Shown piece after piece: positions 1 to 64,000 of a DNA stretch of 64,000 nt. Location of the stretch: assembly GCA_053919585.1 (NCBI GenBank), contig CM132790.1; one strand, given 5' to 3'. Below the pieces are notes generated by a model that saw only the letters and a list, made by a program, of their open reading frames with translations, searched no databases and was not told the DNA's origin. The position numbers and the translations under genes were made by a program. This stretch comes from Euprymna scolopes (Eukaryota). The first letter of the stretch is position 1. The number at the start of each line of letters is the position of its first letter.

Positions 1-545
1 AGGAAAATTGTAGATTCAGCAGTAGATAAAATTATGCGGGCAGGAGTAATTGAAAGATCGAAGAACCCTAGGAGTTTACCTATAGTATTAGTAGAAAAGA
101 AAGATGAAGCAATACATTTTTTGTAGACTTTAGTGCATTGAATAAATAAACAACATACATGCCACAATTTACCAGTTATTTACGCCATAATTATCTCGGT
201 CAGCAAATACTTCTGAAAATACGGTTTAAAACCATGTTGCTGGCAGTTTAATTTAATAAGAAAGATAAATGTAAAATAGCGATCACATGTCCACGGGTGT
301 ATTTCACTATAAGGTGATGCCGGTCCGACTTACGCACGTCTCCGTAATTAATGCCCATAATTTTGCAGGGGAAAGAAAAGCTTGCGTTACCGTATTTGGA
401 TTGCATACTAATATTCTCCAAAATGAAGAAATACAGTTTAACACACATATATAAGGGATTAAGTAGTTTACGCAAGCACAACGCAAGGTTAAAAGGTACA
501 ATGTGTACGTTTTTAAGAAAGGAAATGCAGTATCTGATTTTCAAA
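1..545 (+). mobile_element. Ty3/gypsy pol, reverse transcriptase fragment (degenerate, element A)
   Basis: Frame 1 reads RKIVDSAVDKIMRAGVIERSKNPRSLPIVLVEKKDE, then a frameshifted VDF-ALNK. ORF 351-572 has YLDCILIFS (decayed YLDD). Stops and frameshifts are present. Confidence 0.85.
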
Positions 546-553
546 GGTTATAA

Positions 554-949
554 TGTATACAGTTGCAGTTAAATATGTTAGTATTATAATAACATCGTTT
601 TAAAATATATAATTCCCAACGATTATGCTTTACTATTTGCAATTCCTATTATAAAAAATCTAGCTCACATATGACATATCTCAGAACTGCGCTGAGATGA
701 TCTCTCCGTCTCTCTCTCGTTCTCTCTCTCTATCTCACTCTTTTTCTCTCTCTTTCTCCCTCTGACACACGAGTTTATACTGGAAAAAAATGAAGTGCAT
801 TACATTTGCATATTCCCACGGAATCTCGTTACCTCACATGACCAGCAATCAATAAAAATCAGGAGCGACCATTTTATTTCGTCTTTATCCATTTCCTAAA
901 ACAGACGGCACGTTGTGCAATGGCAGATTCGTACTACGTTTTAATCACA
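554..949 (-). mobile_element. Putative 3' LTR of nested element B
   Basis: On the minus strand the pol end (PEWLADY, ~985-1005) is followed by a purine tract AAGAGGGC (951-958) and then TG at 949. It contains a GA/CT tract (~700-765). The left boundary is a guess. Confidence 0.45.
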
Positions 950-969
950 TGCCCTCTTAAACGTTAAGA

Positions 970-3100
970 TCAATAATAAATACCATAGTCCGCTAGCCAC
1001 TCCGGGTGTATTCGTTCGCAGTACAACCGTCGTATACGTTCTTCAGGAACTTTATCAACACTCTCTTCATCTCCTGGCAAAGAAAACTCTTCGTATGTTT
1101 ATATGACGTGCCATTCCATTAACTCTCACTTTATTTAAGGAAAATAATTTATTTTCAGTACCTCTTTCCTAGTTATTTTTACGACGAGCGTTGGGTTGTT
1201 TCACTCACACTTGTTTACCAACCGTGTTTACCGGGTGTGCTTTTTTCTAATCTCTATTGCACCTGATGGATATCAACATTTATATGTAAAAATAGACAGG
1301 CGTGACGCTAACAGTTCACCTTGACAATCCTACACTGCCATATAATACCAAATTACAGCTTATGGGGGTGTAATTTGACTTTTTATTCCTCCGCTTTTTT
1401 AGACGAATAGTGCATCAATACAATTCCATTATCACGGGCGGTATGCAGCTCTTAAATATAGCCAAATGCCCCTCATTGCGCAGAAGTTTTTTAAAACTAC
1501 CGAAAAGTAAGGCATCCCCTTATTCACCAACGCCTCTTCTACTGACCACCGTTCGAATAACACCTCCTTGGCTATTTTTATTAACCTCTTATACCATTCT
1601 ATTTTTAGTTTTCCACCAATATTTTTACTCTTCCTAGTCCAAAGTAAATTATACAAAAATGTGGTTTATGCGGATGGTGAATGATGCCCGTAGTTATTCG
1701 CGGCCAATTTTCTTCAATTCTCTGTTGTCGTTGCTAGCCGGTGCACAAATTTATACTTCTTAAATTTTGATGTGCGGATTCGCTTTTCTCGCTAGTCCGT
1801 TTTTTCCAAGATTCTACATCCTTTTCAGGTGTATTTTACATGCTTTACTGCACACCACACCTAAGCTATGTCTTCATTTTCCTTTACCTTTACATTCTTC
1901 ACTCTGGTCAACTCGTCTTTATTTTACTGCTTTGTTTTTCACTGATGGACCCAAGGTGATGTTAAGCTTCAGTCCGATATCTAGGATTAAGTCTCCAAGA
2001 GCTCCAACGGGAACCTATAGTTAACATCCTCGCTGCTTCTTGTTGTAATGATCCGCTTATCACCAGAAATTTTCGATTTGATCCAAGATGCTACTGATGA
2101 GTAGACTGTTCTAACGTACACTATCCGTAGCCCTCTATTGATGCTCTTCACCATAACATTGCGTTCCGCAACATTGAAATGGACGCTATTATTTTCTTTT
2201 TATAGTTAACATCATCTTCAACAGCCATTCTACCTATTTACAATAATAAACACAATACCAGACTGCTAGCGTCACTCTATATTACTCTTTCATGTCTCGT
2301 TTTATATGTCATTCTCTTTATACAGAACCCATATTTTTTACTTCTGCAGTAACTTCTTGTGTTATGAGCTGTATTCCTTTTGAATTGCATCCTCCACACT
2401 GTCTGTACGCGTCTGCCATTTCATAATGCTGGGTGCATTTCGCCACAATCCAACTATAGTGTAATGGCCAACGAACTTTCTTCATGCAAAGAAAAAGCTC
2501 ATTCTTGGTTAGGTTATCTTGGCTTCCGGAATCTTGTTCCCTCGTCCTTTCATCAACCGTTCCACATTACTGCACTGTAGATTAATCCCAAAGCCATTCC
2601 GTTTTCCAATACACGGAGAGGTTTTCCGTCAATCCTTATGTTTTCACATTTCTCACACTCTTCGAAGTCACCTCGGTTTCGTCCACCAGTACATCATCGA
2701 TGTAAGAGCAGCTACCTCTCTTCATCGTATACTCTTTAGTCAACACACGTTTAAAAAACTGCCGTCATAATTTTTTAATTCAGTCGAAATCCTTATCCGG
2801 AAATACAATCAACTTGATTTTATCATCTACCAATGGATACTGACATAACTCATGTCTACATAAATTTGAAGAAATACTGGCATTTATTTCACGATATTAG
2901 TTGTCCGTTCCATCCTCTTCTAAACTTTTATGGCTTCTTCAAACACGTTGATTCCATCTTATTTTTGACAAGTTACATGCTTGCTCAATTCCCAAAAATT
3001 CCAAAAATGTATGAGTGGCAAAATTCTTTCAGCCTTTCCTGATCACGGCATCAATATTTTTTCGTCTGACCACCTCTTACCTGCATTCTCAAATTGCGAT
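970..3100 (-). mobile_element. Second gypsy-like pol (RT-RNase H-integrase), degenerate, nested antisense in element A
   Basis: Minus-strand translation gives FLQIYVD, SYIDDVLVDETEV (2693-2704), VGHYTIVG, SDASSL..VED..HFNVAE..SWIKSKISGDKRI (RNase H), EVLFERWSVEEALVNKG..RAAYRP (integrase, ORF 1432-1656) and PNAR..VNGMARHINIRRV. Confidence 0.8.
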
Positions 3101-3149
3101 TCTATATTTCTTTTGAGCGTGTTTTTGTAGCAGTTAATCCGATTTCTAA

Positions 3150-5130
3150 ACACAGGTTGTTATGTGGCGATGTATAAAGAAATGTCTTGTCGATATTTCC
3201 GAAACGTTTCTCCCATTGGCGAGGAAATGTGGACGATTTGACTGGGACGACGTATACCAGTCTTCTTTTGACAGCCTAAAAACACATCTAGCAAACATAG
3301 TAATACTTGCATACCCTGATCTTGTTTAGGACTAGAGACTGTATACAGATGACTCTGATCATTCAATTTGCTTATGTTTGTCACAAGTGGACCATGATCA
3401 GAATGAGGCTAAAGAAGTAGAAACACAGATCTACTGTTTTATCTCATGAACTTAGTAAAACCCAAACAAGATGGTTAATTATAGAAAAGAAGCATATGTG
3501 ATACACTATGCGATTAATAACCTACACCTCAACTTTCATAGTACAAGTCAGGAACTCATCGATACAAAATATGAAAATACAGACGTGAACTTCAAGTGTG
3601 GCTGGTTAAAATAACACAATACAATACCTCAAAGATGAAGAAATGTTTTTCTTTGCAGTTCTCTTATCACATGCTGTGGATTCCGTCAGAACAATGATGA
3701 TATCCTAGTATAGATAGATTGTAGGAACTGAGCATAATAAACTCGTATCTTTTTGCATCGTATAAAATGATGAAGACTCATCGGTAAAGCACGCACAACC
3801 TACGTTATCGGGTATAATCAGGAAACAAGAAGTTGATAGATATATTAGCTTTGAAGATGCGGGTGATAAACAGCAAAGAGTCCAAAATGGAAGAAAGTCT
3901 AGTATACATTACAACCCAACGAAAAACTATTAATTTGATTGTATTTATTATCACGTTTTTGGAAAAAAGGCGTTAATCCAATAGCACGAAGATAATAGTC
4001 AATGTGTGTAGAAAAGCTGTTTCACACTATAAAAACTACGGTGTCGTCTTGTTGTATTATGAAATAAAACGAATGCATTGGTAAATGTATTCACTGCCAA
4101 ACGAGAAATTTAAAGAAGCAACAACGTCAAATAAAGAAGTGCGATGTTCCTCCATTTTCGTTTTGTGAAATTGACGTAAGATATTTCAGGTAATCAGAAG
4201 ATAATTACATTTATAGGTATGTCCAGGAGTTTAGCCGAGGCTATCGTAGTTTCTAATAAAAAGGCAAAAACAGTGGTATAACCCTTGATTGATTTCTCGC
4301 AGATAAAGAGTCACCAGTGCAGCTTATAACAGATAATTGTCCAGAAAACATTATGAAATAATACAAAAGGTGTTAGAGGGACTGACTATGCATCATGTAA
4401 CCATGTCATTTTATCACCCTCAATTAAGGGTAAAATAGACAGATTCTAAAAAACGATGCATGACGTCTTAGCAAGACAGTTAGGGAACAGTCATTGGAAG
4501 TTTACACCAATCAGATGTTAGAGGCTGTTCGTTTCCATGCGAGCCCAACGACACAGTTTTAAATATACTAGTTGTTCTACACCAATGATCTTATTCCGTG
4601 TTTAGAAAACATATTTAGATCACGTTGAGTATGCTCTGATATTGAGCAGAGTAGGAATCTCTATACAAGAGATACATCGGGTCTTTACTTTAGCATCTTC
4701 AAACCTTATTTAACATGGGGAAGTTTAGGATAATATAATGGAATATTCCTAGGAAAAACAAAAACGGTAAAATTCACTATTAGTGACTTAGTTTACTACA
4801 ACAAAAACAATAAAAGATAAGTAAATTAGATTTAGTCGTACAATGTAGTAATAGTAAAGCAGGTTATGTCTCGTATAGAACTAGTGATCAAATTACAAGC
4901 TCTGTAACGGAGGCGAATGCTTAACACCGCAGGACATCGTCTATTTATGAATGGGATATCCCCGCTACAGAGAGAATATAAAAAAAAACTGCATTGGCTA
5001 TTCTAAGGGAATCTTGCGATTAAACTAGTAAATCCGTCGAAAAAGACACTAATTTTCCAATGCAGAAATTTCTACATCAAAATGAGAGATCGAAAGAGGC
5101 AGATGACCTACCATTGATAGAGAAAAATAC
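3150..5130 (+). mobile_element. Ty3/gypsy pol continuation (RT-RNase H linker, RNase H, integrase) of element A
   Basis: FDWDDVYQSSFDSLKTHLANIVILAYPDL..LYTDDSD (~3237-3360), SHELSKTQTRW..IEK, CIHCQTRN (~4086, integrase Zn), LITDN..HVTMSFYHPQ. Many stops. Confidence 0.8.
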
Positions 5131-6299
5131 GTTCCTGTAACTTAGGGGAAACCATCCTCCTTTTGCGTTATGTGAAGCCCCAGTGAAAAGAAGTAGGTTC
5201 CATCAGGAAATATAAATGATGAGCAGGGAAAGGAGGAGTGTAAAAGAGAATCAGGAGAGAAGTAGTTATTTTTAGGTAAGGAGTATATTGTTTTGTCAAG
5301 TAATGAAACCCCGCCCTGAAATATAAAGAAAATATCCTTTTCCGTTGGTTCATTCACAGACGACAGTTTTAAGGATAGTAGCGTTACGCCGCTTAAACAT
5401 ATCATGTGGAATGGTATGAAATTAACATTAAAAAAATAAAACTCGAGCAGACGCACACATAAGACTATCGAGTGTCATTTGTCCGGTGCCAATTTCATAA
5501 TTGCGACGCGGTTACCGTAGATGTTTTATAAACACGCATCGAAATGTCTCCGAAAAGAATAAACCCACTCTCCGCGCATGAAAAAAAGATTTGCAAAAGT
5601 ATTAAGAAAAAGGGCGATATGCCGCAGCTATAACAAGTCGGAAAATAAAGGGAAAATTATAAATATACACTGAAAATATGAACAGAAAATATAAAAGAAA
5701 CGTACATAGTCACAACATAAATGAAAGAAAATAAAACTGCTAATGTGTACATTGCACAAATGTATTGTTTTCTGAGAATTTTTGCCAAATTATTTGAATG
5801 CTTGTTTTCAAAGCAGCACTAAAATGCCCTTTCTTATTAAACTAAAAAAATGTACGTAAATTATTATAAAAATGCATCGTTTCATTTTTTAAATCTTCCG
5901 CTTTCCTATTTTGTGTGGTGAGTAAAAAAGCAATCTATATTAATGTGTCCATTGTTTAACTTTGCAGTTTTCCGTTTTCTGGTGTAGAAAACAATACATA
6001 TATTAGTTTCAAGAACTGAAATATGAGGGAAGACCAAGGAAAAAATCCGGCATATGCAACTGCGCACAGTAAAAAAGAGACATTGTTTTATTGCTAAATA
6101 TCGTGTTACATAGACAAGCATCTCTACTTACTTATTTCTGGATTAAATTTTTATGTGTTGCTGTGTTGCATTACGTGATAATATAGACGCGTGTAAATCT
6201 GTATAGAAATTAGAAATACATATACATTTACTTATCAAATATTTTATATAAAAAGGTAGTAGTGTGCATATGTTAAATTTCTGAATGATGAGTTTGGAC

Positions 6300-6660
6300 A
6301 AACACACACCCAGGAAATGTGAGCAAAGGTCACATCCGGCATCATGGTGTGGTTGAGTGACGGCAAACTTAAATGCCGCTCACAGGTTTCTGCAATTCTG
6401 GGAGCTGTCGTCACAGCAAGGTCAAAATTTTAAGCCCAAAATCTCTTTTCACAGAGTAGTCAGCTTTTTGTGAAACAATGTAGATGAAAATATCACCTTT
6501 ATCTGGACCAAATAAAAAAGAAACAATGAAGGGGGGTATGGATAGTCGCCACAGCTACAAAATAGAGGTGCTAGTAATACCATCTTCTCCAATTCATCCA
6601 CCGACCCCATCACAAGAACCATTACATTTGTCCATTTGTCATTAAAATTTGTCATGTTAT
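6300..6660 (-). mobile_element. Possible DNA transposase C-terminal remnant (Sola2-like HGKGxCDGxGG motif)
   Basis: Minus strand reads NGSCDGVGG (~6597-6623) followed by frameshifted TIHTP-SLF. Only one motif is recognisable. Confidence 0.3.
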
Positions 6661-7808
6661 ATTTCCAAAATAAGTGAAGGAAATTGTTGTTTTAAAATCT
6701 AAGATTCTTAAACAGATAAGAAGATTAGAAATGTAAAACAAAAGCCAGCGCACCACGAAGTTACAACAAAGAGACGGGTGTCTTAAAACAAAGAAAAAAC
6801 AGCATAATCCAATGTACCAAATTTCCACAACACACGATTACTCCGATAGTATATCATTGACCAATTAATCTTTATCAGCAAATGTCACACGGGACTTTAT
6901 AATTGGTAAATCCTATGTAAGATAAATAGTAACACGTATTTCTGTATGCAGTAAGAAAAAGTAAACTACAATGTACTTACAAATATATGATATTTTGTTG
7001 TTTTCTCGTTACACATTTGATCCGTTTTTTTTTCTTGGCACATTGTTTATTTCTTTCGTATTTTTTAATATGGGGATTAAATAAAATAACAATAAAATGG
7101 AGAAAGTATTCTTGTGTTGTGTTTCAGGAAATAGATGTGAAGTTAAAATGCGGTGCAAAACGTTTAGAAGTTTCAAAGGAACGACTCCTTTCTAAAGACT
7201 ACAAATCTAGAGGGACGGATGATATAAGGTATGGTTATAAGATATGAAAAATATTTTAGAATAATCGAAGCCTCGGCTGATGGAGCATACCTCGAAGCAC
7301 TTTTGACCACAAAGGGCCAGCTTGGGCTATTCATGTTGAAGCTCGACTGAAGACATGGAAATAAATATCTGCAACATAAAAGTTAAGTAGAACAAATATA
7401 TTAAACAAGAAATCATACAGAATATTTACATAGAGGCCATTGGTATAGTCATGGGGAAATCGTCCTAGGAGAGGATGCCTGGGTAGTTCTCGACCTGTTG
7501 TCTCACGTTCGGTTTCTCGTTGGGTTTCTCCCAGCTTCACGGTATCAACTACATTTATATTGTTGACACTTTACGTATTCTTATTAGGGACGCACTGCCA
7601 CAACAATTCTTAAATTGATAACGACAATTATTGGAAAGTATACGTGGCTAGAATTAAAACGATTCTTATAAGACTCTTACGAGATAGTCCTAAATCCTTA
7701 CACGTATGTAGTAAAATTAGCGAATGGTAGGCAGGGAAATGCAAAAGTACTTCAAGTTTATACGCAAAGGAAGCATCAAGTGCGATACATGAATATTATA
7801 CGTTAGAA

Positions 7809-7812
<4 letters not shown>

Positions 7813-7866
<54 letters not shown>

Positions 7867-7873
7867 GTATATA
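7813..7873. repeat. (TA)n/(TATG)n microsatellite
   Basis: Directly visible. Confidence 0.95.
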
Positions 7874-10179
7874 TCAGGGTTTTTGTAGGCCTCAGAGATA
7901 AAGCAGTCAACATGAGGGATAACTTCGAATCCATGGAGCTTATCCTTAGCCTTAGCAAATTATATATATATATATATAGAAGATATGGCTTGATGCAATC
8001 AATGAATATTAAGACGAACCAATGAAGGTTTGACAGCTTAGACGGAGAATTCAAGTTAAAGCCGTGTGTCCAGCCAGTTCTACAAACTACCATTTTAGAC
8101 GATAGAGTACACGCCGGGTAAAATTCTGAAAATATCTGGTCAGAGAGAAACCACATTTGAGCGACAAAATGCAGATCGGAAGTTTTCATAATGTGGACGC
8201 TATAAACAGATACAGAGGAGGAGAGACCAATAGACTCATTGACAACAAGATAAGGGTACGAGCAATACAGTTTTCTGCGAACTACCCACCAATCCCTTCA
8301 CGCACACCATTTGATTTGTCAATCTGCTATTGAAAATAAAAGAGCTTATGTTTACAAAAGTAAACGAAAGTTTTATAATTAGCTGGGAGGGTTTGCTTAT
8401 TTTTACCAGCGAGTTTTTAGTCAAAATTTGACAGGAATTGTTTTTTTTCTCAAATTCAATAGGCGTAAACAAACTTATCATTCCGGGCCTCACGATGAAA
8501 TATAAGTTGTTAAAACGATTTTTATGGTTTTCTTTAACTAATTTCTTCCGCATTGCCGCCATTCCGAATTTATTTTTTTCTAGAATAAACTACCATATTG
8601 GAAGTAATTGCACCAAATCCGAAAGTTATTGCGTCTAGAAAAAAAGCTGGTTTTTACATGTGTGGTTTCCAAAAGAGAGTTTTAGCTAGTTAGCGCAATT
8701 AGCCGGGACTTAGCGCAATTACAACAAATTACACTGTATCATTTCGTATTTATATTGCACATAATTTCACGAGCGTTAGCATGAGTTCTATAGATTGCTT
8801 ACAGGAAAAACGCCTGCTATCATATTTTTCCATTAATATACTTTACATGTAGCCTGACTTGTACTTTCGTAATTTTTTTAAAATTTATTTCAAATTTACA
8901 TTTTTACAGTGCAAACTAGCAGTAAATCGTCCAGTACGTTACACGATTTTGACGATGTCCACCTATCCAAATTACAACTTGTTTTGTTTGAATTATAATG
9001 AAATAATATAAAAATCGGGTACATTTGCGCTCTTAATTATACTCATAGAGAGCACATTATCATAATAACCGTCATTTTGTTTCTATATACCGGCTATTTC
9101 TGGATGTCCTAATTAAATCTGTATAAGTTTGATTAAAAGTGCGAGAATATAGAATTCAGGTGAATCTTCTGTTACGGTTTGGTCATTTTAGACAAAAAGC
9201 CTTATACAAAAATGTAATAAAACGCCTGTATGGTAATAATATCTCACTCATCAACATGGTATTTTAATATATAGACATGCCTATAGTATAACTGAAATTT
9301 CTTTAACAATTAATATTCAAATTACATATATCATTGAACAGCTGCCGATATTTATATCATTATATGTAGTTATTGTATGTAATTAAATATACGTTTACAT
9401 TCATTTCATATTTATTTACGTATGTACTTTTTTATGCCGTGTATCGATTTTATTGCATTTTACTTCACGACATCAATTGTTTTTTTTATTAGTTTAAATT
9501 TAGAAAGTTGTATTTTAGATAAGACCATAAGTATACGTTCAGTGAATATATGCAGCAACCGATTGCCAGTTTTCCTTCGCAGTTATGCAACGAACACAAG
9601 GCACACCTTAATTTATAAGGAGTGAAAAATCTGTATAAGCGATCCAATAAATATCAGCACACATACACATGATATGTAAGAAAAAATGTTAGTAAATATG
9701 ACAACTGAAAGAAACATCTGAAGAAACAAAATACTGAAATTAATTTTTACAAAGAGAAATAGGAATTAATACAAGCCCTGTAGAAATCAATATAAGTTTT
9801 AAGGAAAACAATAAGCTTTCTTTTTTAAACAATATCCGTATAATACTCTGTTTTATTAGAAACATGAAAGGTTTGCAATTATCAATTTGAAAACAAATAA
9901 TTTACTTTTTTAGATACGATTATACATTTTTGAATCAGAAAGGAGTGGCGACAGTTAAGAAGAATAATAACATTCGGTTATATACTCAATTAAGTCTATC
10001 TATGTTCATAGGCGGTTCCAAACATATTCGTATGGTATTGCAAACCGAATTTTTGGGTAATCGCGCCAAATCCGTGGGTTTGCAACAACTAAAAATTTAC
10101 TCATTGTATGTGTGGTTGCAAAAGGAGCATTTTAAACTACAGGGCGCAATTGGCCTGAACCTGGCACACTTACCCAAAA

Positions 10180-10820
10180 GTACGAAGTTTTCGAAGGATA
10201 TTGCAAATGTTTCATCAAATATTGCATAAGTATTCGTACATTATTGAAAAGTCTTCCTACAACATTGAAAACTATTCATACGATATTGCAATATTTTTGT
10301 ACGATATTGCAAACTATTCATGCAATATTGCAAAGCGTTTTGTACGATAGTGCAGACATATTTGTAAGATATAGCAAAACGTTCGTACGACAATGCAAAA
10401 TTATTAGTAACATATTGCAAAATTGTATGTACGCTATTGCATAATTATTCGTATGATATTGCAAAACTTCGTATTATATTGCAAAACTACTCATATGGTA
10501 TTGCCAAACTATTCGTATTATATTGCAAAACTATTCGTATTATATGGCAAAACTATTCGTATGGTATTGCAAAACTATTCGTATGATATTGCAAAATTAT
10601 TCGTGTTATGTTGATTAAATTTTATTACGATATTGCAAACATGTTCGTACGTTATTGCCAAAATGTTCGTACGATATTGTGAAAGTGTTCATACGATATG
10701 GCACCTATGTGTGTACAATATTGCAAAACATTCTAACTATATTGCAAAACCTTCATAGGATATTGCAAAATTATCCGTATGGCATTGCACCACTTTCATA
10801 GGATATGGCGAACATATCCG
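10180..10820 (+). repeat. Diverged ~22-bp minisatellite array (consensus TATTCGTACGATATTGCAAAAC)
   Basis: Many imperfect tandem copies; an isolated copy also lies at ~10024-10044. Confidence 0.9.
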
Positions 10821-10927
10821 CTATAAAAAAAACTAAGGTGTGCCGTTAATAAAGAATTTTTAAAACACTTTTGCATGTGAAAAAAATATATATAAAATTT
10901 CAAAATATATATATATATATAAAATTT

Positions 10928-10966
<39 letters not shown>

Positions 10967-11519
10967 AAAGTTTTGTAAGTTTGCCAGTAAGAGACGTGTT
11001 TTTATCTTACAGATTTACTAGCATAGTTACTCGCCGTTTCCTGTTGATATGAACACATTAAATATTATTTACGAAATAGTGTAAACGTATAATTTCTTAC
11101 CAAAATATGTTAGATTCTGAGAAATAGTTTAAAATACAAAAAGTAAACGAAGGCATTAAAAAATGTATATTAATTATTTAGTTCATAGTAAATATCTGCA
11201 CGCTCCCGGAAAAAAAAAGAATGAATCATTGAGTCTGTCTGTAAAATCAAGTGAAATCTTCTCCAGTTAGAGGGTGGATATCTTCAACCATCGCTTGTGT
11301 CAACACTTTATTGCGGTCTAACGGACGAGGATCTTACTTTCCTGTTACTCTTCGTGAAACTTTATGGTGGTCACGAACGCCGAACAGAGATAGAAGTGGT
11401 ATGCTAGGTAAGGTCAGCTATTTTTTTATTCGTATGCCATGGTATATACCTGCGTTATCCTTGCTTACTATGGCCTAGTAAGGGAACATAGGTTCCAAGT
11501 CGAAAAAATCTGTCTGGAT

Positions 11520-11850
11520 GTTTTTGTTTTTTTTTTACTATTGAACAGCTTTCAATATCCTCGGGTTTATTCAAAGTAATACTTCCACTATTGTCACGGA
11601 TCTTATTTTCGGTAGTACTCTTACCCGTTGACTCGACAAATGCATGTTGAATCCCGATTCATCTAAGTATATTCGTGAGGTGGCTGATCGCGTACGGTTC
11701 ATATTTCCCAGGCGTATTTAACACAGCCGTTTTGTCCCCTACCGAGTTCATTTCAGCCGATAGTATCTGCGGCTTTTTTTCGTAAGCTCGTATTGCCCAT
11801 AAAGGTAATGGAAATAACGTGGATATTTTTCTCAAACCGTGCAGGTAAAT
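11520..11850 (-). mobile_element. IS630/Tc1-like (DDE_3) transposase fragment
   Basis: Minus strand reads KKPQILSAEMNS..RIYLDESGFNMH, the first catalytic-D motif of IS630-type transposases. Confidence 0.5.
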
Positions 11851-11979
11851 CGCTCCATATGCTTGTTAATATTATTGTTATTAGGTTGCAGCGATAAATG
11901 TGTGTGCGTAAAGAAAACACCACTAGAGTTTATGTTAAAACTTTTATTTTAAAAAAAAATCATTTCATTTAATTTTATT

Positions 11980-13050
11980 TTGTAGTAGATTAAACATATA
12001 TCAATTATAGCCGCCTACAGCCTCAATCTGAAGAGTTCAGAACTGAACGCATGCCTTTTACATAGAACCTGGGGATACTCGGCAAATACTTGGGATATGG
12101 CGGCAATTAGGATGGAAATGTTTTGTTGGAAATCATGTTGCTTATGTTCTCGACGTAGGTTTCCATCTAAATAGTCCAGCATGTTCAGGTCGGGGGAGCG
12201 GCAGTTAGTGAGAGAAAGCACTTTTTCTGAAGCCACACCTGGGTTGCTTAAACATGTTGGCTAGCGCCGAGAACTATCGCAACACCCATGCTCATTCATA
12301 TGCCACTCGATTGCAAAAGCGGGTATCACACCCTTTAGCACATCCCGGCACATTTTAGTGTTGGATTTCAAGCCATATTGGAATATGTGACTTGCATAAT
12401 TTTGCCCTCGCTTGAAACCACCCTAAAGAACATAACCCTGACCCAAAACGCATTTTCATCACACTGACACATCTGTGATATTCCTAGCAAGCCAGAAATG
12501 TATTTTTACGGTGTCTGTCATGGTCTTGTTGCATAACTTAGATCGGGAGATAGCATGATTTGTACAGCGCAGCGTCCCCGATCTCGCTCATTGAACATAG
12601 TGTCACTTTCAGACATGAGATGGGTCCTATATCTCTTCAAGCTTGTACACAACTGCTCAACTATATATGGGTTGCAACACACACAAAAACCCATGTTTGT
12701 CATCAAATGGAAATGGACTCATGTCGTTTTTTTCTAAACCGGAATTATCGTCCAACCCTGTTTTCTCCTTTTCCTACTCGACGTAGTATTTACGTTCACA
12801 TTTCTTCTGTGATCACAGTTATTCCACGAGACCTTTGCATTGTTTCTTGAGTTTCGATCTTGATATAAAATTACCTTGGTTTAAACGGTAGCTGTATTTC
12901 TTTCGGGTGTAGTATTTTATTGGGCATTATTGCCGCTTGGGCTAGTGATAATTATGGCGTTGCAACGATACTCTTATATTTCTTCACTCGTCAGGTTTTC
13001 TGACTATAGGAATATAAAGTGTCACGCTATTCGAGAATATGTTCATGCTT
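11980..13050 (-). mobile_element. Tc1/mariner-superfamily transposase remnant (maT/DD37D-like)
   Basis: VMFFRVVSSEGKIM..HIFQYGLKSN (~12350-12440) and RSPDLNMLDY..LIAAI..FA..RL in ORF 12015-12236. Frameshifted; TIRs not resolved. Confidence 0.75.
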
Positions 13051-13399
13051 TAGGGAGCTAAATTCACGATAAATCCGATGATGTCAAGATTTGTGCGTTG
13101 GACCTGGACTAGATTCTGATGTGGCATGTTAGTATAGGGTCACGCGATCGGGATCACTACCCACATGCTGTGTCGTCGCCTACCTTACGGTTGGGTGATA
13201 CCAATGATGTTTAATATTTAAAATAATGTAGTATACTATTTCTTTCTATTCAAACTTTTTAGAGTAAATATTCTATTTCACAAAATACACAAGTTAATAA
13301 TATTATACGTGTACATAATTTCAAATGTCTAGTCGGTTTTTCGATGAACTAACTGTAAAGCCTCATATTAAAATATTTGCTGAAAATAAAATTTAGATA

Positions 13400-13870
13400 A
13401 TTTCGCAATGCCATACAAATAATTTTATAATGTCTTACAAAGAGTTTTGCAATGTCGTACGAATATTTTTGCGATATCGTACGAATATTTTTGCGATATC
13501 ATACGAAATATTTTACAAAGCCGTTCAAATAATTTTACAACATCGTACGAATAATTTTTCAATATCGTACGAACAATTTAGCAATATCGTACGAATAATT
13601 TTGCAATATCGTACGAAAATGTTCAATGTATTATAGATAGTTTTGCCGTCTAATATGAATATTTTTTCACTGTTGTACAAAAGAGTTTTGCAAAGTCATA
13701 CGAACAATTTTACAACATCGTACGAACATTTTTCTAATGGCCTATGGATATTTTTGTAATGTCGTACGAATATTTTTGCAATGTCATATGAATAATTTTG
13801 CAATATCGTACGAACATTTTGCCATCTTGTACAAATGATTTTGCGATATCAGACCAAAGATTTGAAGGAT
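13400..13870 (-). repeat. Reverse-complement array of the same 22-bp minisatellite
   Basis: Unit TTTTGCAATATCGTACGAATAA is the reverse complement of the 10180-10820 unit. Confidence 0.9.
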
Positions 13871-14694
13871 CATATGTGTAGTTTTGGAAAAGTTTTTATA
13901 ATAATAAGTTTTCCTTTGTATGTTTCTTTCGACTCTGAAACGGCTGGTGTGGTTTATATAAAATATTCCATGTATGTAGTTTATGTATCTGGCAGTCTTT
14001 TCAGGTAGTTTGTTTTTGCCTAGATGTACTCGAAAATATTCATAATCTAGGAACTCTAATGGAACAACCAGTTTTTAGCAGAAATAGTTGCTAATATCAC
14101 ACATTGCATCTGGGAAATTATATTACATACAATAAACAGTTCGAACATATAATACCAAGAGTGCGTTCTTTGATGAGCCGGGTACGTCGATATGAATGTT
14201 TTTGTTTAAAGCAGTATTGAATTACGGTAGTCGTCATATTCATTATACACGAAAATTCAAGCTATTATAATCGAACAACGAGAAATGCCAAGCACAGGAA
14301 CTCAACAGTAGTTTGTTATTAAAAAGCTGCGCGTTCGAATAATTTTTTTCTGTTAAGGGAACAAATGAACAATTTTACTTTAATTTTGCATCTAAAACTT
14401 TAATTCGAAATATTATATATAGAAAAAACTTTTTTATAAAATCAAGGGAAGGTTTCTTAAAGTCAAATATAGATTACAATGCATTCTGTACTAATTCACT
14501 GCGGTAGAAATGTGTAACTTTCTCCAGGTGAACCGCATGTGTCCACAAATAAAGCAACAATAAATCGATGTGACTGAAACATTTATTGACATTCTCATCT
14601 TCAATGTTGTTGTTATTTCACTAAATTTCGGCTAACAACAACATATCTTTCGTAAAGATCAAGTACATGATATTATTAAAAACCGAGACACTTT

Positions 14695-16210
14695 GGCCTG
14701 TTGACCAGACATCATCCCAGCTGTGCTACTAAAAATGCTCCGTAAAAGTCGCTCATGTTCTCTCTTTAACAAATACTTTAACGAATCTTGCGTTCCAGGC
14801 TGCTTGAAAACTGCTTCTTTGTTACCAGTTTACAAAAACTTTGGCGAAAGAACTGCCTCATTAGATTATCACGCAATTAGCCCCCTCCCTCTTTTCGCAC
14901 AAAATATTTGAGGTCTTAATTAATCAAGCTCTAGTCCATCACCTAAACGTCTGTCAGACCACCAACGCTAAACATTTGTCAGACCACCAATATCGATTTA
15001 GGCAAGCCCGTTCAACTACATATATTATTACTGTAATTTTCGAACTGTTATACCCAGCACTGGATAAGGGAAGGGATGACAGTAGCTCTAGATATATCTA
15101 GTGGTTGTGACAGGGTATGGTACGATGGTCTTCTCATGAAAAGCAATCATATGGTATTGCTGGACGAATGCTGAGCATGATTAGATCCTTCTTAAATGAG
15201 AGAAGAAACCAGGTTGTCCTCGATGGTCGTACGTCCAACAAATTTTATATAAAGGCGGGTGTACCTAAGGGATCGATCCTTAGACTTTAATTATTTCTGA
15301 TATTCATAAATGCTTTACCTGACAAAAATGCCTGTGAGATGGATTTATATGCCGAGGATACCAAGCTGTAAAGCAGGCACGTGGGGTGAACTAATAAGTC
15401 CATATCTAAGGTAATGACCGAAACCCTAGAGGAAGATCTGTAATGGAATGAGGTCATAAATGGCTGGTAACGTTCAACGCTGCCAAGAAAAGGCTACTTT
15501 CCTTTAATACTTACATGGAACCTTACCAACCACCAATAGCCATGGCTAGAGATATTTTACCCGATAGCACTTCGTTCAAGCTCCTTGGCTTAACTTTCAC
15601 ATTAAACATGAGTTGGAATAGATACATTGAGATAATTGCTAAGGCTGCTGCAAAGAAGATGGGTTCTCTGTATCATGCGAGGAAGTTACTTACGCCTGAA
15701 AGTACCCTGCACCTCTACAAAGCCACGATTCGTTCATGTAAGGAGTATAGCTGACACATTTGGGTTGGTGCATCTGCTACTAGACTCTCACTCTTATAGG
15801 TCCTGATATGTGATCTAAACTTTATCCCCCTTCCACCTCTGCCTGTTTTACAAGTACTTTAATGGAGGATGCTCTGGCGAATTACAATCAATTGTATTCC
15901 CTCGAGGAAAATAGCTCCGACAAACCCGACAAGCAGCAAAGTCCCATCTCTACACAGTTGAGATCCCTACATTTTAGAAAGCGTTTACTGTAATAGCTTC
16001 TTTCCTAGAACGGCAGGACTCTGTAATTTTCTTCCGGTTTCCTGCTTCTCGAACTGTACTGACATTTAGAAGTTTATGTGCTATGTTAACAGACATCTTG
16101 CTGATAAACACCCTACATAGTAGCCCTGTAACTTAGGTCCCTGATAGTAGCCCCCCACACCATTACAATTGCAATATGCCTTGTTTAAGGTGAAAATGTA
16201 AAAAAAATAA
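14695..16210 (+). mobile_element. 5'-truncated CR1/Zenon-like LINE (RT to 3' end), degenerate
   Basis: Aligns by eye to 45880-47446. YAED at ~15348, FKLLGLTFT..HLYKATIR, and the shared 3' end CCTGATAGTAGCCCCC..GGTGAAAATGTAAAAAA. Confidence 0.92.
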
Positions 16211-16989
16211 ATGGAAATAGATTCTACTCTTATTGTTACCAAGAAATTTCTTCATTTGCAGAACATATGTTTTACGTTCTATTTTCTGCGTTTATTTTTC
16301 ACTGAGTTCATCCCTGATTTAAGAACCGTAAAATATGCTTGCTCTCATCTTTTATACGATAAATTCTTGAAAGGTAAGTGAAGCAATCATAACGTCTGCT
16401 CAGGGTATTAGTGAACTGCATTAAGCCGGGTTTGATGTGTAGCAGTGGTGCATGTTTTCTATCTATTAACCAGAAAATAGTGCATGCCCTTTTTTCCTTA
16501 AAAGGCACTCATTTCTCCTTCAGATGCTTTTAGTTGGTGTATGCTCAGAAGACACTGTACAACGATTTCAGTGTTTTCTGATTTCAAGCTGATCCACATG
16601 CCTTTATCAGAGAATTAAGCAAGATACGCTGGAGAATGGTTGTAAACGAGGTTTATTTGATTTGTAGTACTTTCAACCTTTTTTCTGGTATAGTTTGCAG
16701 ATAAATATGCATATTTAAAACAGTCGGTTGCAAGTGACTTCTCGTTTGCAATGTTTATTAGTCATCACTTCATTCGTGTTGCAAGAAAAATCTTCATAAA
16801 GTGTCAATCAATATCCCACTAATCAAGTGGGGGTCTGATCCTTTTCTCGGTATTTCGATTCTCTTCTTGGGGCTTTCTGAATTGTGTTTTTAATTATTCC
16901 TACCTCATTGTGCTTGCAGTTTTTGTTTAAGAGTTTTAGCTGAAGCTAAATACATAGTTGTCACCGTGAAGCATTCCAAACATGTTCGC

Positions 16990-16990
<1 letters not shown>

Positions 16991-17059
<69 letters not shown>

Positions 17060-17061
17060 TA
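16991..17061. repeat. (ATT)n microsatellite
   Basis: Directly visible; a second (ATT)n(AGT)n tract lies at ~17450-17505. Confidence 0.95.
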
Positions 17062-17450
17062 CTCATTTTGGAGAGTCACGCAAGGAATGATCAAAGAAAA
17101 CTCTTTAAGAACAACTTTCTGCGTTCCCTTGAATCTAAATAACACTAATTCTCGCCTGATTTGCTGTACCCCCCTTCCTTCTATAAGCTTTGCAAAAAAA
17201 TGTGACTTATCGTAACAGTCGCTTACTATTGATATCTCCTTGGCTGAAACTATTGGTCTTCACTCTTTGAGATCATTTAGTTCACGGTCCTCTTTTAACT
17301 CATCCAGCTGATGTCGGGTTATTTTTTCTCTACTCGGTCTTCCATCGTTCATTATTCGGCGTGGTAGTTGTTTATGGTGGCAGCAGTGCGCAGCATTGCT
17401 TCACAAATAAAGCAACAATAAATATTATTATTTGTAGTAGCATTAATTAA

Positions 17451-17482
<32 letters not shown>

Positions 17483-18150
17483 GTAGTAGTAGTAGTAGTA
17501 GTAATAGTTGTATCATTTTACATATATAAAAAACAGCGGCGTTTATCAGTCCTGTATCTCCCAATTAATATAATTTATTTTATTTACGAAATATACAAAT
17601 TAAGTGAAATTAAGGAGAGGAAAGAGGTTGTGGCGATGGTTATTGAAAGGCTCACGCCTGAAAACTGCAATTGTGATTTTCGGAAGTTGTTAGACCAGTA
17701 TAAAGTCATTGAATTTGTAGGATATTACTTCTATGGGAACTAAACATTCATGTGTGTACTATTAATGAAAGTTCGCATACAAAACAATTCTGGAAATTTA
17801 TTCAAGGTGTATCCTATATACGAGGATTTCACTTCTTATATAAGAAAATGCTTTTTAAATTCATTCCAAAAATAAGTTTATATGATATTGAAACTGAAAT
17901 ATTAAAAAGATACATATTTCTAAAAGAAATATAAAATGTTATCAAGGACACACTTTTTCCTTATGGTAAAATGTAATGGCTGTTAATTCTAATTTTTCAA
18001 ACATTATTTCATAAACTGTATCAACATTGCCGCTTACCAAACGTACAAATGCTCATTTGAAAAATGTAAGGACGCAAGTCGCGCGTAGCATGCAAGAAAA
18101 CATGATAATGTCATATTTCCCTAATAGACATTATATTAAATTGAGTCGAA

Positions 18151-18153
<3 letters not shown>

Positions 18154-18239
<86 letters not shown>
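18154..18239. repeat. (TA)n microsatellite
   Basis: Directly visible. Confidence 0.95.
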
Positions 18240-18242
<3 letters not shown>

Positions 18243-18699
18243 GTTCCTGCTATGATATTTAAAATGAAGCGCGCTTCGAATTTATCGTAACTGATATGTA
18301 TTCAAAGTAACATTTTTTCATCATAAATTGTGTAATTTTCTTCAGTCTCAAAGCTATGTCTGAGCAGTAGGCGGGTTTTCTTTCCAAAGACTTAGATTCA
18401 TGAAGATATTTTTTTGATTAGCAAATATATTTATTGTATGTAATACATTTAAAATCATGCAGCGAACGCATCACGCCTATATTCGATTTTCTAATAAGAC
18501 AATTATTCTCATGACCTTATTGACGCATACAAAATATCGACATGATATCAGTAACCCATTTGATAAGCTACTTTTACATATTCGTTCATATAGAAATAGG
18601 GAATTTAAATGCATGGATATTTATTATTAATTATTATTAAAATGAACAAAAAACAGAAAACTATATTACGTTTCTGAATTTTTGAGATAAGGATTTGCT

Positions 18700-19760
18700 T
18701 TTTTATATTATTATTCATCTCAAGTGTGATTTTCACAACATTTCGGCGATATAATCTCCGACTTCTTATGGTTTATCTTGTCGAACTTTGGAATGTTTCT
18801 GTCGAACTCTGGAATTTGGACGAAAATTCGAGCGGAACCCTTTATTTACTTCATGAGTGTAGCTTGATATTGTTCCGTCAGCAATTAACTAGATAGACAT
18901 CCTAAGTAATTTGCAAATGTATATTTCGGTCGCTTAAACTGAGGATTGATCCTCCAACATTCAGAAGAACATCACTTTTAAAATTGATTTTTCTCAGTAC
19001 TCTAATAACTACAGCAAGGGTCTTTGCGGGAAAATCCATTAAGACTTTTATAATTCTTACACCTATTTTTATTCTAGTTTTAAATATCACTACTTATTAC
19101 TAATTATTATTATATGTTTTTGTGTATATATCTCTATACATATTACTTGTATATATCAATGTTCTTACTTATTACATGTATGCATTATCTATTGTTTTTA
19201 ATAACTGGGGCCTACATCGTATTACAATCTAATAAGCAGTTGATTTTCCCTAGCCTATGTAGAGCTTGTTTCAGTCGTCTTACATTTTACCGTTCCTCTC
19301 TGTCTCTAATTTTTACTTCGCCCGACAATTGCAGATTGTTTCCATTTTCTTTCCAGATACTGCAAGCTATACCTGATGTTTCAGTCTCGCCACGTACTAC
19401 AGCTTTTCGATATTCTTCTAAACGGACTTTCAACGGACGACAGGTTTCACCCCTGTAAAGTATTCTACATTTACATGGATTTCATATACACATGTCTTAG
19501 TCATGATTTTCATATATACAGTTCTCACGCTACGCTCGTGAAGTAAATAAAGTTGTCTGTTCGAGATTCCGTCAAAATTCCCGGACTACTGTTCTCATCT
19601 TTAGTGGAATTTTCAAAACATTTTGGTCGATAGTACCTACGACCTACTTCAGATGGCTCTAGCCTCTGAAGAAGGTCGTAGGTACTATCAACCAAAATGT
19701 TTTGAAAATTCCACTAAAGATGAGAACAGTAGTCCGATGAATGATAAAACAACTATATTG
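18700..19760 (-). mobile_element. 5'-truncated Penelope-like element: GIY-YIG endonuclease end plus pLTR, with inverted pLTR pieces at its 5' side
   Basis: Minus strand ~19530-19230 reads CVYEI-CKCRILYRGETCRPLKVRLEEYRKAVVRGETETSGIACSIWKENGN..EVKIRDREE. 19528-19582 is an inverted copy of 18810-18864. Degenerate hammerhead motifs occur at ~18735-18775 and in the 19582-19736 hairpin. Confidence 0.8.
19582..19736. repeat. Near-perfect ~77-bp-arm palindrome made of PLE pLTR sequence
   Basis: Arms 19582-19658 and 19661-19736 with a 2-nt loop and about three differences. The right arm has CTGAAGA-AGGT..ACC-AAAATGTT (decayed hammerhead). Confidence 0.9.
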
Positions 19761-20280
19761 TAACCATACTGGTAGTCTGACAGTTTTATTAAGAGTTGTA
19801 TTTTAAATGTGTATCTACTATAGTTAACTAAGTTTTGGAATTCGTTTAAAGGTGGAGACCATATCTGTAATTTTTATACACTTGAGCAAAATATTGAAAA
19901 ATGAGTTCATGTTTAGACTCGTACCCGGCGATATCTTACGAAAATACTGTCGAAAACGAATGAAGGTTGTTAACAGGGACAGAATGAAGGTAAGAGCACA
20001 CATGGAAAAATATAGACATGAGTAACACGGGTTATAGTGAAACGAAAAAATATGTTCTAATTCAAAAGTGAAAAATATGAGTTGTATCGCCTGAAGAACT
20101 TTCTGTAAATCAATATGTTGCCGTTTCGTAGAGGTGAAATCGTGAAGTTGTGTTATTATCGATGAAAACTTGCATTAAAAAGATAATCTGGAGATTCTAT
20201 TCCATTGATACAGAAATTGAAGTTTTTATATATGAATTTCACAATCAAAATAAGTATTAATTTATATACAAATATGTATA

Positions 20281-20326
<46 letters not shown>

Positions 20327-20353
20327 TATAAAATATATTTTAGTCATCGACAT

Positions 20354-20389
20354 ACAGACCTGTTTCGTTGTTTCACAACTCATCAGTGC
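20354..20389 (-). ncRNA. Minimal type I hammerhead ribozyme motif with intact core
   Basis: Minus strand GCA-CTGATGA-GTTG-TGAAA-CAAC-GAAAC-AG-GTC-TGT: complete CUGAUGA/GAAA core, 4-bp stem II, GUC cleavage triplet, short stem I and a 2-nt stem III loop (dimer-type). Confidence 0.8.
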
Positions 20390-20399
20390 CGCTAGACTA

Positions 20400-20477
20400 A
20401 CACCTCTCCCAAGCCGAGGATCGAACCTAGAACCGTCGTGATGACAGTCGGCAGTTCTACCCCTTGACTACGGAATC
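20400..20477 (-). mobile_element. tRNA-derived SINE head (Asp-like, GTC in loop) with Pol III A and B boxes
   Basis: A box TAGTCAAGGGG (20460-20470) and B box GGTTCGATCC (20418-20427) at tRNA spacing; CTGTCA anticodon-like loop. The acceptor stem is not intact, so it is not a tRNA gene. Confidence 0.75.
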
Positions 20478-20602
20478 GATGGCCGAAATTAACCTGTCCG
20501 AACGATTATTTAAATAAACATCCGTCCGCTACTCGTATATATATATATACTAATATATACATCATATAAACATCATTTTAGAACAAAATTTAATATATAC
20601 AG

Positions 20603-20633
<31 letters not shown>

Positions 20634-20757
20634 CATATATATACATGTGTTAATTGTAGTGATTCAATAATGTTCAAAAATACCGTTTTTTAAGTGAAAT
20701 ATTTGAGTTTCATATCAAAGATTTTATTATTCTAACCTAGACAAAAATACTTTCGAG

Positions 20758-20972
20758 ATTTAATCTCCTTAACCTATAGGGTTTCGATGTCAGCCATCAC
20801 TTCAGAGGAGAAAATATTAGTAAATAATTTTAAAGGTATGCACCCTATTTTCAAAAATCAGTGAGATATGGACTTTAGCAAATAGGGTACATACCTTTTT
20901 AAATATTTGCTAATATTTAAACCTCTGAAGAGATGGTAGACATCAAAATCCTTTACGTTAACGAGATAAAAT
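20758..20972. mobile_element. Diverged inverted repeat (~93-bp arms) with a hammerhead motif in each arm; probable PLE remnant
   Basis: Arms 20758-20850 and 20880-20972. Left arm (minus) CCT-CTGAAGT-GATG-GCTGA-CATC-GAAAC; right arm CCT-CTGAAGA-GATG-GTAGA-CATC-AAAAT. Confidence 0.7.
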
Positions 20973-21581
20973 TTATGTTCTCTTGAAAGAGATACATGCC
21001 AATATAATATACATTTTATACGTACCTAGTTTTAACAATGAGTAAATGCCACCAAGTGTGATTGTAAAATAAGCTATACATGATTAACGGAGTAAAGAAT
21101 ACTGAATCACTGTTGTGCATGCTTATCCATCCGAAAAATGTTTCTCCCTTTTCACTTATTTTCCGAGTAAAATTAGGATAGCATCCGACACTCATGAAAA
21201 CACTCCTGGCTTTAAAGTTTATTTATATCATTAAAAAGTAATTTAGTTGGACAGTAAATTTGCATGAATATACGTACCCGTAAATTTATGTTACGGGGGT
21301 GTTCATTTGTTTCATAAGGTTCATTGACTGAAGTGTACACACAAATACACGCTTTAATAATATTTGACCATCTATCAAACGTGGGAATTTTATAGCGCCA
21401 ACAATATGTGTTAAATTTAAAACATTATAAATTAAATAAAGCTCATGAAAATATATTAGCGGAGAAATGTTTATGTTAAAGACGCGGTTTCACTCTCCGT
21501 TACCCATTTCTCTCCTGATTGTATACACACCAATACATACATACACAAACACACGCGCACACACACGCACACACACCCACC

Positions 21582-21636
<55 letters not shown>

Positions 21637-21686
21637 ATATACATGTTGTTTTGAAAAAAAAGAAAAACCGAATGAATTTATGAAAT

Positions 21687-21726
21687 GATCAACGTTTCAT
21701 CCCTATTGCAGAGGGCATGGTCAGGA
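21687..21726 (-). ncRNA. Degenerate hammerhead motif in 3' pLTR
   Basis: CTGACCA-TGCCCT-CTGCAAT-AGGGAT-GAAACGTTG; core is mutated. Confidence 0.55.
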
Positions 21727-21852
21727 TATTAAAAGGAAAAATGCAAAAAAAAAACGATCATAGCCCATATTAAATGAAAAGGAAACAGTGTTAGAATCCT
21801 ACCCATATCGGGAAGCAAAATATGTGTGTGTGTGTGGGAAGGTTGGGTTGTT

Positions 21853-21891
<39 letters not shown>

Positions 21892-22215
21892 TATATAAAT
21901 ATATATGTATGTATACTCTTTCAAAGCTACGTTAAATAAATAGGTACACTTTTTATCTAAACTTATTCATTCGGTTGACTTATTAAAGGATTAAGAAAAA
22001 AACGGTAAACCAGGATCTGTGTTGACTTTTTGTTCTTTGATTATTATTTTCCCTATGGTAAATGTTAGAATTCCTTTCCGTTCGTAATAGTATTATTGTT
22101 TAATATTAATGCTGACTCTAAAGTCTTCTTTTATCTCGATCTATCACGTATTTTACAATTTTCGCATGATCTAAATTAAATGAAATGATCTAAATTAAAT
22201 TTAAAAAATCAAAAA

Positions 22216-23078
22216 TGTTAGAACTTTTTTAACAATAAAAAATATAAATTAAATATTTTACACATCCGAACGTAACGACTTTTATTCTAGAAAAAGATAG
22301 GCACTCGACCAAGTTATCCGGAAATAGAAATCTTCTTTCGCTATAGAAAGAGATGAATATATGCCAGCTACCAGTTGACAAAAAGACAGCGGATGGATCA
22401 CTAGTGCGAAAACGTTAAGTAATTTTTTTTTAAACTAATCCTAAATGTTTTTTATGTTACCTTGTTTTTAAATTGTTTTTCGTATTTTATTTATGTATTT
22501 TGTCTGTATTCTCATGTCTCATCCGTCACTTCCCCACACGCTACAAAGTAAACGATAAAAACAAACAAAATGCCGGCAATTAACGATAAAAGAAAACAAA
22601 AGCCGGAATTAACCTCTATTAGAGTAGCTAACGTTAGTACTTTATTAAAAAGTGTTAGAACTTTTTAACAATAAAAAATGTAAATTAAATATTTTACACA
22701 TCCGAACGTAACGAATGTTATTCTATAAATAGATAGGCAATCGACCAAGTTATCTGGAAATAGAAATCTTCTTTGGCTCTAGAAAGAGATTACGATATGC
22801 CAGCTACCAGTTGACAAAAAGACAGCGGACGGATCACTAGTGCAAAAACCTTAAGTATTTTTAAAAAACTAATCCCAAATGTTTTATGTTACCTTGTTTT
22901 TAAACTTGTTTTTCGTGTTTTATTTATGTATTTTGTCTGTTTTCTCCTATCTCATCCGCCACTTCCCCCCATGCTACAAAGTAAACGATAAAAACAAACA
23001 AAATGCCGGCAACTAACGATCAAAGAAAAAATGCCGGAAATTAATCTATTAGAGTATATAAAGATAGGACTTTATTTA
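22216..23078. repeat. Tandem duplication, period ~437 bp, inserted in the PLE
   Basis: Units start at 22216 and 22653 (TGTTAGAACTTTTT..) and align throughout. Confidence 0.92.
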
Positions 23079-24848
23079 AGTAGTATACTTAATATATACT
23101 ATTACTGCAAGCTTGCCTGTATTGAAAATGCTTGCTTCATGCTGGCCAACCAAACCATCTAATATAGTTAGAATAATGTTCAAGTACATTCGAAATATAA
23201 TACAGTGCAAAAAAACAGTTAATCATGACAACGAACCTCCTAAAGTAAAACCTTGAATAATTATCTCTACTGGAATGTAAATTAATATTTAGCTGACTTT
23301 ACAAATTGATAATAGTTAATTAATGGATTTAAATTAATTATAAGGAGAAACTCTAATGATTAAAACTCGATAGATAACGACAAACTTCCACCCATTGATA
23401 TGGGAGGGGAGATTATCATCAAAGTGCCATGAATTGTTAACTTAGCACCGGACGTACTACTTAGATATAAATAAGTCACTTGTATCCATTCCCCTCCCCC
23501 TCCTTTTTTTAAATGAAAAGTAGATAATACAGTGGATGTGTTATCGGCAGCTCCAGTAATTCTCGCTTCTCCTATTTTGTCATTCAGTCCTCATTCAATA
23601 AGTGATTTTTCTGCCAAAGGGTGAAGAAAAAGCTGCTTAAAGATCTGTAGTACTTGGTAGTTTTTAATGTATGTTTTATTGTCGTGGAAGTTGTTTGTAT
23701 CAAGTGAAACCAAATCTATTAAGAGTGTCGTAGGTTTCTGTATTTTTAGTTTCGGTGGGAACGAAAAAATGTCTGTTTAATACTGAGGTATTTGTTTTAT
23801 TTTTCTATCTGTTTATATTATACTGTATTCTCGCAGCTTTTTTCCTTGCGTAAGAAATCAAATAGAATGGGTACTGCATTTTTTAAAACATTCGTAAGGT
23901 ATTTAATTTCATCATAAAGATTTTAGGAGCTGCATATTTTAAAGGCATGCAAGAAAAAAAAAACAATAATCATGCCAGTATCATTGTGGTGCGAGTAGTA
24001 GTGAATATACTCGTTTTTGTGTGTGGTCTTTCTATGTACTTTGAAACTTAGATGTGTTTCTGATCTGATGAGGAGTATATGTAGAAAAGCTAGGGAGGGG
24101 TCTTGTAAATACTGAATTTTATTTATTTCTAAGTTGTTCTATTTGTGCATTTATGGGGAGAAAAATAAGAATACCATCTATATATCTGAAGTATGTGGAG
24201 TTTTTAGGTAGTCTGAATTTGAAAGAGTTGGTATCTAGAAATGCTAAAAATAAGCAAGCTAGTACACCACTAAGGGGGTTACCCATAGGGAGTCCAACAT
24301 TTTGTCAATAGTAAGAATTATTAAACTTAAAATAGGTTCTATCGGTGATGAGTGTTATAATTTGTATTAATGTATCCGAGGAGAAAGGTAGCTCGGCTTT
24401 AATTTTACTTAGGTACTTGTGGAGTATATTAAGGCATTTTTTATTGGAATATTAGTGTAGAGGGAAATTATCTAAACTATGCATGGTTTTATTTTGTATG
24501 CCCAAATTTTTTTTTTATTTTGTTTAGGAGGTCGCCAGAGTGTTTAATATGTGAAGTGCTGATCGTGCCCGTTAGTGGAGTTAAAATTTGGGCAATAGCT
24601 CGTGCTAATTTGAGGGTGACGCTTCCGATGTTAGATACTATAGGTCGCATGGGGATATTTTCTTTATGTGTTTTGGGGAGGCCGTATAATACAGGAATAG
24701 TTGTGTGGTAGTCTTTGTTATTTATCCATTTTTTATCATTTTTTTATAATTTTTTTCATGGATTTATTGAATCGTTCGAAATATTTTTGTATTGATTTTA
24801 ATCTATCGGAGTATATGTACCTCCGTCTGCTAATAGTGTGTGCATTTT

Positions 24849-24897
<49 letters not shown>

Positions 24898-25678
24898 TGA
24901 TAACAATATCACCTCCTTTATCGGCTTGTAAAATTATGATGTCTTTATTTTTTGTTAAGAGTTTTAAGGCATCAATGTATCTCTTTGGTAATGCAAATTC
25001 TTGAGTTTGGGTAGTTGTTAAAGATATTATTCCTTGTAAGAAGTTCTTAGTGAAATTCGAGTCATCTTGCCTATAATTTTTTAGTGTTAAGTTAGTGGTG
25101 ATTTTCGAGTATTTGCCGGTAGCAAATCTATAACCGAAACTGAGAGCTTCAGTTTCAATGTCCGAGAGTGTTTTTTTTAAGTAAGGTTTGGAACAAGGTC
25201 TGGACGTCCTAAAGTTTTCCATTTGCTGTTGTTTATCAGTTGAGCTAGTTTGTTTTCCAATTAACATGTATGGCGCGATTTGACTGATTTGTGTACGTTT
25301 TAAATTTATCTGGGTGTTTTCTTGTAATTTTGTTGATATTCAGTAATTAATATCCTGGTTTTTCGAAAAAGATGAGGGTTTTGGTGATTTAAATATTCTA
25401 CGGAGGACAGCAGGTATTTTTCAATGTATTCCGGTAAACTATGTTATGATGTTTTAACAGATTTGGGTATGGATGCGGGTATGCCATTTTCATCAATATA
25501 TTTTTCCAGAAAATTCTCCTGTTGTTGTGAGAATTTGCTGCGATTAAGATGCTCTTGTATGTTCGCAGAAAAGATCGGTTTTCCATTTCGACAGAATGTA
25601 TAAAATAAAAAAAAATACCAGCGATGATTGACGTTATGCTGTTTTGAAAAACAGAAACACTGATTGAATGTATGAAAT

Positions 25679-25718
25679 GGCCAACGTTTCGTCCCTACTG
25701 CAGAGGGCAGCTTCGGGA
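25679..25718 (-). ncRNA. Degenerate hammerhead motif in 5' pLTR
   Basis: CCGAAGC-TGCCCT-CTGCAGT-AGGGAC-GAAACGTTGG. A consensus with the 3' pLTR copy can restore CTGAAGA..GAAAC. Confidence 0.6.
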
Positions 25719-26909
25719 TATTAAAAGGAAAAATGCAAAAAAAAAAAAAAAAAAAAAAAAAAACGATCATAGACCATATTAAAATGAAAAGGAAACAGTG
25801 TTAGAATCCTACCCATATCGGGAAGGAAACTATAGGTGTGTATGGGGAGGTTGGGTTGTTCAATATATATATATACACACATTTATCAATAAGTTAAATA
25901 AATATGTACACTTTTTTTAGCTAAACGTATACATTTTGACGAATTATTTAAGGATTAAGGAAAAACGGTTATACAGGATCTGTTTTGATATTTTGTTCTT
26001 TCATTATTATTTTCCTATACTAGGGGTTAAATGGTAGAACCCCTTTCTTGGCCTAATAGTATTAGTGTTTAATATTAGTGCTGATTATAAAAGATTTCTT
26101 TAGCTTTATCTATTACGTATTTTATAATTTTCGCATGATCTAAATTAAATAAATGATCGATTGGAGGTAGAAGAACTGGATCGTTCAACGTTTCGCACGA
26201 TTTATGCGGACTTTTTCAAGGGGCATGGTCATTTATCGTTCAGGTTCTTTCCCCTCCAATCTATTTTTCATATCGTCGAATTTCATCTATCTTAACTATC
26301 ATATATGTCTGTATATATATATAATCTTTTTTTACATAGACATATATTATATCGTCTCTACATTTAACATGCTAATGTTGCGGAGCAATTGGCTTATTAC
26401 AAAAAAAAGTTCGTTGTCAGGACACAGAAATAATTTGTATCTTTTATTCAGCGCAAATGGTTCTTAAATGAAAGCAGTTAAACATGTTTTCATTTTTAAA
26501 AAAATACTTACCTGAATTGGGAGAAATGATATTAAATTACATTAAAAACTCCAAAATAGAAGGACATAAAAGGATATGAATCCTTATAATAAAAAAGAGA
26601 TGCGTAAATACAGATTAGCAATGAAAATAAATGAAAGCTAAAAAGAAGAAAAAGAGAAAGAAGAAAGAAACCACCCACACAAAAAAAGAAAGACGGAAGG
26701 AAGACGGAAGTGCCAATATAGTTATATTATACTGCTATAAGAAAACGGAGTGGTGACAAAAATATGCCTTTTTTTAGATCGTTAACATTACAAAAGAATT
26801 ACGCAAGGGGGATAATGACAAGTTAGTAATAACGGTTTGCCCTGAGGCTTCCAAACAAATATTTATATGAATGCCACACAGGTAGCAGGACATATACTAT
26901 ACTATACCA

Positions 26910-26913
<4 letters not shown>

Positions 26914-26989
<76 letters not shown>
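26914..26989. repeat. (TA)n microsatellite
   Basis: Directly visible. Confidence 0.95.
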
Positions 26990-26994
<5 letters not shown>

Positions 26995-27899
26995 TGCGAG
27001 TGTAAAGGAAGCTGTGTCGGCGTCTTGCTCCTGTAGCTGACTGTCATTAGGGGGTTTCATCGACAATCACTATCGAGAAACGGGTCGTTCTGGTTTCATA
27101 ATAGAAGAGAAAGTGACACATCATATGGACAATTTTTCTTTGGCCGTTGTTACAACGTGAGACATAGATTTCTTCAGTTTTCTTGTGATTTTTATCTTTA
27201 TAAAGTTATTGGAAATCGTCGTATACGCGGCATCCTATTCAGAAACAATTTAACGAATATTTGTGTGTGGATTAGTCTCGACTAGTCCTATTAATTTATC
27301 GTTTCAACATGTGATGGTCCATCCTACGTTAACATATAAAAGACTCTCATTGCAGACACGAAATTCCTTAAACCAGCATTGTTAAGTACATTTAATAGTG
27401 GTTGTTGGGTACGCCGCTTCGTTGCTATCGCGAACTGTTTAGCAACGTTTTAGCCTTGCTTGAATTGAAATAAGAAAGTCTGTGAGTTTTCTTTCATAGT
27501 ATCTTGTATTAAACACTCTTAAAGAAAGTGTACTTTTTTGAAAAGATTATTATGTTAAAAACTAGATCATGAGAAATTAATATATAAAGTAAATGTGTTA
27601 CTATAAAAAATACATTTGAAAATACGTCATTCGAAATCGAAATTAAAAGTCCACAATTTCAATTTTTGTTACTTTAATATATTTCGTGTATTTTTACACG
27701 CCATGATTACATTGAAACATATATTTTTGAAAAGCACCGAGAGTTTCAGTTTAAATACTTTTTGTTCGTTTGCACCCGAATTGTTTTTTAGATAGGCATC
27801 ACCTCTTATCAAGTCCAAGAGGGCAACCGAGGATAATGGTTAAAGAATGTACAGTAGAAATTGTACAATATAGTAATCGATAGTAATGAAAATTCGGTA

Positions 27900-28630
27900 A
27901 ATTTGTTAACATAAGGAACGGCTCATTAAAAAACTTGTTCAGGTTAGACTTGAAGACAAATATATTGTAGTAAACTGGAAAGAAGGAAAATGGAAAGCAA
28001 TTCTCAGTTTTAAGAACAACAGCTTTTCTCAGGGAATCTACGTTTAGGTTTAAGCACAGATAAAGAGTGGGGGAAATTAGTGATAGTGTTCTCTACTAGA
28101 CGGGTGTTTCTTGTGAAGGTTTTGTGAGAAGACAGAGATTGGAGCTCAGCCGAGCCCTTACCATGAAAATAACAATAAACCGGATACAATCTCGCAACAT
28201 CTCTTCTGTGAGATAGAGGTTGCAGGGAAGAGAAAAGGGCATCCCCTTTGAGGATATAAAGTCTATTTTGAACTCTTTCAAGGCAGGATAAATCCTTTCT
28301 AGCAGCTCCTGCCAAAATGTGGTAACGGAACTCCATCCTTGGACGTCAACAATACTCAATCTTTGGGCGTACCTGGCTTTTATATAGATAGAGACTTGCA
28401 TCAGCAGTGAGATATCTACTGGATCGCTAGAAGGATCCTACCATTTTTCCAGCGGCCTTGGCAACGGATTTTATGTATGTGTTCCATTTAAGATCAGGAA
28501 TAAAGATCAATCCCATAAGCTTTTCAAAACATAAGCCTCCCCAAGACGAGATCCGTTAATTTCAATTGATGCCAGATGGGGATCAGAGCATTGATGATGT
28601 AAAGCTAACAGCTTGGTTTTGGATGCAATT
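27900..28630 (-). mobile_element. CR1/Zenon-like LINE 3' fragment, different subfamily
   Basis: ORF 28010-28336: MEFRYHILAGA..LERVQNR..LQPLSHRRDVARLY..YFHGKGSAELQSL. Confidence 0.85.
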
Positions 28631-28973
28631 TACATATTAATGTGGTGTGCGGGACTTCATATACTATATATTGTTGGGGTGATTCCGCTAGGGCTACCTA
28701 CTGAACACCCAGTCGTTTTCAGTCGTTTGTTTTTCTGCTGCGTTTAAATATTTTTAAGTTAATTAATTGTCTTTTGGTTTAAAAATGTGAATATTCATAC
28801 ATTTTAAATGCAGCACAGAAACAACCGTCTAAGGACGAGTAAAGTTTCTGAATAAACCGCTATCAAAAACACTGCAACAGCATATAACATAGTGATCCTA
28901 TATACGTGTGTTCGAGTATACTACATAAAGATTGATACGTAAATTAAGGAATTTTTTTAAAAATTCGTTACAC

Positions 28974-29103
28974 NNNNNNNNNNNNNNNNNNNNNNNNNNN
29001 NNNNNNNNNNNNNNNNNNNNNNNNNNNNNNNNNNNNNNNNNNNNNNNNNNNNNNNNNNNNNNNNNNNNNNNNNNNNNNNNNNNNNNNNNNNNNNNNNNNN
29101 NNN
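28974..29103. other. Assembly gap
   Basis: N run. Confidence 1.
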
Positions 29104-29677
29104 NGTAGAAAACTACTGACACCTGAAAGTATCCTGTACCTCTATAAGACCACCATTCGCCCATGTAATGAGTATTGTTGTCACATTTGGACTGGTGCAT
29201 CTACTAGTCTCTCGCTCCTGGACAAGGTTCAAAAGAGAGTCGCCAATCTGATAGGCCCTGAACTGGCATATACGCATCAACCTCTGCCCCATCGACGAAA
29301 CTTTGCATCCCTCTGCCTGTTATAAAAGTATTTTAATGGGGAATGTTCTGAAGAACTGCAGTCATTTATGCCTCCACGACGTAGACACCCTTGACAAACC
29401 CGACCGACAGCTAAATCCCACCACCACACAGTAGAGATCCCTAGATGTAAAATATTTTCTACTCCAGTAGTTTCTTCCTCAGAACCGCTAGACTCTGGAA
29501 TTCCATTCCAGGCCCCTGCTTACCAAACTGTACTGACATGCAGAAGTTCAAGTGTAACGTGAACCGACATCTTGCTGCCCAAATCCAACATAGCGCCCCA
29601 GCAGTTGCTGCCCCTGATAGTAGCCCCCTGCACCAAAGTGTCTTGTTTGGGGTGAAAATGTAATAAATTAAAAAAAT
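29104..29677 (+). mobile_element. CR1/Zenon-like LINE 3' fragment (same family as 43797-47446)
   Basis: Closely matches 46860-47440 including the 3' terminus; the 5' part is lost in the gap. Confidence 0.93.
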
Positions 29678-31854
29678 ATGTTTAAATATGTGACTATGTG
29701 ATAATAATATTTTCAATGAATTGTTTTGTCGAGGGGGGTAGTTGCGTCAACAAACACCTGTTCTCCTTAATCCTTATTCATTCTGAACTGATCATCAAAC
29801 TTGGTATCATAATAGTTATTTCGCTGCACCTTACAATATAGTATATCATCCAGATCAGTAGGTTACGCTAATAAACTAGATCCGACAGAATGATAGATAT
29901 AACGACAGAATAAAATATATATAATATGGATATAGCACCATAATACAGATATTTATCAGTAACACTTATTTTTTATCGTATGTAATGAATTCTTAATGTT
30001 TTACCAAGGAATCATTAAATTACCAAGAACGATACTATTCTATTTGGTCTTAGAACAATATATTTTAATAATTTAAAAGAAGTAAGCACCAAATATTTCC
30101 ATTAGCTAACCATATCGTGGCAATAGGGATGTTCTATAATTATATTACAAACGAGGATTCTTGTACTTTGTACAAATTCCATAGAGTTTTAGCATGTTGG
30201 GTGATTAATTGGTATAATAATTTTAACATGCCATTAAACTAAAACAAATACAATGTTTAAATACTAGTGTCTGTATAATCGTGCGTAAATATAATTGCGG
30301 TTATAATTACATGTTCACTATTTTCCAGGACATATTATATTTAGATTTATGTAGGGTGCTACAACAGATGTATTATTTTTAAGTTAATGGGTCACGTTCC
30401 TTACTTTCGGTAATTAAACTAGATTTTATATTAGGGCTTGGATAGATGTTACCTCTTAGTAATTGTATTAGATTTATAGTGGCTGAACACATGAATTAAG
30501 TCGAAATAAAATATGTAATTCTATATCTAACCTGAAGAGGCTGTTCACATAAAAAAAACACTATAAATAAAAGAATAACGGGTAATAAGATCTGCAGATT
30601 ATGTATGAGTTTGAAGTACTTGTTATGAAAATTTCGTCGTCAAGTAAAATATCAGATTACATTCTGTTTTGTAATATTACACACAGAGCCAAGGGAACAC
30701 TATTGTTATTTTGCAAGTTTACTTTGTAATTTTCTCTAGATTGTTTATCTCACGAAATTATCACTCAGTTTTCTTCATATTAAACTCATTGAAATGTCTG
30801 TGTATTCACAGTTTGAGAACAGAACGATTGCAAAAACAATCAACTGAAGCCTAGGTAATCGCGGTGAACAATACAGAATTGCACTGATAATCGTTTGATT
30901 CATTGTCCAAATAAACAATAATAATCCCTTAAGGCGTTATTATATCACAGCACGATGTATTAATAAAGGAAGAAACGCATTTTAAGATTGTTTATTATGC
31001 CTGGGAGCGTTACCCTTATATTGATTTCTTTCTATATGCGTGACAATATAAATATGCTTCTATTTGATGATTTAGATTATTTCATGTGTGTTTATTTTCT
31101 GAGCAATCACTTATTTTTCAGTTTGCATAGTTAGACTTTATTTTATATATTCATTAAAATAATAATACACTGTTCTAATAAACATCAGACCCATCGGAAT
31201 GAGTGCCTTTTTACCTCGTTTTTTATTGTAATTTCTACCCAAACGATGAACAGTGCGACTGTGATGTAAAAGGCTATGTGCGGCATAATTTGTATGTGAG
31301 AAGTATGTGAGTAGCTGATAAGTAAGATGTTAGTTTACATAAAACATTAACACCTGCATGTCAGTATACTTGTGGAAACAGGAGCTCGAAAGAGGATTCT
31401 AAAGTCTAGGAGTGCTAGGGAAGAAATAAACAGAGTGGAAGGCTTTCTTATGTACATAGTACTCTAGGGTGTCGAGCTAAAACTTAGCTACTGTCGGATT
31501 TGTCGGGTTATTTATGTATTTTGCCGGAAAATCTACTAATAAAAGAGGTGGAAAACAAGCATACGGATACGTTCAGGCATAAGCAAATTTCTAGCACGAT
31601 AGAGAACCATCCTTATTTGCAGCAGACTTGTTTAATGTACTTAATGTATCTGTCGCACGTTATGTTTCCAGCAACGTAATTCAACATAGTTTGAATGATG
31701 TACTTTCATGTAAAGTATGATTAACTAAGGAAGGGTGAGCTTCCCGTATTCTTTTTGAGAGCATGTATTTAGAAGGAGTGTTTTCAGTTCATCGTGTGTA
31801 TCATCACTCTGCAGAAGAAAATCAGGAAGGAAATTGTTTGCTGGGTCCAAAATA

Positions 31855-33423
31855 CACAGAGTATGAAATAATTAACGACTTTACATTTTATTAAATATTT
31901 AAGGAACGAGTGCATAAATATCCATAAAACTTTGATAAAGTGCTTATAATACTATTCAGCTCCTCCAGTCAGAAAATAAAAGTAGTTTAAGCAGTATAAA
32001 CGAGACTGTTGCAGAAGAGAGAAATATCCGTCAATTTCACTGTGACAAGTTATTACCGAGATTGGGAAAACACACAATATATCCATAACTTGCATATTGA
32101 AATAATTTCCAAGCATTAAACGAAATAGGAAAAAATGCTTAGAACACAATACCTACATAGCAGATTCTAAGTTGACATAATTAGTATGCGGCCTTTTTTA
32201 TGAATTACATGTAAAAGAGGTCGGCCCACGGATTTAGTTAAATTTGTTTTTTCGTCAACAATTATTCATCGCGATACCTCTTGGAGAGCATTGAACAACT
32301 CGTGGTACCTCGTGAAACCTCGTGGATGGCATCCCAAATCACAGTTATGCTCTTAAATTGCCGTCCAGTTGCATAGTGACGTTGCTTCATTAAACTTCAA
32401 TGGTGCTCAATTGGGCTCAAATCTGGTGAATTCGCAGGCCACTCCATATTCCGTAGTCCAGAGAACCTCAGTTGCTGTAAACACTTTTTGCTTTTTTTTA
32501 CTGCATGCAAGGAAGCATTATCCTGCATAAATATAATGGTTGGTGTGAACGTCAAACTTTACTTAAGCAATTGTATAACTGCTCCTTCAGAAAAGCTATG
32601 TAAACATTTGACGTCATTTTTCCGCCTTCTCGGACTTTCCCTGGGCATACTAAAGTACCTCCGATAATCCTTACCAAAATCATTATCCCGCCACCTCCTG
32701 GTAGACGCTTTAAACCCTGATGAAGATGTTGTCCATCAAGGACCCATCCCTTGCTGCAGCCCTCTGAAGACACGCTCTTCGTTCGTGAACACACTTTGGA
32801 AAATCCGTGTCCATGTTGTCCTCTACTCATTTCAATCGGTTTTGTATGTGGTGTTGCTTTAATGGCATCTTTGTCACAGGCTTATCAGACTGTACCACTT
32901 CTTTCAGAATGCGACATCGAGTACTTTTTGAGGTATTCTTCAATCCGGCTTAGTAAAAGGCTTCTCGACTTGTCTGGAAAGGAGTCTTAACAACTTCACC
33001 TTTAATTTGGACTAGAGAACACCGTAAAACAACTATAGATTTCATTTATCAGCACATTCGTATGCCCCTTGACAAAGTATTTCACAATTTGATGATACCT
33101 TCCTATCATTTTCGATATTTCGATTGTAGATTTACATTTTGCCAGCGGTTCTGTAATAGTACACTTTTCAGAACTACTCAAATCACCTTTTACGAATCAT
33201 TTTATTGACGTAACAAACCGCTTTATTCATAATTTGACACACCTAACACACCGTAGACTCACCAATTACGATGGCAAGTTTATTACATTGCGCAGAACAG
33301 TACGAATATTTCACAGTACATGCAGCTCAGAATTGCCAACGTTTCTGAATCCTTTGATACAAAACTACCGGTAAGTTTTTGAAACTTGTAAAAAATGTTA
33401 TCTCGTTAATAATTTGACACTAA
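31855..33423 (-). mobile_element. Tc1-like DNA transposon, degenerate
   Basis: GWVLDG..RL-GGGGIM..GGTLVCP..GGKMTSNVY, IFMQDNASLHA and EWPANSPDLSPIEH. Decayed TIRs: AAATAATTAACGACTTTACATTTT (~31866) versus the reverse complement of 33392-33421. Confidence 0.85.
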
Positions 33424-33810
33424 GTGAGGCATAGGGGTTATATTTTTGAAGATGGCCTGTACATCTGTTGTTATTCATGTTAGTAGAGTCTTAGTAGAGA
33501 GTCTTAGAGGTTAATTTTGTGTGCAGCTATATCGCGTATATATCAAGAGAGACATATTATGAGATAGAAACCGTCTTATATATAAAGAGGCAGGGTACAA
33601 ACTAATACAGGAGAGTCGATTATGTAATTCAATGAGAGGGGATGCGTGATATATTGATAGATAGACCGCGAGATAGTTTGTTTGGCATTTACCTTTGATA
33701 GTTCTGTGAATGGAAGTGTTTCTATAAACATGGACACATATATTTCTTACCTAATTTTGAGATGATAATTTTCACAAGTTCTTATAATATAAATGGGCAA
33801 TACCTTTTTC

Positions 33811-34452
33811 TGTTGAAAACAAAACAGGAAGACGCAGTTACAAAAAGATGAAATTATTTGTTTATTCCATTTCAACCGGTCAATATATTCACATCAAGGA
33901 ATTCAAATCTTACATGATTCTTCCAACCTCCGCGTCCAAGGTTCTATCAGCTCTATCTGACTCCTCTCTTCTCCCCGCTGACTGACTGAGTCCCCGACTG
34001 CGTTTTTGACTAACTATATCGAGCTCCATGACTTCATTGCATTACAAACACTGATATATTTGACACATGGCATGATATAACTCCGGCATGAGTGCATTGC
34101 TACTCACAAGTTTCAAACATGCACGATTTGCACGTTTTGAAACAATTTCTAACGACCAGGAAATTTCCCATTCTCTTTGTTTTACAAAGGAATTCAACCT
34201 ACTTGTTAATTCTCTTACCGATATTGTAATTAAGCATTATTTCTAAGAATGTGAATAGATTTTCCAGCAAAATGTTATTCATAAAATATTTTTAAAGAAT
34301 TAACACTTTAACTGTGCATTCCATTTAAAACCTATTGTTCTTTAAAACTTATCTACAGGGATCGATTCTCGTTTTATCTGATACCATTCTCATTTAGCTA
34401 ATTATGTTTTTTATTACTTACATGAAAAGGGTACATCCCTTTTCAGGGAACA
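33811..34452 (-). mobile_element. Solo-LTR-like repeat (TG...CA), homologous to 42429-43016
   Basis: Shared blocks AAGGGATG..TTTTCATGTAAGTA, AAAGAACAATAGGTTT(T)AAATGGAATG, GTAGGTTGAATTC and TTTGAATTC..GATG..CCGGT..AATAAA. No clean TSD. Confidence 0.6.
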
Positions 34453-34459
34453 GCAGTGT

Positions 34460-35225
34460 AGAGTCACACACAACCGACGCGCAAGGAGGATTGTGTCCAC
34501 GGTTTCCGGGCAAATATCTTTATGATTGTTGGATAGTGGTGGAAAGTTATAGATTTTCCAGAATACACGAATTCCTTATATTTGTGCGTCAATGCGTTTT
34601 TGGTTCTTTCGGTATATTCTCTCTTGGCCTTTGCTATTTTCTCCTTACAATTACTACTAATTTCTATTAAATTTAGTTCAATTTTACTTAATTCATGCCG
34701 GATTAATCGGCAATATGGATGCTGCCTTTGAGCAATGAAACCGTGCACAGTGGGATTTTCTATAGTCCATCCGTGTGGGAACATGTGCTCCCTTTGCCTC
34801 TTGAACTATTTGCGCATTGTGTAAGATTTATTGTTAAACTAATCGTTTTGTGCAGCGGCTCTAAAATTTCGTGTCGGCAGTTTAGGGTTATGTCTTTCAT
34901 TATACCAACATTATCAGCATTCATCAGAGGGCAGTGGGTATATTTTACAAAATCCGTATAACTGTGTAAGACATAGCCCCGAAGTGAGGCTTGTTAATCC
35001 TGTCAATATCGAGGACTGGTCGGAAGCGTACCTGTCTCCGTCATGGAATGATGATATAGAAAATTATTTGTGATACTACCAAACAAGCGGCTCCAACTAC
35101 TGTGGGGGCATTAAATCGCCAAATATCAGTATTTGGCTGCTAGTTTCTACGGACATTGTTACATAAATCGAATCAGAGAAGTAATTGATTAGAGTACATT
35201 CTTGGGTCTAGAAGGAGCGACAATG
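34460..35225 (-). mobile_element. CR1/Zenon-like LINE internal fragment (endonuclease to tether)
   Basis: IAQRQHPYCRLIRH..KEKIAKAKREYTERTKN matches the 45292-45648 product; SDSIY..SQILIFGD lies upstream. Confidence 0.8.
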
Positions 35226-35289
35226 AAAATAACACTAAAGCTATATTTTATTTATTTATTTGCGAACTACTTTCCTGATCTTTATAATT

Positions 35290-35490
35290 GTTTTTTCACA
35301 ACTTTTCGGCCAACTATTTCTCTGACCTTCATCGGGTGGTCAATCGCGACTGAATAGAAATGGTGAATCTCACAACTGTATATTTAGGAATTATTGCCTT
35401 TCATGGCCGTTGCCTTTTAACTACGTTTTTGGCCATCTAATCCCTTATCCAATTTTGAAACCTCTATCTCCAGACAATGTTCACGTGGAG
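35290..35490 (-). mobile_element. Old PLE pLTR copy of the family at 39696-40219
   Basis: CACAACTTTTCGGCCAACT..CCTTCATCGGGTGGTCAATCGCGAC and TTGAAACCTCTATCTCCAGACAATGTTCA align to the arm and spacer of the young copy. Confidence 0.75.
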
Positions 35491-35897
35491 CAACAAATAC
35501 AACGCTGAGGATAATCGTCCGCAAATAAATATTTTGTAAAATTAATGTAACGCAGATGAATTCCTATTTGTCTGATTCTTGTTTATATTCTCTAATCATA
35601 GAAATATGTAACAAGTATGAACGTCAAAGCCGTGCATGAGTCTGTAAGTGCTCTTAAACCAAACATGTTTAATTGGTTAGAATTGATGGAGGACAAGAAG
35701 CTAATTGCAATTACCGTGAAGATACCCGGTGGGTTCGCTAGGAGAATCGTTTCAATTTACTTGTTAGTTCTAATCCAAGGATCTAATAAATGCGAGACTC
35801 AAGTGAGAACGCACAGCGTTAAGTGTATGCCGGGTTTGATTCGTCATTGACCTGTCGTTTATATAGTTTAAGTTTTAAGTAAGGAATGCAAGGCAAT

Positions 35898-36638
35898 GTG
35901 TATGGGTTTTGCCATCATCATGCAGCACAAGTTTATCATCAGTCGTCTCCTCGTTTACAGCAATCTGACCTCGAGGAGGCACACCAGAGATGAGCTCAGT
36001 GTTCCTTTCGATTAGCAACATAGTTGCGGCAAAATCCAATATCATACAACTGATTATAGAACAGCTGCTTTATACGCTACCAAATAGGTAGCACTTCTGT
36101 ACTAACCGCCGGAATACAGCAGCCAGACCAACTGTCAAAACGGTACCCTCATACTTATCAGACAAGGGTGGCTCCTTTCGCTCATGTTAGCATACATGTT
36201 AAAAACACCCCTAAAATCATCAGACTAAGGGGAAGTGAAGGGGGAGGATGTAGGTGACTGCACTGATTGACAAGTCATTAAACGAGGTCAAACACTCGGC
36301 GTCTATAAAAGGTGTTGTGCTTGCACGTCTGCTCCTAGCTAATAACTTTGTACCCTCCAAACTCTCAGCCAAGAGAGGTCTAGTCAAATCATGTTAGCAT
36401 ACATTGTAAATGTTATACCGACTTTCTATGAACAGAAGAATTTACACCGATTAGCAATATAAAAGCGCTAGTAATTCCAACACCGGTGAGGGAGATGCGA
36501 CTGCACTTGCACTCCTAGCCGAGTGCCCAGCAGATATACACGCTTTCCTATCTTTGTACATTATTGTTAATAAACGTGTTCCTTAACCAAACCTCGACTT
36601 TATTCTTCCTATCATCACTGTTGTTCCACGACACAACA
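35898..36638 (+). mobile_element. Possible solo LTR
   Basis: GC-richer block with TATAAAA (~36304), AATAAA (~36569) and a CAACA end. Flanks GCAA/GTAA may be a decayed 4-bp TSD. The start is uncertain. Confidence 0.35.
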
Positions 36639-37227
36639 GTAAACAAGTGAGCCACTTAAGAAAATGGAATGAAGAAGGCATGAACGTGCCTTCAAACTTC
36701 ACTTTTTTCAACCTGGCCAACAACCCCTAACACTGAGCATCTCGAATAAGTTTCTGTGATCGCGCCTCTGCTCTTGGCTAATAGGCAAAGAAAAGTGTAT
36801 AGAAGCAGAGCCTATCTACTCTTTAACATTTTACTTGGGGAAACCGATGATTTGATCGATTAGTTGTTGACCAAGACTGTGTTTGACTCTCCTCCCCGTT
36901 TGGTAGCAAAGTGTATGCGTTAAGTGGCACAGGTTTAATATCGGGGTTTCTTTCTCCTATATAGATTATCTCTCGATATATACGGGCATATCAGCATCGA
37001 GAGTTGTGGCAACACCCCTGTTTTAAAAGGCAAATGTTTTAAGCCCCCGCATGAGTAGTTAGAATAATACATGGTAACATCCAAGCTAGTTTGTACCTGT
37101 AATAAAGTTACATATGAAGTTATTTTAATTAAATTTTCATTTATTTTTTTACCAGGCACCAGTAAAACTACAAATAATTTAATAATTGTAAATTGAAAAA
37201 AATCGGTATATAGCATGTGATATACAT

Positions 37228-37403
37228 NNNNNNNNNNNNNNNNNNNNNNNNNNNNNNNNNNNNNNNNNNNNNNNNNNNNNNNNNNNNNNNNNNNNNNNNN
37301 NNNNNNNNNNNNNNNNNNNNNNNNNNNNNNNNNNNNNNNNNNNNNNNNNNNNNNNNNNNNNNNNNNNNNNNNNNNNNNNNNNNNNNNNNNNNNNNNNNNN
37401 NNN
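37228..37403. other. Assembly gap
   Basis: N run. Confidence 1.
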
Positions 37404-37887
37404 ATATGAAAAATGTCGAGTTATGTTTCATTCACCACAATGCAAAGATTAAGAACACATTTCTGAAATTGTAAATTATGTTTAGAATATTGATCACAAG
37501 TTGTTTATAGATTTTATGATACACAAAACGGAAGGTTATCGTTTAAAAGATAACGACTATTTTCCATAAAATGTTTAATATAGTGTACAACAACCATGGA
37601 AATATCTATAAATTAGTTATATATATTATTAAATCCGTATATTTAAGTCGCTATGCAACCAAAATTGGCTTCCTATACACCACGCTACACATGAAAATGC
37701 TGTTCACACGACTTCACCGTCAAGATTAATGTGCTAAAAATCTTAAAATAAATTTAAATCTAATACTTCTTGCACTATTGACTTACTCTCACCCACTGTC
37801 TCATCGCCACGATATCTCAACATGTGACTGTGTTACAAGGACTTTAATAGGATTCCTCCTAAAAGATCATCGCACTTTTGTTCTCAC

Positions 37888-38099
37888 TATGTATGCATAC
37901 TTTAATATTACCAACAAGAGATATATGATTTATGTATGCATACTTTAATATTACCAACAAGAGCTATATGACTTATGTATGCATACTTTAATATAACCAA
38001 CAATAGATATATGATGTATTTATGCATACTTTAATATTACCAACAAGAGATATATGATTTATGTATGCATACTTTAATATTACCAACAAAAGATATGTG
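37888..38099. repeat. 43-bp minisatellite, five copies
   Basis: Units at 37888, 37931, 37974, 38017 and 38060: TATGTATGCATACTTTAATATTACCAACAAGAGATATATGATT. Confidence 0.95.
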
Positions 38100-38599
38100 C
38101 CATCTTGATCACTCATGTTACTAGATGGCAGAATGGCACATCTTTTTAATAGTTTTTATTCCCTCCACCTACTTGTCTTTAGAATTTCTTTCATTTCCTG
38201 TTACGTGATTGTACCAACGATTCCAAGAGAACATGCAATGGAAATTGACATTTAGCTACTAAATTCCCTACTCCCTTCCGTTGTACACGATCTGAAATAA
38301 CAACCTCTTGCTTATTAAATGGCGATATGAATTGTTTGGGGTAAGAAGTACATACTACCAAGTACCTTACTGAGATAAATAAGCAGGAATTGCTTTAATA
38401 GTCACTGGCAAGCATATATCATGGATTATGTTAAAGCAGTGCACATTACCTATGTACAGAATATAAACGAATCACACAGGTATGATTTAAAATACCTACG
38501 AAAACAAACACTGTTATAATTTTTATTATCATAACATATTGCACTAACAATAGCAACAATAAATAAACTGCATCTATAATATCTTTCCCCAGAAAAAGG

Positions 38600-38915
38600 G
38601 ATCTTTTCAGGTCATCTATTGTGACGTCTGACAGAAAACGAAAGTAAGGGGGTTATTTTGTCCAATTTTGACTGACTAGCACGCTAGTTTTCTCGGGTGA
38701 CTCTTGATTGTTTGATATTGGATGAATTGTTAACAGCCTATTATTTACTACACCGTTGTAAATTTTGCAGAAATAACGGATTCCTAATTTCTGAGCTTCA
38801 CTGCGATTTCTAGAGGTCTCAATATATTCTTTCTTAGCTGTCGTTAGTTTTTTTTTTTTATAATTACTTCTAGCTTCTATAAAGTTTTGTCTGTTTGTAC
38901 TGGGTTGATATGATG
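38600..38915 (-). mobile_element. CR1/Zenon-like LINE internal fragment (tether)
   Basis: QPSTNRQNFIEARSNYKK..TAKKEYIETSRNRSEAQKLGIRYFCKIY is homologous to the 45490-45650 product. Confidence 0.8.
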
Positions 38916-39695
38916 TTGAGATAGTACTGCACATATTGTAGATTTGCCAGCCCACTTGCCTGTGTGTCATCGTATTAATGTGTGTAACAATTAAATAATT
39001 TACTCCATGTGTATTTATACCCATTAATAAACAGAGATTATGTCATATAAATGTTAAGGTATTCTTTAAGAAGATGACGTAACATTAACTAGTATACTTG
39101 GATCATCTATACAATATTAAGTCCTCGTCATATAATAAGGTATACGCGTGTTTTGCATCATATATAAGAACTAAGAAATAAGGAATAAGTATTTCGTAAA
39201 TATGATTACGTTTTCTAATGACACAATGTAAATATATGGCGCATTACCAATGCTAGTAGGTTTCTTATAACCTATTAAGTTTTTTGTTTAAATTAGTCGA
39301 CAAGGGTGTTTAATTTGCACATGACAGAACAAGACTGCTTACTTTTGTGCTAAGACGTATAAAATAATTGGGCCACGGAACATCGTTACTGTAATAAAGA
39401 CGATAACAAATGTAATTACTTTAGAGTAGAAGGAGCGATATACATCGTACGTCCTATCTCTGCCCGTCCACATAGTTCTCTAACCTTTAGAGAAAATTAT
39501 TTTACATGCCTCCGGTCAGTCAAGGTCGCATGTCTGCTACTATAAATGACCACGGAAAACATGAATGTGGTAAATTTCCTCGATCAGAGAATCCATGTGA
39601 CATTTGGGCGGAGCAGAGGAAATCTGTAAATCCACTACTCGATCTAAGCATTTGCTGATGCAGTATGTACGATATATTTTATGTCGTTTAGCATT

Positions 39696-40219
39696 TTAAT
39701 TTTATTTTATTTCGGACTATTAGTCTCATCTTATCTTTTTATTGGTGCACAACGTTTCGGCCAACTTCCTCTGGCCTTCGTCAGGTGGTAACCGCGACGG
39801 ATAGGAACTTCGAATCTCCTATCTGCATTCTCAGCCATCACTGCCATCCGTAGTTGTTGTCGTCTCACCACATTTTTGACCAATTACCTCTGGGGCCCGT
39901 GGAGCAGTTGATAGAGACGTAGAATCTCTACGGTCCCAGATGAACATTGTCTGAAGATAGCGGTTTCAATCCCACCCAAAGCGTGCCAGAGGTAATTGGT
40001 CAAAAATGTGGTGAGACGACAACAACTACGGATGGCAGTGATGGCTGAGAATGCAGTTAGGAGATTCGAAGTTCCTATCCGTCGCGGTTACCACCTGACG
40101 AAGGCCAGAGGAAGTTGGCCGAAACGTTGTGCACCAATAAAAAGATAAGATGAGACTAATAGTCCGAAATAAAATAAAATTAACATACAATGCCCATCTC
40201 AAAAATAAAAAATTCCAAA
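39696..40219 (+). mobile_element. Young non-coding PLE insertion: inverted pLTR pair plus 36-nt tail, flanked by a 13-bp TSD
   Basis: 198-bp arms 39696-39893 and 39986-40183 with one mismatch, 92-bp spacer, tail 40184-40219, and TSD GTCGTTTAGCATT at 39683-39695 and 40220-40232. Confidence 0.9.
40092..40131 (+). ncRNA. Minimal hammerhead ribozyme motif (mirror copy at 39748-39787, minus)
   Basis: CAC-CTGACGA-A-GGCCA-GAGGAAGT-TGGCC-GAAACGTT-GTG: stem I CAC/GTG, 5-bp stem II, palindromic ACGT stem III (needs a dimer) and a GUU triplet. Confidence 0.75.
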
Positions 40220-42428
40220 GTCGTTTAGCATTGTCAAGAAAATGAATCTAATATTTTGATGGACAATGTATTTATATAATCCCTGTAAACCATTTGATGC
40301 GACCGTAAACATTTTACAATTTATATTCTTAAACAAGCATTAAGTCAAAGTAATGAAACATTTATCCACGTATTGGCATCATTATAGCAAGGGTGATTAA
40401 TAGCCATGACACATTATTCCATGACATGCCTACGATCGTGATTTATTAGATTGTGTTGTTATTCAGGATGCACATTTACAAAATAAATAAGTTGATCCTT
40501 GATATTTTCATCCTAAATTTTATAGAACATTGACATGTGTTATATATCCCAGGGGATAATGTATGCGTTTATATCAAGCACTGCATAAATTCGAAGATTA
40601 AAAAAAGCTAAAGTATTAGCACATAAAACAAGTACACGGACCAAAGTATATGAAATACCGATAAATCGTATATGTAAATAGCGGAATAAATATAGAAACT
40701 ATAATACATTTACTTTCTCGTTTTATTGTTAATATTATACACTTAACTGTAACACAAGTAAAACATGAAAATGATTGAAAATATGCTAACAAATATTTAA
40801 CACTTTACAGAATGTGGTATATGTAAATATATGTATATGTATTTTTTAATACATATATATATATATATATATGTATATTTATAAACCTATTTCCGCATAA
40901 AATTATTCATGTATATAAATGATTCCCAAATAATGTCGCCCTGTATTATTTTATATGTTGATATACGTGCGTCGCTAAAAAAATAACCTTGATGTTGTTT
41001 TATAGTAAGTATTGATAATTTTCGAACAATCCATGCATGGAATGCCAAAAAAGATTTTAAATCGATAGGTGTAGATACTCCCGGGGCAGTTGGGCTAAGC
41101 GGTGTTGGGATGAAGTTTCCAACTAATCATTAAAATAGCGAGATAATCTATTTTTATTAGATAATCCACTAATAGATAGCTATTAATAATTAGTACGCAT
41201 TCATTAATAGAATATCATCATACAACCGCAATATCTCTGCTTACCGAGAGAAGATTCGACCTCATATTTCAAACGGTAGTTTATATAATTTATTCTCTTT
41301 TACCTCACTAACAGCGGAGTAAATTATCCCAATGGCTTGAATTGTTATTTGTTTTTTTCTTCTTGCTGAACGTTATCAGTTTTCTTCCTTGGGCCCACCT
41401 TCAAAAACTTGGAGGAGGTACTGTAACATAGGCCCACTCGGAGATATTACTCCATCCCGTTCTAATCCACTCCAATCAGTTCCTCACTGATTCAGACCTT
41501 TTAAATATGCTTTATGGGGTTGATATCTGCTACCTCATCTCATTTTTTGATTCGTTTAGTCGTATCTGATGTGGTCGTTATTATAACATAGAAATACTCC
41601 TTCCTCATTATCACTATAATTTTCCGCTGGTTCTATTCGAAAATACAAAACATTCCCTTGAATCTTTCACGTCGTCGCTATTGCGTTCGAATTGTACTGC
41701 CATTCTTACATAAAGTTTACATCGTTTTCGGTTCTCATATTCAGTGATTACAATCTACGATTTGGGATATATCAGCTGGATCTTGGAAGCTCTGGAGAGA
41801 GAAAAGAAAAATCCAAAAAAATCGGGCAATTAGATAGAATTTAGTGCGCAAAAAAGGTGTTGGGCGCAAAAAGCTGTTAGTTAGTTAGGGGTGATATTTC
41901 TAAATACTCATCGAAGTTTCAGGAATCCAAGCAATGAAATCCGAGTGAATCCGTATGAGAGAAAAAATGTATATCTTAAACTTCTAAAGCCAGCCATAAA
42001 GATTTAAGTATATGAGCTTTGATATGCCCCGTATGAGATGTTATAGAATAAAAAACAAAGCCATACTTGATAAGACTAACCATGCGGAAAGAGTTGATCA
42101 GGACACTTTTGGGACGAAGGAAGTCGTCCATTTCGAGGGAGGTGGAAACCTCTAGTCTGCGGCATATGGATGGCTGGAAAGTAGCTGATGTGAATCCTAG
42201 GTAAAGCCCCTACACACACAAAATAAATGCCAAAAATATCAGAAAGGTTCTGATCTTATAAAAAAATAAAATATTGTAAAGTCGGCCGTGGAGGGTTGAC
42301 TGAAAGAGATTTTTTTTTTTTTTAGCCTGATCTTTCTAGCCGTGTGGTTGTGTAGATGTAAAAATAAAAAAAATGTACTAAATGTAAAAATGCATACATT
42401 TTTTTTTGTGAAATATGGAAGGGAAGGA

Positions 42429-43016
42429 TGTTACATGATAAGGGATGCCCCATTTTCATGTAAGTATAAAAGTAGAGAGATCTACTTAAAATGAAAATAA
42501 AATGCGAGAAAGCACAAATCGGGCCTTGGATATATGTTATAAAGAACAATAGGTTTAAATGGAATGTCCAGTAAATTGTTAATTCTGATGAAATAAATAA
42601 TAAATAAACTATTCAATTGTTAGAAAGAATGTGGATAATAAAATATGGGTTAAATAAATTAGATATGTAGGTTGAATTCATTTGTAAAAACAACACAAGA
42701 AAAATAGGTCATTGGGAAATCATAATGTCGGAAAAGTGCAAAGTCGCGCATGTTGGTGGCACGTGAATTTTGCTCACGTGGCCGGACATGCATGGATGTC
42801 TCAATATAGGAAGTGAGAGTTAGTTAGTTAGAGTCAGTCAGTGAGAAACTCAGGGAGACTATAGAGTTGGAAATTCGAACGTCTAGAAGCGAGACGATCA
42901 CTTTTAAATTTAATATGTGAAGCTTTGAATTCTTGATGAGAAAACCACGGCCGGTCCTGAAGAAATAAAACTATCATGTATTTTTGTAAAACGTCGTCTT
43001 GTGTTGTGATTCTACA
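42429..43016 (+). mobile_element. LTR-like repeat (TGTTAC...CTACA) preceded by a purine tract
   Basis: Homologous to 33811-34452. GGAAGGGAAGGA lies immediately upstream (PPT-like) and AATAAA is at ~42964. Confidence 0.6.
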
Positions 43017-43796
43017 AAAAGGTAAATTGAATTGTTATTATATGTCTATATGTCTGTGTTATTATATGTCGTGACATACACATCTCATATCCACAATGTG
43101 AAGCTACATCTCATATCTACACGAAGACTGCCCGAACACTATCTCATCACTGTAAGAGCTTCTCATATCAACACACCTATTAATCTAAGCAATTCATATT
43201 TAATATATATGAAACGTAATAACATGAACAATCACTCTCACAAAATCTCTCTCTCTCTAAGATACAACATCACTTATAATAAGACTCTCTCAATGAAACC
43301 CCTATATAACATATAAATATTTGGTGCCCGCGGGCCAGTTTGCATCAGCGATTCAAAACCGAACCTGGGATAAATACAATAAATAACATTTGGAGCCGTA
43401 GCGACCTGACCACCCAGCAAGGGTGAGTTAAAACAAAAGAAAAAAAAAACTTGTGTTACCACGGAAAAATAAAAAAAGAAAAAGAAACACAACGTTTTAA
43501 AAGGGTCCAAGATAATTACAAAAATAAATAATACCACGGGAAAAAATTAAACGATCACAGAAATGCGAACAAAAAAAAGAAAAACAAATTGAACACACAC
43601 GCACACAGAAAACTAAAGTTAACAAGAAAATATTAAAAAAGAAAAAAAAAGCCGATATGCCGTAATGAATAATAAAAGAGATACGGTGGGTTCTCATATC
43701 CACAATGTTAATCTACATCTCATATCTTCACGAAGACTGTCTAAACACTATCTCATCACTTTAAGAGCTTCTCATATCAACACATCTATTAATATA

Positions 43797-46700
43797 GGAA
43801 AACTCTGAAACTAAACCAAAGGGGAGAGAGGCCTCTTCAGTCTTGGATGACAACCTTCCTAGAGCTGGTGACTCAAACAAATTCACCGGTTTGCAAACCT
43901 AAATTGCTTAAGGAGTAGATAGGCTCTGTCTATCGCCCGACTTCCATACTCCTTCTTTGCCTATTAGTCAAGCGCAGAGACACTATCTCGGTGATTCGAC
44001 AGAAACACCCAGCGGTAGATCTTGTTTCCTGGCTAGGGCAACGAACGCCGTTCTTCCCCCTTCCCAGCACGCCCAACCCCTAAAACTGAACATTTGGGAG
44101 TGCTTGAGTATAAGATATGCCAGAGCGATTAGATTCGGTTGACCTTCTTCTAATGGGTTGAGGGTACCGGATTGACAGTTCCTGGCTTCTGTTCCCGACA
44201 GGTAGTACAGGAGCCCTAACTCTGGTAGCGCTTAGAGCGGCTGCTCCATCAACAGTTGAATAATATCGGGTTGTTTGTAGTGCCATGACGCGCATGGAAA
44301 GGGACCCTGCACTCATCCCCGGTGGGCTTTTCTGAGGCCACAATCCTAATTGGAGAAAGGTCAGCTGATGGTCTACTTGTGATGCATGTCTTATGCTCTG
44401 CATATCCTCTTGTTTAGCTCCCGCTTTCCGAAACTCTTTAAAAAAATATGACGACAGTACAATTTTAAAGTAAGCTTAAACCAGGATTAGGGACAAACAA
44501 ATGAAACTCGCCTCCTCCCTTAAGGCTCTCATTCACAAATATCCGTGGGCTTAGAACTAACTTAGCTGATGTTGAAGCATTTCTCTTAACAAATACCCCG
44601 GATATCTTAGCACTAAGTGAGACTAACCTACACTGCTCCATTCCCTCTAACCACTTTAACATGCCTGGATATCTCCCACTCTGTCGTAAGGACTCTGACA
44701 GACATATGCACGGACTTGGAGTTTACATTCGTAATACCCTTCCCTTGACTAGAGAAACAAACCTAGAAACAGATGATCAAGCCTTTATGTGCTTTAGACT
44801 AAACATGCAACACAATATTAGCTACAATTATTTTCTCTACCGCTCTCCCTCGACTCAGGATTGCTCCATAATAAACAAAGTATCTGACAGCATATACACG
44901 GCACTGTCCCTCGACACTAGCGCACAAATACATGTATTTGGTGACTTTAATGTCCACCACAAAAACTGGCTTGGATTCTCTACTCACACAGATGCAGCGG
45001 GCAGCACAACCCAGAGCGTCGCTATGTCTGACTCCCTATCACAAATTGTTACGTTTCCAACCCGTTTCCCTGACCAGGAAGAACAAAACGCATCACTTCT
45101 AGATTTGTTTTTGACCACAGTTCCCGATGACTGCATAACGAAGGCCAACAGCCCACTCGGGAACGCTGATCCTGCAGTGATAATGGTTGAAATCGCCCTA
45201 AACTCTAGACCAAAAACTGAAGAGCCAGTGCTCAAAACAACGAGATATTATAATAAGGCTGACTGGGAAGCCATCAGGGAACTAATTAGATATGCTCCAT
45301 GTAAAAAATATTTTCTCTCTCCTTGCTGAACAATGTGCAAACGAGACCAGTGACTGGTTCAAAACTGCAATCGAAGCGCATGTTCCCATGCGGAAATTTT
45401 ATAGTAAGCCCCACTCTCCCCAATGGTTTACGTCGACTTGTGCAACTGCCATTGCTCCAAAGCAGCATGCATACCGTAGGTTTAACCGACATCAGTCGAG
45501 TTCAAACAGACTGAAGTATATAGAAGCTAGAAATAACGTTAAGAAAGAAATAGCGACAGCTAAGAGAGAATTTACGGTTACCACTAAAAAGCGCATCGAA
45601 GCACAAACACTAGTAACTCGAGACTTCTTGAAAATCTACAGTAAATAATGGGCAATCAACAAGTCCCCCACTAACCAACAATCACGAGGTTGTCTCCTCA
45701 GCAACCGACAAGGTTAACATGCTTGCCAGTCGGTTTACCTCAAACTCCACACTGGACCCTTCCAACCACCCCCTACCTTACTTTCCTATGCGGACAGACG
45801 CCACACTAGACGATCTGAAAAATACCCCTGCTCAGGTGCATGCTATCATAAAAAAAACCTTGACACCTCAAAAGCATGTGGACCCGATCTTATCCCAACT
45901 GTGCTATTAAAAAAATGCTCAGCCGAAGTAGCTCCAGTTCTCTCCAAACTCTACAACAAATGCCTTAATGAAGCTTGTTTTCCGGGCTGTTGGAAAACTA
46001 CTTCTGTTGTACCAGTATTTAAGAATTCTGGCGAAAGGACAGACCCATCAAATTATCGCCCCATTAGCCTCCTCCCACTTTTTGCCAAAATATTTGAGAC
46101 CATAATTTACCATGCCCTAGTCCATCATCTTACAGATGCTAAACTACTGACTGACAAACAATATGGATTTAAACAAGCCCGTTCCACAGCAGACATCCTA
46201 ACTGTGATCTCTGAACGTATATACCATTCACTGGACAAAGCGGGGAGGGCAGAGCGGTAGCTCTAGATATATCTAAGGCTTTTGACAGGGTATGGCATGA
46301 GGGTCTCCTCAGAAAATCAAATCATACGGTATCACTGGTAGAATACTTAACATAATTAAATCCTTCTTAGATAAGAGAAAAATCCAGGTTGTCCTCGACG
46401 GTCGAACATCTAAACAATATGATATAAATGCGGGGGCCCCCCAGGGTTCTATCCTTGGACCTCTATTGTTCCTGATATTCATAAATGAGCTCCCCGACAG
46501 CATTGCCTCTGAGATGGGTATATATGCTGATGACACTACACTCTATGGCAGGCACGACATGAAGACGAATGAACACATATCTAAAGAAATGGCAGAAACA
46601 CTAGAGGAAGACCTCCAATCTGTAGTGGAATGGGGACAAAAGTGGTTGGTCGCGTGCAATGCTGCCAAGACTAAACTAGTTTCATTCAATAATTACAAGA

Positions 46701-47446
46701 AACCCTCTCTACCACCCATAGCAATGGCCACCGATTCTTTATCTGAGAGTCCATCTTTCAAACTCCTTGGCCTAACGTTCACAGAAAACATGAGTTGGAA
46801 CAATTACATTGAAGGCATTGCCAGGGCCGCTGCAAGAAAGGTGGGCTCCCTCTACCGTGCTAGAAAACTACTAAGATCCGAAAGTATCATGTACCTCTAT
46901 AAGGCCACCATTCGCCCATGTATGGAGTATTGCTGCCACATCTGGGCTGGTGCATCTGCTACTAGTCTCTCGCTCCTTGACAAGGTTCAAAAGAGAGTCG
47001 CAAACCTGATAGGCCCTGAACTGGCATCTAAGCTTCAGCCTCTGTCCCATCGACGAAATGTTGCATCCCTCTTTCTTTTCTACAAGTATTTTAGTCGTGA
47101 ATGCTCTGGCGAACTGCAATCACTTGTGCCCCCACGACGTGAGCACCCTCGACAAACCCGATAGGCTGCTAAATCCCACCCCCACACTGTAGAGATACCT
47201 AGATGTAAAAGATCTTTTTACTCTAATAGTTTCTTCCCCAGAACCGCTAGACTCTGGAATTCCATTCCAGGTCCCTGCTTCCCCAACAGTACTGACGTGC
47301 AGAAGTTCAAGTGGAATGTTACCCGACACGTTGCGGCCCAAATCCCTACATAGTACCCCAGTAGTTGTTGCCCCTGATAGTAGCCCCCTACACCAAAATG
47401 GCAATTTGCCTTGTTTGGGGTGAAAATGTAATAAAAAAAATAAAAA
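43797..47446 (+). mobile_element. Full-length CR1/Zenon-like LINE with a single EN+RT ORF, disabled
   Basis: TSD TAATATA (43790-43796 and 47447-47453), ~650-nt 5' UTR, APE motifs FTNIRGL/SET/LYRSP/GDFNVH, RT motifs YRPISLL/PQGSILGP/YADD (46523-46534) and an A-rich tail. Confidence 0.95.
44520..47353 (+). pseudogene. LINE ORF2 (AP endonuclease-reverse transcriptase) with several frameshifts and stops
   Basis: Split across ORFs 44661-45329, 45292-45648, 45719-45910, 45901-46260 and 46466-47164. Premature stop at 47162; natural stop probably TAG 47351-47353. Confidence 0.93.
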
Positions 47447-47589
47447 TAATATAAGTAATGAACATTTAATATATATGAAACGTCATAAAACGAACAATAT
47501 CTCTTTTAAACATCCCTCTCTTTCTTTCAACGACAAACTCTCTCTAAGACTCTCTTTTAATGAAACCCCCATATAGCAGTTGCTAACAT

Positions 47590-48400
47590 CGGCGTGATTT
47601 TTATCCATGTCCGGCCGCTAAATTTGCCTTTTCTTTGACAAGTCCTGATACAGTTAACCGTCTATAAGTAAAATCGTCATTCCAGTGTCGATTTTACACA
47701 CGCTTTCCTTCGGCTCTAAGAACATAGGCGATCTGAGTCTTCTTTTATTCCGTTCCAGACTTTTCCAAGATAATCCCGTGCTCTTAGATATCAGTAACTA
47801 TGAAACAGCCTAGGTAGTTGGGTCACTGCTTATGTCCTTCTCTGCGAAATCTTTCCCCTCCGGCCAGATAAGCGATTTCTTTCTAAAAGTACCGACTTTT
47901 CTACAATGCAGCACCATCAAAATGGTTTAAAAGTGATAACATTTGCGGTGCGACCGGCACACCTTCGTATAACTATTACAAGACCTGTTCTGCTGATGCG
48001 TTTCTGTTGAGATTGGAATCGCCGTTTTCCCGCTCTGCGCAAATAGTCCTCAAAGGAAAACCAACCCATCGTATCTAACCGTATATCTACCTTCAAAAGC
48101 ATTGCGTACCGTCTTCGGAAAATGGCATTATTACCTACATTGCTAACACTTATTTTTATGGTAACAGTGGGTGAACTTCGAACACATCCAATATTAAATG
48201 ATCCTTTCTCGAACAAAGACTTATGCGTCAAACTAATCGCCCGCTGACATGTCGATTCCAACTTCCAAAATGTTCTTTTTCGCCAAGTCGGGAATTTTTT
48301 AAGGATATAGTCATTTTGCCCTCTTTACACGTTTGATAAAACACACATTTCTTCTTATGTCATCATTGTGAGTATTTTTCGCTGTTAACAGCCAGAGTCA
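47590..48400 (-). mobile_element. Possible Merlin/IS1595-like transposase remnant
   Basis: TCQRAISLTHKSLFEKGSFNI and LERNKRR..KIDTGMTILLIDG*LYQDLS loosely resemble Merlin motifs. Very decayed. Confidence 0.3.
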
Positions 48401-48774
48401 TTTCCGTTTTGCTTGTTTCTCCTTCTATCAGTTCAAAGTAAAAAAATAAGAAACCATCCAACGTTGAAGCAAACATCCCAATAGATAACGGCATATCGGC
48501 CTGTTTGCGAGGACCTAGTATTAATACCGACACATTAACACGTTTAGCGAATACATTTGATTCCTAATTATATAGACAGCAATATTCTTGTATTTAAGCG
48601 CTGTGGAGTTTATAATACGTTAGAAATATTTTTTTATATATATATATTTCGTATATTATTGTTATGTGAGTAAATGAAGTACGCAAACAGCCCTTCCAAG
48701 TCTCGAGTTTCCCTTCATTTTTGCAAATCAGTGAAACATCCGCACTCGAGATTTGTAAACCCGGGCATCTTGAA

Positions 48775-48890
48775 TACTAAACAGGTGGTAGAGTTCGTGC
48801 CTTGCATGCAAGAGGTTCGGGTTTCAAATCCCAGTCTAGGAGGTGCCTAACTGTTTTGCACTAATGAGACTGACACACAAAACTATTATA
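48775..48890 (+). mobile_element. tRNA-derived (Ala-TGC-like) SINE, degenerate
   Basis: GGTAGAG..GCCTTGCATGCAAGAGGTTCGGGTTTCAAATCCC (anticodon-like loop and B box), then GAGGTG..GCACTAATGAG. Confidence 0.65.
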
Positions 48891-48966
48891 ACTACGTAAA
48901 ACTATTTAATTTTATATTATTTACCATTCTTAGTAATACTATTTAGTAAATTCGTGGTTTAATCAC

Positions 48967-48967
<1 letters not shown>

Positions 48968-49052
<85 letters not shown>
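48968..49052. repeat. (TA)n microsatellite
   Basis: Directly visible. Confidence 0.95.
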
Positions 49053-49053
<1 letters not shown>

Positions 49054-49075
49054 ACAGAAAATCCAAGTCGTTAAT

Positions 49076-51949
49076 TGTTGGAGACGCCCATCCCTGGGAT
49101 TATTGGACTATCTCATGATGTCACTTCCTCTGGTGTAGTCACTCCCCATATCGAGTACCAGGGTACCCAGGAGTCGGAGATTGGCATGCAAACAAAGAGG
49201 CCGAATGCAAACGCCCACAGTTTAGGAATGGTATTGCCCAACCTGTTTTTACATGTAATATACGTGAATACATGTCCGTTCTTAAAATTCCTGTGCTCCA
49301 TCGTTCTTATACTATTTAACCCCCATAAAAACTGGCGACGTGGGATTCGACTTAAATACTGGTTTACTTCACAAAAAGGAAAAAGAATGAAATGAAGTCG
49401 ATGTCCAAATAACTTCGTATTTAAAACTTAAGTATTCGGCTGGCATTTACGTTCTAGGAACACAATTCTAAAACTAAAAAAAAGAAGAAAGCGAACACAT
49501 GGCAAATTTATTAACTAAATTGTAAGCGAATCTTTTTGTATCCATATTTAAATTGAAAAAAAAACTGTGCTTAACGCATTTTTGTTAAGGCCCTAAAAAG
49601 AAGAAAAAAGAGAAAAAGGTTTACCCAATTTCATCGCGAGAACAATTTCTAATTGTAAATTATCTACGGTTTACTCTCATCATAATCTGAACATTTTTCT
49701 AATGAAGTTAAACTTTTTTTTTACTTTGGGTGTTTTTTTCTGCTAACTTCATGTAATATTTTAACAGGAGAGAAGGGTGTCTTTCTTTTACTTTTCGTTT
49801 TACTTGAACTAAAGGAAATACTTTTTTTAATTTAGTGGAATTTCCTGAAATATTCTATTTTTAACAGTCGGTTCTAGATGAAAAATTATATTTCCTCCGC
49901 GTGGGGACAAGTCCCCCCACACACATAAAAAACTAGCCATTTTGCTTAACTTCTAAAACAATTCCACAATTTTCTTTATTCTTTTTAAACTGTTGTGTAT
50001 CAGAGTATAGTTTTGTTTTTTTTTTGTTTCGCAAGTAAAATAAAATATTTATTGTCCGCTCTCATATTGGGTTATCTCTAAGGTTATTACCAAGATGTAA
50101 GTGATACATTGCTCCCTCCTCATACGAACACATTCAAGGAAATGACATTTTCTTTTTATTATTTTATTTCTCTTTTCTATTCAAAAAATCAATAATATTG
50201 TTCGTGCGTTTAGAAAAACCGTTACAAGATGAATGTGGTTGAAACAGTAATAAAACAGATACCAAGTCCTAGATGGGCCAGCAGCAGAATGCTGAGGAAA
50301 ATTTAAAAGAACGCGGTAAACAGCTCAAGTTACAATTTCAAGAGAGGCAACAAGCCTTGGAGGAGAGAATGCTACCTCACCAACAGAGGCATGAAGAGCT
50401 ATTGTTAAAAAATATTCGATAGAACAGGACACAGGGGCAACAGTTTTGCGTTCAAATTACAATATGGAACGCTATAGAAACGTTCAACTAGTATCCGGAG
50501 TTTGATGGGACGTTTGCTGCTTCCTATCGAAGATATAAAGACCTACCCCCCGGTTTAGTCGAGAGTGGAGCAACGTTAAGAATGTTCGTCTACTTTTGAG
50601 GAAATTGGGGGCCACAGAACATAGCAAGTTTGTGGATTATATTTTCCCCAGGACGACAAATGAATAGTAATTTTTTTTTGCAGCGGTCATATCCGGAATT
50701 CTACGCTCTTTCATAGAAAAGGAGAGTCCTTGAACCTGCAAAAAGCGCCGACGACTATTATCTAACCTTCGTGCCCGTGGTAAATAAGCACTGCGATGAA
50801 TTCCGTCTGGCTGACTAATTGGGAGATGACTTTAAGTGTTTAATTTGTGCGCAGCGTCTAGTCTCAACCAAAACCGCTGAGATTAGACGACGTGTTCTCT
50901 CAAGACGTGAGAGCGAACAGGTCCACCCCCTCTAGAAATTGGCCGAGGGTTGTCAATGGGTAGTCTGCATGAGGAACAACTCGAGACATATCGAGGAATC
51001 AGGTGCAGCATTCATTAGGAGTACGAACTTCACACCGCAAAAATACTCACCCCGAAAAAACAAAATTGGAAGTAAGAAAATCCAGGCTACACTTAATATG
51101 TACGACTCAGTCACAAGTCCCGTATCCCCTACAAACCCTTGCTATCGCTCCGAGGAGAAAATGGGTCGAATCAATGTTTTTTACAAATATAAGTACTGCA
51201 ACGAATGTGGCATGAAGAGTAACAAATTAGCGATGGGAAATAAAAACGAGTATGTTCAACACAATCAGACAACTCCAAGTATATCTTCCAGAGATTAAAA
51301 GGGAAGCAATGCAACAACTTCTATACGTGTATAGGATTACACAAAACCCGAACACACGAACAGAAGTCTCAACTGCAGAAACGATCTGTGCGCGGAGAGT
51401 GAGATCCGCTTTTGACAAGCTCTTATCCAAACAGTCAAGGCCACTAGTGAACATTAGGCACCCAATAAAGATTTCATATCAGGTAAAAGAGTATTTTCCA
51501 AAGTTATAAAACAACACATTATTCTGGGACGTGGGTACAAATACTTATAGAGTCGGTGACATCGTATATATCGTCCAAGGAACAAGATATACCCACACAC
51601 GTCTTTAGAATCAACTAAGATTTCGTTTAGTTGATATCAGCGACAGTAAACCCAAGAAGGTAGAGGTACTACGAACAAAAGGGTTGGGAGGGAATGGTGG
51701 AAACGCCACTCCAATGGGATTAATGGAATATCTCATGACGGCACTTCCTCTGGTGACACTTCACTTCCGTAATCAAGTACCGGTACCCACGAGTCAGAGA
51801 TTGGAACACGCCCAAGGAAGTTGTATACAAAGGTCCACAATTGAGGAATGGTATTGCTAAACCTGGTTTTGCCTGTAATATATGTAAATGTATGTTCATC
51901 CTTAAAAATTATGTGATCCTTCATTATTATTACAATTAACCCAATAACA
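49076..51949 (+). mobile_element. Internally deleted Ty3/gypsy element with both LTRs
   Basis: LTRs 49076-49330 and 51695-51949; PBS TGGCGACGTGGGATTCGA at 49333; PPT GGGAGGGAA at 51686-51694; TSD TTAAT/GTAAT. Gag remnants (VRLLLRKLGATEHSKFVDYIFP, VNKHCDEFRL..DDFKCLI) are followed directly by the integrase C-terminus (YRITQNPNT..RVRSAFDKL). Confidence 0.9.
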
Positions 51950-53585
51950 GTAATGACAGTATTTGCCCCCGATATATCAATAACTACACTCTTGTGCGGT
52001 CGTGCGTTGTCACTCCGCATTTGTCTCAATAACTACACCTTGGATTTCTTTTTTAAATTTTGCACAAATATTAAACCTGGTATGATGAAAAACGTAATAG
52101 AATAGATTTTCGGTGTAATTCACGGTTTCCCCTCCACTAGTGGTGTCTTTAAAATGAATACTTTTGTGCTTATTAAAAAAAAAATTAATTACACCTTTTA
52201 AAATGTTGTAACACCCTGATTGGAATATAATGTGTCTATACTTCACGATAACTCTTTAATGTTCCGTAGGGGTTCTAATTGTGTTAATAGGGGCTATTAT
52301 GCTATGTGTACAACATTTTCTCTGACCGACTATTTAGCAATTTGCCATGGTGCTGAACTCAAATCTAAGGTATGCTAAAGTCTTGGGGACGTTGGGGACT
52401 AAATTGGGGGGGAACTATATCACGTAGTTATTTCATGTATGATTAATGCAAAACTCAAATTACCAAATGTTAAGGCCTTAAACTGCCCAATTTCTTCATT
52501 TTCGTCATGGTTTGACGTCCCATGGGGATATTGGGGGCTAAATAGTGGTGGGGCAAATGCTGCTCTTACACATTTTTTATGTCCTGTTCACTGCGAACTC
52601 TCGATGGGTCATGCATGCTTAGCTTGTTGTAAATCGCAATTATCTTTTTTTCTAAGAACCGTAACATAATATTAAACTATTAAATTTAAATCAATTGACA
52701 CTAAAATCCCAATTCAAACATCCGTGAAACCTTAAAAAAGAGAGAGAAAAAGGGGGTAAAATAGACGTTAATATTTAGAAAAAATTTCAACTAAACTATC
52801 TTCCACCCAAAAGAATTTGTATAATACGTCCCTAAAAACATTGGTTATAAGAACATCAAACTTGACTAGAGTAAACATAAGTCATGTAACAATTCAAATA
52901 ACATGACGTAAAAGAAACAAATCAATTGGATTACACTTCGTTGCAACTTAATTTTTTAAAACAAATATATGAAATTACTTCTAAATATTATTAAAGCCAC
53001 ATTTCTCTACTTCGAAATATTCTCCACAACATTTTGGATAAAGACACTCTGAAGAGTAATATAACAGTCAAAGCTGGGGAACTACAATACAATGCAATGC
53101 ACTAAAATCTCAAAATATATTGCACCTAAAACAATAAATAAAAGTGCAAATGAATCAACACGGTGCCTTAAAACAATTTTAATACTTTAGTCGATTACCA
53201 ATCTCATATGAATGCTTATGACCAATTGCATTAAGAAAATTCTATATTGGCTAAACAGAAATACATTAAATTATATAAACCGACCATATATATATATTTA
53301 ATAATACAGATTATAAAGATAACACTTCACATTCTTTATACTTCAATGAAGTAATAAACATAAATTAAACATTGATGATCGAGAAATTGCAAACAACTTA
53401 AACTTGTCGATCTTTCGGTTGGTCTTTTTATGTGTTAATGAAAAATATCATTGTTATAATAAACGAGAGGGATAAGCTGGTACAATTATCGATTATACGT
53501 AGGCATTTTCAATCAAATATAGCTAATTGCATATCCCGCTTAATTCAACACTAACTTATTTTAATCTAGTTTTCAATTGGATATA

Positions 53586-55032
53586 CACTAGCGGTCAAAA
53601 TTTGGGATAGTTTAGTTGTTTTCATTTTCTCAAGAATATTCGGAGTGGAATTGCAACTACACACATGTAAGATATCTCTTATGTAGATGCAATGTATCAA
53701 TTACATTTGCTTATAAAGCATAGACAAAATTTAAAATGGTCAATGTGTAGTCAGTTTTTCCATTTTTATAAGTACGAAAATGACGAATAAGTGGATTACG
53801 TCACGATGTAGTCATTGCAGCCGGTTCCACCATCATTATGACTCCGAAAACTGAATTATTAAATTTCCTGAGGAAAAAAACATTCAATACAGAACATAGC
53901 TGATTACTTGAAGCTGTTAAGAATACTTGGAAAATTTTACCAACTAAGAAAAATGGCAGACCTCGAATATCTTCTCCTAGAAAATATCGACTGATTAAGA
54001 AGGTGTCGCTGAACGATAGGTTTCAGACACCTTTTCTCGAGAACTACATGCTTATCATGGCATCAAAGCGTCTCGTGGAACAGTATCACCTAAATGAAAT
54101 TGATTTGTTTGCGAGATCATTAGAAACCGTTGATAAACAAGAAGAACAACGAGCCCAGACAAAGCTTTGCTCAAGAGCATGTGTTGTGGACAGATGATCA
54201 GTGTCGAAATGTATTTTTATGATGAAAGTAAGTTTGATGTATATGGATCCGGGGAGAAGAAATTTATAAGGAGGTTTGCTGGCAACAGATTTGATAAAAA
54301 TGCACGAGGAAAAAAGTTACGCTCCGTGAGGGCAACGTAGTGATGTTTTGAATGATTTCTTGGAAGGGAACGACTGATCTAGTCCGTCTAAACACCAGAG
54401 TAAATTAAACAATAGACAAGAACTTGTTAATAGATTATGTCAGCTGAATACCTTGAAATTCTGAACGTGAAAAACCTATTTTCATGCAAACTAACACCCC
54501 TAGCCACCAGGCAAATCATGGAATAGTATTTTTGAAGGAGCAAAATGTGGATGTTTAGGATTGGCCTCCTCAAATTCCGGACTAAACCTTCATTGAAAAC
54601 ATATGTTCTACTTGGGGAACCGTGTGAGTGCAAGTATCTATAAATACTGAAATTTATGGATAAAACTTACAGAATAATGGCCGAAACTTACCCGTGATGA
54701 ATGTCGGCATCTCATTCAATTTTGCCGTAGAAAGTGCGTTGTACTTATAGAAAATGAAGGCTTGTTCACTAGGTATTAAATGCGTGGCAATTGTTTTGGT
54801 AATTTGATATTTCACTGTATTTATTTATTTTGTCGCACGGTTTTGGCCAGTCTAATTTCCAAAACAAATCGAAATACGATTACCCTTTTTGTATGCCTTA
54901 TAATTAAGTGTAATTAATACAGTGTACCAACATAAGAGCTATGTTTAATGTAAGTTAATGTAAATATCTTCCCCCGAATGTTCTACAGAAATTGAAAAAA
55001 ATAACTAAAAAGTTATAGATTTTTTATATGCT

Positions 55033-55036
<4 letters not shown>
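53586..55036 (+). mobile_element. Tc1-like (DD34E-type) transposon, degenerate, long TIRs, TA flanks
   Basis: GRPRISSPR..LIKKVSLNDRF, DESKFDV-GS, FMQ, DWPPQ-PD..IEN and the end GLFTRY* (~54778). TIRs ~53586-53730 and ~54890-55036 align loosely. Confidence 0.85.

Positions 55037-55087
<51 letters not shown>
55037..55087. repeat. (TA)n microsatellite at the Tc1 target site
   Basis: Directly visible. Confidence 0.95.
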
Positions 55088-55089
<2 letters not shown>

Positions 55090-55934
55090 CTCATAAATCT
55101 TTCTAAAATATTTACGATGATGTATGTGCGTGTTTTATCCTTTCTTTTTAACAATTTATTGCACTAATTATACTACTAATACACGAAACATATAACTATA
55201 ATCATCAAAGTCTGCTTAGCACACTATCATTGTATTGCTCTTATCATAGTTAAAACTTTATCTTATCTATGACTAAATGCTCATGTGTTTATTCCCGTTT
55301 CAAACCTCGCCTTTATTTTGTTTTAATTGTTAAATTTGTTTAATTAGTTTGCATTTACTTGTATATTTAAAAAATGCCACATCACATTCATGTTTACATT
55401 ATATTTTTAATCCCTTTAAACAAATAAAAGTAAAAGATGATCACACGTTTTGAAGACACATTTTACAAGTAAAATTTAATTGAGATATTTTTGAAAAATT
55501 TGAAGTGTCCAATATTATGATAAAATCATTTTTGTTCATTGTTTTTTTTTATTTTGTAAGTCCTATATTTCGCTAATACATAGCCTCATATCTGTCGAAA
55601 GTCCGATGCGTGAATTTCTTTTTCTTTTTCTTCATTTTGGTGTTATTGCGAAGAGACAAGAATTTACGTATAAGGCCGGTGGTTTCAAGTGTGTAGTGTT
55701 CCAGTTTCCAGCGGGATATAAAGTAAAAGATGGTCACACTTTTTAACGATTTTATAGTTTTTTCCTCCACTTTCATTACTAAATCTACTTTTCTCCACTT
55801 TCCTCCCTCCTTTCAGTTTGTCAGTCCAGTACTGTTTTACTTCTGTATTTTTATATTTATGTTTCATAGTCATTTTGTAACTATATTTTCTTTTTCTTTT
55901 TCCGTTAAGTTTTCAATTTTGGCATCTTGTTTTC

Positions 55935-56308
55935 CACTGAGTTCAACCGGTGAATATTGTTTTTAATGAATTTTTTCATTATTTTTATTCAAAAAAAAAT
56001 CGAACGTTTTTACATTTTTACGTTAGAACTTGCTTTTGTAAAAACACACTAATCTAATAAAGTCCTTACTTAATAGTTGATTGAAACATATTTATAAGTG
56101 TGAATCCGTACTTAATATAGTTTTACACTGAGTTCAACCTGTGAATATTGTTTTTAATGAATTCTTTCATTGTTTTTATTTAAAAAAAATCGAACGTTTT
56201 TACATTTTTACGTTAGAACTTGCTTTTGTAAAAACACCATAATCTAATAAAGTCCTTACTTAATAGTTGATTGAAACATATTTATAATTGTGAATCCATA
56301 CTTAATAT
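55935..56308. repeat. Tandem duplication, period 191 bp
   Basis: Units start CACTGAGTTCAACC at 55935 and 56126 and are highly similar. Confidence 0.93.
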
Positions 56309-56857
56309 TTATTAAAGAAAGTATTATTACATTTCCAGCCCTATATCCGGCACTCGCGTAATCTTATTAATTTAGAAGAATTCGCTTTCTACAGCGCCGT
56401 ATAGAAGGTTTCTTTTAATATTCCTACATGTTTTCACCTGTTTTATCTAGGTCTACCTCAGAATGAAGTATATCAGAATATCCATATGCATTTGTACTAC
56501 TCGTTTTATGAAAAGGGACAAACACTCATTACAAATACAATTTATCCCAAGAGGAGTTCCCATATCACATATCCAACTATCCATCGAGAGCTGATTTTTA
56601 ATTAATGAAGCTTGGTACCTAGACAAACTCATTTATGGTTTATTCAAAGGGCATGTATTCAACCATTAGAAATCTACCACCGACGCCTATCCCAGTAAAC
56701 TAAAAAAAAAACTATAGGACTTTTTAAATGGTACCCAGTCGGTTACGCGCTAACATGTTTGGATCCCTCGAATAAAGAAATAGTAAGATTAGCAATTGCA
56801 AGAGGAAGATCACATTTAAAAAAAATGTTTGCCCAATGAAAAAGTTAAACGATAATA

Positions 56858-57063
56858 NNNNNNNNNNNNNNNNNNNNNNNNNNNNNNNNNNNNNNNNNNN
56901 NNNNNNNNNNNNNNNNNNNNNNNNNNNNNNNNNNNNNNNNNNNNNNNNNNNNNNNNNNNNNNNNNNNNNNNNNNNNNNNNNNNNNNNNNNNNNNNNNNNN
57001 NNNNNNNNNNNNNNNNNNNNNNNNNNNNNNNNNNNNNNNNNNNNNNNNNNNNNNNNNNNNNNN
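56858..57063. other. Assembly gap
   Basis: N run. Confidence 1.
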
Positions 57064-58034
57064 ATTGTAGATTCGCAATAACAAATACCAAACCAGGTAT
57101 TCAATGTGTCTACACTATTCTTCAATATTTTTATGTAATTTAAGGACACTTTTTAGAAACTATTTTATATAACTATGGAATAGTTTTTGGGAACATTTGA
57201 TCGTTATAATAGACTCCTACATTTAACTTTAAAAGCAAATATGGGAGATCACATTTATTAAATGGATTATACACTCATACATATACCAGAATATTTCAAA
57301 GTTAAAAAAAGGCGTCTCACATTCCCTCAAACCTTATTGGCTGAGAGCTGAAAATTCGTTTATTCAAGAACCTGATCTCATTACAAAAACGAATGCTACA
57401 GAAATGTACAAATATCGCATCACTCACTACAATAGCGAAAGGTTATACATAAACTTAAAAAAATACAAACATTATAGCAAACTATAAAACACTGAGACAG
57501 ATTCATGAGCAAACATTTTTTTTAATGTTTTACATGAAGTATACACAAGACAATAATTGTTCTTATACAGGTATGCTAAATCTTTTGTGTTTGCATAAAT
57601 CATACATTTTGTTATTAAATGATGTTTTCCGACTGATCGGCACAGGTTTATAGGCCATTATTTCATCAATTTCTTTATAAATCTTTCTTTACACGCAAAA
57701 CAGGTGTTTTCATAAAGTTAAGCTAATTTTTGATCTTTACATTGACATTGTTATATAAAATTTTCCGACACATCGCCACCTCGATAAGCTATTTTGTCGT
57801 AATTTCTTAAGCTATATAATTTGCTTTTTATGAGGTACGATTGACTATAATTCTTTATTCATAAGCTAAATAAAAAATAACACAGATTAAGCGAATAATA
57901 TAGGGAACACATGGATTTTGCAAAAAACTTTACACAGTGAACTATAGTGCTTAACTCTAGAATTTAATGTTTATATACTTAAAAATCTCCTTATGTCTGA
58001 TTTTAAAGTATTAAAACGGTTTATATATGGGTTT

Positions 58035-58550
58035 AAGTGGGGTGTGCGTGTGGACATCCAAGTGTGTGTATGGGAGGGTGCGTGTGTTTGCACACGTATG
58101 TGTACGTGTGTGTGTCCGGGCTTGTTTGCGTGTATGTGTATGTTTTGTTCGTTAGTATGTGTGGTTGTGTGTGCGTATGTGTGCTTTTGTGTGTTTTGTC
58201 TGTATATCTTTTTGTGTTTTTGTTTCTCTAGGTGCGTGTATATGTGTTGTGTTTGCGCGTGTACTTACTTTTGTTTTCAGGTGTGTACATGTGTGTGTGC
58301 TTTTGCGTGTGCGCGCGTGTGTGTAGGTGGGTATGTTCTCGTGTGTGTGTTTATGTGAGAGCGCTTGTGTTCGCTTGTGTGTGCGTCTGTGAGTGCGCGT
58401 GTGCTTTTTTGTGTAGTCGTGTATGTTTAGTTGTATGCATGTGTATATGCGTGTGTGTATCTGTGTTTACGTTTGTGTGCGCGATTGTGGATGTGCGCGT
58501 GTGAATAAGTGTCTACCTTTGTGTATGTGTGTGCTTGTGTGTGTCTCTGC
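58035..58550. repeat. Degenerate (TG)n-rich low-complexity tract
   Basis: About 500 bp of imperfect TG repeats. Confidence 0.9.
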
Positions 58551-58920
58551 GATACAAATAAATCTAATCCTTTGGTCAACCAAACTCAGCCGAGCCAACT
58601 AGTGGCCCAGCAGCTTTTTTCTGCAAAAAATCAGCAATTCAACGAGTCTGAAAGGAAGGTAAATGCGAAATTGATTCTCAATATTCTCAATTCCAGGGTA
58701 ACACAACGGAGCTACAAATCCTCAGAGCACTGAAAGCTGATCATCAAATAATTTCCTCAATCTGGAGGATTGTTTATTGTGCAGGAATTGAATCTTGGAT
58801 GTAACCAAAGTGTAAATTATATAACGCGCGTGGAAACGCAAGCCCCAAATAAATGTAAAGCGATCTGACTACGGTTAAAACATCACATAGGAGATTTAGA
58901 GACTTTAATAATATATAGAA

Positions 58921-59573
58921 CTAGCGGGGGTACCCGGCGTTGCCCGAGTGTTTGTTTCCGGGACGGGGGGGGGTTAAAAAATGTTATGGTAGGTAATTAG
59001 GAAGGATCAAACCCGGAGTCATGAGTAAAAGTAGGAAAATAAAGTGTGAAAAAAAACTTCTGCAACGTTAACAGTTCGGCCACCAAGAAAAGTCCATTCC
59101 AATTGTTTAGAAAAAAAAAACGACTACGGTAGGTCGGCGCGAACGTGAAAATATAATGTGAATTTTCCAGCACGCTAACCACTACGCCACAGAGCACTGC
59201 AGCTTAGTTTTGTGATTTTAAATAACTTCACATGAAAGAACTACGAAGCCAAACCGGTTTTCTCTTCTCAACTGTTCCTTGTGAACGATCCCCAAACGGT
59301 GTTTTGTGGTGGCAGGGGGAGGAGGAATTTATTAGAGATAAAATATTTTACCACTTCCATTGATCTTAACCGATTTTGGCCGTGACTTCTCAGCAGAAAA
59401 AGTATAGAAATCTAAGATTATCGAGGAATTTGAGAAATAATAAGCCTATAACACACCTCAGATATTGTTCTGCCGTTTGTGCATATTATATTTGCATGGC
59501 ATATCTTGATTTTTAATCGTATTAATGTCAAAATCAGACTGGAAAAAATGATTTCATTTTATTTATATAGAGA
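58921..59573 (-). mobile_element. Non-autonomous Helitron
   Basis: Minus strand: A|TCTCTATATAAATAAAATGAA at the 5' end, hairpin CTCGG-GCAACG-CCGGG then ..GCTAG|T at the 3' end. Inserted in an AT dinucleotide with no TSD. Confidence 0.75.
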
Positions 59574-60404
59574 TAAAAAAGAATGTGTAGCTAACATTTC
59601 CATCAGATTAAATTCACGTAAGAAATATTAATGCATATATAGTAACATCGTGGCATGCATAGTGTCCTCACTTTTTTTCGTGGTTTTCTTTACTAACGAT
59701 CGAAACTTTATATCCTTTTAATTACTAAGTAAATTCGAATAAAAGCTTGTGAAAATTATGTAAAATGTACGATTATCAAAACCACTATGGTCTCGCGTCT
59801 AAATATGCCACTTGAGGAGTTACATATTTCAAACTCAAGCTCCATAAAGGTAATCATTTTATTTTCGTTTGAAATAAAATATATTGTAATTTGTCCACGT
59901 TGGATATGCGAGTTAGTGACTTCACATTCAGACCTTTCGCAATGTTCAGAAGACAGAATGTTTAATTATTCAATAAATTCGTCCAACCAGTTAATCTATC
60001 TCAATTAGCAAGTGTTAAGGTTTTCAATTTGCCTTTTCCTGTCTATCTAAAATTTGGCTTTTCGATGAGATCCATTCTCCCGACTTTCTATAGGAAGATA
60101 CACCTTTTACCATTCGCTGTCTCCCTAGAAGTAATTTCTCAAACACGTGTCAAATCTCAGCAATTGAATCCGCCAACAGATCCAACGTAAAAAGGATAAT
60201 TGGATTAGCAATATTTGATCGTCTTTCTACAATTTTTGTGTACTTGGCTAATTGAAACGAATAAACATAGGCGTCTGCAGCAAAATGATATATATATATA
60301 TATATATATACACACGATGAGAACTATAGCATAATAAAAATGTATATGATGAAGTCATACATTACTAATCTCATTTTTTTAATGTGTAAAACACAGGTTT
60401 AAAG

Positions 60405-60480
60405 CGTAAGTGTTTGAAATGGGGACTTAACCGAGCCTCTTGCATGTAATGCAATCGCTCTACCTACTAGTCACAGATTT
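60405..60480 (-). mobile_element. tRNA-derived SINE head related to 48775-48890
   Basis: Minus strand GGTAGAGCGATTGCATTACATGCAAGAGGCTCGGTTAAGTCCCC. Confidence 0.55.
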
Positions 60481-60561
60481 CCGGTTTGTTGACTGCCATG
60501 GATCGTGTCAGCTGCGATGGTGCTTGGCTGTGGAAATAATTATATAATCTCTCACATTCTG

Positions 60562-60572
60562 ATATATATATA

Positions 60573-60628
<56 letters not shown>
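60562..60628. repeat. (TA)n microsatellite
   Basis: Directly visible. Confidence 0.95.
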
Positions 60629-60631
<3 letters not shown>

Positions 60632-60859
60632 GTTGTGTACTGAGGTGACTCATATAAACGGAGACGGAGGGGACATGTATATAACAATGATGAGGGTGAG
60701 AGGACATTAATACATTTCTGTTCTTAGATACGTGTGATTTCATATAGATACTGAGGGTGATAGGATGATTGATGCACAGTCTTATATTTCTTATACCACA
60801 AAAAGAGAGGAAGACAGATACATGTTCTCGTGAGAGTTATGCAATGTTCATAATAGTTG

Positions 60860-61441
60860 TGATAGACAAAACACATTTACATTTCAATTTATGCAATGAC
60901 GACATATGAAAAACAATTTAAAATATCGGTGGTGATTCTTTATTTTATTGGACCGGTTGAATGATGATGACGTCAGGAAATCAAATTCGGGATCTACATA
61001 ATTAAATTATACCCCTTCCCCTCTCAGAAGACCCTCCTCAGACCTTGTCAAATTTCGGCCGAACAACTCTCTCCGACCGATTCTGCCGACTGTTCTGCCT
61101 CAACTGCCATGATCTGACTAAATATAGCTCCTATATAGAGAACCCCGCTTTTCGAATGAAGTCAGAAGTATGTCTCCAAAACGTGACCAATTCACGTGGC
61201 TATGCATACGTTTTTTCCTAACCCATTTTCACAACAAGAATTCTCAACTAACCTTTTTTTAATCTAGCTATTTGTTTAAATACATTTTTAATTTGTATTT
61301 TTCATTATTTTAGCTGACATTTTAAATATTCCGTTTTTGTAAAAGAATGAACAATCAATACTTTTTACAATATAAACAATATCTAACTATTTATAACCAG
61401 CCCTCATAACCAACACACACGTTAGAATAGGTACCTCTACA
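60860..61441 (-). mobile_element. More distant LTR-like repeat related to 42429-43016
   Basis: Shares CACGTGAATT..TCACGT, TATAGGA..AGTCAG and CCGGTCC..AATAAA in the same order. Boundaries uncertain. Confidence 0.4.
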
Positions 61442-61816
61442 CCAGTAACCTTAAATGGTGCGTTCTGGTGGCGATAAAATCGTTGAAACCGCTTTTGATT
61501 TAGCTTAGGTTTGTAAAGCATTTTTCAGACAGAATCTTATTGAAACGCTCCAAAAACTTGTAGTCGGTGAGGTAGATATCTGAAGAATGGGGCGATTTTT
61601 GGTTCGATTAGTTCAACTTCTGCACGGTCGGTTTTTCAACGGGAGGTCGGGCGTTGGGCTTACTCTGTTTATTACGGTTAGATGTTGTTGTCGAAATGTC
61701 TCATGGATTTCGTACATTTGAAGGTAATTTTCCGCCGTAATTGTGTATCCTGCATTCAAATACTATAATAGATGAGTTGGACGCATTGTTTGTCGTAAGG
61801 AACACATTACTTATCA

Positions 61817-62520
61817 TTGCCGGAAAGTACTTATTTTAAACTCCTCGCCCGAATGTTTACAGGGAATATAAACTGGAATAGATACCTTGAGAGCGTTGCC
61901 AAGGCTGCTGCAAAGAATGTGAGTTCCCTCTACCGTGCTAGGAAATTACTTACGCCCAGAATATCATGGACCTCTATAAGGCCACCATTCGCCCTTGTAT
62001 AGAGTAATGTTGTAATATTTGGGCTGGTGCATCTGTTGCTTGTCTCTAACTCCTGGACAGGGTTCAAAACAGAGTCGCCAACCGTATAGGTCTTGAACTG
62101 TCGTTTGGGCTTCAGCCTCTGTCCCATCGATGAGATGTTGGCTCCCAATGCCTATTCTACAAATACTTTAATGGTGAATGCTCTGACGAACTGCAAACGC
62201 TTGTACCTCCTCGACGTGACTACTCCCGACAAATCCGACAAGCAACTAACTCCAACTCCTTTACATTAGAGAACTCTAGGTGTAAGATAGCCTTTTACTC
62301 CAATAGTTTATTCCTCTAAACTGCATGTCATTGAAACTCCCTTCCGGGATTCTGCTTTACCAACTGTACTGACATGCAGTAGTCCAAGTATAATGTGAAC
62401 TAACATCTTGCTACTAATCTCCCTACATAAATCCCCCGTAAATTATGTCCCTGATAGTAGCCCCCTTCTTCAAAGTTGCACTGTGCCTTCGTTTGGGCGA
62501 AAATTGCATTTTAACAAAAA
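61817..62520 (+). mobile_element. CR1/Zenon-like LINE 3' fragment
   Basis: Aligns to 46745-47430 and ends CCTGATAGTAGCCCCC..GTTTGGGCGAAAA. Confidence 0.92.
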
Positions 62521-63240
62521 GTGAAAAGCCGGTCAAAAAAAACGGCTCGTTATTTTTTTTGAAATAAAAGGAAATTTCACTTAAAAACAGGATCTCGCTT
62601 GGTTGTCATTCAATACATGATGCACTTATTCATCAAGCTTTTTTATCTTTCTAATATCTCTCAATAGTTGGAAACCGTTGTATACGTTACCTCTAATTTA
62701 CTAGTAAGTTCTCGAAAAGAATTCGTGTTTAATTAGGCTAAGGATCTAAATTGATTGCTGCCAACATCAAATGGCAGACCACTATGCTCTATATCTTCAA
62801 GGATCTAGTCACAGTCAGGATATTTCTTAAAGCACGATTGTAATGTGCTTTTAGCAGTAGTTCCTGGCTCCAACGATTCGGTGATATTGCAAGTGTTTCA
62901 TCACGTCGTCAACTTAACTTGAACGGAAATAAAAAAAAAAATGCCCAAATTTTCTTGTGCGCATGTTGTATTGAACGTTATGAAAAGAATACAGAAATAC
63001 TTTAAAAAGATTGTAATAAAAAGGATGGCATAGATCCAATGAATTTAAAGTAAAGTAACAGCAAAGAGGCCTCCCGATGGGTGGCAATTAGAACAGACAA
63101 TCTCCAGATTTGATTTAAAAAAATGACGATTCCTCTGATATCGATTACAAAAGTAAGAAACACAAGCTTTTACCATAGTTAGCAACTCCATTATTACATT
63201 TCTGTGAATGGTATTGGAGAAACTATTTACGATTATCATA

Positions 63241-64000
63241 CAGGGTGTTTCAAAAGTCTTGGGAACATAAAGATTTTTAATAACTCAAACACTATTAGGA
63301 GTTAAAAAATGAAATTGGTACCGTTGGAAAGGTTAAAGTTTCAAGTTTTGTGGGGAATCTTCAAACTTGCTCAATATGAGCACCATTCGTCACACGGCAG
63401 ACATCTAGTCGATAGTCCATTTCCTGCCAAACGCGTTCCAGCATCTGACGTCAATGGTTCCCACAACTGCCGTTATTCGAGCCTGTCAATATCTCTTGGA
63501 ATAGGCAGCACATAGACTTGCTGCTTGACAAAGCCCCAAAGGAAAAAGTCACACGGGGTAAGATCTGGAGACCTAGGAGGCCAGGGCATGAGAACGTCAT
63601 CACCTCGCCCAGATCTCCCAATCCATCTACCAGGCAGCCTTGTGTTAAGAAACTGCCTTACTCTAAGTCTCCAGTGTGGTGGTGCACCATCTTGTTGAAA
63701 AATGAAGTCATCAGATTCTGCTTCTTCTCACTGAGCCATTAACCAGTCTTCCATCATGTTGAGATAGGATTCACCAGTGATAGTTGCCTCTTCAAAGAAG
63801 AACGGTCCATAGACACCTTTCTTGGAAATTGCACAAAACACGTTCACTTTTGGTGAATCTCGCTCGTGCTCAAGAATTTCATGAGGATTCTCAGTACCCC
63901 ATATGCGAGTGCTATGCTTGTTAACTTTGCCATTCAGATGGAAGGTCGCCTCATCGCTAAAAACAAGCCGGTCATCAAAGCCGTTATCTTCCAACTTCTC
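63241..64000 (-). mobile_element. Mariner-like transposon of the DD41D (rosa/Visitor) type, 3' half; runs off the window
   Basis: FSDEATFHLNGKVNKH..SPKVNVFCA..GPFFF, FQQDGAPPHW..WPPRSPDLTPCDFFLWG, stop at 63361-63363 and TIR TA|CAGGGTGTTTCAAAA. Frameshifts near 63730 and 63480. Confidence 0.92.

What the first reader, a model, noticed from the sequence alone, without database searches (positions are those of the whole stretch)
39683..40232. Very young coding-free PLE insertion forming a 198-bp hairpin with mirrored hammerheads
Seen: two 198-bp arms differing at one base, a 92-bp spacer, a 36-nt unpaired tail and a perfect 13-bp TSD. Each arm carries an intact-core hammerhead facing outward. 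Known: 5'-inverted pLTRs with a short 3' tail are characteristic PLE integration products. Inference: the PLE family was active recently, and read-through from either side would give long dsRNA (a siRNA source) that also sequesters the ribozyme.
Basis: partly seen in the sequence, partly recalled or inferred. Interest (0 to 1): 0.72.

Follow-up and report, generated by a model that had tools for sequence, protein, structure and literature searches.

The report
Young hairpin insertion of hammerhead retrozyme
This is a real, very recent insertion of a small protein-less jumping element that carries a hammerhead ribozyme motif and was pasted in as a mirror-image pair, the way Penelope-like retrotransposons insert. 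It is one of hundreds of such hairpin loci in this large mollusc genome, so it is ordinary here.

Summary
There are two inverted arms of 198 nt with 1 mismatch (201 nt at 99%), a 92-nt middle piece, a 33-36-nt one-sided tail and a perfect 13-bp target-site duplication.

The element belongs to a 436-bp non-coding repeat family. The genome holds at least 2,669 exact copies of its 37-nt hammerhead string, and some copies form 100%-identical tandem arrays.

The locus is an inverted, tail-less 3' copy (unit 227-424) joined to a direct copy (unit 132-436 plus 1-23). The "spacer" is the element's own 5' head, which carries tRNA-type A/B-box-like motifs. Copies tend to begin at this position.

About one third of the family's loci on contig C1 are the same outward-facing mirrored pairs. 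None face inward.

An intact autonomous Penelope-like element (PLE) in the same genome shows the identical design: an inverted 3' copy lacking a 30-nt tail.

The hammerhead has an intact core of the minimal, dimer-type PLE kind. Helix II covaries between families, but Rfam does not call the motif.

I found no ORF-bearing version of this family. I found no empty allele and no read-through transcription at this locus. The dsRNA/siRNA idea remains an inference.

This scan has already met the same kind many times elsewhere in this genome. Verdict: a new member of a known kind (animal non-LTR retrozyme / non-autonomous PLE, similar to Sm-alpha).

The parts
39683..39695 (.). Left copy of the 13-bp target-site duplication (GTCGTTTAGCATT)
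   Evidence: Exact direct repeat D5. Contig X1 record 5 spans 39534-39708 across this junction.
39696..39893 (-). Inverted, tail-less copy of the element's 3' body (family unit about 227-424). This is the left arm.
   Evidence: blastn against the natural unit L024:403-838 matches unit 227-427 on the minus strand at 98%. Its outer end falls where the inverted pieces of other loci end (unit 420-430).
39741..39793 (-). Hammerhead motif of the left arm (mirror image of the right-arm motif)
   Evidence: CTGACGA core found at 39784 on the minus strand. Sequence is identical to the right-arm motif.
39894..39985 (+). The 'spacer': the 5' head of the direct copy (unit 132-226). It carries an A-box-like motif TGGAGCAGTTG at 39900-39910 and a B-box-like motif GGTTTCAATCC at 39962-39972.
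   Evidence: It aligns collinearly with the tandem unit. The box motifs are my own reading. ARAGORN and Rfam do not call a tRNA here.
39986..40183 (+). Right arm: the 3' body of the direct copy (unit 227-424)
   Evidence: Five other loci are 100% identical over arm plus tail.
40086..40138 (+). Type I minimal hammerhead motif. Helix I is GGUUACCAC / GUGCACC. The core is CUGACGA, followed by an extra A. Helix II is GGCCA/UGGCC, then GAAA. Helix III is reduced to the palindrome ACGU. The predicted cleavage site is after 40128.
   Evidence: Motif scan. Helix II appears in the minimum-free-energy fold. The features match the minimal hammerhead described in PMC4209133. The 37-nt string occurs 2,669 times against 0 for the control.
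40184..40219 (+). One-sided 'tail' (unit 425-436 plus 1-23 of the next unit). It is present only on the direct copy.
   Evidence: In most family copies the tail runs on to unit 43. The PLE tail is described in PMC8557442 and PMC11167929.
40220..40232 (.). Right copy of the 13-bp target-site duplication
   Evidence: Contig X1 record 7 spans 40189-40814 across this junction.

Best explanation
The locus is a single, recent retrotransposition event of a 436-bp non-coding, hammerhead-bearing repeat family. That family is an animal 'non-LTR retrozyme', meaning a non-autonomous element copied by the reverse transcriptase and GIY-YIG endonuclease of Penelope-like elements supplied in trans.

Shown here:
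- The insertion is an inverted copy of unit 227-424 without the tail, joined through a 2-nt overlap (GG) to a direct copy of unit 132-436 plus 1-23 with the tail, between 13-bp target duplications.
- The same design recurs at many loci of the family and at an intact PLE of this genome.
- Direct copies tend to start at unit 124-134, just upstream of tRNA-type box motifs.

Inferred from published PLE biochemistry (PMC11167929):
- The endonuclease cuts both target strands with a 13-bp stagger.
- Each 3' end primes reverse transcription on element RNA at one of two nearby internal start sites (about unit 424-428, and about unit 23-43 of the next repeat).
- The two cDNAs run towards each other and are joined. 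This gives mirror-image arms with a tail on one side only.

Inferred for the RNA:
- Master copies (tandem arrays, or copies driven by the internal A/B-box-like motifs) give transcripts that the dimer-type hammerhead can cut into units.
- At this hairpin locus any read-through RNA would pair arm to arm and hide both ribozymes.
For: Anatomy of the locus.

Family:
- A 436-bp tandem array of 6 copies at 100% identity.
- At least 850 candidate copies, 40 of them scored at 98-100%.
- 2,669 exact copies of the 37-nt hammerhead string against 0 for the control.

Target sites: duplications of 10-16 bp at 10 other loci, and (TA)n targets at 5 of 24 loci.

Mirrored design is the rule: on C1, 20-21 of 62 loci are (-,+) pairs and none is (+,-). 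Across hammerhead families, 14 of 14 close opposite-strand pairs face outward.

[quoted passage not shown] It carries a 352-bp 100%-identical inverted copy of its own 3' end that lacks the last 30 nt, and it sits in (TA)n. Its own hammerhead-like motif has the same layout: extra A, 5-bp helix II, GAAACGUU.

Hammerhead: the helix II pairs change on both sides between families while the core stays fixed. The variants are GGCCA/TGGCC, GGCCG/CGGCC, GGTCG/CGACC and GTCCT/AGGAC.

5' ends: 5 of 23 tail-bearing copies start at unit 124-134, P about 2e-4.

Expression: a polyA RNA library holds element contigs.

Literature: PMC8557442, PMC11167929, PMC4209133, PMC7229834 and bioRxiv 10.64898/2026.07.22.740005.
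Against: - No ORF-bearing relative of this 436-bp family was found. The dominant PLE shares only the hammerhead layout, not sequence.
- Rfam gives no hammerhead or tRNA match.
- Helix I is weak (3+3 bp here) and is absent from the minimum-free-energy fold.
- No copy in my sample starts exactly at the predicted cleavage site. The nearest start 2 and 4 nt upstream.
- The tail ends at unit 23 here but at unit 43 in most copies.
- Only contigs, not raw or long reads, were available. Neither the inner junction nor the palindrome as a whole is independently confirmed.
Confidence: 0.86

Rival explanations
1. The element is a tRNA-derived SINE copied by a LINE (a LINE with an APE endonuclease and RT lies 4.5 kb away). 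The inversion would then come from L1-style twin priming.
For: There are A/B-box-like motifs and clustered 5' ends. Duplications vary in length. LINE fragments lie at 44661-47164.
Against: The element has no poly(A) or LINE-like 3' tail. Inverted pieces end at a fixed site 30-50 nt short of the direct end, which is the PLE tail signature. The family forms head-to-tail tandem arrays and favours (TA)n targets. An intact PLE here has the identical design. The hammerhead is of the PLE minimal type.
Confidence: 0.06
2. The palindrome is an assembly artefact, for example a chimeric long read or a mis-joined repeat.
For: Complex PLE insertions are known to trouble assemblies (PMC8557442). No read-level confirmation of the inner junction was possible.
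Against: The structure is asymmetric: a unique 92-nt middle piece, a tail on one side and one arm mismatch. It has a perfect 13-bp duplication. Short-read contigs support both outer junctions. About 20 loci on C1 alone have the same polarity and comparable spacing.
Confidence: 0.03
3. The element is a foldback or MITE-type DNA transposon with 198-bp terminal inverted repeats.
For: It has long near-perfect inverted arms flanked by a duplication.
Against: The inverted piece varies from 43 to more than 500 nt between loci and is absent at 6 of 24. Direct copies have variable 5' ends and a fixed 3' end. Tandem arrays exist. Duplication length varies from 10 to 16 bp. These are signs of reverse transcription, not of cut-and-paste.
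Confidence: 0.02
4. A plain direct insertion was later partly duplicated in inverted orientation by a local replication template switch.
For: The arm junction has a 2-nt microhomology.
Against: The duplication flanks the whole composite, not the direct copy alone. The outer end of the inverted piece coincides with the family-wide tail-less end. The same polarity recurs in all mirrored loci.
Confidence: 0.03

Closest known systems
Animal non-LTR retrozymes (Cervera & de la Pena 2020, PMC7229834). Li, Clavereau & Pollet 2026 (bioRxiv 10.64898/2026.07.22.740005) argue they are non-autonomous PLE derivatives.
   Same: The family is a non-coding unit of a few hundred nt with one type I hammerhead per unit. 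It forms tandem arrays and dispersed copies. GC is low (41.5%). Duplications are longer than 4 bp. The element is present in RNA libraries.
   Different: The unit of 436 bp is slightly above the published 170-400 nt range. This locus is not tandem but a mirrored pair. Circular RNA was not tested. The unit also carries tRNA-type box motifs and a preferred 5' end.
Penelope-like element insertions with pLTR, an inverted 5'-truncated copy and a 30-40-bp tail (Craig et al. 2021, PMC8557442; Frangieh et al. 2024, PMC11167929)
   Same: An inverted copy lies at the 5' side and a tail on one end only. Duplication length varies. The family favours microsatellite targets. The repeat carries a minimal hammerhead with an extra nucleotide after A9, a G10.1-C11.1 pair and a palindromic helix III.
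   Different: There is no RT/GIY-YIG ORF in this family and no sequence similarity to the PLE families sampled. The family's usual tail is 52 nt (33-36 nt at this locus).
Schistosoma Sm-alpha / Sj-alpha SINE-like elements with hammerheads (Ferbeyre 1998 and Laha 2000, as cited in PMC2770079)
   Same: A tRNA-related head with Pol III-type boxes lies upstream of a hammerhead. Copy number is high. Both tandem and dispersed copies exist.
   Different: Sm-alpha is recognisably tRNA-Gln(TTG)-derived (PMC2770079). Here no tRNA is called by ARAGORN or Rfam, and only box motifs remain. Here the hammerhead lies about 130 nt downstream of the B-box-like motif.

Membership tests
Penelope-like element (autonomous) | Single ORF with a PLE-type reverse transcriptase and a GIY-YIG endonuclease | tested here: not met
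   The longest stop-free stretch in a trimer of the unit is 55 aa. There is no blastn similarity to 30 GIY-YIG loci. None of 62 loci on C1 has same-strand hammerheads 2-6 kb apart.
PLE-type insertion product (autonomous or not) | An inverted 5'-truncated copy adjoining the direct copy, with a 30-40-bp tail at one end only | tested here: met
   The same design is seen at an intact PLE, L062. The definition comes from PMC8557442.
PLE-type insertion product (autonomous or not) | Head-to-tail partial tandems (pseudo-LTRs), frequent 5' truncation and a microsatellite target bias | tested here: met
   Tandem arrays are seen. 5' starts are variable. Five of 24 loci sit in (TA)n. These hold for the family; the window copy itself is a single unit in a non-repeat target.
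Minimal type I hammerhead of metazoan PLEs (PMC4209133) | Core CUGANGA...GAAA, an unpaired nucleotide between A9 and G10.1, a G10.1-C11.1 pair, and a palindromic 15.2-16.2 / loop 3 | tested here: met
   The motif reads CTGACGA-A-GGCCA...TGGCC-GAAA-CG-TT. Helix II covaries between families.
Minimal type I hammerhead of metazoan PLEs (PMC4209133) | Recognised by a curated covariance model, or shown to self-cleave | tested here: not met
   No Rfam hammerhead match at E<=10. This is expected for a motif without a helix III hairpin. Cleavage is not testable here, and no copy starts exactly at the predicted cleavage site.
Animal non-LTR retrozyme | Tandem non-coding repeats, each with a type I hammerhead | tested here: met
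   L024 holds 6 x 436 bp at 100% identity, each with the motif. C1:50.14 Mb holds 4+4 copies.
Animal non-LTR retrozyme | Expressed as a covalently closed circular RNA | not testable with these tools
   Only Logan contigs were available. A polyA RNA library holds element contigs, but contigs cannot show circles.
tRNA-derived SINE (Sm-alpha-like) | tRNA-related head with Pol III A and B boxes and a defined transcript 5' end | tested here: inconclusive
   Box-like motifs start at unit 140 and 202, and the sense strand has no TTTT run. Five of 23 copies start at unit 124-134. No tRNA is called by ARAGORN or Rfam.
MITE / foldback DNA transposon | Fixed terminal inverted repeats and a fixed duplication length | tested here: not met
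   The inverted piece varies from 0 to more than 500 nt and duplications from 10 to 16 bp.

The most novel reading that the evidence does not exclude
The family may be a Pol III-driven, tRNA-headed retrozyme. Its defined-start transcripts would be copied by PLE enzymes on both target strands. It would thereby have seeded several hundred near-perfect 200-bp hairpin loci in this mollusc genome, and these would act as a dispersed source of endogenous small RNAs against the family itself. That would make it a self-limiting retroelement.
Probability: 0.12. Interest if true: 0.55.

Novelty: new member of a known kind. Interest (0 to 1): 0.25.

Why it matters
The locus is a clean, dated example of the two-strand priming model for Penelope-type insertion. 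Both cDNA start sites, the tail, the junction microhomology and the target stagger can all be read directly from one undamaged copy. The same design is also seen in an intact PLE of the same genome.

It also explains an oddity noted earlier in this scan. The 'spacer' with Pol III-type boxes in such hairpins is simply the element's own 5' head.

Beyond that, it adds one more family to the known animal retrozyme / non-autonomous PLE class. For annotation, such loci (an estimated several hundred for this subfamily alone) will be mis-called as MITEs, miRNA-like hairpins (Rfam gave a weak MIR7723 match) or assembly errors.

Tried and rejected
- Rfam at gathering and E-value thresholds, on the window and on a unit dimer, gave no hammerhead or tRNA match. 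It gave only spurious hairpin-miRNA and snoRNA matches.
- ARAGORN found no tRNA.
- blastn of the unit against 30 GIY-YIG loci and 4 larger PLE regions gave only AT-rich chance matches and one decayed 73% relative lying beside a PLE fragment. I judged that one coincidental.
- A recurring 17-18-nt match (unit 408-424) at a fixed place in PLE loci was rejected as low-complexity. Its E-value is 1.5, and it lies on the antisense strand or inside the ORF.
- I looked for copies that begin exactly at the predicted ribozyme cleavage site, which would be a sign of in-vivo cutting. The two nearest start 2 and 4 nt upstream, so I make no claim.
- I looked for an empty-site allele and for confirmation of the palindrome in public runs. 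All runs are stored as contigs. No empty-site joint appears among the listed joints, and no contig bridging the inner junction is listed. This is not evidence of absence.
- The organism B contig ends at 39689, so presence or absence of the insertion there is undecided.
I did not try another route.
Full report
**1. The observation**

One search finds inverted arms at 39693-39893 and 39986-40186 (201 nt, 99% complementary) with 92 nt between them. It also finds an exact 13-bp direct repeat, GTCGTTTAGCATT, at 39683-39695 and 40220-40232.

A base-by-base comparison shows one internal mismatch (40057 T against A in the left arm). A second difference at arm position 199 marks the true end of the arm. 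"198 bp with one mismatch" is therefore correct, and the one-sided tail is 40184-40219.

Each arm carries the string CTGACGA-A-GGCCA-GAGGAAGT-TGGCC-GAAAC-GTT|G, at 40095 (+) and 39784 (-), reading outward.

**2. What the repeat is**

The right arm plus tail has at least 850 candidate copies in the window's own genome (5.9 Gb, 925 contigs). Forty were scored at 98-100% identity, and five are 100% identical over 233 nt.

Some copies stand in head-to-tail arrays. L024 holds six units of 436 bp at 100% identity. I used one natural unit (L024:403-838) as the ruler and built no consensus.

The unit has 41.5% GC, no stop-free stretch over 55 aa and no TTTT run on the sense strand.

Mapped on this ruler, the window element has two pieces:
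- an inverted copy of unit 227-424;
- a direct copy of unit 132-436 that continues into unit 1-23.

The two pieces overlap by 2 nt (GG). The "92-nt spacer" is therefore not filler. It is the stretch of the direct copy (unit 132-226) that reaches further 5' than the inverted copy.

**3. The design is the family's rule**

I mapped 24 independent loci.
- Twelve have an inverted piece whose outer end lies at unit 420-430, with a direct copy that ends at unit 43 of the next repeat. That is a one-sided tail of about 52 nt.
- A few carry the tail on the other side or on both sides.
- Six have no inverted piece.
- Ten have 10-16-bp target duplications at the element ends.
- Five sit in (TA)n.

The exact 37-nt hammerhead string occurs 2,669 times against 0 for the reversed control. 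On contig C1 these hits form 62 loci. Twenty to twenty-one of them are (-,+) pairs 88-900 bp apart, facing outward as in the window. None is (+,-).

Across all hammerhead families, a looser pattern gives 50,933 matches against 25 for the control. In the first 100 places listed, 14 of 14 close opposite-strand pairs face outward.

By extrapolation from C1, this subfamily alone should have several hundred such hairpin loci.

**4. Link to Penelope-like elements**

The published signature of PLE insertions has four parts: frequent 5' truncation, partial tandems, an inverted 5'-truncated copy at the 5' side, and a 30-40-bp tail at one end only (PMC8557442).

In vitro, a PLE protein cleaves and extends both target strands. 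It starts reverse transcription at two nearby internal sites, and the tail is the sequence between those sites (PMC11167929).

This genome is full of PLEs, with more than 15,000 GIY-YIG candidates. One intact copy (L062) has these features:
- a 352-bp, 100%-identical inverted copy of its own 3' end that lacks exactly the last 30 nt;
- an insertion site in (TA)n.

The window element has the same anatomy in miniature.

The PLE's own hammerhead-like motif is CUUGAAGA-A-GCCCG...CGGGC-GAAACGUU|G, identical in 38 of 40 copies, with U at core position 3 in all 40. It has the same layout as the unit's motif.

However, the unit shares no other sequence with the 30 PLE loci sampled. No locus on C1 has two same-strand copies of the motif 2-6 kb apart. 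I therefore found no ORF-bearing version of this family. Mobilisation in trans is the better reading, in line with the recent proposal that animal retrozymes are non-autonomous PLE sequences (bioRxiv 10.64898/2026.07.22.740005; PMC7229834).

**5. The hammerhead**

Rfam does not call it, even at E<=10 on a dimer. This is expected for a motif whose helix III is only A-CG-U.

The motif meets every feature listed for metazoan PLE minimal hammerheads: the full core, an unpaired nucleotide after A9, a G10.1-C11.1 pair and a palindromic helix III that can form only between two copies (PMC4209133).

Between families in this genome, helix II changes on both sides while the core stays fixed. The variants are GGCCA/TGGCC, GGCCG/CGGCC, GGTCG/CGACC and GTCCT/AGGAC. 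This argues for selection on the fold.

Three weak points remain. Helix I is only 3+3 bp in the window variant and is absent from the minimum-free-energy fold. No copy in my sample begins exactly at the predicted cleavage site. Activity is untested.

**6. The 5' head**

The middle piece carries A-box-like (TGGAGCAGTTG, 39900-39910) and B-box-like (GGTTTCAATCC, 39962-39972) motifs. No tRNA is called there.

Five of 23 tail-bearing copies, the window copy among them, start at unit 124-134, just upstream of these motifs. The probability is about 2e-4, or about 0.01 after allowing for the choice of window.

This points to a defined RNA 5' end. A Pol III start is the obvious candidate, as in the Sm-alpha elements of Schistosoma (PMC2770079), but it remains an inference.

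If it holds, the window's direct copy is a full-length transcript copy rather than a random truncation.

**7. Age and independent support**

Both arms share subfamily variants (unit 263 A, unit 373 C). They differ at one internal base. The right arm plus tail equals five other loci exactly. The duplication is perfect. The insertion is therefore very young, and the single difference could even be a reverse-transcription error.

Public runs were available only as contigs.
- Contigs of X1 cover both outer junctions (39534-39708 and 40189-40814). X1 may be the source sample.
- No empty-site joint is among those listed.
- No contig bridging the inner junction is listed.
- In the related organism B, the contig stops at 39689.
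- A polyA RNA library (X8) holds many element contigs but has zero depth on the flanks.

The family is thus represented in RNA, but there is no sign of read-through at this locus.

**8. The dsRNA idea**

A transcript across 39696-40219 would fold into an almost perfect 198-bp hairpin of -404 kcal/mol. Whether such a transcript or small RNAs from it exist is untested.

**9. Rivals**

- A LINE-copied SINE with twin priming does not explain the fixed tail-less end, the tandem arrays or the match to the PLE's own design.
- An assembly artefact is unlikely, given the asymmetry, the duplication, the junction contigs and the many like loci.
- A foldback DNA transposon is excluded by the variable inverted piece and the variable duplication length.
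- A later local inverted duplication is excluded because the duplication flanks the whole composite.

**10. Earlier notes of this scan**

The same kind has been reported many times in this genome. One note describes a 582-bp hairpin with an unexplained box-bearing spacer. The present analysis explains that spacer as the element's own head.

**Limits**

I did not try another route.

Noticed in passing
window 20354-20477 (-): A different short element. A clearer tRNA-like head (...GGTTCGATCCTCGG...) is fused directly to a canonical-looking hammerhead (CTGATGA-GTTG-TGAAA-CAAC-GAAAC-AGGTC). It lies between (TA)n runs.
   Followed up: partly
window 35245-35489 (-): An old, decayed relative of the same 436-bp unit, 68% identical to unit 175-421. 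Its hammerhead core is mutated (CCGATGA, GAAAAG). The lineage is therefore much older than the young burst.
   Followed up: partly
L062:5200-5260 (-) and 39 other copies in L032-L064: The dominant autonomous PLE family carries U instead of C at hammerhead core position 3 (CUUGAAGA...) in 40 of 40 copies. This would give a U3-G8 pair, or a bulged U. Whether this core can cleave is unknown.
   Followed up: partly
G000:C1:50143674-50147203: A mirror-image array: four inverted units followed by four direct units of the same family, with a period of about 458 bp rather than 436 bp. Other tandem pairs on C1 have periods of 451-465 bp, so the unit length varies between arrays.
   Followed up: no
G000:C1:13902763 and 13906627 (+): Two identical hammerhead motifs of another family (CTGAAGAAGCTCGGAGGTTACCTCGTCCGAAAC) lie on the same strand 3,864 bp apart. 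That is the spacing expected of a full-length PLE with hammerhead-bearing pseudo-LTRs.
   Followed up: no
window 44661-45329 and 46466-47164 (+): These are LINE fragments. The ORFs match Exo_endo_phos_2 (E 1e-8) and RVT_1 (E 1e-6, just under Pfam's cut-off).
   Followed up: partly
window 38700-38951: Another very high-copy repeat. Contig word depth is in the thousands to 10^5 in all four runs, including the polyA RNA run. I did not identify it.
   Followed up: no
window 39864-40015: Rfam gives a weak MIR7723 hairpin match (25.5 bits, E 0.022), caused only by the inner ends of the two arms. Such loci could be mis-annotated as miRNA precursors.
   Followed up: yes
window 39911-39927 / L024:554-570: By eye, the head holds a 5-bp stem, AGAGA/TCTCT, around a 7-nt loop. 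The loop is CGTTGAA in the tandem unit and CGTAGAA in the window copy. The middle letters TTG in the unit match a Gln anticodon, the same tRNA from which Sm-alpha is derived (PMC2770079). This is a weak lead only, with no model support.
   Followed up: no
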